7,648 nt of DNA from a virus. Its lineage: Duplodnaviria; Heunggongvirae; Uroviricota; Caudoviricetes. The DNA lies in IMG/VR virus record IMGVR_UViG_3300014721_000007, positions 1 through 7,648 of that record. One strand, written 5' to 3'. Of the stretch, positions 1 through 7,648 are shown one piece after another (positions within the stretch are counted from its first letter, which is position 1; every line of letters starts with the position of its first letter). The notes beneath the pieces were generated by a model. The model saw only the letters and a list, made by a program, of their open reading frames with translations, did no database searches and had not been told where the DNA came from. The translations under genes were made by a program, and so were the position numbers.

Positions 1-11
1 TCACGGTCACC

Positions 12-827
12 TCAATGAACGGTATCGAGCAGCTTTAACAGCTCAGGGAATCGGGATTCGAAGAAATGCGGCTGCGTCTCGCGCGGATTTGCAGGACTGG
101 TGATGTTCTTGCCGAACATGCAGCCTTTCGCGGTCAGCGACCAGAATTTTTTGATGTTGTTAATCGCGGTACGACTGTATCGTTCGCGTTGTTCAACGAT
201 CCCCAGCTTCGCCATCTGGTGATATGCCTGATTAGCCGTCAGGCGGATACCATACTGCTTCAGCAGTGCACTCAGCGACAGCGTAGGGCGGCTTGAACCA
301 TCTGGCGCATCAGCAGGTGCATCAATGGCATAGATCGGCATAAGTTCAGGAAGACCAGCTACCTTTGATAATTTCTGGTATGCACCAAGTTTCGAGGAGT
401 TTGACAGATTTAGAGTCTTTGCTGCTGATTCAAGCAGAATGACCCCGGATTTAATTTTGTCGGATGTGGTTTCTTCTGGTGATGAATTATGAAGCGCATC
501 AAAAGTACGTATCACTTTTAAGCTGAATGCCGGGCTGATCCACATTGCATATGCATAGACCAGCTCTTTACAGACATACGTCCCACCATTGCGCCCCTGA
601 ATGGTGATGACAGGAATACTACGGGAATCTCCCGTAGTTTCTTCTTCCAATAATTCCACAAGAGCCTTCGTTTCAGGACGACGCATAAACTCGTGAACTT
701 CCAGCGAACGGGAGGAGCGATTCTCACCAGCGGCAAGAAGAGCAGCTTTCTGAAGGTCGTTAAGACAGTAGTTAGATTCGAAGTACTGGCGCACAGAAAC
801 GCCATCAATTACAAGCAACTGATTCAT
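12..827 (-). CDS. KilA-N domain protein with KilAC-like C-terminal region (antirepressor-like)
   Basis: N-terminal region ends in GTYVCKELVYAYAMWISPAFSLKVIRTFD, which fits the KilA-N signature (GTWVH..LA...A.WISP.F). C-terminal segment TLSLSALLKQYGIRLTANQAYHQMAKLGIV resembles the KilAC antirepressor domain. The track ORF starts at a GTG at 839; the in-frame ATG at 827 has a GGAG Shine-Dalgarno about 8 nt upstream and is preferred. Stop codon is at 12-14. Confidence 0.75.
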   Translation of the reverse strand: MNQLLVIDGVSVRQYFESNYCLNDLQKAALLAAGENRSSRSLEVHEFMRRPETKALVELLEEETTGDSRSIPVITIQGRNGGTYVCKELVYAYAMWISPAFSLKVIRTFDALHNSSPEETTSDKIKSGVILLESAAKTLNLSNSSKLGAYQKLSKVAGLPELMPIYAIDAPADAPDGSSRPTLSLSALLKQYGIRLTANQAYHQMAKLGIVEQRERYSRTAINNIKKFWSLTAKGCMFGKNITSPANPRETQPHFFESRFPELLKLLDTVH

Positions 828-926
828 TGGTTTCTCCACAAATTTTTATCCACGAGCGGGACTGCACTCCCTTTTCGTTGATGCAGGATGAACTTACTGC
901 GATTTTTAATAGTTATCAAGGATACA

Positions 927-942
927 CTGTTCATAAATACAG
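927..942. promoter_or_regulatory. SOS box (LexA operator) CTGTTCATAAATACAG in the intergenic region upstream of the KilA-N gene
   Basis: Perfect CTGT-N8-ACAG with an AT-rich spacer and flanking A/T (aCTGTTCATAAATACAGt). It is the only perfect CTGT-N8-ACAG found by eye in the window. It sits immediately upstream of a candidate minus-strand promoter (-35 TTGATA at + coordinates 914-919, 17-bp spacer, -10 TAAGTT at 891-896). Confidence 0.6.
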
Positions 943-989
943 TATCTTTAACGAGGTAATACCCAAATTTAGGGTGTTGCTCAATTCCG

Positions 990-1386
990 TTACCGAGTTG
1001 CTAATTTGCAACTCGCTTTTTCGTACTTACTGATAGTGATCTCGACCTTCCCCTCCGGGATAACCGGTCCCCACTCCACCAGCATTCTTTTCACCTGACT
1101 GTCGTCTTCCCACACACCCGCGTGGGTCAGGACGTCAAACAGCGCCTTGTTATAGTTGTCCAAGATCGCGGATCCGGTTATCCGGAGGAAACAACACGAT
1201 CTCCACTGATGCAGGTGCCGACGTTGGTTTTGGCAGACGACGTAACTGCTCAACTATTGCTGCACACGCCGCGCTCTGGAATTTCCGCCCCGCCGCGCTT
1301 ATCAGGCTCTTACCAGCAAACGCCCCTTTGTTGGGGTGTCGCCAGTACGTGTTCACGCTGGGCGGAAAAGGCAGGATCAGCTTCAT
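990..1386 (-). pseudogene. rusA: RusA-family Holliday junction resolvase split by a 1-nt frameshift
   Basis: ORF 1150..1386 encodes the RusA N-terminus (LPFPPSVNTYWRH, PPDNRIRDL) and ORF 990..1253, in a different frame, encodes the C-terminus (LDNYNKALFDVLTHAGVWEDDSQV). Removing one C from the CC at + 1160-1161 restores a continuous RDLDNYNK reading frame of about 128 aa. The start ATG at 1386 overlaps the upstream stop (ATGA). Confidence 0.6.
994..1021 (+). terminator. Intrinsic terminator-like hairpin oriented for + strand transcripts
   Basis: Perfect 8-bp inverted repeat CGAGTTGC (994-1001) / GCAACTCG (1008-1015) with a 6-nt loop TAATTT, followed by CTTTTT (1016-1021). On the - strand the stem is not followed by a U tract, so it is unidirectional. 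It overlaps the last codons of the rusA reading frame. Confidence 0.5.
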
Positions 1387-1709
1387 ACTTTCAGGCCTCT
1401 CTCATGTAACCAATGGGCTGCACGCAGCCTGGCGTTTTCCTCACCGGCAAGCAGTGATCGGATAATCCCGACCGCCTCGCTGTCGTCGTCCTTCACCACG
1501 GTATGAAGCGTGATCCCCCGGGCCACACCACGCTTTATCGTGATGACGCCTTTTTTCTCCAGTGCGCGAAGATGCTCCACCGCTGCATTCACTGAACGGT
1601 ATCCCAGCATGGTTGCCACCTCCTGATTGGTTGGCGGGAAGCCACGTTCTTTCTGATAAGAAATCAGCATATCCAGCACCTGCTGCTGGCATTGAGTTAA
1701 CGTCGTCAT
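1383..1709 (-). CDS. LexA N-terminal DNA-binding domain homolog lacking the S24 peptidase domain
   Basis: 108 aa. QQQVLDMLISYQKERGFPPTNQEVATMLGYRSVNAAVEHLRALEKKGVI..ARGITL parallels E. coli LexA residues about 1-70 (recognition helix NAAEEHL). An acidic stretch and VGIIRSLLAGEE align with the LexA hinge and cleavage-site region (VGRVAAGEP). There is no Ser/Lys catalytic domain. ATGA overlaps at both ends (1706-1709 and 1383-1386). Confidence 0.7.
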   Translation of the reverse strand: MTTLTQCQQQVLDMLISYQKERGFPPTNQEVATMLGYRSVNAAVEHLRALEKKGVITIKRGVARGITLHTVVKDDDSEAVGIIRSLLAGEENARLRAAHWLHERGLKV

Positions 1710-2359
1710 GCCGCCATCTCCCTGACCAGTTTTTCCGCCTGCTGGCGAACCTGCGCCAGAAACGCCTCACCACATGCCTCAAGTTCATCGCGCCCGATGT
1801 AGCTGATTGCCGGTCCCTTCCAGGTCTTGTCGAAAACAGCAATAGCACCAGCGAAGAAAGCGCCTGTCGGCACCTGCTTCTCATCTTTCGGGATAAACCA
1901 GGCAGGCAGTTCAAAACCAATACGCCCGCGAATAAAAGCAATATGATCTGCATCTTCCGGCCACCACACTTCGCTGGTGGCAGCTTTGATCAGGAAAACA
2001 TAGCGCCCGCCTTTATCACGCATGGCACTGGCATGTTTCATGATGTAACGCATGCCGGTGATGTATTGCCCCTCATGCTGACTGGCGCGGCTGTATGGGG
2101 GATTACCAAAGGCAGCACCTTTAAGCTCCGCAAGACGTTCTGACCAGTCATGCGCCAGCGCGTTGTCTTCCGCCGTGTAATACGCGGTACATTTGGCGTT
2201 ATCACCGTCAGTAAACAGATCCAGGACAAACGGGCCAAACAGGGTGTTAATTCCCCAGAAAATGTTATCCGGCGTGCGCCACTGATCGCCCACTTCCTTC
2301 AGTTCATGGGCTGGTTTGTTCCGCAGCTCCACCAGCTCCTGGCAATATTTATTACTCAT
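1706..2359 (-). CDS. Phage-type DNA N6-adenine methyltransferase (Dam family)
   Basis: Catalytic motif FGNPPYS, plus DQWRTPDNIF and DLFTDGDNAKC, typical of phage Dam-like methyltransferases. Preferred start is the ATG at 2359, which forms a TAATG overlap with the upstream stop; the track ORF extends to 2392. Confidence 0.85.
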   Translation of the reverse strand: MSNKYCQELVELRNKPAHELKEVGDQWRTPDNIFWGINTLFGPFVLDLFTDGDNAKCTAYYTAEDNALAHDWSERLAELKGAAFGNPPYSRASQHEGQYITGMRYIMKHASAMRDKGGRYVFLIKAATSEVWWPEDADHIAFIRGRIGFELPAWFIPKDEKQVPTGAFFAGAIAVFDKTWKGPAISYIGRDELEACGEAFLAQVRQQAEKLVREMAA

Positions 2360-2853
2360 TAAGCCCCCACGTAATTCCCTGACAGATACCACTCATCACC
2401 CGATACAGCGCGCTTGCTGCTTTTCCGTAAGCACCGCTCACGACGTGCCAGAAAATTGTTTCGTTCTGGCTGGGAGTGGCTTTCACGGAATGCCGCCATC
2501 CACACGGTTGCAGCACGACGGTATAAGCCCCTGGACTCCAGTTCTTCAGCCTGGCGGGTCAGGCACAAAATCACCCGGGGATCGTTAGTGCCGACATAGA
2601 AATTGCGCACAGGTCTGGTTTCACGAACTGGTTGTGGTTCCGGCTCCTGCGCTCTCTCAGTCAGGCGCGGGAAATGTCTGCGTGTATCCCCTTCACAACG
2701 GTGAGCCACACGCCCACTCTGACGTAACTTGCTTGCTGACTGCAGAACGCGCTGCCGTGAGTAACCTGCAAAAGCATCCGCAATGTCTCCGGAAGTACAC
2801 CCCGGATGGGCTTCAATGAATTTCTGAACTTCATTCAAAAGACTCATGATCAC
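2359..2853 (-). CDS. Putative regulator with a PerC-like C-terminal region
   Basis: 164 aa. C-terminal AEELESRGLYRRAATVWMAAF...RRERCLRK resembles the PerC/Pch-family motif (LE.KG.YRRAA.W ... CLRK) from memory. The N-terminal about 60 aa are unassigned. ATGA overlap with the O-like gene stop at 2850-2853. Confidence 0.5.
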   Translation of the reverse strand: MIMSLLNEVQKFIEAHPGCTSGDIADAFAGYSRQRVLQSASKLRQSGRVAHRCEGDTRRHFPRLTERAQEPEPQPVRETRPVRNFYVGTNDPRVILCLTRQAEELESRGLYRRAATVWMAAFRESHSQPERNNFLARRERCLRKSSKRAVSGDEWYLSGNYVGA

Positions 2854-3680
2854 CCCCTGAATCCTGCCGGGATCTGGCTGTAGTCCACGTTGTCGTAACT
2901 GGCTTTGAAGTACGGGTCCTCGCGTCTGGCTGCAGATACCGCAGGAACTTCCCAGGATTCTTCGAAATGACGATCCGGACCAAAGAACGTGACAGCCTGT
3001 TTCACAAATTGTGTGCCGCTGTTACCCATCGCAGATACCCAGCCCGCGTAGCGTTTCACACCTTCCAGCATGGTTTCGGGGTTTACCCCCTCATTCAAAC
3101 GGGCTTTCCAGGCTTTGAAGGCTGCAGATTTTGAATTGCCACCAGCACGTTTGGGATAGGCCAGCCATGCCTGCTCAAACTCCGGAGAGTATTCCGGTCG
3201 GTTTGAACGAACTCGCACAGACTCATCAGCAGATGCACCAACAGCTATTGGTTCATTGACTGGTTCTTTGACTGGTTCTTTGACTGGTTCAAAAGAGTGA
3301 CTGGTTCTGGGTGAATCTCCTGCACTACCCCCTGGTGCAACTCCTGCACTACCTGGTGAATTTGCTGCACCAGATAGTGAATTATTTGCACTACCCCCTA
3401 GTGAATCTCCTGCACCATCAAGATGAAGGAGATAGATATTACTTGAGTTACCTTTTTCACCTTTCCGGGTGACTTTTTTTACCAGCCCGGACTCACAAAG
3501 GGCCGCAATATGATTCATCACAGAACGTTTGCTAATCTCGCACTGGTCAGCAATATGCTGGTAGCTGGGCCAGCACTCACCCTGATCGCTGGCATTATCA
3601 GCCAGCTTGATCAGAACCAGTTTTCGCAATGGATTACCCACTCGAATTTTCATCGCTTTAACCATCAGCTCCATACTCAT
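2850..3680 (-). CDS. Replication initiator, lambda-O-like architecture (N-terminal HTH domain, repeat-encoded low-complexity linker, C-terminal domain)
   Basis: 276 aa. N-terminal winged-HTH-like region (LVLIKLADNASDQGECWPSYQHIADQCEISKRSVMNHIAALCESGLVKK), a Gly/Ser/Ala/Pro-rich linker, EPVKEPVKEPVNEP, then a C-terminal domain. The linker is encoded by DNA direct repeats, as in lambda where ori lies inside O. ATGA overlap at 3677-3680. Confidence 0.7.
   Translation of the reverse strand: MSMELMVKAMKIRVGNPLRKLVLIKLADNASDQGECWPSYQHIADQCEISKRSVMNHIAALCESGLVKKVTRKGEKGNSSNIYLLHLDGAGDSLGGSANNSLSGAANSPGSAGVAPGGSAGDSPRTSHSFEPVKEPVKEPVNEPIAVGASADESVRVRSNRPEYSPEFEQAWLAYPKRAGGNSKSAAFKAWKARLNEGVNPETMLEGVKRYAGWVSAMGNSGTQFVKQAVTFFGPDRHFEESWEVPAVSAARREDPYFKASYDNVDYSQIPAGFRG
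3256..3307. repeat. Tandem 12-bp direct repeats TTTGACTGGTTC (3 units plus a fourth degenerate copy)
   Basis: GACTGGTTC recurs at about 3258, 3270, 3282 and 3299; the first three are at a 12-bp period. They encode the EPVK repeats of the O-like protein. Confidence 0.85.
3311..3421. repeat. Five imperfect 21-24-bp iteron-like direct repeats (candidate origin iterons) with an adjacent AT-rich stretch at 3421-3480
   Basis: Units begin at 3311, 3335, 3356, 3377 and 3401, each starting GTGAA(T)/GTGCAA and containing TGCAC(T/C). GTGAATCTCCTGCAC is exact at both 3311 and 3401; CTCCTGCACTACC is exact at 3317 and 3341. Confidence 0.6.
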
Positions 3681-3901
3681 GCTGCACCTCCGAGATGCTT
3701 CATGTTTTTTCCGGAGCGAAAGGCTATAAGCGGCATACTGACGCGGTAATTACGGCCCAGCGGTTCACAAACCACCTTCTGACATTCACGGTCAACCAGG
3801 CTAACACGTAGAACATGCCCTGCAGGCGTGGTGTACCACTGACCGGGGCGAGGACAACGGAAAGTCTGATTGGTAAATCGTTTGAAAATATTCCGGATCA
3901 T
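3677..3901 (-). CDS. Hypothetical small protein (74 aa)
   Basis: ORF bracketed by ATGA start/stop overlaps with both neighbours (3898-3901 and 3677-3680), which supports translation. No family recognised. Confidence 0.45.
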   Translation of the reverse strand: MIRNIFKRFTNQTFRCPRPGQWYTTPAGHVLRVSLVDRECQKVVCEPLGRNYRVSMPLIAFRSGKNMKHLGGAA

Positions 3902-5046
3902 TTGCGCCCCCTTACCTCTGAAGAGTTCAGCGACGAATGAATAAGACGGGCAAGAAATGCCGCATCGTTAATTCGGTCATACAGACTTACAGCCAGAGGT
4001 GATTCAGCTTTTTCCAGCATGGGATAAAGCTGCTGCAACCAGACCTGATGAATTGATGAAATGTAGGAATAGAGAACGCTGGCGTTATGTGCAACGTCGC
4101 TCGGTACAGCGGGCTTTGAAAGCTGTTTCTCCATCTGGTTAAAGGCATTGATGTATGCCTCTTTGAACTGGGCAGCACGTTTACCCGTGAAACCCATAGC
4201 AAGAAACGCAAAGCCATCGCGGGTTATTTGATAGCAAGGTAGTTTGCGGCCTGAAGCGTCGGTATAACCACTTAACACAAAATTGTGTTCAGCAAATTCA
4301 GCGGAGCATTCAAGGTTTCGAATTCTATCTAAAACCCGCTCGTGCCGTTTAGTAAAGTAGTTAGCAACTGCAAGAGATGTAGTGACAGCACGACCATTGA
4401 TGATCGTGATTTCAGGGTGAACAAAGGTTGGGATCGTAGCCATAATGGCAGCCTCGGTAGCAAGCTTAAAAAACTCACCACATAAGACGCCAATCATAGA
4501 GGTGGTGAGACGTACAGAGTTGGCGTTACCGGCGGCTACCCTTACCGGCGCATCTTGCGATGCCCCTGTACGCCCCACCATAATTTGGGCGTGACAAAAT
4601 AATGCGTACAAAAAAACCGCATCTACGCGGTTGTACGCGGTAGCCTTCTCCAGGACGCCAATCCCGGCACCCGCTTTATAAGGTGCCTGAACAGTGTAAC
4701 GTCCCGGAATGGCAGAATCAATGTGCTGGTGGTCCTTCACACTCAACAAAATCACGCCTGAATTTCCACAAAGGACTAAAGCACTCATGCGGGTAGTCTT
4801 TGCGAAGATAGATAACGCGCTGTGTTTCTGGCTCCCAACGAATAACATGGACATAAAGCCCTCTTCCGTCACGAAACCAGCGGTTAAGTTCCTGCACAAC
4901 TCGCCCCCCACAGTCAGGTAAAGTTCTCTGTGGTTACTTACAGCCAGGTGATTTGGTAATCTGCATTCATGCCGTAACAACAGGTGTTCAGCGACGCTGA
5001 CCACCAGCTGTTGCGACAAACGGTTATTTGCCGTTAAACTGTTCAT
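3898..5046 (-). CDS. Rha-family phage regulatory protein with an about 200-aa N-terminal extension of unknown function
   Basis: Residues about 205-310 (INGRAVTTSLAVANYFTKRHERVLDRIRNLECS...LPCYQITRDGFAFLAMGFTGKRAAQFKEAYINAFNQME) match the Phage_pRha domain. The start ATG at 5046 forms an ATGA overlap with the upstream stop, and the frame stays open for 382 codons. Confidence 0.7.
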   Translation of the reverse strand: MNSLTANNRLSQQLVVSVAEHLLLRHECRLPNHLAVSNHRELYLTVGGELCRNLTAGFVTEEGFMSMLFVGSQKHSALSIFAKTTRMSALVLCGNSGVILLSVKDHQHIDSAIPGRYTVQAPYKAGAGIGVLEKATAYNRVDAVFLYALFCHAQIMVGRTGASQDAPVRVAAGNANSVRLTTSMIGVLCGEFFKLATEAAIMATIPTFVHPEITIINGRAVTTSLAVANYFTKRHERVLDRIRNLECSAEFAEHNFVLSGYTDASGRKLPCYQITRDGFAFLAMGFTGKRAAQFKEAYINAFNQMEKQLSKPAVPSDVAHNASVLYSYISSIHQVWLQQLYPMLEKAESPLAVSLYDRINDAAFLARLIHSSLNSSEVRGRK

Positions 5047-5639
5047 GCGTTAGTTTCTCCACAGACACAAAACGCCACGACGCCCGGAGCTGCACACTCG
5101 CGGGCGTCACTCTTTTCTGGAGCGCAAAAGATTTTGTAGACCAGTGCTGCATGCTCCTGGAGCTTCGAAATTGACAGATACAACTCATCATTAATTGCTG
5201 TCTGCTCGTGTGGCTCCACTACCCCATCTTCGATTGCCGAACGAATCTGCTTTGAGTAACTCCCGATCTGTTCGATGACTTCCAGCAGGCGCTGGTTTAT
5301 ATCGGCGTTCTCTACTTCCTCAATTTCAGGAAGCGATACAAACACCCCACCAGCAGACTGTGCGACAGCATCCGCAATGTAGTGAGTGCCAGCCGCGCGC
5401 TGTAAAATCATTGCCCATCCCAGCGGGAAAATCTGATCGCCATCTGCACGAAGGCGGTTGAATAAAGCGTTCTCTGTTACATCCAGCCACTCAGCAGCTT
5501 CAGCGTAACCCCCCGGCAACGCCGCGATAGTTTTTCTGACAGCTTTCACGTACCACTCAGGCTGTTTTTCTACTTTCCAGTGATGCTTACCCACGGTTAG
5601 CCTCATCGTTCTGTGGTTTCTGTTAATCGATTTATCCAT
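5043..5639 (-). CDS. Putative CII-like / YdaT-family regulatory protein
   Basis: Sits directly downstream of the Cro-like gene. HTH-like segment GGYAEAAEWLDVTENALFNRLRADGDQ. The ATG at 5639 overlaps the cro stop (ATGGATAA) and is preferred; alternative starts are the GTG at 5708 and the ATGs at 5651 and 5606. Family assignment is from memory only. Confidence 0.45.
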   Translation of the reverse strand: MDKSINRNHRTMRLTVGKHHWKVEKQPEWYVKAVRKTIAALPGGYAEAAEWLDVTENALFNRLRADGDQIFPLGWAMILQRAAGTHYIADAVAQSAGGVFVSLPEIEEVENADINQRLLEVIEQIGSYSKQIRSAIEDGVVEPHEQTAINDELYLSISKLQEHAALVYKIFCAPEKSDARECAAPGVVAFCVCGETNA

Positions 5640-5832
5640 TAGATTTTTCATAAAGCTCAGGTTTAAATGGCAACCGTCCGCAAGTTCTATATGCAGCTTC
5701 TGCTGCACGTCCTTTTGGAATTAACTGGCCCGGACGGTTTCGCCACTGATAAACGGCTTCAGTTGTTATGCCGAAAAAAGCAGCAACTTTCTCAATACTG
5801 CCGAAGTAGCTTTCGATATCGTCAGTTGTCAT
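5632..5832 (-). CDS. Cro-like (YdaS-type) HTH repressor
   Basis: 66 aa, divergent from the CI-like gene. Motif LA..LGVS..AVSQW-like segment (VAAFFGITTEAVYQWRNRPGQLIP). GGAGG Shine-Dalgarno 4-5 nt upstream of the ATG at 5832. Confidence 0.75.
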   Translation of the reverse strand: MTTDDIESYFGSIEKVAAFFGITTEAVYQWRNRPGQLIPKGRAAEAAYRTCGRLPFKPELYEKSNG

Positions 5833-5929
5833 ACGCCCTCCAAACTAAGTTTTATTAGATGCTAATTACAAATCTATCTTTGGTCAATAAAAACTAAGAT
5901 TACTTAGCAATTCAAGAAATGGTGCTCCT
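5833..5929. promoter_or_regulatory. Divergent cI/cro promoter-operator region (OR-like)
   Basis: 97-bp AT-rich intergenic region between divergent repressor genes. Contains the inverted repeat CTAAGATTACTTAG (5894-5907), the related CTAAGTTTTATTAG (5845-5858) and TTAGATGCTAA (5855-5865). Exact -35/-10 elements could not be fixed by eye. Confidence 0.6.
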
Positions 5930-6556
5930 ATGGAAACGGTTGGTCAGCGTATAAAAGCTCTGAGAAGAGTTACCAGAACGTCCCAGAAAGAATTGGGTAA
6001 ATTTTGTGGAGTAAGCGACGTTGCTGTGGGGTACTGGGAGAAAGACATCAATACCCCTGGTGGGGAGGCACTTTCGAAATTAGCGAAGTTCTTCAATACG
6101 TCAATAGATTACATTCTTTATGGTGCTGAGTTTGAAGGCAAACTCGTCACAAACATGCGCAGAGTTCCTGTAATATCGTGGGTTCAGGCTGGGCAGTTTA
6201 CTGAGTGCAGGGCAGCAGAAGTGTTTAGTGAAGTGGACAAGTGGGTAGATACATCATTAAAGATTGGTGATAACTCATTTGCATTAGAGGTTAAAGGTGA
6301 CTCCATGACTAACCCTAATGGCCTCCCAACAATACCAGAAGGCGCAACAGTGATTGTAGATCCAGATGCAGAACCTCGTCATGGAAAAATAGTAATCGCT
6401 CGACTTGATGGAACAAACGAAGCTACAGTAAAAAAATTAGTCATCGATGGCCCTCAAAAGTTTTTAGTGCCATTAAATCCTCGGTATCCCAACATCCCTA
6501 TCAATGGTAATTGCCTTATCATTGGTGTAGTCAAAGGAGTTCAATACGAACTCTAA
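5930..6556 (+). CDS. CI-like phage repressor (HTH_XRE N-terminal domain plus S24 LexA-type autopeptidase domain)
   Basis: 208 aa. N-terminal HTH (QKELGKFCGVSDVAVGYWEKD), Ala-Gly cleavage motif (VQAGQF), S24 catalytic serine in GDSMTNP and lysine in VKKLV. Confidence 0.9.
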   Translation: METVGQRIKALRRVTRTSQKELGKFCGVSDVAVGYWEKDINTPGGEALSKLAKFFNTSIDYILYGAEFEGKLVTNMRRVPVISWVQAGQFTECRAAEVFSEVDKWVDTSLKIGDNSFALEVKGDSMTNPNGLPTIPEGATVIVDPDAEPRHGKIVIARLDGTNEATVKKLVIDGPQKFLVPLNPRYPNIPINGNCLIIGVVKGVQYEL

Positions 6557-6589
6557 GACCTCTCTTCTCTAACTAAGGCACCGAACTAA

Positions 6590-6626
6590 GAAAAGTTTGG
6601 TGTTTTCTCTTGCTATAATAACTAAG
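6590..6626 (+). promoter_or_regulatory. Candidate promoter with extended -10 (TGcTATAAT at 6611-6619) flanked by AACTAAG repeats
   Basis: TGnTATAAT is a perfect extended -10; the -35 is poor. AACTAAG heptamers lie at 6571, 6584 and 6620, with the last one at the predicted transcription start. Oriented toward the 6763 ORF. Confidence 0.35.
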
Positions 6627-6762
6627 TTAAGTTAGATTTTATATCAAAGATAACGAACAGGCAGGACGCCCACGAAGTAGCCGCCTGGGGCATATGAAGT
6701 CCAGGATGATTCGTTGAGTCATGTTGTGCCACTATGCACTCATGTTAAAGCAGGTGTATGAA

Positions 6763-7038
6763 ATGAAAGTCCAGATTTTAAACAATAACTGTGAAGTCGT
6801 TTGGTCATACGACATAGCCGCCCCTGTAGATCAGAGCGGCGATAGCTGGACCAATGGGAAACATCAGATTATGGCTGGAGTTGTGTTCTCTTTACGCCGT
6901 GCTTTGGAACAGGCTGAAGTATTTCCATCAGACCCTGAATGGAAATGGCCTTTTTCTATTTGTCCAAATTCGGAGAGTACATTTCAGAAAATTGGTCAGA
7001 AAGTCGCACTCGAAGAGCATCAGCCAACTGTTTCCTGA
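6763..7038 (+). CDS. Hypothetical protein (91 aa), co-oriented with and downstream of cI
   Basis: ATG at 6763 preceded by AGGTG at a 6-nt spacing. No family recognised. Its 3' 83 bp overlap the convergent ORF 6956..7201, so at most one may be real over the overlap. Confidence 0.35.
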   Translation: MKVQILNNNCEVVWSYDIAAPVDQSGDSWTNGKHQIMAGVVFSLRRALEQAEVFPSDPEWKWPFSICPNSESTFQKIGQKVALEEHQPTVS

Positions 7039-7201
7039 TTTTTTCAGGTAACTCGTCGGCATCGCAGAAACAACAACGCTCGATCATGTTGAAAGCCGAT
7101 TCGTAGAACTGTTTCTGCTGAGTGTCGCTGAGACAGGAAAAGAGCGACGTTACGATGATTTTATTAATTGCATTATCAAGTTCTTTTTCATCAAAAGTCA
7201 T
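6956..7201 (-). CDS. Hypothetical protein (81 aa), convergent with cI
   Basis: ATG at 7201 preceded by AAGGA with an 8-nt spacer. Helix-like, acidic sequence with a CCFC motif. No family recognised. Confidence 0.4.
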   Translation of the reverse strand: MTFDEKELDNAINKIIVTSLFSCLSDTQQKQFYESAFNMIERCCFCDADELPEKIRKQLADALRVRLSDQFSEMYSPNLDK

Positions 7202-7454
7202 TTGATTTTCCTTTTATGTATACGGGCTTAAAAGGATACCACCGAGCCTGAAGTGGTGAAAAGACAGGCACATAACAGCTAAGTATTTTCAACCAAAGAG
7301 AATCCTTAGCGTTGTGGTGAATGCGGCTCAGCGCACGCGGGTTAAGGTTGAGGCTGACAGTCGACCTTCTGTGGATACCCACCCGTCTGGTGTGCAACCT
7401 TCGCCAGGCACCGGGAGGCACCCGGCACCACAACTTTATGCTGTGTGTAGTCCT

Positions 7455-7501
7455 GGCGGTACCAGTTTGTACCCTTGCTTCCGGCTGGTACCGTCCTTTT
7501 T
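7455..7501 (+). terminator. Terminator-like hairpin on the + strand
   Basis: Stem 7455-7465 pairs with 7485-7495 (core GGTACCAG / CTGGTACC, 11 bp including one G-U), 19-nt loop, followed by CTTTTT (7496-7501). No U tract on the - strand. Confidence 0.4.
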
Positions 7502-7502
7502 A

Positions 7503-7589
7503 CAAAACAGAGAAGAGCATCACCGGACGACGGGCTCATAACCCAATCCATCCGGGCGGCTGCCACCGCAGGTGTTCTTCTCTGTTTTG
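7503..7589. repeat. 14-bp perfect inverted repeat CAAAACAGAGAAGA / TCTTCTCTGTTTTG enclosing a 59-nt G+C-rich segment
   Basis: Arms at 7503-7516 and 7576-7589 are exact reverse complements. The stem is extensible by about 4 more pairs with G-U pairing in RNA. No credible ORF covers it. Confidence 0.85.
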
Positions 7590-7638
7590 TGGAGAAACTA
7601 ATCGGCCTTGCAGGGTCGATATGATGAGGAGCAGCAAA

Positions 7639-7648
7639 ATGGCTAACG
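7639..7648 (+). CDS. 5' end of a gene running off the window (only ATG GCT AAC visible)
   Basis: GAGGAG Shine-Dalgarno at 7626-7631 with a 7-nt spacer before the ATG at 7639. Product unknown; too little sequence to assign. Confidence 0.25.

What the first reader, a model, noticed from the sequence alone, without database searches (positions are those of the whole stretch)
840..1030. Perfect SOS box directly upstream of a KilA-N/KilAC antirepressor-like gene
CTGTTCATAAATACAG (927-942) is a textbook LexA operator core (CTGT-N8-ACAG, AT-rich spacer) and the only one in the window. It abuts a plausible minus-strand promoter (TTGATA-N17-TAAGTT) for the KilA-N/KilAC gene. LexA-controlled antirepressors are the induction switch in coliphage 186 (tum) and Salmonella Gifsy prophages. 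Here the prophage also carries a cleavable CI-like repressor, so it may have two SOS inputs or the KilA-N protein may act on a different target.
Basis: partly seen in the sequence, partly recalled or inferred. Interest (0 to 1): 0.7.

Follow-up and report, generated by a model that had tools for sequence, protein, structure and literature searches.

The report
SOS box before prophage kilA-N–Q genes
A strong binding site for the bacterial DNA-damage repressor LexA sits next to a small conserved promoter inside a lambda-like prophage, just ahead of a DNA-binding (KilA-N) gene and, in near-identical relatives, the late-gene switch Q, so DNA damage probably turns these genes on directly; nothing supports calling the KilA-N protein an antirepressor.

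Summary
CACTGTTCATAAATACAGTA (925-944) scores 21.4 bits on a LexA matrix, mid-range for proven E. coli operators. No shuffle of the window reaches that score. It is the only site of at least 10 bits in a complete 45-kb relative. The proposed minus-strand promoter (TTGATA 919-914, 17 nt, TAAGTT 896-891) is weak by consensus. However, T1/A2/T6 of the -10 are invariant, and TTGA of the -35 and the spacing are largely kept, across ten lineages. LexA-like palindromes recur upstream of homologues in several genera (13/49 loci against 3/1762 control windows). In Erwinia and Aeromonas they overlap the core promoter.

Pfam finds KilA-N but no KilAC/ANT domain. In most relatives the gene follows rusA by 16-21 nt with no promoter, so it is a delayed-early gene. 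The repressor CI is a cleavable S24 type. A separate Rha-type antirepressor gene preceded by matches to the C4 and isrK RNA families lies elsewhere in the window.

My best reading is a LexA-repressed auxiliary promoter for a conserved kilA-N–DUF968–Q unit, a second SOS input. The box lies upstream of the -35 (centre about -50), which is atypical. Nothing here has been shown experimentally. Verdict: new variant of a known kind, moderate interest.

The parts
925..944 (.). LexA (SOS) box, 20-mer CACTGTTCATAAATACAGTA; the 16-nt core is at 927-942
   Evidence: Searches give the sequence; 21.4 bits, HI about 5.9, 0/300 shuffles reach it; the core is invariant in six E. coli/Shigella variants of the spacer; it is the only site of at least 10 bits in the whole 45-kb phage PhiR49_1.
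914..919 (-). Putative -35 hexamer TTGATA of the kilA-N promoter
   Evidence: In alignment A4, T and G of TTGA are at least 90% conserved, and my reading of the alignment is that seven of ten lineages keep a 17-nt spacer.
891..896 (-). Putative -10 hexamer TAAGTT; predicted transcription start near 884
   Evidence: In A4 positions 1, 2 and 6 of the hexamer (T, A, T) are invariant while the middle three vary. The start site is inferred, not measured.
852..878 (-). Leader hairpin ACGAAAAGGGA-GUGCAG-UCCCGCUCGU with a conserved (N)UGCAG loop
   Evidence: One search gives the fold; across 22 lineages the 5-bp stem is 75.5% paired, has 31 two-sided changes, and has a covariation score of 0.626 against 0.251, with 0/500 shuffles reaching it; it is also present in relatives without the spacer.
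834..837 (-). Shine-Dalgarno GGAG, 6 nt before the ATG at 827-825
   Evidence: GTGGAG is invariant in A4.
12..827 (-). kilA-N gene (271 aa): an N-terminal KilA-N domain plus a C-terminal domain with no assigned family
   Evidence: One search gives the RefSeq annotation of a 99.7% identical locus; phrog_129. Searches give the structure model and fold searches.
990..1386 (-). rusA, the upstream neighbour; it is frameshifted in the window by an extra A near 1162
994..1015 (+). Stable hairpin in the 3' end of rusA. It looks like a terminator only on the + strand
   Evidence: -20.7 kcal/mol for the 81-nt stretch 945-1025 that contains it, z -2.66.
1383..1709 (-). Phage protein (108 aa) consisting of a LexA DNA-binding domain plus a short tail, with no S24 cleavage domain; a possible second binder of the box
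   Evidence: LexA_DNA_bind, E 2.9e-19. TIGR00498 positions 1-91 only. One search shows the recognition-helix alignment. One search shows the linkage.
5930..6556 (+). CI repressor with HTH_3 and Peptidase_S24; this is the classical RecA-dependent SOS input

Best explanation
The 162-nt spacer between rusA and kilA-N is a small operator-promoter cassette inserted into the distal part of the prophage's early-right (PR) operon. In the lysogen, host LexA binds the box at 925-944, directly upstream of the -35 of a weak sigma-70 promoter (TTGATA-17-TAAGTT, start near 884). There it keeps the promoter off, most likely by blocking the upstream (UP-element/alpha-CTD and sigma region 4) contacts. DNA damage makes LexA cleave itself, and the promoter then transcribes kilA-N. 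Because no gap or convincing terminator follows, transcription also reaches the tightly packed downstream genes DUF968/HNH and the antiterminator Q. This would be an SOS input that acts in parallel with RecA-mediated cleavage of CI and does not depend on PR or N. The KilA-N protein is a two-domain DNA-binding protein that belongs to the lytic programme. Its target is unknown, and nothing indicates that it inactivates the repressor. What is shown: the site and its score, the conservation pattern of the promoter, the recurrence of LexA-type boxes before homologues, and the gene order. What is inferred: LexA occupancy, repression from this position, the start site, read-through into Q, and the protein's role.
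For: One search shows the box core is invariant in all E. coli/Shigella spacer variants, while the flank varies and an 11-nt indel rules out a coding role for the spacer. One search shows the conservation signature of a real promoter across ten lineages: T, A and T at positions 1, 2 and 6 of the -10 are invariant while the middle three vary. T and G of the -35 TTGA are at least 90% conserved, and my reading of the alignment is that seven lineages keep the 17-nt spacing. The palindrome sits 4-5 nt upstream of the -35 in most of them. LexA-like sites of at least 14 bits lie 20-170 nt upstream of the start codon in 13 of 49 non-identical homologous loci, against 3 of 1762 control windows. Those three controls are one conserved stretch inside a methylase coding sequence. 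In other lineages the box overlaps the core promoter. In Erwinia it overlaps the -10 of TTGCCA-17-TATATT, which matches 10/12. In four Aeromonas species, TTGATG/TTGTTG-[box]-TATCTT/TAATAT precedes a Bro-N protein with the same C-terminal domain. The kilA-N–DUF968–Q order with short gaps holds across Enterobacterales, and no convincing minus-strand terminator lies between kilA-N and Q. An analogous LexA-controlled locus lies 1.3 kb downstream of the replication genes in Gifsy prophages (PMC3121763). The CI operators (CTAAG-N4-CTTAG) differ from the box, so the box is not a CI/Cro site.
Against: The 20-mer spans about -60 to -41 relative to the inferred start. This is atypical: in a Salmonella survey (PMC8072944), LexA boxes of tightly LexA-dependent genes overlap the transcription start, and to my knowledge most E. 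coli operators overlap the core promoter. The promoter matches only 8/12 and is not called by the scanner. Many related boxes have a degenerate half-site (GTGGAT instead of CTGTAT) and score only 6-16 bits, so LexA control may be weak or lost in them. The E. coli copies are nearly identical, so their conservation says little. The matrix was built from operator sequences recalled from memory. I found no experimental data (binding, start site or induction) for this locus.
Confidence: 0.55

Rival explanations
1. The KilA-N protein is a LexA-controlled antirepressor that inactivates this prophage's CI, or the repressor of a co-resident prophage, as Tum does in phage 186 and GfoA/GfhA do in Gifsy prophages.
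For: There is a strong LexA box ahead of the gene. LexA-controlled antirepressors outside the immunity region are established (PMC3121763). The C-terminal domain also occurs fused to Bro-N and Rha N-terminal domains, and some distant relatives are annotated 'antirepressor'. Trans-acting antirepressors that target other prophages are known.
Against: No ANT/KilAC, Tum, or other antirepressor family is detected. Fold searches give only KilA-N and winged-helix DNA-binding folds, and only at weak scores. Most relatives have no promoter or box and place the gene 16-21 nt after rusA, deep in the PR operon, where it is expressed only after the repressor is already inactive. CI is a self-cleaving S24 repressor. 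The gene is fixed in a kilA-N–DUF968–Q triad, which suggests a lytic-cycle role. The Gifsy antirepressors are described as small proteins and Tum is 146 aa; this protein is 271 aa and Pfam assigns it only a KilA-N domain.
Confidence: 0.12
2. LexA binds the box but does not control the adjacent promoter. The site is either a neutral 'permissive' binding site, or it acts as a protein roadblock that stops leaky upstream transcription from reaching Q in the lysogen.
For: The box lies upstream of the -35, not over the core promoter. No sense-strand intrinsic terminator separates rusA from kilA-N, so some barrier in front of Q would be useful. Many orthologous boxes are degenerate.
Against: The palindrome keeps a fixed position 4-5 nt from a conserved -35 in most of the ten aligned lineages. 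In Erwinia and Aeromonas the box overlaps the core promoter, which is the classical repression geometry. Enrichment upstream of homologues is very strong.
Confidence: 0.15
3. The palindrome is mainly the operator of the phage's own LexA-DNA-binding-domain protein (108 aa, 1383-1709), which is made from PR during lytic growth. Host LexA is at most a secondary binder.
For: The protein is a full LexA DNA-binding domain with no cleavage domain. It keeps the LexA recognition-helix pattern S-x-N-A-A-x-E-H-L and the RGI wing. Its gene lies two genes upstream of the box and is linked to kilA-N in many genera. Related boxes often have GTGGAT half-sites that are poor for LexA. There is a loose tendency for those to occur with variants that lack Glu45 (8 lineages, not independent).
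Against: The same protein (96-99% identical) is present in phages that have no box (Stx2a_1447 and the Stx2c types). Boxes occur in Pantoea, Rosenbergiella, Serratia, Erwinia and Aeromonas loci where no such gene is found within 2.5 kb. The protein would not be made in a lysogen, so it cannot keep the promoter silent there. The window's box is a near-consensus host LexA site.
Confidence: 0.1
4. A chance palindrome with no function.
For: One or two CTGT-N8-ACAG cores are expected by chance in 7.6 kb when one mismatch is allowed.
Against: Its score of 21.4 bits is not reached in 300 shuffles. It is the only site of at least 10 bits in 45 kb. Related palindromes recur at the same place in other genera.
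Confidence: 0.02

Closest known systems
Gifsy-1/-2/-3 SOS locus (LexA box – dinI – gfoA/gftA/gfhA – irsA) of Salmonella prophages (Lemire et al. 2011, PMC3121763)
   Same: A LexA box with its own promoter is embedded in a lambdoid prophage downstream of the replication genes, outside the immunity region. It wires part of the prophage directly to LexA cleavage.
   Different: The Gifsy cargo is a DinI homologue plus a small antirepressor, and the Gifsy repressors are not cleaved. Here the cargo is a 271-aa KilA-N protein followed by DUF968/HNH and Q, and CI is an S24 self-cleaving repressor. In Gifsy the box is preceded by terminator-like palindromes; here no sense-strand terminator precedes it.
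Coliphage 186 Tum, N15 AntC, and the Ant of the P22-like phage SPC32H (LexA-repressed antirepressor genes)
   Same: A prophage gene is repressed by host LexA and released by DNA damage. Tum and AntC are cited in PMC3121763; SPC32H is from my own knowledge.
   Different: Those proteins are shown to inactivate the phage repressor. No detectable homology or domain is shared with them, and the repressor here does not need an antirepressor.
Canonical E. coli SOS operators (recA, sulA, umuDC, dinI and others)
   Same: The CTGT-N8-ACAG palindrome with an AT-rich spacer is the same. The score and heterology index fall within the range of proven operators.
   Different: The position differs. The box is centred near -50, just upstream of the -35, and does not overlap the -35/-10/+1 region.
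KilA-N domain proteins (P1 KilA; BstA abortive-infection proteins, PMC8585504)
   Same: They share the N-terminal KilA-N DNA-binding domain and are prophage-borne.
   Different: BstA sits next to cI and is expressed in lysogens. PADLOC gives only a weak partial match to a candidate-defence family, PDC-S22, over the KilA-N domain. The C-terminal domain here has no Pfam family and is shared with Bro-N and Rha fusions.
Lambda delayed-early nin–Q region
   Same: The location between rusA (a nin-type gene) and Q on the PR transcript is the same, and most relatives express the gene only from PR.
   Different: Lambda has no internal SOS-controlled promoter in front of Q. That promoter is the new element in this subset of phages.

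Membership tests
Gammaproteobacterial LexA (SOS) operator | CTGT-N8-ACAG palindrome with an AT-rich spacer | tested here: met
   Exact core at 927-942 with spacer TCATAAAT.
Gammaproteobacterial LexA (SOS) operator | Matrix score or heterology index within the range of proven operators | tested here: met
   21.4 bits and HI about 5.9; the training sites span 12.2-26.4 bits and HI 2.3-12.2. The matrix was built from operator sequences recalled from memory.
Gammaproteobacterial LexA (SOS) operator | Overlaps or abuts a promoter so that bound LexA hinders RNA polymerase | tested here: inconclusive
   The box ends 5 nt upstream of the -35 (centre about -50.5 from the inferred start) and does not overlap the core promoter. 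In Erwinia and Aeromonas relatives it does overlap.
Gammaproteobacterial LexA (SOS) operator | LexA binding, and DNA-damage induction that depends on lexA | not testable with these tools
   This needs EMSA or footprinting, ChIP, and reporter assays. No published data were found.
LexA-controlled prophage antirepressor (Tum / GfoA / AntC type) | Sequence or domain homology to a known antirepressor (ANT/KilAC PF03374, Tum, Gifsy type) | tested here: not met
   Pfam finds only KilA-N. The C-terminal half has no family at E up to 10. NCBIfam finds nothing, and PHROG 129 is labelled 'transcriptional regulator'.
LexA-controlled prophage antirepressor (Tum / GfoA / AntC type) | The cognate repressor is not self-cleaving and needs an antirepressor for induction | tested here: not met
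   CI (5930-6556) has Peptidase_S24 (E 9e-28) with an Ala-Gly site and Ser/Lys motifs.
LexA-controlled prophage antirepressor (Tum / GfoA / AntC type) | The gene is an independent SOS transcription unit, not part of the repressor-controlled early operon | tested here: not met
   Only 186 of about 2,300 E. coli genomes that match the region have the spacer. In the other relatives I examined (Stx2a_1447, Shigella flexneri, ST64B, Proteus, Morganella) the gene follows rusA by 16-21 nt with no box.
LexA-controlled prophage antirepressor (Tum / GfoA / AntC type) | The product binds and inactivates a phage repressor | not testable with these tools
   This needs genetics or biochemistry.
KilA-N domain proteins (PF04383) | Match to the KilA-N profile above the gathering threshold | tested here: met
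   57.6 bits against a cut-off of 23.8, residues 10-114. The viral fold search hits KilA-N proteins.
Sigma-70 promoter | -35 and -10 hexamers with 16-18 nt spacing close to consensus | tested here: inconclusive
   TTGATA matches 5/6, TAAGTT matches 3/6 but with T1, A2 and T6, and the spacing is 17 nt. This is below the scanner's threshold. The key positions are conserved in ten lineages.

The most novel reading that the evidence does not exclude
The box is a dual-use operator at the head of a kilA-N–DUF968–Q transcription unit. In the lysogen, host LexA silences an internal promoter, so DNA damage feeds the late-gene antiterminator Q directly and bypasses CI cleavage and N. Once the phage is induced, its own uncleavable LexA-DNA-binding-domain protein (1383-1709) re-occupies this box and the host's SOS boxes. 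That would shut the auxiliary promoter and the host SOS regulon during lytic growth. The conserved UGCAG-loop hairpin in the leader would add a further, still unknown layer of control over the same unit.
Probability: 0.12. Interest if true: 0.8.

Novelty: new variant of a known kind. Interest (0 to 1): 0.5.

Why it matters
LexA-controlled prophage loci are known, but they carry antirepressors for repressors that cannot cleave themselves. Here a strong LexA operator sits in a phage that already has a cleavable CI, in front of a unit that ends with the late-gene antiterminator Q. If it works as proposed, DNA damage would reach late-gene expression by a route that does not need CI cleavage, PR or N. 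That could change the timing and threshold of lysis. The cassette is present in 186 of 5,426 complete E. coli genomes, including O104:H4 C227-11, O55:H7 CB9615, O103:H2, O111:H8 and O157:H7 strains, and in the Shigella serotype-converting phage SfIV. It is easily testable. The comparison also exposes two uncharacterised elements. One is a conserved kilA-N leader hairpin with a UGCAG loop. The other is a phage-encoded LexA DNA-binding domain without a cleavage domain.

Tried and rejected
1. A plus-strand (antisense) promoter using the box plus TATCTT (943-948) and ending at the plus-strand terminator-like hairpin 994-1015. I rejected it because there is no -35 (GGATAC, 0/6) and the arrangement is not conserved on that strand in relatives. 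The resemblance to the Aeromonas promoter applies to the opposite orientation.
2. Alternative sense promoters overlapping or preceding the box (TGAACA-17-TATTAA; TTGAGC-17-TATTAC). Both lack the -7 T and cannot be checked by comparison, so I did not adopt them.
3. The box as an extra CI/Cro operator. Rejected: the CI operators are CTAAG-N4-CTTAG.
4. A small ORF in the spacer (827-1033, +). Rejected: an 11-nt indel in natural variants would shift its frame.
5. A known RNA family in 840-1030. There is no Rfam match at E up to 1.
6. Homology of the protein to solved structures by sequence: none. Fold search against the PDB found nothing below E 0.26, only weak winged-helix and Mbp1-like hits.
7. 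A defence-system assignment. PADLOC gives only a partial KilA-N match, and BstA differs in location and architecture.
8. Co-variation between the phage LexA-like recognition helix and the box half-site. There are too few lineages and they are not independent, so this is only a hint.
9. Literature searches for KilA-N with LexA, SOS or mitomycin found nothing on this locus.
10. The three strong 'background' LexA-like sites in related loci lie inside, or (in L045) just upstream of, the start of a DNA-methylase-like coding sequence. They are probably coincidental.

Full report
**Setting.** The window is the early-right region of a lambdoid prophage, transcribed on the minus strand. The gene order is as follows.
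- cI (5930-6556, plus strand; HTH_3 + Peptidase_S24).
- cro (5832-5632) and a CII-like gene.
- A Rha-family gene preceded by matches to the C4 antisense RNA and isrK families.
- An O-like replication gene, then PerC-like and Dam methylase genes.
- A 108-aa protein that is only a LexA DNA-binding domain (1709-1383).
- rusA (1386-990), a 162-nt spacer, and a 271-aa KilA-N protein (827-12).

In 99.4-99.7% identical loci (E. coli ES1, phage PhiR49_1) and in SfIV (98.6%), the next genes follow with short gaps (8 and 14 nt in ES1). They are a DUF968/HNH gene and the antiterminator Q.

**Observation.** The core CTGTTCATAAATACAG is at 927-942.
This is mid-range for the training sites.
- The next best site in the window scores 6.4 bits. 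None of 300 shuffles exceeds 17.1.
- In the complete 45-kb genome of PhiR49_1 it is the only site of at least 10 bits.
A second exact core lies at 4928-4943, but it is a poor site.
- TTGATA (919-914), a 17-nt spacer and TAAGTT (896-891) are present on the minus strand. They match only 8 of 12 consensus positions, and the consensus scanner calls no promoter there.

**Is the promoter real?** Ten lineages share this type of spacer: Escherichia, Phytobacter, Atlantibacter, Kluyvera, Raoultella, Enterobacter, Superficieibacter, Kosakonia and two viral contigs. Their alignment shows what is expected of a working sigma-70 promoter.
- Positions 1, 2 and 6 of the -10 (T, A, T) are invariant, while the middle three positions vary (TAAGTT, TAATGT, TAGTGT, TAAGGT, TATGGT, TAATCT).
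- T and G of the -35 TTGA are at least 90% conserved.
- My reading of the alignment is that seven lineages keep the 17-nt spacing.
- The palindrome sits 4-5 nt upstream of the -35 in most of them.

From the -10, the start is inferred near 884, so the box spans about -60 to -41. This is atypical for LexA. In Salmonella, boxes of tightly LexA-dependent genes overlap the start site (PMC8072944). It is the main weakness of the repression model. The AT-rich centre of the box coincides with where an UP element would lie, so occlusion of upstream contacts is a reasonable mechanism, but that is inference.

**Comparative support for LexA control.** Homologues of the protein are widespread in prophages of Enterobacterales and beyond. 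Two architectures exist.
- A tight architecture, in which rusA ends 16-21 nt before the start codon and there is no box. Examples are Stx2a_1447, a Shigella flexneri chromosomal copy, ST64B, Proteus and Morganella.
- A spacer architecture of about 85-160 nt.

Among 49 non-identical loci with a defined start, 13 have a LexA-like site of at least 14 bits within 20-170 nt upstream, against 3 of 1762 control windows. The loci are related, so the Fisher p of about 4e-19 overstates independence. The three control hits are one conserved stretch at the start of a methylase-like coding sequence.

The geometry differs between lineages, which argues for repeated selection rather than simple inheritance.
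- In Erwinia the box overlaps the -10 of TTGCCA-17-TATATT, which matches 10/12.
- In four Aeromonas species a near-consensus box (20.9-22.5 bits) fills the 17-nt spacer of TTGATG/TTGTTG…TATCTT/TAATAT. The gene behind it has a Bro-N N-terminal domain but the same C-terminal domain.
- Many group-1 boxes have one good half-site and one degenerate half-site (GTGGAT), scoring 6-16 bits. LexA control is therefore probably graded, and lost in some.

Within E. coli the spacer occurs in 186 of 5,426 complete genomes, out of about 2,300 that match the region. It also occurs in SfIV and PhiR49_1. The core of the box is invariant in the variants examined, and one flank position changes to the better TACTGT, which scores 23.6 bits.

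**What the gene is.**
- Pfam detects only KilA-N. The C-terminal 150 residues match no Pfam family, even at E up to 10. NCBIfam finds nothing, and PHROG 129 is labelled 'transcriptional regulator'.
- A moderate-confidence model (pLDDT 72) shows the KilA-N fold plus a helix/beta-hairpin C-terminal domain that resembles a winged helix. Fold searches return KilA-N proteins and weak winged-helix hits.
- The C-terminal domain also occurs fused to Rha and Bro-N domains in other temperate phages. The protein therefore belongs to the modular Bro-N/KilA-N/Rha group of phage DNA-binding proteins, but it has no demonstrated function.
- Compared with the Stx2a_1447 homologue, the C-terminal 100 residues are almost identical while the KilA-N domain is divergent. 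The spacer travels with one KilA-N variant.

**Why not an antirepressor.** Five points argue against it.
- There is no antirepressor domain.
- The repressor is self-cleaving.
- In most relatives the gene has no promoter and lies deep in the PR operon. It would be made only after the repressor is already gone.
- It is locked in a kilA-N–DUF968–Q triad across Enterobacterales, which points to a lytic-cycle role.
- The window already holds a Rha-type gene preceded by matches to the C4 antisense and isrK RNA families, the usual kind of antirepressor module.

I rate this reading at about 0.12.

**Most likely mechanism.** The spacer is an operator-promoter cassette added, in a subset of phages, in front of the last delayed-early unit. 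LexA keeps it off in the lysogen. After DNA damage it transcribes kilA-N and, since no convincing sense-strand terminator follows, DUF968 and Q as well. The nearest precedent is the Gifsy LexA–dinI–antirepressor locus, which likewise lies downstream of the replication genes (PMC3121763).

Rivals are a non-regulatory or roadblock LexA site, and an operator for the phage's own LexA-domain protein. That protein keeps the LexA recognition helix. However, it also occurs in phages without the box and is absent from several loci that have one. The CI operators are unrelated to the box.

**Other elements.** The leader contains a hairpin (878-852, minus strand) whose loop always ends in UGCAG.
- It is present in both architectures. 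In the tight one it overlaps the end of rusA.
- It shows clear compensatory change across 22 lineages: 75.5% paired, 31 two-sided changes, and 0/500 shuffles reaching the observed covariation score.
- It has no Rfam match. Its role is unknown.

**Verdict.** This is a new variant of a known kind (a LexA-controlled prophage locus) with an unusual cargo and an unusual operator position. Everything about function remains inference until LexA binding, the start site and damage induction are measured.

Noticed in passing
window 852-878 (minus strand): A conserved hairpin in the kilA-N leader with an (N)UGCAG loop, just before an A-rich stretch and the GTGGAG ribosome-binding site. It is found in 22 lineages and in both gene architectures, and its stem shows compensatory changes. 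Proteus and Morganella have a hairpin with a UGUACGG or UAUACGG loop instead. There is no Rfam family, and the function is unknown.
   Followed up: yes
window 1383-1709 (minus strand): A phage-encoded 108-aa protein made of a LexA DNA-binding domain plus a short helical tail, with no S24 cleavage domain. It keeps the LexA recognition-helix pattern. It is linked to rusA and kilA-N in many genera. It could act as an uncleavable LexA mimic during lytic growth.
   Followed up: partly
window 4498-4585 and 4610-4686 (minus strand): Rfam matches above the gathering score to C4 antisense RNA (68.4 bits) and isrK (60 bits). They lie directly upstream of the Rha-family 'antirepressor' gene (about 4500-3898). 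This is a P1/P7 immI-like and Gifsy-1 isrK-like antirepressor control module.
   Followed up: no
window about 1162 (within rusA, 990-1386): An extra A (CCAAGATC against CCAGATC in a 99.7% identical relative, E. coli ES1) frameshifts rusA into two ORFs. This is either a pseudogene or a sequencing error.
   Followed up: yes
window 4928-4943: A second exact CTGT-N8-ACAG core (CTGTGGTTACTTACAG) in the region upstream of the Rha-type gene. It is a poor LexA site (6.4 bits, HI about 16.5).
   Followed up: partly
window 994-1015: A stable hairpin (CGAGTTGC-N6-GCAACTCG) inside the 3' end of rusA. It reads as an intrinsic terminator only on the plus strand (a T-run follows), and no plus-strand transcript is evident. 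The Stx2a_1447-type rusA end has a hairpin at the same place, but that one is the GUGCAG leader hairpin.
   Followed up: partly
L001 1249-3827 and L007-L063: kilA-N, DUF968/HNH and Q form a tightly packed triad conserved across Enterobacterales with at least two different Q families. In Aeromonas the Bro-N version lies 1-2 kb upstream of a DUF968 gene. This suggests a functional link between the three genes.
   Followed up: partly
L011 about 5656-5675, L025 5452-5471, L045 4961-4980: Very strong LexA-like 20-mers (22.1 bits; TACTGTAAAAATAAACAGTG in L011 and L025, a variant in L045). In L025 the site lies in the first codons of a DNA-methylase-like gene (MKNTVKINS…DPPY). It is probably a coincidence of coding sequence, but it is conserved in three genera.
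   Followed up: partly
window 5842-5909: Putative CI/Cro operators of the form CTAAG-N4-CTTAG (for example ACTAAGATTACTTAG) between cro and cI. They are unrelated to the SOS box.
   Followed up: partly
window 7289-7504 (plus strand): A sub-threshold Rfam match to the sRNA STnc100 (39.5 bits against a gathering score of 47, E 5e-6) beyond the cI side of the window.
   Followed up: no
window 3320-3414 (minus strand): Four TGCAG motifs spaced roughly 20-45 nt apart inside the O-like replication gene. They may be part of origin iterons. I did not examine them.
   Followed up: no

What the first reader, a model, noticed from the sequence alone, without database searches (positions are those of the whole stretch)
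3256..3480. Candidate replication origin embedded in the O-like initiator gene
Five 21-24-bp imperfect direct repeats (GTGAAT...TGCAC) and three to four tandem 12-mers (TTTGACTGGTTC) lie inside the linker-coding part of the initiator gene, next to an A/T-richer stretch (3421-3480). This mirrors ori-lambda, where four iterons and an AT-rich region sit inside O. The same repeats produce the EPVK and Gly/Ser-rich linker in the protein, so DNA-level and protein-level selection overlap here.
Basis: partly seen in the sequence, partly recalled or inferred. Interest (0 to 1): 0.45.

Follow-up and report, generated by a model that had tools for sequence, protein, structure and literature searches.

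The report
Phage replication origin inside initiator gene
The repeats are real and are most likely the prophage's replication origin, placed inside its own initiator gene as in phage lambda; next to them lies a short DNA motif that is almost unchanged across related phages of many bacterial genera and has no known function.

Summary
Five copies of a 15-bp dyad, GTGMA-N5-TGCAC, sit at 3311-3415 with 24/21/21/24-bp spacing. Four copies of TGACTGGTTC sit at 3257-3307. Neither occurs elsewhere in the window (expected 0.04 and 0.47).

They lie in the disordered-linker coding part of a 276-aa winged-helix (HTH_36) initiator at 2850-3680(-). This belongs to a lambdoid "O-only" replication module (Eru6/mEp460 type).

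Comparison with about 200 relatives supports an origin:
- The dyad sequence changes in step with the recognition helix, in six exclusive classes. One class switch tracks a single N56R change.
- The dyads persist in either orientation while the encoded peptide differs.
- Copy number varies by whole units.

The 10-mer array belongs to a nearly invariant DNA block. Third-codon conservation there is 0.95, against 0.56 in the best-conserved codons. The block is read in different frames in different phages, so selection acts on the DNA.

The AT-rich stretch is real (65% AT) but modest.

The protein is not a lambda O family member, and no helicase loader is encoded. Nothing here was tested experimentally. 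I rate it a new variant of a known kind.

The parts
2850..3680 (-). Initiator gene, 276 aa. It has an N-terminal winged-helix domain, a disordered linker and a helical C-terminal domain.
   Evidence: ORF. Pfam HTH_36 1.8e-11. PHROG phrog_270 'replication initiation protein' 1.1e-88. AF2 model. It is the only replication-annotated gene in phage mEp460.
3417..3680 (-). Coding region of the winged-helix DNA-binding domain (residues 1-88).
   Evidence: AF2 pLDDT 79-93, with helices 3-11, 17-28, 40-47 and 51-64 and a beta-hairpin at 67-85. Foldseek returns generic winged-helix matches, including DnaD-N 2v79 and the plasmid initiators 4pql and 4pt7.
3486..3530 (-). Coding region of the predicted recognition helix (residues 51-65, KRSVMNHIAALCESG).
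   Evidence: Helix 51-64 in the AF2 model. Residues 51-56 partition the family into classes that match the dyad sequence exactly.
3311..3325 (.). Iteron 1, GTGAATCTCCTGCAC. It starts 3 nt after the last 10-mer.
   Evidence: The same juxtaposition is seen in relatives of all classes.
3335..3349 (.). Iteron 2, GTGCAACTCCTGCAC, with perfect 5+5 dyad arms.
   Evidence: it matches on both strands.
3356..3370 (.). Iteron 3, GTGAATTTGCTGCAC.
3377..3391 (.). Iteron 4, GTGAATTATTTGCAC.
3401..3415 (.). Iteron 5, GTGAATCTCCTGCAC, identical to iteron 1.
3257..3307 (.). Array of four TGACTGGTTC 10-mers at 3257, 3269, 3281 and 3298 (coding strand GAACCAGTCA). The spacing is 12, 12 and 17 nt.
   Evidence: Close relatives carry 2, 3 or 4 copies.
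3281..3310 (.). Family-invariant DNA block, TGACTGGTTCAAAAGAGTGACTGGTTCTGG. It contains two 10-mers 17 nt apart and encodes PRTSHSFEPV.
   Evidence: The 18-mer was found in more than 120 viral contigs; where enough sequence was available (about 115 of the 120 loci) it lay in an initiator gene with this N-terminal domain. It is within 2 mismatches in 60 of 80 loci chosen by N-terminal protein alone. Third-codon conservation is 0.95 in the block against 0.56 in the best-conserved N-terminal codons. It is read in other frames in L174, L182, L186, L191, L192, L194 and L187/200/202.
3417..3480 (.). AT-richer, least stable stretch of the gene. It flanks the iterons on the wing-coding side.
   Evidence: 65% AT at 3421-3480, and the 40-mer at 3417-3456 has z = 2.35. 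Family-wide AT excess at this position is only +0.07 to +0.09.
2853..3197 (-). Coding region of the C-terminal helical domain (residues 162-276). I presume it recruits the host replication machinery.
   Evidence: AF2 helices 166-241, pLDDT about 52-82. PHROG matches to replication, 'DnaD-like helicase loader' and 'primosomal protein' families. It is one of at least 7 unrelated C-terminal families found behind the same N-terminal domain, iterons and block.

Best explanation
The stretch from about 3250 to 3480 is the replication origin of this lambdoid prophage, and it lies inside the gene of its own initiator.

Proposed mechanism:
1. After derepression, rightward early transcription produces the 276-aa initiator.
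2. Dimers of its N-terminal winged-helix domain bind the five 15-bp dyad iterons (GTGMA-N5-TGCAC). The iterons are spaced about two helical turns apart (21-24 bp), so the bound dimers would lie on roughly one face of the DNA and form a lambda-O-some-like nucleoprotein complex.
3. This complex destabilises a flanking stretch. That stretch is either the invariant array of GAAYCAGTCA 10-mers that abuts iteron 1, or the 65%-AT stretch on the other side.
4. The C-terminal domain then brings in the host helicase machinery, because the phage encodes no helicase and no loader.

The Gly/Ser-rich and EPVK peptides encoded here are a tolerated by-product: a disordered linker whose sequence is dictated by the DNA elements.

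What is shown and what is inferred:
- Shown in silico: the repeats are real; selection acts on the DNA; the iterons covary with the recognition helix; the gene is an initiator homologue.
- Inferred: binding, DNA melting, helicase recruitment, and which flank opens.
For: 1. The repeats are non-random and unique. The five dyads and four 10-mers occur only here in the window. In the full 44.5-kb mEp460 genome they occur only inside the homologous gene.

2. The gene is an initiator. It matches HTH_36 and PHROG replication-initiation families. It sits after cro, cII and Rha, where lambdoid phages keep O. It is the only replication gene in the viable phage mEp460. Zheng et al. 2025 describe such O-only modules in 34 of 314 lambdoid phages (PMC12315714).

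3. Covariation. In 167 distinct family members, residues 51-56 of the recognition helix and the dyad type form an exclusive block-diagonal table:
- KRSVMN, RRSVIN and similar go with GTGMA-N5-TKCAC (4-5 sites each, none of any other type).
- RSTVK(L/V) goes with GGGCA-N5-TGCCC.
- RSTVR(K/R) goes with TAGGC-N5-GCCTA.
- K(S/T)AVRx goes with TGCCR-N5-YGGCA.
- (K/R)RTAMR and KRSVMR go with GTGAC-N5-GTCAC.
- R(K/T)TAIx goes with GTGTA-N5-TACAC.
KRSVMN and KRSVMR differ by one residue and have different half-sites (raw sequences).

4. The DNA is conserved, not the peptide. Pseudomonas relatives with the same helix keep the same 15-mers, one of them the exact reverse complement, although the linker peptide differs.

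5. Dyad symmetry and two-turn spacing fit dimeric winged-helix binding.

6. Copy number changes by whole units: 1, 2, 5, 7, 8 or 9 iteron units in natural variants.

7. The linker is predicted to be disordered.

8. The arrangement matches lambda, P22 and L, where iterons lie in the initiator gene (PMC8022706; PMC7466680).
Against: - No experiment exists for any member of this initiator family. I found none in the literature.
- There is no strongly AT-rich unwinding element. The best candidate is 65% AT, and the 10-mer array is 56.5% AT.
- No helicase or loader gene is present, so the step after initiator binding is unexplained.
- Some natural variants carry only one or two iterons, and one lacks the block (P0042, P0030 and P0038). 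These may be defective prophages, but they could also mean the array is dispensable.
- Initiator binding sites inside a gene could serve autoregulation rather than initiation, or as well as it.
- GC skew of a complete relative is dominated by transcription direction and gives no origin signal.
Confidence: 0.8

Rival explanations
1. The repeats are only a slippage-prone low-complexity linker. Selection, if any, acts on having a flexible Gly/Ser/Pro peptide between two domains, and the DNA repeats have no cis function.
For: The encoded segment is predicted to be disordered. Copy number varies by in-frame units, as expected for slippage. Variants with one or two units exist.
Against: - Each unit is an inverted repeat, which slippage does not create.
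- The dyad half-site tracks the recognition helix in six exclusive classes.
- The same 15-mers are kept in opposite orientation, with different peptides.
- The 10-mer is kept while it is read in different frames.
- Third-codon conservation in the block is 0.95, against 0.56.
Confidence: 0.04
2. The dyads are binding sites of the protein, but they act as operators or roadblocks that autoregulate initiator or downstream early-gene expression. The origin itself lies elsewhere in the phage.
For: Covariation shows recognition, not its purpose. Plasmid Rep proteins commonly autoregulate through inverted repeats (established knowledge). No strongly AT-rich unwinding element adjoins the sites.
Against: - Five in-phase copies deep inside the coding region, not at a promoter, match the origin layout of lambda, P22 and L.
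- No promoter-like site is predicted in 2800-4000.
- The dyad pattern and the 10-mer occur nowhere else in the complete mEp460 genome, so the initiator has no other candidate site there.
- A dual role is possible and would not contradict the main explanation.
Confidence: 0.08
3. The invariant 10-mer block is kept because it is a recombination joint. It would be a shared homology patch that lets phages swap the specificity cassette (recognition helix plus iterons) against different C-terminal helicase-recruitment domains, and it would play no direct part in initiation.
For: - At least 7 unrelated C-terminal families follow the same block.
- P0065 joins a phi24B-type N-terminus and GGGCA iterons to the window-type C-terminus exactly at the block.
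- Lambdoid mosaicism at conserved boundary sequences is established knowledge.
Against: - Selection for recombination potential is second-order. It is unlikely to hold 27 of about 30 positions at 90% or more across phages of Pseudomonas, Shewanella, Aeromonas, Avibacterium and E. coli while the flanks fall to 60-70% identity.
- A 30-bp patch is short for homologous exchange.
- More distant relatives keep a degenerate GAACC-N-TCA 12-nt periodicity with quite different peptides, which points to a motif function.
- The two roles are not exclusive.
Confidence: 0.25

Closest known systems
ori-lambda within gene O (also the six-iteron origins of Stx phages 933W and P27)
   Same: The origin lies in the middle of the initiator gene, in the part that encodes an interdomain linker. 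It has several dyad-symmetric initiator-binding repeats about two helical turns apart. The N-terminal domain gives specificity and the C-terminal domain gives recruitment. An AT-richer flank is present. The module lies in the pR operon after cro and cII.
   Different: - The initiator is in Pfam HTH_36; no other initiator family was reported at E <= 0.01.
- The iteron core is 15 bp, against about 19 bp in lambda.
- The AT-rich flank lies on the N-terminal side of the iterons and is only 65% AT.
- An extra invariant 10-mer array adjoins the iterons.
- No P-type loader is encoded.
P22 gene 18 and phage L gene 18 origins (iterons inside the initiator gene, partnered with a DnaB-type helicase, gene 12)
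   Same: Sequence-divergent origin-binding proteins each carry their own repeats within their own coding region (PMC8022706). Some relatives of the window protein, such as Stenotrophomonas phage BUCT709, are followed by a replicative helicase as in P22.
   Different: P22 and L did not appear among the 60 evenly sampled rows I inspected, out of 289 records matched by the N-terminal domain search of the phage collection. The window module has no helicase gene.
'O-only' lambdoid replication modules (phage LLS and 34 of 314 lambdoid phages; Eru6-type Stx phages)
   Same: The gene content is the same: a single O-like gene with no helicase or loader. The window gene is 97.7% identical to that of the Eru6 reference Stx2a_WGPS2 and about 97.5% identical to that of mEp460.
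   Different: Those papers describe the genes only. In the Zheng et al. passages I read (a term search including 'origin'), no origin is mapped, and replication of this type is called 'not yet understood'. A term search of the Eru paper for 'iteron' and 'origin' found no mention of a replication origin for any Eru type.
Iteron plasmid origins with repeated 13-mers in the unwinding element (RK2 oriV/TrfA, oriC 13-mers)
   Same: An array of initiator-binding repeats is directly flanked by a short array of 12-13-nt repeats. In those systems the short repeats are the site of opening and of sequence-specific single-strand contacts by the initiator (established knowledge; reviews PMC5043065 and PMC4980987 are listed but I did not read them).
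   Different: Here the 12-nt array is only 56.5% AT, lies inside a gene, and has no experimental link to opening. The resemblance is a lead, not a test.

Membership tests
Lambda-type origin (iterons within the initiator gene) | The origin sequence lies inside the coding region of the initiator. | tested here: met
   All repeats lie within ORF 2850-3680(-).
Lambda-type origin (iterons within the initiator gene) | There are four or more initiator-binding repeats with dyad symmetry, in helical phase. | tested here: met
   Five GTGMA-N5-TGCAC dyads with 24/21/21/24-bp spacing.
Lambda-type origin (iterons within the initiator gene) | The initiator binds the repeats specifically. | not testable with these tools
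   The only support is indirect: exclusive covariation between recognition-helix class and dyad type in 167 sequences.
Lambda-type origin (iterons within the initiator gene) | An adjacent AT-rich unwinding region is present. | tested here: inconclusive
   3421-3480 is 65% AT and contains the least stable 40-mer in the gene. Family-wide enrichment there is only +0.07 to +0.09, and the stretch encodes a Lys-rich wing.
Lambda-type origin (iterons within the initiator gene) | A fragment supports initiator-dependent autonomous replication. | not testable with these tools
   Circular 39-45-kb records with this gene exist in PLSDB, but they look like excised phage genomes. This is not proof.
Lambda O protein family (Pfam Phage_rep_O, PF04492) | The N-terminal domain matches the family profile. 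| tested here: not met
   At E <= 0.01, Pfam reports HTH_36, DnaD_N (below cut-off), B-block_TFIIIC and HTH_20. Phage_rep_O is not among them.
Lambda O protein family (Pfam Phage_rep_O, PF04492) | It is partnered with a P-type helicase loader encoded immediately downstream. | tested here: not met
   The downstream genes are PerC/YfdN-like, Dam methylase, LexA-like, RusA and KilA-N. The same holds in mEp460.
Pfam HTH_36 (PF13730) winged-helix proteins | The profile match is above the gathering score. | tested here: met
   44.1 bits against a cut-off of 25, residues 17-67. The AF2 fold is a winged helix.
DnaD-like initiators (DnaD_N, PF21984) | The profile match is above the gathering score. | tested here: not met
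   24.3 bits against a cut-off of 27. The Foldseek match to DnaD-N 2v79 is weak, E about 0.02.
Eru6-type / 'O-only' lambdoid replication module | A Rha-family gene is followed by an HTH_36 gene downstream of cI/cro, with no helicase, primase or loader. | tested here: met
   Gene order. The gene is 97.7% identical to the Eru6 reference AP012537. Definitions are in PMC8951638 and PMC12315714.

The most novel reading that the evidence does not exclude
The invariant array of GAAYCAGTCA 10-mers that abuts the iterons may be a previously undescribed, family-wide origin element. It would be a sequence-specific site, double- or single-stranded, at which this initiator family opens DNA or admits the host helicase, and it could explain how 'O-only' phages replicate without a loader. 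It is conserved at the DNA level, whatever the reading frame, in prophages of at least a dozen gammaproteobacterial genera. In my sample it occurred only with this N-terminal domain, never on its own.
Probability: 0.35. Interest if true: 0.75.

Novelty: new variant of a known kind. Interest (0 to 1): 0.55.

Why it matters
About a tenth of lambdoid phages, including Stx2c and Eru6-type Shiga-toxin phages and the Cdt-I phage, carry this single-gene replication module. Zheng et al. 2025 state that its replication 'is not yet understood'. Shiga-toxin output depends on phage DNA replication, so the point has practical weight.

This analysis gives:
- a concrete cis-acting target, with base-level coordinates;
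- a predicted recognition code, including a single-residue specificity switch (N56R changing GTGMA to GTGAC);
- a separate, strongly conserved 10-mer element.

These make the mechanism directly testable. The locus is also a clear example of a protein linker whose sequence is dictated by overlapping DNA signals.

Tried and rejected
- Sequence search of the PDB, with the single protein and with a profile, gave nothing significant.
- NCBIfam gave no family for the initiator.
- Foldseek gave only generic winged-helix matches, and nothing informative for the C-terminal domain.
- The homologue search with the C-terminal domain returned mostly fragments and no informative names, apart from one 'conserved phage C-terminal domain' label.
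- Cumulative GC skew of the complete mEp460 genome follows transcription direction and shows no origin signal.
- Folding 3240-3430 as single-stranded DNA is no better than shuffles (z = -0.2). I therefore rejected a hairpin or single-strand initiation signal reading.
- Rfam has no RNA family in the region.
- No promoter-like site is predicted in 2800-4000.
- A 10-nt inverted repeat between the block (3300-3309) and the N-terminal coding region (3612-3621) is not kept in relatives, by inspection of the sequences. I treat it as chance.
- By eye, the DnaA-box, IHF and Fis consensus sequences have no good match in the block. I did not scan for them formally.
- Literature searches for the motif strings returned only unrelated primer sequences. 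The SfV genome paper was not available.

Full report
**Context**

The window is the immunity and early-right region of a lambdoid prophage.

| Coordinates | Strand | Gene or product |
|---|---|---|
| 5930-6556 | + | S24/HTH repressor |
| 5632-5832 | - | Cro-like |
| 5043-5708 | - | CII-like |
| 3898-5046 | - | Ash/Rha ORF |
| 3677-3901 | - | small ORF |
| 2850-3680 | - | 276-aa protein: HTH_36 (1.8e-11) and PHROG 'replication initiation protein' (1.1e-88) |
| downstream of 2850 | - | PerC/YfdN-like, Dam methylase, LexA-like and KilA-N ORFs |

- RusA is annotated at the matching position in the close relative L001.
- The initiator gene is 97-99% identical to genes in phages mEp460, cdtI, 1720a-02, many Stx2c phages and Stx2a_WGPS2.
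- It matches 2718 of 5426 complete E. coli genomes at least in part. 897 of them hold a match covering at least 80% of the gene.
- Stx2a_WGPS2 is the reference for the 'Eru6' replication type (PMC8951638).
- Zheng et al. 2025 (PMC12315714) report that 34 of 314 lambdoid phages have only an O homologue, with no helicase or loader. They state that none has been studied and that their replication 'is not yet understood'.
- mEp460 is an isolated phage, and this is its only replication-annotated gene.

- Five dyads GTGMA-N5-TGCAC lie at 3311, 3335, 3356, 3377 and 3401, with spacing 24/21/21/24 bp. They are the only matches in the window (expected 0.04).
- Four TGACTGGTTC 10-mers lie at 3257, 3269, 3281 and 3298. 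They are the only matches even with one mismatch allowed (expected 0.47).
- TRF and the repeat finder agree.
- 3421-3480 is 65% AT, against 50% for the gene, and holds the least stable 40-mer in the gene (z = 2.35).
- The repeats encode residues 89-144. AlphaFold2 models residues 1-90 as a confident winged helix (pLDDT 79-93), residues 91-161 as disordered (25-37), and residues 162-241 as a helical domain.

**Relatives**

A distant DNA search showed that about 40 nt around the 10-mers match phages of Vibrio, Stenotrophomonas, Klebsiella and others at 95-97% identity, although the rest of the gene has diverged. Reading three such genes showed a common plan:

1. a conserved N-terminal domain (MSMxLMxKAMxxKVGNPLRKLVLIKLADNAxDxGECWPSYQHIAD);
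2. a variable recognition helix and wing;
3. three to seven phage-specific dyad repeats at 21-24-bp spacing;
4. an almost invariant block, GAC TGGTTC nnAAGA GTGACTGGTTCTGG;
5. an unrelated C-terminal domain.

Wherever enough sequence was available (about 115 of them), the 18-mer lay in an initiator gene with this N-terminal domain; the other five or so were cut off or ambiguous.

For a sample that does not depend on the block, I took 80 genome loci chosen only by N-terminal peptide patterns. They came from Pseudomonas, Enterobacter, Aeromonas, Shewanella, Xenorhabdus, Marinomonas, Aliivibrio, Avibacterium and others. Of these, 29 have the 18-mer exactly, 60 have it within 2 mismatches and 79 within 5.

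**Evidence that the dyads are recognition sites**

In 167 distinct sequences, residues 51-56 of the recognition helix sort exactly with the dyad type:

| Residues 51-56 | Dyad type |
|---|---|
| KRSVMN, RRSVIN and similar | GTGMA-N5-TKCAC (4-5 sites each, none of any other type) |
| RSTVK(L/V) | GGGCA-N5-TGCCC |
| RSTVR(K/R) | TAGGC-N5-GCCTA |
| K(S/T)AVRx | TGCCR-N5-YGGCA |
| (K/R)RTAMR and KRSVMR | GTGAC-N5-GTCAC |
| R(K/T)TAIx | GTGTA-N5-TACAC |

- KRSVMN and KRSVMR differ by one residue and have different half-sites.
- phi24B, whose 'O' gene belongs to this family, carries GGGCAGCTCCTGCCC three times.
- Pseudomonas relatives share the window's helix and keep the same 15-mers, one as the exact reverse complement. 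Their linker peptide differs: GGAPPAPGVVQQIHQG... against GAGDSLGGSANNSL....
- The DNA motif is therefore what is conserved, and the peptide follows from it.
- Close relatives carry 5 iterons as a rule, with variants of 1, 2, 7, 8 or 9 units.

**Evidence that the 10-mer block is selected as DNA**

- In 55 non-redundant genes from the unbiased sample, third-codon conservation over AGA ACC AGT CAC TCT TTT GAA CCA GTC averages 0.95. In the 29 best-conserved N-terminal codons it is 0.56, and the best nine-codon run in codons 1-80 reaches 0.69.
- The changes that do occur are mostly non-synonymous (T/I, F/L/S, P/S). The consensus is GAAYCAGTCA.
- Within the window gene the same 10-mer is read as EPV (GAA CCA GTC) and as RTSH (aGA ACC AGT CAc).
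- In L191, L192 and L194 the first copy is read as EPV instead. In L187, L200 and L202 two copies are read as RTSH/RTSQ and a third as EPV.
- More distant relatives keep a degenerate form with unrelated peptides:
  - mEp554: TAATCAGTCA and TAACCAGTAA, encoding NQSYITSK;
  - Psychrobacter phage Y8A: GAACCTATCA, two full copies plus a partial third, at 12-nt spacing;
  - Pseudomonas phage MD8: GAACC at a 12-nt period, four times.
- Iteron 1 starts three bases after the last 10-mer in every class inspected.
- In my samples the block never occurred apart from this N-terminal domain, while at least seven unrelated C-terminal families follow it. This ties it to the initiator's DNA-binding half, not to a host factor used by all phages or to a particular helicase partner.

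**Mechanism**

The best-supported reading is a lambda-like origin. Winged-helix dimers bind five in-phase dyads, form a nucleoprotein complex and destabilise a flank. The C-terminal domain then recruits the host machinery.

- Which flank opens is not known. Across the family, both flanks are modestly AT-enriched relative to each gene: +0.07 to +0.09 on the wing-coding side and +0.10 to +0.13 at the block.
- The position and periodicity of the 10-mer array resemble the 13-mer arrays in plasmid and chromosomal unwinding elements. That is an analogy from established knowledge, not a test.
- The block may also serve as a recombination joint. P0065 joins a phi24B-type N-terminus to the window-type C-terminus exactly there.

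**Comparison with known systems and novelty**

- Iterons inside the initiator gene are a known kind: lambda, 933W and P27 (PMC7466680) and P22 and L (PMC8022706).
- This protein is not a lambda O family member. Pfam reports HTH_36 and lists no other initiator family. There is no P gene.
- I found no paper that maps or discusses an origin for this family or mentions the 10-mer. That search covers open-access text only.
- I therefore rate the origin itself as an expected feature in an unstudied initiator family. The invariant, frame-independent 10-mer block is the unusual part.

**Limits**

- Everything here is comparative inference.
- The covariation table is not corrected for phylogeny, although six classes recur across different hosts and C-terminal domains.
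- The 'unbiased' sample is the best 80 of 248 matches, so it leans towards closer relatives.
- Variants with few iterons, or without the block, may be defective prophages. I did not test this.

Noticed in passing
window 4498-4585(-) and 4610-4686(-): Rfam finds a C4 antisense RNA (68.4 bits) and an isrK Hfq-binding RNA (60 bits), both above gathering score. Both lie inside the 5' third of the 382-aa Ash/Rha ORF (3898-5046), and they overlap the stretch that Pfam calls the 'Ash' domain (residues 117-211). This looks like a P1 immI-like or Gifsy isrK-like RNA switch in front of a Rha/antirepressor gene. The long ORF, or the Ash domain call, may partly be a translated RNA gene.
   Followed up: no
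window 12-2853 (all genes downstream of the initiator): No helicase, primase or helicase loader is encoded after the initiator. The downstream genes are PerC/YfdN-like, Dam methylase, a 108-aa protein consisting of a LexA DNA-binding domain only, RusA and KilA-N. The complete phage mEp460 has the same content. How the host helicase is recruited is an open question (PMC12315714).
   Followed up: partly
window 1383-1709(-): A 108-aa protein matches only the LexA DNA-binding domain (PF01726, 2.9e-19) and has no S24 cleavage domain. It could be a non-cleavable LexA mimic carried by the phage.
   Followed up: no
window 3457-3482(+): A terminator-like hairpin followed by a T-run (TCACCTTTCCGGGTGA CTTTTTTTAC) lies on the strand antisense to the initiator gene, inside the AT-rich stretch. 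One such hit is what chance predicts (1.2 expected).
   Followed up: no
proteins P0065, P0038, P0042 and P0030; loci L144 and L175: Natural variants of the gene include a chimera joined at the 10-mer block (phi24B-type N-terminus with the window-type C-terminus), a deletion that removes the last iteron and the block, forms with only one or two iteron units, and two frameshifted genes that stop just after the block. Some of these are probably decaying prophages.
   Followed up: partly
L206 (NZ_CP148393.1, 44.6 kb circular) and other PLSDB records of 39-45 kb: Records deposited as plasmids carry this initiator together with an integrase and lysis genes, and have no plasmid replicon type. They look like excised circular phage genomes. 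About ten Arsenophonus nasoniae extrachromosomal elements carry a 59%-identical N-terminal domain.
   Followed up: partly
L205 (phage phi24B, HM208303; gene 'O' at locus 1116-1892): The gene annotated 'O' in phi24B is not lambda-like. It belongs to this HTH_36 family, with three GGGCAGCTCCTGCCC dyads and a block carrying one mismatch. It is followed by a large 'P' with a gp4-type helicase region.
   Followed up: partly
window 3245-3391(-), alternative frame: A 48-aa ORF in another frame runs through the iterons and 10-mers (…HPEPVTLLNQSKNQSKNQSMNQ). It is the frame in which the frameshifted relatives L144 and L175 terminate. There is no evidence that it is expressed.
   Followed up: no

What the first reader, a model, noticed from the sequence alone, without database searches (positions are those of the whole stretch)
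3898..5046. Rha domain preceded by an unassigned about 200-aa N-terminal region
Rha domains are normally at the N-terminus of Rha proteins. Here the recognisable Rha domain starts around residue 205, after a hydrophobic, low-charge region with several Cys and His and two or three apolar stretches (for example SALVLCGNSGVILLSV and AVFLYALFCHAQIMVG). The 382-codon frame is uninterrupted and its ATG overlaps the upstream stop (ATGA), which argues the extension is translated. It could be a novel domain fusion, possibly membrane-associated. A nested hairpin (GCGTACAA...TTGTACGC with inner CCGC/GCGG, 4604-4638) sits in this part of the coding sequence.
Basis: partly seen in the sequence, partly recalled or inferred. 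Interest (0 to 1): 0.5.

Follow-up and report, generated by a model that had tools for sequence, protein, structure and literature searches.

The report
RNA immunity switch inside Rha gene
The "unassigned N-terminal region" of this phage Rha protein is not a new protein domain: that DNA holds a small gene read in another frame plus two regulatory RNA genes (IsrK and C4) that control the Rha start codon, as in satellite phage P4, so it is a new example of a known switch.

Summary
The 382-codon frame (3898-5046, minus strand), its ATGA overlap with the upstream gene and the hairpin are all real. The first 201 codons are not a novel or membrane domain.

- Codons 51-110 lie over a complete 59-codon DUF4222 gene read in another frame. 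Selection acts on that frame (pN/pS 0.18 against 1.59), and only that frame gives a confident fold.
- Codons 117-211 match Pfam "Ash".
- Across 60 relatives the C4 loops co-vary with one target pair in IsrK and a second pair that ends on the Shine-Dalgarno sequence of ATG 4443 (MATIPTF). This ATG aligns with the start of P4 kil.

The long frame is nevertheless kept open: relatives show 0 stop sites in it against 33 and 28 in the other two frames. This is the arrangement published for P4 eta/kil, with an internal promoter, immunity RNAs and a nested in-frame gene.

Verdict: an ordinary new member of a known kind. The one new detail is that the long frame crosses the whole DUF4222 gene out of frame.

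The parts
5043..5708 (-). Upstream YmfL / CII-like gene. Its TGA (5045-5043) overlaps the ATG of the long ORF (ATGA).
   Evidence: NCBIfam NF041471 YmfL E 6.7e-50; Pfam Phage_CP76; overlap read directly from the sequence.
3898..5046 (-). Long 382-codon ORF (the finding). It is the Eta-like frame that runs through every element listed below.
   Evidence: ORF list. Annotated as one CDS in phages cdtI, mEp460 and ST64B. Frame kept open in relatives. P4 eta has the same layout.
4898..5046 (-). Leader, codons 1-50 of the long ORF. No family match. The sequence is unrelated between leader types, yet the frame is open in each type.
   Evidence: No Pfam or NCBIfam hit. The K-12 e14 leader is unrelated in sequence and 30 nt longer (10 codons), but in phase. 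Two variants (L072, L130) break the frame here.
4718..4897 (-). DUF4222 gene: 59 codons plus stop, GTG start preceded by GGGGGG. It is read in a different frame (+2) from the long ORF and lies wholly inside it.
   Evidence: PF13973 E 9.5e-14; phrog_1343 E 1e-36. pN/pS 0.18 against 1.59 for the long frame. AlphaFold mean pLDDT 85.6. 33 homologues of about 59 aa in four genera. PGAP annotates it separately in some genomes.
4693..4721 (-). Putative internal promoter (counterpart of PisrK / P4 PLE): -35 TTGATT (4721-4716, overlapping the DUF4222 stop), 17-nt spacer, -10 TACACT (4698-4693). The +1 would fall at G 4686.
   Evidence: Read from the sequence. TACACT is kept in 51 of 55 distinct upstream contexts. 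Aligns with the Gifsy-1 hexamers TTGACA/TATATT just upstream of isrK and with P4 TTGCCT/TATAGT. Scores 8 of 12, below the promoter scan's threshold. Not tested experimentally.
4610..4686 (-). IsrK / seqA-type sRNA carrying target sites a1 (TTGGCGT, 4661-4655) and b1 (GGCTACC, 4645-4639), with an intrinsic terminator (stem 4632-4615, T-run from 4614).
   Evidence: Rfam RF01394, 60.0 bits (gathering 50). Terminator scan. Fold z -4.0. a1/b1 co-vary with the C4 loops.
4498..4585 (-). C4 / CI-type antisense RNA with recognition sites b' (GGTAGCC, 4540-4534) and a' (ACGCCAA, 4526-4520). The AUG at 4581-4579 at its 5' edge corresponds to the first AUG of Gifsy-1 orf45.
   Evidence: Rfam RF01695, 68.4 bits (gathering 45). 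MFE -46.5 kcal/mol, z -6.2, same shape as the Rfam consensus. The long outer helix and first inner hairpin are 99.7% paired with compensatory changes; the second hairpin is 98.7% paired without double changes. Gifsy-1 orf45 mapped.
4441..4493 (-). Downstream target and translation start: a2 (TTGGCGT, 4493-4487), b2 (TTGCTACCG, 4463-4455), SD GAGG (4455-4452), ATG 4443-4441.
   Evidence: Coordinates checked. a'-a2 and b'-b2 are 93.6% paired, against 30-46% when slid, with 13 of 16 pairs changed on both sides. The motif GAGGCTGCCAT(T/C)ATGGCTAC is shared with the P4 kil start.
3898..4443 (-). Nested in-frame Rha gene (181 codons, MATIPTF...), the regulated cargo. The Rha domain is encoded at about 4126-4383.
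   Evidence: PF09669 E 5e-30 and TIGR02681. AlphaFold confidence rises only after about residue 212. The start is conserved where the cargo is not Rha (L010, L011).
3677..3901 (-). Downstream 74-codon gene whose ATG overlaps the Rha stop (ATGA). Context only.
   Evidence: phrog_1153 E 9e-46; overlap read from the sequence.

Best explanation
The region is a P4-type RNA immunity cassette placed in the early operon of a cdtI/mEp460/e14-like lambdoid prophage. The finding's long ORF plays the role of P4 eta, and the Rha gene plays the role of P4 kil.

**Shown here**
- An IsrK/seqA-type sRNA with an intrinsic terminator sits inside the ORF, preceded by a conserved promoter-like TTGATT-17-TACACT.
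- A C4/CI-type antisense RNA follows it.
- The two single-stranded sites of C4 (a', b') are complementary to one copy of the targets in IsrK (a1, b1). They are also complementary to a second copy (a2, b2) that ends on the Shine-Dalgarno sequence of ATG 4443.
- All three copies co-vary through many specificities.
- Codons 51-110 of the long frame lie over a separate DUF4222 gene in another frame, and that gene is the selected reading there.

**Inferred, by homology with P1 c4, P4 CI and Gifsy-1 IsrK**
- Transcripts from the internal promoter mostly stop at the IsrK terminator.
- Read-through transcripts yield C4, which pairs with a2/b2 and blocks ribosome entry at the Rha start, keeping the antirepressor-like Rha protein off.
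- Excess IsrK competes for C4 and turns Rha on.
- Transcripts that start further upstream, from the early promoter, carry the long frame. Ribosomes handed over from ymfL at the ATGA overlap would read through the terminator and through C4. That would prevent both structures from forming and would reach Rha regardless of C4.
- This would give a 382-aa (or shorter) N-extended Rha whose extra residues matter only because they are translated.
For: **RNA genes.** Both Rfam hits exceed their gathering scores (C4 68.4 against 45; isrK 60.0 against 50). C4 folds at z -6.2, and the terminator is detected.

**Covariation on 60 sequences.** The long outer helix and first inner hairpin of C4 are 99.7% paired. 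a1-a'/b1-b' are 97.6% paired, against 31-52% when slid. a'-a2/b'-b2 are 93.6% paired, against 30-46%. In each intermolecular set, 13 of 16 pairs have changes on both sides. b2 abuts the SD, and the ATG follows 12 nt after the start of the SD.

**The internal start.** The same SD-ATG precedes non-Rha cargo and P4 kil, whose 65 codons match the published length.

**P4 link.** The old P4 'cI gene product' ORF is a Pfam Ash member and coincides with the C4 hit.

**Published mechanisms.** P4 eta/kil as summarised in PMC10111431. Gifsy-1 isrK-orf45-anrP in PMC4825925, mapped onto its sequence.

**Frame maintenance.** Stop sites by frame are 0, 33 and 28. The spacing to the ATG is 232, 235 or 238 nt only. 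The frame is open for at least 100 codons upstream in 111 of 111 contexts. Elsewhere the frame has its own SD-ATG or a stop/start overlap.

**DUF4222.**

**No fold or transmembrane signal in residues 1-211.**
Against: - No expression data were available for this phage. The promoter, RNA ends, processing, and which start codons are used are all inferred.
- The internal promoter matches only 8 of 12 consensus positions and fell below the scan threshold.
- In Gifsy-1 the upstream ORF (orf45) is out of frame with the cargo and stops at AUGA. In-frame fusion is therefore not a universal rule.
- Part of the frame's openness over DUF4222 can be inherited. Only about 6.5% of synonymous changes, all of them transversions, would create a stop there.
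- Two natural variants break the frame in the G-run just upstream of the DUF4222 start.
- The window's Rha protein is unrelated to Gifsy-1 AnrP. Its antirepressor role is an annotation, not a result.
Confidence: 0.85

Rival explanations
1. One reading: residues 1-200 form a novel, possibly membrane-associated, protein domain fused to Rha.
For: The frame is uninterrupted and coupled to the upstream gene. It is annotated as one protein in many records. It contains apolar stretches.
Against: - Residues 51-110 evolve with pN/pS 1.59, while the overlapping DUF4222 frame has 0.18.
- Residues 117-211 are dictated by two RNA genes, and their variable parts follow RNA covariation.
- pLDDT is 20-28 throughout residues 1-211, against 61-73 for the best part of the Rha region with the same alignment.
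- The hydropathy maximum is 1.40. The stretch AVFLYALF is simply the terminator's U-tract read as Phe/Leu codons.
- Leaders of different types are unrelated in sequence.
Confidence: 0.03
2. Only the part from the internal promoter onward matters. Codons 1 to about 110 (the leader plus the DUF4222 overlap) are an open frame by chance and inheritance and are never translated. Any Eta-like translation starts at an internal codon such as ATG 4788 or GTG 4755, or does not occur in this phage.
For: - Some annotators start the protein at the equivalents of 4788, 4755 or 4746, and annotate DUF4222 separately.
- Once the frame is open it tends to stay open, since only about 6.5% of synonymous changes would close it.
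- L072 and L130 carry frameshifts upstream of DUF4222.
- In other contexts the frame begins only 5-12 codons before the -35 element.
Against: - Given the DUF4222 protein sequence, the chance that the long frame is open across it is only about 0.04.
- At least three leader types are all open, in phase, and begin at or beside the stop of the preceding gene: the window type, the e14/K-12 type (30 nt longer and unrelated in sequence) and the Stx1 type.
- No good SD precedes 4788 or 4755.
- P4 eta is reported to be coupled to its upstream gene by the same kind of overlap.
Confidence: 0.35
3. Ash (residues 117-211) is a true folded protein domain with its own activity, so this DNA codes both for RNAs and for a functional polypeptide.
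For: The Pfam family PF10554 exists and is matched above threshold. The frame is under selection to stay open. It has proper starts in other cassettes.
Against: - The conserved residues coincide with conserved RNA stems and promoter elements.
- The residues encoded by the a and b sites change freely with RNA specificity.
- pLDDT is about 22.
- P4 immunity is described as RNA-based (PMC10111431 and PMC4825925).
- In Gifsy-1 the frame shifts inside C4 with no loss of the system, and that paper reports orf45 conserved as nucleotides but not as amino acids.
Confidence: 0.08
4. Residues 1-112 are a YmfM-type cell-division inhibitor domain (e14 SfiC) fused to Rha.
For: The first 112 codons are positionally equivalent to ymfM of E. 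coli K-12, annotated as 'cell division inhibitor YmfM'. BLASTP gives 33% identity, E 5e-9. Expression of ymfM causes filamentation (bioRxiv 10.1101/2020.11.19.390815).
Against: - The similarity is confined to the first five residues and the DUF4222 overlap.
- In that overlap, selection acts on the other frame (window against K-12: pN/pS 0.31 for DUF4222, 1.46 for the YmfM frame).
- The rest of the leader is unrelated.
- The cloned ymfM ORF also carries the nested DUF4222 ORF with its own AAGGAG SD.
- Term searches of the preprint text found no mention of a start-codon or frame-specific test.
Confidence: 0.07

Closest known systems
Satellite phage P4 immunity region: eta/kil nested genes with promoter PLE, seqA, CI RNA and seqC (Forti et al. 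1999, pmid 10464191, as summarised in PMC10111431)
   Same: - The DNA aligns from the internal promoter through the seqA/IsrK element, the terminator U-run, the ATTATGG motif and the CI/C4 RNA, down to the identical start motif GGAGGCTGCCATCATGGCTAC.
- A long ORF starts at a stop/start overlap with the upstream gene and runs through both RNA elements, with a shorter gene nested in the same frame at the RNA-controlled SD-ATG.
- Both regions match Pfam Ash, Rfam C4 and Rfam isrK.
   Different: - The cargo is a 181-aa Rha-family protein rather than the 65-aa Kil.
- The host element is a lambdoid prophage early operon, between a CII-like gene and the replication genes, rather than a satellite.
- P4 has about 78 extra nt between the ATTATGG motif and CI.
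- Here the long frame starts about 360 nt before the sRNA instead of about 70 nt, and crosses an entire DUF4222 gene out of frame.
- P4 termination is described as immunity-dependent at a downstream site. Here only the intrinsic IsrK terminator can be seen.
Gifsy-1 isrK-orf45-anrP locus of Salmonella (Hershko-Shalev et al. 2016, PMC4825925)
   Same: - The order is the same: promoter, IsrK with a readable terminator, a C4-like RNA (STnc1160), then an antirepressor-type gene.
- An upstream reading frame starts at the conserved AUG at the 5' edge of C4 (MVGR...) and delivers ribosomes to the cargo start.
- Short IsrK activates cargo translation in trans.
   Different: - In Gifsy-1 a 4-nt shorter C4 loop puts orf45 out of frame with anrP, ending in AUGA. 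A stop lies immediately before its AUG, so no long Eta-like frame exists.
- AnrP is unrelated to the window's Rha.
- The locus sits next to antQ in the late region rather than in the early operon.
Phage P1/P7 immI operon: c4 antisense RNA, icd, ant1/ant2 (from my own knowledge of Citron and Schuster 1990 and Biere et al. 1992, not read here; Rfam RF01695 and RF03163)
   Same: - An antisense RNA is processed from the same transcript as its targets.
- Two recognition sites (a', b') are matched by an upstream pair (a1, b1) and by a downstream pair (a2, b2) that covers the ribosome-binding site of the first gene of an antirepressor operon.
- Specificity is changed by co-variation of the sites.
   Different: - The P1 target is the icd RBS, with ant coupled behind it. 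Here the target is the RBS of the Rha gene itself.
- The window matches the a1b1 model only weakly (21.4 bits against a gathering score of 46.7) because that part is better described by isrK.

Membership tests
C4 antisense RNA (Rfam RF01695; P1 c4 / P4 CI) | Covariance-model score above the curated gathering score | tested here: met
   68.4 bits against 45, E 4e-12, full length 1-87, at 4498-4585 minus strand.
C4 antisense RNA (Rfam RF01695; P1 c4 / P4 CI) | Long outer helix enclosing two hairpins, supported by compensatory changes | tested here: met
   The MFE structure equals the consensus, z -6.2. The outer helix and first hairpin are 99.7% paired, with 5 and 4 pairs changed on both sides.
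C4 antisense RNA (Rfam RF01695; P1 c4 / P4 CI) | Two single-stranded sites complementary to an upstream target pair and to a downstream pair at the RBS of the controlled gene | tested here: met
   In the window, a1 and a2 are both exactly complementary to a'. b1 is fully complementary to b', and 6 nt of b2 are complementary to b'. Covariation across 60 sequences is. b2 ends on the first G of the SD GAGG.
C4 antisense RNA (Rfam RF01695; P1 c4 / P4 CI) | Processed, stable RNA that represses the downstream gene | not testable with these tools
   Needs Northern blots or RNA-seq and reporter assays.
IsrK / P4 seqA element (Rfam RF01394) | Covariance-model score above gathering score, with three hairpins the last of which is an intrinsic terminator | tested here: met
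   60.0 bits against 50 at 4610-4686. Terminator stem plus T-run found. Terminator fold z -4.0. The whole sRNA fold is not exceptional against shuffles (z -0.75).
IsrK / P4 seqA element (Rfam RF01394) | Own promoter immediately upstream | tested here: inconclusive
   TTGATT-17-TACACT lies 6 nt before the model start and is conserved in 51 of 55 contexts. It aligns with the Gifsy-1 and P4 promoter positions. It matches only 8 of 12 consensus positions, and there are no transcript data.
P4 eta/kil-type nested genes | Long ORF that begins upstream of the internal promoter, overlaps the stop of the preceding gene and spans both RNA elements | tested here: met
   Window: ATGA at 5046-5043, with the ORF continuing through 4686-4498. 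P4: ATGATGATG over the ORF88 stop, ORF 8168-8812.
P4 eta/kil-type nested genes | Shorter gene in the same frame starting at the RNA-controlled SD-ATG | tested here: met
   ATG 4443 is in frame with 5046. The motif GAGGCTGCCATTATGGCTAC aligns with the P4 kil start. The phase is kept in 111 of 111 contexts.
P4 eta/kil-type nested genes | Translation of the long ORF prevents termination of upstream-initiated transcripts | not testable with these tools
   Indirect support only: 0 stop sites in this frame against 33 and 28 in the others. Needs nonsense mutants and transcript analysis.
Rha family (Pfam PF09669 / TIGR02681) | Profile match above curated cut-off | tested here: met
   104.4 bits against 29.9 at residues 222-307. 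TIGR02681 scores 100.4 against 45.95.
Ash protein family (Pfam PF10554) | Profile match above curated cut-off | tested here: met
   54.1 bits against 26 at residues 117-211. The matched DNA is the IsrK and C4 genes. The P4 member is the old 'cI gene product' ORF over the CI RNA. The match therefore says little about a protein function.
DUF4222 (Pfam PF13973), alternative frame 4718-4897 | Profile match above cut-off, and purifying selection in that frame | tested here: met
   51.1 bits against 27. pN/pS 0.11-0.31 in pairwise comparisons, 0.18 pooled. Mean pLDDT 85.6.
   The highest Kyte-Doolittle 19-residue mean is 1.40, at residues 85-103. No dedicated transmembrane predictor was available.

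The most novel reading that the evidence does not exclude
The first ~110 codons of this ORF are the counterpart of e14 ymfM, annotated in E. coli K-12 as the SOS-inducible cell-division inhibitor (SfiC). In both places the conserved, foldable product of that DNA is the nested 59-aa DUF4222 protein in the other frame. The YmfM-type frame would then be only a conduit that carries ribosomes from ymfL through DUF4222, the IsrK terminator and C4. If so, DUF4222, not YmfM, is the division inhibitor, and the same 180 nt are translated in two frames for two different purposes.
Probability: 0.3. Interest if true: 0.55.

Novelty: new member of a known kind. Interest (0 to 1): 0.3.

Why it matters
It corrects an annotation repeated in hundreds of E. 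coli and Salmonella prophages. These entries read "Rha family regulator", "peptidase" or "Ash domain, function unknown", and the annotation hides a DUF4222 gene, a promoter and two regulatory RNAs.

It places an antisense-RNA immunity layer with many co-varying specificities in the early operon of cdtI-, Stx- and e14-type prophages. That layer bears on how co-resident prophages avoid inducing one another, and on toxin-phage induction.

It also explains what the Pfam Ash "domain" is. Finally, it raises a cheap, testable doubt about which product of the ymfM locus blocks cell division.

Tried and rejected
- **Programmed -1 frameshift at G GGG GGC (4909-4903) from the long frame into DUF4222.** Rejected. 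ST64B-type relatives have a stop between the G-run and the DUF4222 start, and the K-12 type has no G-run. The G-run more likely serves as the SD for the GTG start.
- **GTG 4737 as the Ash-type start.** It sits at the position of the ATG in other cassettes. Rejected because it is GCG in Stx1-type relatives and has no usable SD.
- **Homology of the window's Rha to Gifsy-1 AnrP.** None found.
- **Fold searches with the DUF4222 model.** Only generic SH3/KOW/Tudor-like small barrels were found, with nothing at E <= 0.001.
- **RNA structure in the leader (4898-5046).** Not exceptional, z -1.3.
- **The primary P4 paper (PMC94026).** Not held in the library. I relied on the summary in PMC10111431 and on the P4 sequence itself.
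- **NCBIfam.** No family for the DUF4222 ORF or for residues 1-116.
- **The IsrK terminator helix in alignment A1.** It counted only 54% paired because the alignment is out of register there for half the sequences. I did not realign it.
Full report
**1. The observation**

On the minus strand an ORF of 382 codons runs from 5046 to 3898. Its ATG overlaps the TGA of the upstream YmfL/CII-like gene as ATGA. Pfam Rha matches residues 222-307, and the internal Met of MATIPTF is residue 202, at ATG 4443. The hairpin at 4604-4638 is real, with z -4.0 against shuffles. The window is 99.7% identical here to phage cdtI. The same long CDS is annotated in mEp460, ST64B, Stx phages and hundreds of E. coli genomes.

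**2. What lies under residues 1-201**

Three independent layers appear.

(a) DUF4222 gene. A 59-codon ORF at 4718-4897, in another frame, matches DUF4222 (PF13973, E 9.5e-14) and phrog_1343 (E 1e-36).
- Across 39 distinct nucleotide variants its protein is nearly constant, while the long-frame translation varies.
- Pooled pN/pS is 0.18 in the DUF4222 frame and 1.59 in the long frame.
- With alignments of similar depth, AlphaFold gives mean pLDDT 85.6 for DUF4222, a small SH3-like barrel. It gives 20-28 for residues 1-211 of the long ORF, while the best part of the Rha region (residues about 221-280) reaches 61-73.
- PGAP and one phage record already annotate DUF4222 separately.

(b) Two RNA genes. 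Rfam finds an isrK sRNA at 4610-4686 (60 bits, gathering 50) and a C4 antisense RNA at 4498-4585 (68.4 bits, gathering 45). C4 folds as the consensus at z -6.2.

(c) Pfam Ash. Residues 117-211 hit Pfam Ash, and this is exactly the DNA of the two RNAs. In P4 itself the Ash member is the old "cI gene product" ORF, which lies over the CI RNA.

No hydropathy window reaches transmembrane range. The apolar stretch AVFLYALF is the terminator's U-tract read as codons.

**3. The antisense circuit**

I fetched 120 IMG/VR stretches with a 16-nt IsrK motif, so the sample is independent of gene calls. These, together with the annotated loci, gave 59 distinct sequences between the sRNA start and the downstream ATG.

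In the alignment with Gifsy-1 (A1), the C4 sites a' and b' pair with a1 and b1 in IsrK in 97.6% of cells, against 31-52% when the partner is slid. They pair with a2 and b2 downstream in 93.6% of cells, against 30-46%. In each set 13 of 16 pairs are changed on both sides. At least seven a-types and a dozen b-types occur.

In the window, a1 and a2 are both TTGGCGT and a' is ACGCCAA. b1 is GGCTACC, b' is GGTAGCC and the b2 core is GCTACC. b2 ends on the first G of the SD GAGG, and ATG 4443 follows.

The SD-ATG is conserved even where the cargo is not Rha (e14-like loci L010 and L011). It aligns with the start of P4 kil, whose 65 codons I read from the P4 sequence. This is the P1 c4 / P4 CI design. 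In Gifsy-1 the same parts were shown experimentally to control the antirepressor AnrP (PMC4825925; mapped).

A promoter-like TTGATT-17-TACACT sits 6 nt before the sRNA start, overlapping the DUF4222 stop. Its -10 hexamer is conserved in 51 of 55 contexts, and it aligns with the Gifsy-1 and P4 promoter positions.

**4. Why the frame is open anyway**

Between the sRNA start and ATG 4443 the relatives show 0 stop sites in the long frame, against 33 and 28 distinct sites in the other two frames. The spacing takes only the values 232, 235 and 238 nt. The frame is open for at least 100 codons upstream in 111 of 111 contexts.

Where DUF4222 is absent, the frame starts 5-12 codons before the -35 element. 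It does so with a good SD-ATG (GGGAGGTG-6-ATG) or with an ATGA/TAAATG overlap on the preceding gene. Ribosome passage therefore appears to be selected, while the amino acids follow the RNA.

This is already described for P4. Eta starts at an overlap with the upstream alpA homologue and contains the constitutive promoter, seqA and CI. It is translated only from upstream transcripts, and its translation prevents termination. Kil is the truncated in-frame form (PMC10111431, citing Forti et al. 1999). I confirmed the ORF geometry on the P4 sequence.

**5. The part specific to this window**

Here the long frame begins about 360 nt before the sRNA and must cross DUF4222 out of frame.

Evidence that this is more than chance:
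- Given the DUF4222 protein, the chance that the frame is open across it is about 0.04.
- Three leader types are all open, in phase, and start at or beside the upstream stop. These are the window type, the e14/K-12 type (30 nt longer and unrelated in sequence) and the Stx1 type.

Evidence that weakens this:
- Once open, the frame is easily inherited.
- Two variants break it.

I put the probability that translation really starts at 5046 at about one half.

**6. Verdict**

The interpretation as a novel or membrane domain is not supported. The suggestion that the extension is translated is plausible, but for a regulatory reason that is already known. The locus is a new member of the P4 eta/kil, CI/seqA (C4/IsrK) kind, carrying a Rha cargo in a lambdoid early operon.

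**In passing**

K-12 ymfM ("cell division inhibitor YmfM") is the same kind of long-frame leader and contains a nested DUF4222 ORF with its own AAGGAG SD. The published clone carried both.

Noticed in passing
L135 (E. coli K-12 NC_000913.3) 3323-3661; counterpart of window 4710-5046: K-12 e14 ymfM, annotated 'cell division inhibitor YmfM' (112 aa), starts at an ATGA overlap with ymfL, as the window's long ORF does. In another frame it contains a complete DUF4222 ORF with an AAGGAG SD and a TTG start. Selection acts on the DUF4222 frame (pN/pS 0.31 against 1.46 for window versus K-12). The published filamentation clone carried the whole ymfM ORF, so DUF4222 may be the active product.
   Followed up: partly
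window 4414-4698 (residues 117-211); L136 (P4) 8168-8584: The Pfam family Ash (PF10554) corresponds to the conceptual translation of the IsrK/seqA plus C4/CI RNA region. Its P4 member is the historical 'cI gene product' ORF over the CI RNA. A 2021 preprint on Stx phages still calls the Ash domain of unknown function.
   Followed up: yes
L012 834-2344; L015; L029 9652-11209; proteins P0002, P0004, P0005: Cassettes (frame start, promoter, IsrK, C4, SD-ATG, cargo) occur as tandem arrays of two or three with a 656-nt period. Each has its own a/b specificity. Proteins of 590-600 aa carrying the same Ash and Rha domains may be two cassettes fused into one ORF; I did not inspect them.
   Followed up: partly
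window 7289-7504 (+): A sub-threshold match to the sRNA family STnc100 (39.5 bits, gathering 47, E 5e-6). A related locus (L029) has a full-score copy at 159 bits.
   Followed up: no
window 3677-3901 (-): A 74-codon gene (phrog_1153) starts with an ATGA overlap on the Rha stop. It shows faint similarity to DUF4222 (BLASTP E 0.03; phrog_1153 also hits the DUF4222 ORF at E 0.008). In some relatives its first 11 codons (MIRNIFK.FTN) are joined directly to the Ash-type frame, which suggests recombination at CGCCACCAGCATATTGATTC.
   Followed up: partly
window 4604-4611 with 4631-4638, and relatives in alignment A1: The A-rich 5' flank of the IsrK terminator pairs with the sequence just past its U-tract (GCGTACAA with TTGTACGC). 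The pairing appears to change in step in other specificity types (for example CACAA with TTGTG, and CGATA with TATCG). This hints at an extended or alternative stem.
   Followed up: no
window 5632-5708 (-): The listed GTG start of the YmfL/CII-like ORF (5708) overlaps the Cro-like ORF (5632-5832) by 77 nt. Phage cdtI annotates a shorter 187-aa version, so the true start is probably further downstream.
   Followed up: no

What the first reader, a model, noticed from the sequence alone, without database searches (positions are those of the whole stretch)
6557..7201. cI-adjacent accessory locus: two convergent, overlapping small ORFs of unknown function
The slot immediately beside the repressor gene is where lambdoid phages carry lysogen-expressed accessory or exclusion genes (rexAB in lambda). 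Here it holds a 91-aa + strand ORF (6763-7038) and an 81-aa - strand ORF (6956-7201). Each has a credible Shine-Dalgarno, they converge and overlap by 83 bp, and neither resembles a family I recognise. They could be a lysogenic-conversion or anti-phage module, a convergent toxin/antisense-type pair, or one may be spurious.
Basis: inference. Interest (0 to 1): 0.55.

Follow-up and report, generated by a model that had tools for sequence, protein, structure and literature searches.

The report
Prophage gene pair with antisense switch
Two small, tail-to-tail overlapping genes next to a prophage repressor are both real; they sit where phages lambda and P22 keep N and the exclusion gene sieB, and the reverse gene carries a copy of P22's 'sas' antisense-RNA switch, so it is probably a prophage-expressed gene that the phage turns off when it goes lytic.

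Summary
In five lineages about 67% identical in DNA, each frame stays open. The distance between the two start codons is always 439 nt. Each frame is under purifying selection outside the overlap (pN/pS 0.33 and 0.28).

The locus is not a rexAB-type slot. A cI terminator, a promoter and a third copy of the oR operator motif lie between cI and the ORFs. The + ORF is therefore the first early-left (pL) gene, in the position of N. The - ORF converges on it, in the position of sieB.

Just upstream of the - ORF start lies a 35-nt element 94% identical to the 3' domain of P22's sas antisense RNA. The same element sits unannotated upstream of lambda sieB. In more than 120 viral contigs it abuts reverse-oriented genes of many families.

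My best reading: the - ORF is expressed from the prophage, and pL-derived antisense RNA silences it during lytic growth. The + ORF may be its protein-level antagonist. It is never found without the - ORF, whereas the - ORF does occur alone.

The function of both proteins is unknown: sequence searches for both, and fold searches for the - ORF, found nothing. No expression data were available.

The parts
5930..6556 (+). cI-type repressor (HTH_3 + Peptidase_S24), 208 aa; context for the finding
   Evidence: Pfam PF00717 at 9e-28 and PF01381 at 1e-9. PGAP calls it a LexA family protein.
6579..6609 (+). Intrinsic-terminator-like hairpin ending the cI transcript (CACCGAAC/GTTTGGTG followed by a T-run)
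   Evidence: Read from the sequence. SfV has an annotated terminator at the same position after its own cI. The consensus scan did not list it: its T-run does not meet the scan's rule (5 T within 8 bases).
6611..6660 (+). Early-left promoter/operator region (pL/oL analogue). It holds an extended -10 TGcTATAAT (6611-6619), the operator CTAAGTTAAGTTAG (6622-6635), and GATAAC (6649-6654), which aligns with lambda pL's -10 GATACT
   Evidence: CTAA-N6-TTAG occurs 3 times in the window (two copies in oR, one here) against 0.06 expected. Repeat families D1 and D2 show the same. Homology with SfV, which has a different cI, starts at 6652. SfV has TTGACA-16-CATAAT and its own TGTACC operators at this spot. 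Which of the two -10 elements is used is not resolved.
6657..6715 (+). Conserved 5' leader of the + ORF transcript. ACAGGCAGGACGCC resembles the start of the lambda and P22 pL RNAs, and the hairpin CCUGG(6684-6688)/CCAGG(6701-6705) covaries
   Evidence: The leader is nearly identical in L003, L095, L092 and L098, although the proteins have diverged. Stem variants are CCCGG/CCGGG, CCAGC/GCTGG and CCGGT/ACCGG.
6763..7038 (+). + ORF, 91 aa, acidic and soluble. It is the first gene downstream of pL (the N position). It matches phrog_3195, is SfV orf33 and is WP_021563905
   Evidence: pN/pS is 0.33. Homologues are 50-68% identical and all start MKVQ. PGAP and SfV both annotate it. pI is 4.95. The AF2 model is unusable, pLDDT 44.
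6956..7201 (-). - ORF, 81 aa, acidic, predicted three-helix bundle. It is reverse-oriented (the sieB position) and matches phrog_3311
   Evidence: pN/pS is 0.28. Homologues occur in Salmonella, Klebsiella and Yersinia. Only 21 hits were found among 1.84 billion cluster representatives. AF2 gives pLDDT 75 with helices H5-21, H26-47 and H53-75.
7196..7285 (+). sas-like antisense RNA region. Its 5' part is complementary to the - ORF start codon and SD. It then has hairpin HP2 (CCUUUUA 7210-7216 / UAAAAGG 7229-7235) and a conserved 3' domain (S1 ACCAC 7238-7242 / GUGGU 7253-7257; S2 GCCUG 7246-7250 / CAGGC 7265-7269; A-rich 7258-7264). The ends are set by analogy with P22 sas and were not measured
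   Evidence: The 3' domain is 94% identical over 35 nt to P22 (AF217253 11401-11435) and to lambda (34394-34428). The P22 stretch lies inside the RNA-seq-defined sas RNA, 11387-11513 (PMC13397905). On the alignment, 96.6% of cells pair and 3 pairs change on both sides (1 of 500 shuffles). A hairpin abuts the domain in 66 of 79 contexts. It is more stable on this strand in 67 of 78 contexts. SfV's authors annotated this stretch as a 'terminator' (H41).
7226..7262 (-). Predicted - ORF promoter, fused to the conserved element: -35-like TTTTCA (7262-7257), 18-nt spacer, extended -10 TGgTATCCT (7241-7233), predicted start near 7226
   Evidence: Where the cargo start codon lies 34-41 nt from the element, 35 of 38 cassettes carry GTGG-N-AT..T. 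Where it lies further away, only 2 of 28 do. The second group includes sieB, whose promoter is annotated downstream of the element. This is inference; no start-site data exist.

Best explanation
The 6557-7290 stretch is the early-left end of the immunity region of an SfV/CPS-53-like lambdoid prophage. It is laid out like lambda and P22: cI, terminator, pL/oL, leader, first pL gene, then a gene pointing the other way, then a sas-type antisense element.

Shown here:
- Both ORFs are conserved protein-coding genes.
- They form a unit of fixed geometry.
- The unit lies downstream of a repressor-controlled promoter.
- The - ORF start abuts an element homologous to the 3' domain of P22 sas RNA.

Inferred:
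- In a lysogen, pL is repressed and the + ORF is silent.
- The - ORF is transcribed from its own extended -10 promoter, which overlaps the conserved element.
- The - ORF makes a small soluble helical protein that benefits the lysogen. The most likely benefit is interference with incoming phages, as with SieB.
- When pL fires (on induction, or from an incoming phage of the same type), its transcript first encodes the + ORF. It then runs antisense across the whole - ORF.
- That transcript yields a stable sas-like RNA whose anti-SD arm blocks translation of the - ORF.
- The + ORF protein, made first, neutralises - ORF protein that is already present. Esc plays this role for SieB in P22.
For: Both genes are real:
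- Each frame is under purifying selection outside the overlap, and the ATG-to-ATG spacing is a constant 439 nt in five lineages.
- The spacing is 437-445 nt in still more distant pairs.

pL/oL lies between cI and the ORFs.

The layout matches annotated P22 and lambda, where gene 24/N converges on sieB.

The sas link:
- The conserved element matches P22 and lambda DNA.
- In P22 the match lies inside the sas RNA sequence found by RNA-seq, which starts 5 nt inside sieB and covers its SD and ATG.
- The same element sits upstream of a Pfam SieB gene in L098.

The hairpin next to the element:
- It is kept in 66 of 79 contexts, with about 45 different arm sequences.
- Its 5' arm is the anti-SD.
- It is more stable on the pL-sense strand in 67 of 78 contexts, p = 8e-10.

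Promoter inference.

No + strand terminator-like site lies between the + ORF stop and the element.

Asymmetric dependence between the genes:
- 114 pairs were found and no + ORF alone; the - ORF occurs alone in L227 and L229.
- In L101 the pair sits away from any repressor, between Bro-N/Fic-Phd genes and the holin. The - ORF is still antisense to the flow of phage transcription there.

Weak support for lysogen expression of genes in this slot: a family relative of the alternative cassette's reverse gene (ECs1072) gave a growth-phase-dependent signal in uninduced O157 Sakai.
Against: - No transcript, start-site or protein data exist for this locus.
- The - ORF promoter and the ends of the sas-like RNA are predictions.
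- Neither protein resembles any defence, exclusion, toxin or antitoxin family; fold searches for the - ORF model also found nothing.
- The - ORF is acidic and soluble. SieB is reported to be membrane-associated (background knowledge; not checked here).
- Any interaction between the two proteins is untested. Their co-inheritance could follow simply from physical overlap and from shared recombination flanks, since N and sieB are also packed tail to tail.
- Covariation in the conserved 3' domain rests on only three double changes. The sequences compared are not phylogenetically independent.
- The two distant lineages where the - ORF stands alone lack the sas-like element.
Confidence: 0.5

Rival explanations
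1. The two genes are functionally unrelated and merely packed tail to tail, as N and sieB are in lambda and P22. They travel together because they overlap physically. They also lie between two conserved recombination flanks: the pL leader and the sas 3' domain. The + ORF would be an ordinary early gene. The - ORF would be an independent accessory gene (moron) under sas-type control.
For: - Lambda N and sieB abut stop-to-stop, and in P22 gene 24 and sieB lie 20 nt apart.
- The whole cassette is swapped between conserved flanks for a different convergent pair, 68 aa and 144 aa.
- The - ORF occurs alone in L227 and L229.
- The overlapping tails vary in length and show no extra nucleotide constraint: 0.33 differences per site, against 0.30-0.32 elsewhere.
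Against: - The + ORF is never seen without the - ORF in 114 occurrences.
- The pair, with its 437-445-nt geometry, survives 30-50% protein divergence. It also survived a move to a different genome region that lacks the pL leader.
Confidence: 0.28
2. The logic is reversed. The + ORF is an early lytic effector, such as a host-takeover or kil-like protein, that harms the cell. The - ORF is a lysogen-expressed antidote that buffers leaky pL expression. The sas-like RNA removes the antidote once lytic growth starts.
For: - The same architecture and antisense logic fit this reading.
- An antidote can survive as an orphan, as in L227 and L229.
- The + ORF is the first pL gene.
Against: - In the only characterised relative of the regulatory element, the reverse gene (sieB) is the effector.
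- The element precedes dozens of unrelated reverse-oriented genes, which fits cargo effectors better than dedicated antidotes.
- No toxin-like feature is seen in the + ORF.
Confidence: 0.14
3. The + ORF is an N-like antiterminator that acts on the conserved leader hairpin. The - ORF is incidental.
For: - The + ORF occupies the N position behind a conserved, covarying leader hairpin.
- Two strong terminator-like hairpins lie downstream, ahead of yfdP.
Against: - The + ORF has pI 4.95, 7 K+R and no arginine-rich motif. Lambda N has pI 11.0 and P22 gp24 has pI 10.2.
- No boxA or boxB is visible in the leader.
- The + ORF also occurs in the late-region context of L101, without the leader.
Confidence: 0.05
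4. One of the two ORFs is a chance reading frame on the strand opposite a real gene.
For: PGAP annotates only the + ORF. Chance ORFs of this size abound in the window.
Against: Each frame shows purifying selection in its non-overlapping part, while the opposite frame there does not. Both proteins are conserved at 30-68% identity across genera.
Confidence: 0.03

Closest known systems
P22 sieB / esc / sas superinfection-exclusion cassette (Ranade & Poteete 1993; P22 annotation BK000583)
   Same: - A reverse-oriented gene converges on the first pL gene.
- A homologous conserved RNA domain (94% over 35 nt) lies on the pL-sense strand just upstream of the reverse gene.
- The antisense RNA covers the reverse gene's SD and start codon.
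- The implied logic is the same: the prophage expresses the gene and the lytic phage silences it.
   Different: - The cargo protein is unrelated: 81 aa and soluble, with no PF14163 SieB domain.
- There is no evident internal Esc start.
- The cargo promoter appears fused to the element (36 nt to the ATG), rather than lying downstream of it (71 nt in P22).
- A dedicated, co-conserved partner gene (the + ORF) replaces N opposite it.
Lambda N-sieB arrangement
   Same: The order is the same: pL/oL, leader, first gene, convergent reverse gene, conserved element (34394-34428, unannotated), then further pL genes.
   Different: The + ORF is acidic and not N-like. No nut boxA or boxB is visible. Here the two genes overlap by 83 bp or more, instead of abutting.
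Lambda rexAB
   Same: Both are accessory genes next to the repressor gene in a lambdoid prophage.
   Different: rexAB lie between cI and oL and are co-transcribed with cI from pRM. Here a terminator, a promoter and an operator separate cI from the ORFs, so the module lies beyond pL/oL.
Prophage defence genes with cognate self-immunity (e.g. BstA in BTP1; from my own knowledge of Owen et al. 2021)
   Same: Both are repressor-proximal accessory loci whose host phage must escape its own system.
   Different: There is no sequence or fold similarity. Self-immunity here would come from an antisense RNA, possibly with a protein, rather than from a DNA element.
Type I toxin-antitoxin loci with convergent, 3'-overlapping transcripts
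   Same: Both involve convergent, overlapping transcription and antisense control of translation initiation.
   Different: Both partners here encode conserved soluble proteins. There is no small hydrophobic toxin.

Membership tests
sieB/sas-type exclusion cassette (P22, lambda) | A reverse-oriented gene converging on the first gene of the pL operon, just beyond pL/oL | tested here: met
   Window layout compared with annotated P22 and lambda.
sieB/sas-type exclusion cassette (P22, lambda) | A sas antisense RNA element on the pL-sense strand that covers the reverse gene's translation start | tested here: met
   35 nt at 94% identity to P22 and lambda. The P22 match lies inside the sequenced sas RNA. 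The adjacent anti-SD hairpin is conserved. Whether the RNA is actually made here was not measured.
sieB/sas-type exclusion cassette (P22, lambda) | The cargo protein is SieB (Pfam PF14163) | tested here: not met
   No Pfam, NCBIfam or PADLOC match for the - ORF. It has no hydrophobic segment: maximum KD19 is 0.80.
sieB/sas-type exclusion cassette (P22, lambda) | An in-frame internal product (Esc) that antagonises the full-length protein | tested here: inconclusive
   The - ORF is only 81 aa. It has internal Met39 and Met74, but no evidence for their use. I propose that the + ORF fills this role; this is untested.
sieB/sas-type exclusion cassette (P22, lambda) | An abortive-infection or exclusion phenotype against other phages | not testable with these tools
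   Needs plaque assays.
rexAB-type cI-operon accessory genes | Location between cI and oL/pL, co-transcribed with cI | tested here: not met
   A terminator (6579-6609), a promoter (6611-6619) and an operator (6622-6635) precede the ORFs. The same holds in SfV.
N-type antiterminators (for the + ORF) | A small, basic protein with an arginine-rich RNA-binding motif, plus nut boxA/boxB in the leader | tested here: not met
   pI is 4.95 against 10.2-11.0 for the N proteins. No boxA or boxB appears in the leader alignment.
Type II toxin-antitoxin pair | A co-directional two-gene operon with recognisable toxin and antitoxin domains that co-occur obligately | tested here: not met
   The genes are convergent. 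No domains were found. The - ORF occurs alone in two lineages.
PHROG families phrog_3195 (+ ORF) and phrog_3311 (- ORF) | A full-length profile match | tested here: met
   E = 3.8e-65 and 3.1e-55, both full length. Both families are of unknown function.

The most novel reading that the evidence does not exclude
The 3' domain of P22 sas RNA may be a portable regulatory adaptor. Lambdoid phages would attach it to dozens of unrelated reverse-oriented, prophage-expressed genes, so that any such gene is switched off automatically when the phage's own early transcription starts. On this reading the present module is a previously unrecognised three-part system: an 81-aa helical effector, a sas-like antisense RNA, and a dedicated early-expressed protein antagonist (the + ORF) that stands in for Esc.
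Probability: 0.27. Interest if true: 0.72.

Novelty: new variant of a known kind. Interest (0 to 1): 0.6.

Why it matters
- It moves an 'unknown ORF pair' into a well-defined regulatory frame, the N/sieB position under sas-type antisense control. That frame makes concrete, cheap predictions about who is expressed when.
- The - ORF is missing from RefSeq annotation, although the module is in 404 of 5,426 complete E. coli genomes.
- The sas element was characterised only in P22 in 1993. Here it turns up unannotated in lambda itself and next to many different cargo genes in Escherichia, Salmonella, Klebsiella and Shigella phages.
- If it really is a general self-immunity switch, it marks a whole set of candidate prophage-expressed exclusion or conversion genes. 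It would also explain how their own phages escape them.

Tried and rejected
Family searches
- Pfam, PADLOC and NCBIfam gave nothing significant for either protein.
- PHROGs gave only unknown-function families.

Structure searches
- PDB sequence profiles gave nothing.
- The AF2 model of the + ORF was unusable, pLDDT 44.
- Foldseek of the - ORF model against PDB and BFVD gave no hit below E = 1. Small helical bundles are uninformative in such searches.

Collection scans
- Two scans of genome contigs found no relatives.
- A viral-contig scan with the Salmonella - ORF found none.

Ideas dropped
- Zinc binding by the conserved CCxC motif: distant homologues lack it.
- An N-like role for the + ORF: rejected on composition.
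- The rex-like reading: rejected on promoter and operator placement.
- The element as a DNA operator: the spacing between its arms varies (loops of about 9 and 10 nt, 7 nt in the degenerate L101 copy), which fits an RNA hairpin better.
- The element as a - strand terminator: the T-run is weak and not conserved.

Other dead ends
- I looked for the module in O157 Sakai Sp1, hoping to use published transcriptomes. It is absent.
- Rfam has no family that covers the sas-like element.
- The original sas paper (PubMed 8339929) is not held.
- I could not find a convincing sigma-70 promoter for an independent sas-like transcript inside the - ORF. It may instead be processed from the pL transcript.

Full report
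WHAT THE WINDOW IS

The window is the immunity and early region of an SfV/CPS-53-like lambdoid prophage of E. coli. One near-identical copy sits at thrW, next to proA. The landmarks are:
- cro at 5632-5832 (-);
- a LexA/S24-type cI at 5930-6556 (+);
- yfdP starting at 7639 (+).

OBSERVATION

The two ORFs exist exactly as described: the + ORF at 6763-7038 (91 aa) and the - ORF at 6956-7201 (81 aa). Each has an SD-like sequence about 7 nt upstream, and they overlap by 83 bp. The window holds 83 ORFs of at least 30 aa, so the ORFs alone mean nothing. Conservation decides the matter.

ARE THEY GENES?

Protein searches found diverged homologues of both ORFs, 50-68% identical, in Escherichia, Salmonella, Klebsiella and Yersinia. 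They always came as a pair.

In five lineages about 67% identical in DNA, both frames stay open. The distance from the + ATG to the - ATG is exactly 439 nt, without a single indel.

Nei-Gojobori counts are:
- module nt 1-192: + frame pN/pS 0.33, with third positions the most variable; the - frame there gives 1.82;
- module nt 256-439: - frame 0.28; the + frame there gives more than 1.

Both are therefore protein-coding. The + ORF's last 7 codons in this window evolve as - frame sequence. Its stop codon drifts (91, 93 or 122 aa), and so does that of the - ORF (75-81 aa). The region where two conserved cores truly overlap is about 38 nt, and it shows no extra nucleotide constraint.

Further points on the two genes:
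- PGAP annotates only the + ORF. The module is present in 404 of 5,426 complete E. coli genomes.
- An exhaustive HMMER search found only 21 relatives of the - ORF among 1.84 billion cluster representatives, so the family is narrow.
- The - ORF is predicted to be a three-helix bundle (pLDDT 75). The + ORF model is unusable.
- Neither protein matches any named family or solved structure by sequence, and fold searches with the - ORF model found nothing.
- Both proteins are acidic and lack hydrophobic segments.

WHERE THEY SIT

That is not what the sequence shows. After the cI stop codon come, in order:
1. a terminator-like hairpin with a T-run (6579-6609);
2. a perfect extended -10, TGcTATAAT (6611-6619);
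3. the motif CTAA-N6-TTAG (6622-6635).

That motif otherwise occurs only twice in the window, both times between cro and cI. Three copies were found against 0.06 expected by chance.

Homology with SfV, which has a different cI, resumes at 6652. At the same place, SfV has its own terminator, a TTGACA-16-CATAAT promoter and repeats of its own operator motif.

The sequence that follows (6657 onward, ACAGGCAGGACGCC...) aligns with the first bases of the lambda and P22 pL transcripts. GATAAC (6649-6654) aligns with lambda pL's -10.

So pL/oL lies directly after cI, and the + ORF is the first early-left gene. In annotated P22 and lambda that position is held by gene 24/N, and the gene that converges on it from the other strand is sieB. 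The + ORF and - ORF replace N and sieB.

In phage vB_EcoM-689R6, and in SfIV, the same flanks hold another cassette instead: in 689R6 a convergent, overlapping pair of a 68-aa gene and a 144-aa gene, of which SfIV shows the 144-aa gene. The 144-aa gene belongs to the NCBIfam ECs1072 family.

THE ANTISENSE ELEMENT

The 70 nt upstream of the - ORF start are more conserved than the proteins. They are nearly identical in a lineage (L098) whose pair is among the most distant homologues found (- ORF member P0068, E = 1e-5).

A scan of viral contigs for the core of this element found more than 120 contigs and about 100 distinct contexts. In the bulk of them the element lies just upstream of the start codon and SD of a reverse-oriented gene, and these genes belong to many different families. 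One of those genes is a Pfam SieB gene.

BLAST finds the element in P22 (AF217253 11401-11435) and in lambda (34394-34428, upstream of sieB and unannotated), at 94% identity over 35 nt. A 2026 RNA-seq paper gives the sequence of P22 sas RNA, 11387-11513. That RNA starts 5 nt inside sieB, covers its SD and ATG, and ends just after this element (PMC13397905).

sas is the antisense RNA that switches sieB translation from SieB to Esc, so that P22 escapes its own exclusion system (reviews read; the original paper is not held).

Structure of the element:
- The conserved 3' domain can form two interleaved helices, ACCAC/GUGGU and GCCUG/CAGGC. On the alignment, 96.6% of cells pair, and three pairs show changes on both sides (1 of 500 shuffles reach this). 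This support is modest, because the element hardly varies.
- The loop lengths are canonical for an H-type pseudoknot only on the pL-sense strand. This is my reading of the sequence, not a tool result.
- Immediately 5' of the domain there is a hairpin in 66 of 79 distinct contexts, against a mean of 27.6 in shuffled controls. It uses about 45 different arm sequences.
- The 5' arm of that hairpin is usually the complement of the cargo gene's SD.
- The hairpin is more stable on the pL-sense strand in 67 of 78 contexts (p = 8e-10) and has twice as many G-U pairs there.

These features point to an RNA made from the + strand, that is, a sas-like RNA.

Promoter of the - ORF:
- Where the cargo start codon is only 34-41 nt from the element, as here, 35 of 38 cassettes carry TGGTATNNT at the end of the element. 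Only 2 of 28 long-spacing cassettes do. In P22 sieB, a long-spacing case, the promoter is annotated downstream of the element.
- I therefore predict an extended -10 promoter for the - ORF at 7241-7233 (- strand), with a transcription start near 7226.

IS THE PAIR A UNIT?

The + ORF never occurs alone. The - ORF stands alone in two distant lineages, L227 and L229, where it lies between the Q antiterminator and the holin.

In L101 the pair, again with a 439-nt span, lies away from any repressor, between Bro-N/Fic-Phd genes and the lysis genes. The - ORF is still antisense to the flow of phage transcription there. In L098 and L228 the spans are 445 and 437 nt.

Two cautions apply. Most of the 114 occurrences are near-identical copies. 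The loci were also collected through the - ORF or through the element, so the asymmetry is suggestive, not proven.

MECHANISM (INFERRED)

- In lysogens, cI shuts pL, so the + ORF is off. The - ORF is made from its own promoter.
- When pL fires, its RNA first encodes the + ORF and then runs antisense through the - ORF. No + strand terminator-like site intervenes.
- That RNA yields the sas-like RNA, which masks the - ORF SD and start codon.
- By analogy with SieB/Esc/sas, the - ORF would be an exclusion-type or otherwise lysogen-beneficial effector that the phage must silence. The + ORF would be a candidate protein-level antagonist.

Rival readings are listed separately: unrelated neighbours, a reversed effector/antidote logic, and an N-like + ORF. 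None can be excluded without experiments, except 'one ORF is spurious'.

NOVELTY

The proteins are uncharacterised. The sieB/sas paradigm is known, but only for P22 sieB. I found no paper that describes the sas 3' domain as a shared element in front of many different genes, or in lambda. The library searched holds few subscription-journal papers, so this is not proof of absence.

I classify the finding as a new variant of a known kind.

Noticed in passing
window 7289-7504 (+), then 7502-7590: A match to the STnc100/PasD family of prophage sRNAs (39.5 bits, below the gathering score of 47, E = 5e-6). It starts just after the sas-like element and ends in a hairpin with a T-run. It is followed by a 25-nt-arm inverted repeat with a T-run, ahead of yfdP. 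This would be two terminator-like structures in the pL operon of a phage with no visible N. A 2026 preprint links STnc100 and PasD.
   Followed up: partly
window 4498-4585 (-) and 4610-4686 (-): Matches above the gathering score to C4 antisense RNA (68.4 bits) and to isrK (60 bits). Both lie inside a 382-aa ORF (3898-5046, -). This suggests a P1/P7 c4-ant-like or Gifsy IsrK/AntQ-like antirepressor control module in the early-right operon.
   Followed up: no
lambda NC_001416 34394-34428; P22 BK000583 29653-29686 (L225 4654-4687); more than 120 IMG/VR contigs (L104-L223): The 3' domain of P22 sas RNA is conserved and unannotated in lambda, HK620, the P22-like phages and many Klebsiella, Salmonella and Shigella phages. 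It precedes reverse-oriented genes of many unrelated families, not only sieB.
   Followed up: partly
L007 1805-2417 (vB_EcoM-689R6); L008 1831-2265 (SfIV): In 689R6 the same cI and the same yfdP flank hold an alternative cassette: a 68-aa + gene (phrog_1744) converging on and overlapping a 144-aa - gene (phrog_5286, NCBIfam ECs1072 family). SfIV, which has a different cI, carries the same 144-aa gene in this slot. The cassette has a - strand terminator upstream of the + gene. The swap boundaries correspond to about window 6717 and 7237-7264.
   Followed up: partly
window 6684-6705 (+): A hairpin in the pL leader (CCUGG ... CCAGG, loop GGCAUAUGAAGU) shows several compensatory variants across lineages. 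A similar CACC-AUGAA-GGUG hairpin is present in the lambda pL leader, upstream of boxA. Its function is unknown.
   Followed up: partly
window 5050-5063 and 7588-7601: A perfect 14-nt inverted repeat places the same sequence, UGUGGAGAAACUAA, in both early transcripts: pR-sense near the end of the 221-aa ORF, and pL-sense just before yfdP. A nut-like pair of sites is conceivable, but a chance match is not unlikely (my rough estimate of the expectation is about 0.1).
   Followed up: no
L003 1552-2706: In a Salmonella prophage, a 384-aa protein with an HSDR_N domain (type I restriction enzyme R subunit N-terminus-like) lies between the repressor gene and the module, co-directional with the repressor. 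This is a candidate cargo for the true rex-type slot.
   Followed up: no
L005, L092, L095 (+ ORF called as 122 aa); RefSeq genomes: Gene callers treat the pair inconsistently. Some extend the + ORF through the antisense of the - ORF and drop the - ORF. PGAP omits the - ORF altogether. The - ORF family is therefore under-represented in protein databases.
   Followed up: yes
hits H132-H136: In several E. coli genomes only the - ORF end of the module (window about 7000-7258) survives, next to a phage tail protein gene. These look like recombination remnants.
   Followed up: no

What the first reader, a model, noticed from the sequence alone, without database searches (positions are those of the whole stretch)
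7202..7638. About 430-bp noncoding, G+C-rich, highly structured region: terminator-like hairpin followed by a long perfect-stem hairpin just before a gene start
All ORFs predicted here look like non-coding translations (Arg/Pro-rich). The + strand carries a terminator-like stem-loop with a U tract (7455-7501), then a hairpin with a 14-bp perfect stem (7503-7516 / 7576-7589) around a 59-nt G+C-rich loop that contains further short inverted repeats. The next gene's Shine-Dalgarno and ATG (7626-7641) lie about 40 nt further on. The layout suggests a regulated leader (attenuator, or processive-antitermination RNA of the nut or HK022 put type) or a structured small RNA. Which element it is cannot be determined without folding and comparative data.
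Basis: seen in the sequence. Interest (0 to 1): 0.55.

Follow-up and report, generated by a model that had tools for sequence, protein, structure and literature searches.

The report
Prophage small-RNA domain, terminator, leader hairpin
The 430-base gap before the phage gene yfdP is a real non-coding, three-part RNA leader: a divergent copy of the known but functionally unexplained prophage small RNA STnc100, then a transcription terminator, then a conserved branched hairpin; it is not an HK022-put or lambda-nut antiterminator.

Summary
Both hairpins exist at the stated coordinates, fold far better than shuffles, and are conserved with compensatory changes. The window is an SfV-like lambdoid prophage. 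The region lies between the immunity genes (cro, cI, PL/OL) and yfdP, the first conserved gene of the N-less early-left operon.

It has three + strand RNA modules:
- **7311-7434:** a helix-closed, pseudoknotted domain with the exact 22-mer CACCGGGAGGCACCCGGCACCA. It is a divergent member of the prophage sRNA family STnc100/PasD (Rfam RF02076: 39.5 bits, gathering score 47, E 4e-7; own model 85 bits).
- **7455-7501:** an intrinsic terminator.
- **7497/7502-7595:** a three-way-junction hairpin conserved upstream of yfdP across Enterobacterales, with no Rfam family.

A covariance model of HK022-type put RNAs finds its controls but nothing here. No N homolog was recognised.

Best reading: transcripts ending at 7501 give an STnc100-type small RNA, and yfdP-int expression needs read-through. 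The molecular function of the domain is unknown.

Outside the finding, a conserved element right after PL (6654-6715) is a better candidate for N-independent antitermination.

The parts
7238..7257 (+). Conserved hairpin ACCACCGAGCCUGAAGUGGU that marks the left edge of the conserved yfdP-leader module
   Evidence: Similarity to many phages with other immunity regions starts at about 7236-7239. The same motif precedes the leader in Mangrovibacter, Atlantibacter, Kosakonia and the record labelled Chryseobacterium (L153). The scan flagged it as terminator-like on the - strand, but the trailing T-run is not conserved.
7261..7289 (+). Candidate sigma-70 promoter for the small RNA: -35 AAGACA 7261-7266, 17-nt spacer, -10 TATTTT 7284-7289; predicted start near 7296
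   Evidence: It matches 8 of 12 consensus positions, below the 9 of 12 the promoter scan required, and the Rfam STnc100 match starts at 7289. This is weak evidence. The -35 is altered in some E. coli copies, and the site is absent in ST64B and other genera.
7311..7434 (+). STnc100/PasD-type RNA domain. P1 is 7311-7319 with 7426-7434; junction AAU is 7320-7322; P2 hairpin is 7323-7338; pseudoknot P3 is 7344-7350 (AAGGUUG) with 7395-7401 (CAACCUU); P4 is 7387-7392 with 7402-7407; P5 is CCGGG-AGGCA-CCCGG at 7411-7425; the family 22-mer is 7409-7430
   Evidence: Rfam RF02076 gives 39.5 bits, E 4.3e-7, over 7289-7504. My own family model gives 85.1 bits, E about 1e-18. On 86 distinct relatives, 93% of cells are paired against 37-49% when partners are slid, and 18 of 24 pairs show double changes. 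The pseudoknot is found in 28 of 36 representatives against 12-20% in controls.
7455..7501 (+). Intrinsic (Rho-independent) terminator: 13-bp stem, 15-nt loop, U5 tract at 7497-7501
   Evidence: Fold z = -3.7. It is conserved upstream of yfdP in the Enterobacterales loci examined other than Buttiauxella L140, with stem sequences that differ but stay complementary: GGCGGUACC, GGCGGCGUC, GGUGGCGAC.
7502..7590 (+). Hairpin 2: a three-way-junction leader motif. The lower stem is 7502-7516 with 7576-7590, extended to 7497-7521 with 7571-7595. One inner hairpin carries the almost invariant GGCUCAUAACCCAAUC; the other inner hairpin is variable
   Evidence: Fold z = -7.7. In 15 diverse yfdP leaders, 38 consensus pairs are predicted and 8 have compensatory double changes. 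No Rfam family matches; the best hit is a plant miRNA at E 0.37.
7601..7620 (+). Small hairpin between hairpin 2 and the ribosome-binding site
   Evidence: It is predicted in the minimum-free-energy fold. A hairpin at the same place is conserved in other genera: GGCGG-UGGCA-GCCGCC (columns 165-182).
7626..7641 (+). Shine-Dalgarno GAGGAG (7626-7631) and ATG (7639-7641) of yfdP, the first conserved gene of the early-left operon (yfdP-yfdQ-yfdR...xis-int)
   Evidence: Annotations of SfV and of E. coli ECONIH4.
6610..6715 (+). Context outside the finding: the PL-type early-left promoter (-35 TTGCTA at 6610, -10 TAGATT at 6633), overlapped by cI operators, and the conserved promoter-proximal RNA element LE1 (6654-6715)
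   Evidence: The operator repeats AACTAAG-N4-CTTAG are shared with the cro/cI intergenic region. LE1 is conserved just after strong promoters downstream of cI in lambdoid-type phages of five genera in whose annotated early-left regions no N gene is listed. Its stem II covaries.

Best explanation
The region is the untranslated RNA between the immunity module and yfdP of an SfV-like lambdoid prophage in which no N homolog was recognised. It holds three + strand modules.

1. **Small-RNA domain.** A helix-closed, pseudoknotted domain of about 124 nt that is a divergent member of the STnc100/PasD family of prophage small RNAs.
2. **Terminator.** An intrinsic terminator that gives this RNA its 3' end. 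The product would be roughly 190-210 nt if it starts at the candidate promoter near 7296, or it could be a processed piece of the PL transcript.
3. **Leader hairpin.** A conserved three-way-junction hairpin that abuts the terminator's U-tract and precedes the yfdP ribosome-binding site.

**Proposed working (inferred).** Most polymerases stop at 7501 and release a stable small RNA with a terminator hairpin and U-tail, the features typical of Hfq-bound sRNAs. This is what canonical STnc100 genes do downstream of the late-gene antiterminator Q. Only polymerases that read through express yfdP, yfdQ, yfdR, xis and int. Hairpin 2 then acts on the read-through mRNA. The most likely role is an RNase III or stability element, or a translation element, like the processed hairpin in the lambda N leader.

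**Shown here:** the structures, family membership of the core, conservation and covariation, the genomic layout, and absence of any put match.

**Inferred:** the transcript ends, Hfq binding, trans-action, and the role of hairpin 2.

The biochemical function of the conserved STnc100 core is not known for any member.
For: **Family identity.**
- The sub-threshold but significant Rfam match covers domain plus terminator.
- The 22-mer is exact, and the P1, AAU junction, P2 and P5 layout is shared with more than 120 viral contigs.
- My family model scores 85 bits.
- Covariation is strong and strand-specific, with many G-U pairs.
- The pseudoknot covaries.

**Canonical copies behave as small-RNA genes.**
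- They pass Rfam's threshold at 55-161 bits.
- They lie between Q and holin/endolysin genes.
- They are usually followed by a terminator and occur in tandem arrays; in the array read (L022) each repeat unit shows a promoter-like site and a terminator.
- Where a good promoter match exists, the -10 element ends 6-7 nt before the P1 helix in 14 of 18 cases.

**Literature on relatives.**
- PasD and STnc100 relatives are abundant and Hfq-bound. PasD is northern-verified and has RIL-seq partners (bioRxiv 10.64898/2026.05.13.724894).
- One STnc100 copy (STnc100_4) is northern-positive in EHEC (PMC5331693).
- EcOnc27 is an Hfq-binding sRNA that overlaps an STnc100 copy (PMC12711010).

**Conserved leader layout.** Terminator and hairpin 2 are conserved with compensatory changes upstream of yfdP in many genera.

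**No promoter after the terminator.** I saw no promoter-like site between the terminator and yfdP, so yfdP depends on read-through.
Against: - There are no expression data for this copy.
- The candidate promoter is weak and is not conserved outside close E. coli/Shigella relatives. The RNA may therefore be only a segment of the PL transcript.
- The Rfam score is below the gathering threshold.
- Window-type relatives in phage P1 (upstream of tciA), in Buttiauxella, and next to accessory genes have no terminator after the domain. They look like 5' leaders of mRNAs rather than free small RNAs.
- The invariant junction and loop nucleotides suggest a specific ligand or partner, which the small-RNA model does not identify.
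Confidence: 0.55

Rival explanations
1. **Cis-acting processive antiterminator.** This would be a functional analogue of HK022 put, but unrelated in sequence. The pseudoknotted domain would bind the transcribing RNA polymerase and let it pass the terminator at 7501 and later terminators, replacing the missing N protein.
For: - No N homolog was recognised in these phages, yet a conserved terminator sits in front of the early-left genes.
- The domain always lies upstream of the terminator.
- Canonical members start at the transcription start, as putL does.
- Invariant unpaired nucleotides and a compact pseudoknot fit a protein or polymerase ligand.
- Others have guessed at RNA-mediated antitermination for ST64B-like early-left operons (PMC12315714).
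Against: - The put model finds nothing.
- Canonical copies lie directly downstream of genes from three unrelated Q antiterminator families and, going by northern blots of relatives and the Rfam family boundaries (PMC5331693), give terminated RNAs of about 200 nt. This is the opposite of what an unconditional cis antiterminator ahead of lysis genes would give.
- Tandem arrays in which every copy has its own terminator do not fit.
- A better-placed candidate exists at PL, the LE1 element at 6654-6715.
Confidence: 0.12
2. **Riboswitch-like attenuator.** The pseudoknotted domain would be a ligand-sensing aptamer that decides whether the terminator at 7455-7501 forms.
For: The layout is aptamer-like: a P1-closed, pseudoknotted core with invariant junction nucleotides and variable peripheral stems, followed by an intrinsic terminator and then genes. 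One of those genes is a 5'-deoxynucleotidase.
Against: - The spacing between P1 and the terminator varies from about 20 to 70 nt in relatives, and I found no conserved alternative pairing.
- Members in P1 and Buttiauxella lack a terminator.
- Arrays of copies sit in late operons next to tRNA genes.
- Downstream genes are unrelated across members.
Confidence: 0.06
3. **tRNA-like processing or stability module.** The coaxial P1 and P5 helices would mimic a tRNA acceptor/T-arm minihelix. They would direct RNase P or RNase E processing, or protect the 5' end, so that the long operon transcript is cut into stable pieces.
For: - P5 joins the 3' strand of P1 with no spacer, as a T-arm joins an acceptor stem.
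- Canonical copies cluster with phage tRNA genes, and the P1-phage copy sits in the tRNA-containing ban operon.
- The same window carries a match to Rfam's C4 antisense RNA family. From my own knowledge, C4 RNA of phages P1/P7 is processed by RNase P.
Against: - ARAGORN finds no tRNA or tmRNA in the window.
- The CCA-like bases are paired inside P1 rather than forming a free 3' tail.
- The P5 loop has 5 nt, not the 7 of a T-loop.
- There is no experimental hint.
Confidence: 0.1
4. **Protein-coding.** The region would be a degraded gene, as in the PGAP annotation 'hypothetical protein, frameshifted'.
For: PGAP annotates a frameshifted pseudogene at window 7314-7624, and several phage records list hypothetical proteins there.
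Against: - The ORFs are short and Arg/Pro-rich, and the one tested, the 75-aa ORF 7314-7541, has no PHROG family.
- Substitutions between relatives preserve base pairs, not reading frames.
- Insertions and deletions of arbitrary length occur in the loops.
Confidence: 0.02

Closest known systems
STnc100 (Rfam RF02076) and its relatives PasD1/PasD2 and EcOnc27 (sRNA103): Hfq-associated small RNAs of lambdoid prophages in Salmonella, EHEC and EPEC
   Same: - The closing helix UGGUG/CACCA, the AAU junction, a P2 hairpin with a GCG loop, and the P5 hairpin CCGGG-AGGCA-CCCGG with the identical 22-mer.
- The pseudoknot between the strand after P2 and the P4 loop.
- An intrinsic terminator 20-70 nt downstream.
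- Prophage location.
   Different: - It scores below Rfam's gathering threshold, 39.5 against 47.
- P2 has a different sequence (GCGG...CGC instead of CCCC...GGGG), and the inner arms differ.
- It lies in the early-left operon upstream of yfdP, not between Q and the lysis genes.
- It is a single copy, not an array.
- The predicted start is about 15 nt before P1, not at P1.
HK022 / HK639 put RNAs (polymerase-utilisation antiterminator RNAs)
   Same: - Both are non-coding RNAs in the early operons of lambdoid phages lacking a recognised N (for HK022, a functional N antiterminator), upstream of terminators.
- Both are structured on the sense strand.
   Different: - There is no sequence or covariance-model similarity.
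- put is two stem-loops of about 70 nt. This element is a multi-helix pseudoknot of about 124 nt.
- putL starts 2-3 nt after the PL start (PMC9378689). This element is about 650 nt downstream of PL.
Lambda 6S RNA and StxS: short constitutive transcripts from the late promoter PR' that end at tR' (named from my own knowledge, not retrieved here)
   Same: The logic is the same: a promoter-proximal terminator releases a stable small RNA, and the genes behind it are expressed only on read-through. Canonical STnc100 copies occupy this same position after Q.
   Different: I recall no sequence relationship to lambda 6S RNA or StxS; this was not tested here. The copy in the window is in the early-left operon, not the late operon.
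Lambda N-leader: nutL followed by an RNase III-processed hairpin just upstream of the N ribosome-binding site (from my own knowledge)
   Same: Hairpin 2 is a long, nearly perfect helix of about 25 bp with branched top, placed just upstream of the first conserved gene's ribosome-binding site in the PL-operon leader.
   Different: There is no sequence similarity, no nut site and no N gene. RNase III cleavage was not tested.

Membership tests
STnc100 (RF02076) | Covariance-model score at or above Rfam's gathering score (47 bits) | tested here: not met
   39.5 bits, E 4.3e-7, full-length match over 7289-7504. Canonical copies score 55-161 bits, and no other window-type copy tested (P1, ST64B, L140, L016, L064, L135) reaches the threshold either.
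STnc100 (RF02076) | Closing helix P1 (NNN-UGGUG with CACCA-NNN) followed by the junction AAU | tested here: met
   GUUGUGGUG at 7311-7319 pairs with CACCACAAC at 7426-7434, and AAU is at 7320-7322. The pairs covary across 86 sequences.
STnc100 (RF02076) | 3' hairpin P5, CCGGG-AGGCA-CCCGG, joined directly to the 3' strand of P1 (the 22-mer CACCGGGAGGCACCCGGCACCA) | tested here: met
   Exact match at 7409-7430. The same 22-mer occurs in at least 120 viral contigs. The stem covaries to GGUGG/CCACC in distant yfdP leaders.
STnc100 (RF02076) | P2 hairpin and the pseudoknot between the strand after P2 and the P4 loop (the pseudoknot is my addition and is not in the Rfam structure) | tested here: met
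   P2 is 7323-7338. The pseudoknot is AAGGUUG 7344-7350 with CAACCUU 7395-7401. A match of at least 6 bp occurs in 28 of 36 cognate pairs, against 20% of non-cognate and 12% of shuffled controls.
STnc100 (RF02076) | Intrinsic terminator downstream, giving an RNA of about 200 nt | tested here: met
   Terminator at 7455-7501; the Rfam alignment includes it.
STnc100 (RF02076) | Location between Q and the lysis genes; expression and Hfq binding | tested here: not met
   The location differs: it is between cI and yfdP, whereas canonical copies lie between Q and holin. Expression and Hfq binding cannot be tested with these tools.
HK022 put RNA | Sequence and structure similarity to putL/putR (two stem-loops, about 70 nt) | tested here: not met
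   Model R1 scores 96.2, 89.6 and 46.4 bits on the controls. No hit at E <= 10 with default filters, and the best score is 3.7 bits with filters off over 6500-7648.
HK022 put RNA | Position just downstream of PL, or downstream of cro in the PR operon | tested here: not met
   PL is at 6610-6638 and the domain starts at 7311.
HK022 put RNA | Factor-independent antitermination that depends on the zinc-binding domain of the polymerase beta' subunit | not testable with these tools
   Needs in vitro transcription or rpoC mutants.
Lambda-type nut site | An N-family protein encoded in the early-left operon | tested here: not met
   The two ORFs between cI and yfdP (orf33 and ORF81) have no Pfam match and fall only in PHROG families of unknown function. 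None of the fetched annotations (SfV, E. coli ECONIH4, ST64B, mEp460, 2H10) lists an N gene in the stretch shown.
Lambda-type nut site | boxA followed by a boxB hairpin | not tested
   I did not scan for boxA. P5 has boxB-like dimensions (5-bp stem, 5-nt loop), but its loop AGGCA is not the GNRA-like pentaloop of boxB; this is my own reading.
Intrinsic terminator | G+C-rich hairpin immediately followed by a U-tract on the transcribed strand | tested here: met
   13-bp stem followed by C-U5. It is conserved with changed but complementary arms.

The most novel reading that the evidence does not exclude
The early-left operon of lambdoid phages lacking a recognised N (SfV, ST64B, mEp460 and relatives) may be controlled by an RNA-only antitermination system unrelated to put. 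The STnc100-type pseudoknot, alone or together with the PL-proximal element LE1 and the yfdP leader hairpin, would modify RNA polymerase so that it reads through the conserved terminator at 7455-7501. That would also give the widespread STnc100 family its first molecular function.
Probability: 0.12. Interest if true: 0.8.

Novelty: new variant of a known kind. Interest (0 to 1): 0.4.

Why it matters
STnc100/PasD RNAs are among the most abundant prophage transcripts in pathogenic E. coli and Salmonella, yet they have no known function.

This copy shows three things about the family:
- It extends beyond Rfam's threshold into the early operon of SfV/ST64B-type phages and into phage P1.
- Its core is a pseudoknotted fold with strong covariation.
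- It is used both as a free small-RNA gene and as an mRNA leader.

The surroundings also expose two conserved RNA elements that match no Rfam family: the yfdP leader hairpin and the PL-proximal LE1. Both bear on an open question, namely how lambdoid phages without N get past their early terminators.

For annotation, the 'frameshifted hypothetical protein' called here in many E. coli genomes should be replaced by non-coding RNA features.

Tried and rejected
- **put membership.** Built a covariance model from HK022 putL and putR, HK639, phiEt88, CobraSix, S9-5 and UPF_BP1. The controls were found; the window and four related phages were negative.
- **Local alignment of putL to the window.** Only short chance-level matches. 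The best is an 11-nt run, GUCCAGGAUGA, in LE1.
- **Rfam at a permissive E-value on 7000-7648 and 6540-7320.** Only STnc100 was meaningful. The MIR1094, DicF, ftsZ-DE, hairpin ribozyme and Sphinx hits are at chance level.
- **tRNA/tmRNA scan.** Nothing found.
- **- strand terminator at 7257-7238.** Rejected because its T-run is not conserved in other genera.
- **RfaH ops site in the terminator arm (GGCGGTACCAGT).** Compared by eye with the ops consensus as I recall it. It differs at position 8 and at the last two positions, so I did not pursue it.
- **Riboswitch-style alternative pairing between the 3' strand of P1 and the terminator.** None found by inspection.
- **E. coli K-12.** The CPS-53 prophage keeps only about the last 30 nt before yfdP, so K-12 transcriptome data cannot help.
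- **Whether ORF81 (- strand, 6956-7201) is a real gene.** This would place a divergent promoter inside 7202-7260. tblastn finds it only in four near-identical phages, though it matches phrog_3311. Unresolved.
- **King et al. 2011 (PMC3187212) on put-like RNAs.** The paper could not be retrieved.
Full report
**Where the window comes from.** The 499 bases around the finding match SfV at 99.8% and are present in 2,785 of 5,426 complete E. coli genomes. Transferring the SfV and PGAP annotations gives this layout:

| Feature | Window coordinates | Strand |
|---|---|---|
| cro | 5632-5832 | - |
| LexA-like cI repressor | 5930-6556 | + |
| orf33 | 6763-7038 | + |
| Unannotated ORF (ORF81) | 6956-7201 | - |
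| The finding | 7202-7638 | |
| yfdP start | 7639 | + |

yfdP is followed by yfdQ, yfdR, xis and int.

The repeats AACTAAG-N4-CTTAG occur both between cro and cI and just after cI. Those after cI overlap a good promoter, with -35 TTGCTA at 6610 and -10 TAGATT at 6633. So PL/OL lies at about 6570-6640. The finding sits inside the early-left transcription unit, about 650 nt from its start.

No N-like protein is encoded there. orf33 and ORF81 have no Pfam match and fall only in PHROG families of unknown function.

**The observation.** Both hairpins are real.
- The terminator is a 13-bp stem (7455-7467 with 7483-7495) followed by C-U5. Its fold has z = -3.7.
- The second hairpin has 15 perfect pairs (7502-7516 with 7576-7590). 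It extends to about 25 bp and includes the terminator's U-tract. Its 'loop' is two further hairpins. Its fold has z = -7.7.
- The whole stretch 7289-7648 folds with z = -4.9.

The short Arg/Pro-rich ORFs are not genes. The 75-aa ORF 7314-7541 matches no PHROG family, PGAP can only call a 'frameshifted' pseudogene, and relatives differ by pair-preserving changes and loop indels.

**What lies upstream of the terminator.** Rfam at a permissive threshold aligns 7289-7504 end to end with STnc100 (RF02076). The score is 39.5 bits, E 4e-7, below the gathering score of 47.

The match is driven by a helix (GUUGUGGUG 7311-7319 with CACCACAAC 7426-7434) that encloses several hairpins and ends in CACCGGGAGGCACCCGGCACCA. 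That exact 22-mer occurs in at least 120 IMG/VR contigs. Those contigs also share UGGUG-AAU and a P2 hairpin at the 5' side, while the middle is very variable.

I built a family model from 26 representatives. It scores the window at 85 bits and also finds copies in these places:
- ST64B.
- Phages P1 and SJ46, immediately upstream of tciA in the ban operon.
- A Buttiauxella prophage.
- More weakly, mEp460 and three other genera.

On 86 distinct sequences aligned to the model:
- 93% of cells are paired, against 37-49% when the partners are slid.
- 18 of 24 pairs show double changes.
- No shuffle reaches any of the observed measures.

The many G-U pairs and the U-tract fix the strand as +.

**A pseudoknot.** The 6-11 nt after P2 are complementary to the loop of P4 in sequence after sequence, with quite different letters:

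| Copy (locus) | Strand after P2 | P4 loop |
|---|---|---|
| This window | AAGGUUG | CAACCUU |
| L008 | AUCAGC | GCUGGU |
| L023 | CCAGUC | GACUGG |
| L016 | AGACUGACAAA | UUUGUCAGUCU |

A match of at least 6 bp occurs in 28 of 36 cognate pairs. The controls give 20% for non-cognate pairs and 12% for shuffled loops. In the window a local hairpin, 7344-7351 with 7361-7368, competes with this pairing.

**What the canonical relatives are.**
- Copies that pass Rfam's threshold (55-161 bits) lie between Q antiterminator genes of three different families and the holin/endolysin genes.
- They often lie next to phage tRNA clusters.
- They often form tandem arrays of 2-5 copies with a period of about 250 nt; in the array read (L022) each unit shows a promoter-like site and a terminator.
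- Where a good sigma-70 match exists, its -10 element ends 6-7 nt before UGGUG in 14 of 18 cases. The RNA therefore starts at P1.

The literature treats these as Hfq-associated prophage small RNAs of unknown function:
- STnc100 copies are expressed, and one (STnc100_4) is northern-positive, in EHEC (PMC5331693).
- EcOnc27 overlaps a copy downstream of stx2B (PMC12711010).
- PasD, a structural relative, is abundant in Hfq RIL-seq in EPEC (bioRxiv 10.64898/2026.05.13.724894).

An unconditional cis antiterminator placed in front of lysis genes and just after Q would make no sense. This weighs against the put-like reading for the family as a whole.

**The put and nut hypotheses.** I located HK022 putL and putR. 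I collected five further put RNAs, including the annotated HK639 element, and built a covariance model.
- It recovers the controls at 96, 90 and 46 bits.
- It reports nothing at E <= 10 in the window, SfV, the E. coli prophage, ST64B, mEp460 or 2H10.
- With filters off, its best score over 6500-7648 is 3.7 bits.

The element is therefore not a put RNA. There is also no N gene to go with a nut site. boxA and boxB were not scanned for.

**The leader as a whole.** I fetched 31 yfdP loci from 20-odd genera. In most Enterobacterales yfdP is preceded by the same series of parts:
1. A hairpin ACCACC...GUGGU (7238-7257 here).
2. A long hairpin A, which this window has lost.
3. A domain closed by GUUGUGG/CCACAAC. 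This is either STnc100-like, as here, or a shorter variant.
4. GCUGUGUGUAGUC.
5. The terminator.
6. Hairpin 2.
7. A small hairpin.
8. The ribosome-binding site.

In 15 diverse leaders, hairpin 2 has 38 consensus pairs, 8 of them with compensatory double changes, and an almost invariant GGCUCAUAACCCAAUC. No Rfam family covers it.

In some genomes (Pseudocitrobacter) and in ST64B, no annotated gene or obvious coding stretch separates PL from this leader. The whole is then one untranslated PL leader several hundred nt long, and orf33/ORF81 are insertions in the SfV lineage. E. coli K-12 has lost everything but the last ~30 nt.

**Mechanism.** I saw no promoter-like site between the terminator and yfdP. 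yfdP-int expression must therefore come from read-through of 7455-7501.

Transcripts that stop there carry the STnc100-type domain and a hairpin-plus-U tail. That makes a small RNA like its canonical relatives. A weak promoter-like site (AAGACA-17-TATTTT, 7261-7289) could make the RNA independent of PL. However, the site is not conserved beyond close relatives. The 5' end is therefore open.

Hairpin 2 is too long and stable to be a switch. By position and shape it resembles the RNase III-processed hairpin of the lambda N leader. This comparison rests on my own knowledge and was not tested.

What lets polymerase through the terminator is unknown. The best-placed candidate is not in the finding. 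It is LE1 (6654-6715), which begins about 10 nt after the PL start.
- It is conserved in that position in lambdoid-type phages of Salmonella, E. coli, Yersinia, Pectobacterium and Aeromonas whose annotated early-left regions list no N gene.
- It has an invariant core and covarying stems.
- It is neither in Rfam nor a put RNA.

**Verdict.**
It is a structured small RNA plus a terminator in an operon leader. It is not put or nut, and there is no evidence for an attenuator switch.
- The thing is a new, sub-threshold variant of a known family, in a new genomic context. Its function is as unknown as that of the family.
- The pseudoknotted architecture, the yfdP leader hairpin and LE1 are the parts that deserve follow-up.

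Noticed in passing
window 6654-6715 (+), with the promoter at 6610-6638: LE1 is a conserved RNA element that starts about 10 nt after the PL-type promoter. It occupies the same place downstream of cI in lambdoid-type phages of five genera whose annotated early-left regions list no N gene. It has an invariant GGCAGGACGCCCACGAAGUAGC and covarying stems. It is not in Rfam and is not put by covariance model. It is a candidate N-independent antiterminator at the position HK022 uses for putL.
   Followed up: partly
window 7497-7595 (+); loci L138-L163 upstream of yfdP: Hairpin 2 is a conserved three-way-junction RNA motif with no Rfam family. It is linked to yfdP across Enterobacterales and directly abuts the terminator's U-tract. 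The invariant GGAGAA after it can pair with the U-tract.
   Followed up: partly
loci L014, L021, L022, L030, L061, L125 and others: Canonical STnc100 genes occur as tandem arrays of 2-5 diverged copies with a period of about 250 nt. Each has a terminator. They lie between Q and holin and often beside phage tRNA gene clusters.
   Followed up: partly
window 4498-4585 (-) and 4610-4686 (-): C4 antisense RNA (68 bits) and isrK (60 bits) both pass Rfam's thresholds. They lie inside the mechanically listed 382-aa ORF 3898-5046 (-), which resembles a Rha/antirepressor. That ORF's start is probably over-extended. The phage appears to carry a P1-type C4/antirepressor immunity module in its PR operon. 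ST64B has the same pair.
   Followed up: no
window 6763-7038 (+) and 6956-7201 (-): orf33 (phrog_3195) and an unannotated 81-aa ORF with a strong ribosome-binding site (phrog_3311) overlap by 83 nt on opposite strands. The 81-aa ORF occurs only in four near-identical phages. Which of the two is expressed is unresolved.
   Followed up: partly
L004 2502-2625 (phage P1, NC_005856 70078-70201) and L005 (phage SJ46): P1-like phages carry a window-type copy of the domain in the ban operon, 30 nt upstream of tciA with no terminator between. P1 pairs (GUUGCGGUG with CACCGCAAC) compensate relative to the window, and the P5 loop is AAGCA in P1.
   Followed up: partly
L016, L054, L064 (IMG/VR contigs): Window-type copies also precede accessory genes that encode membrane-anchored coiled-coil proteins, next to a portal gene on the opposite strand. 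They are followed by a long hairpin rather than a terminator. In these contexts the domain serves as an mRNA leader.
   Followed up: no
L134 (E. coli K-12 CPS-53, upstream of yfdP): K-12 has lost the whole structured leader. Only about 30 nt before the yfdP start codon are still alignable.
   Followed up: yes
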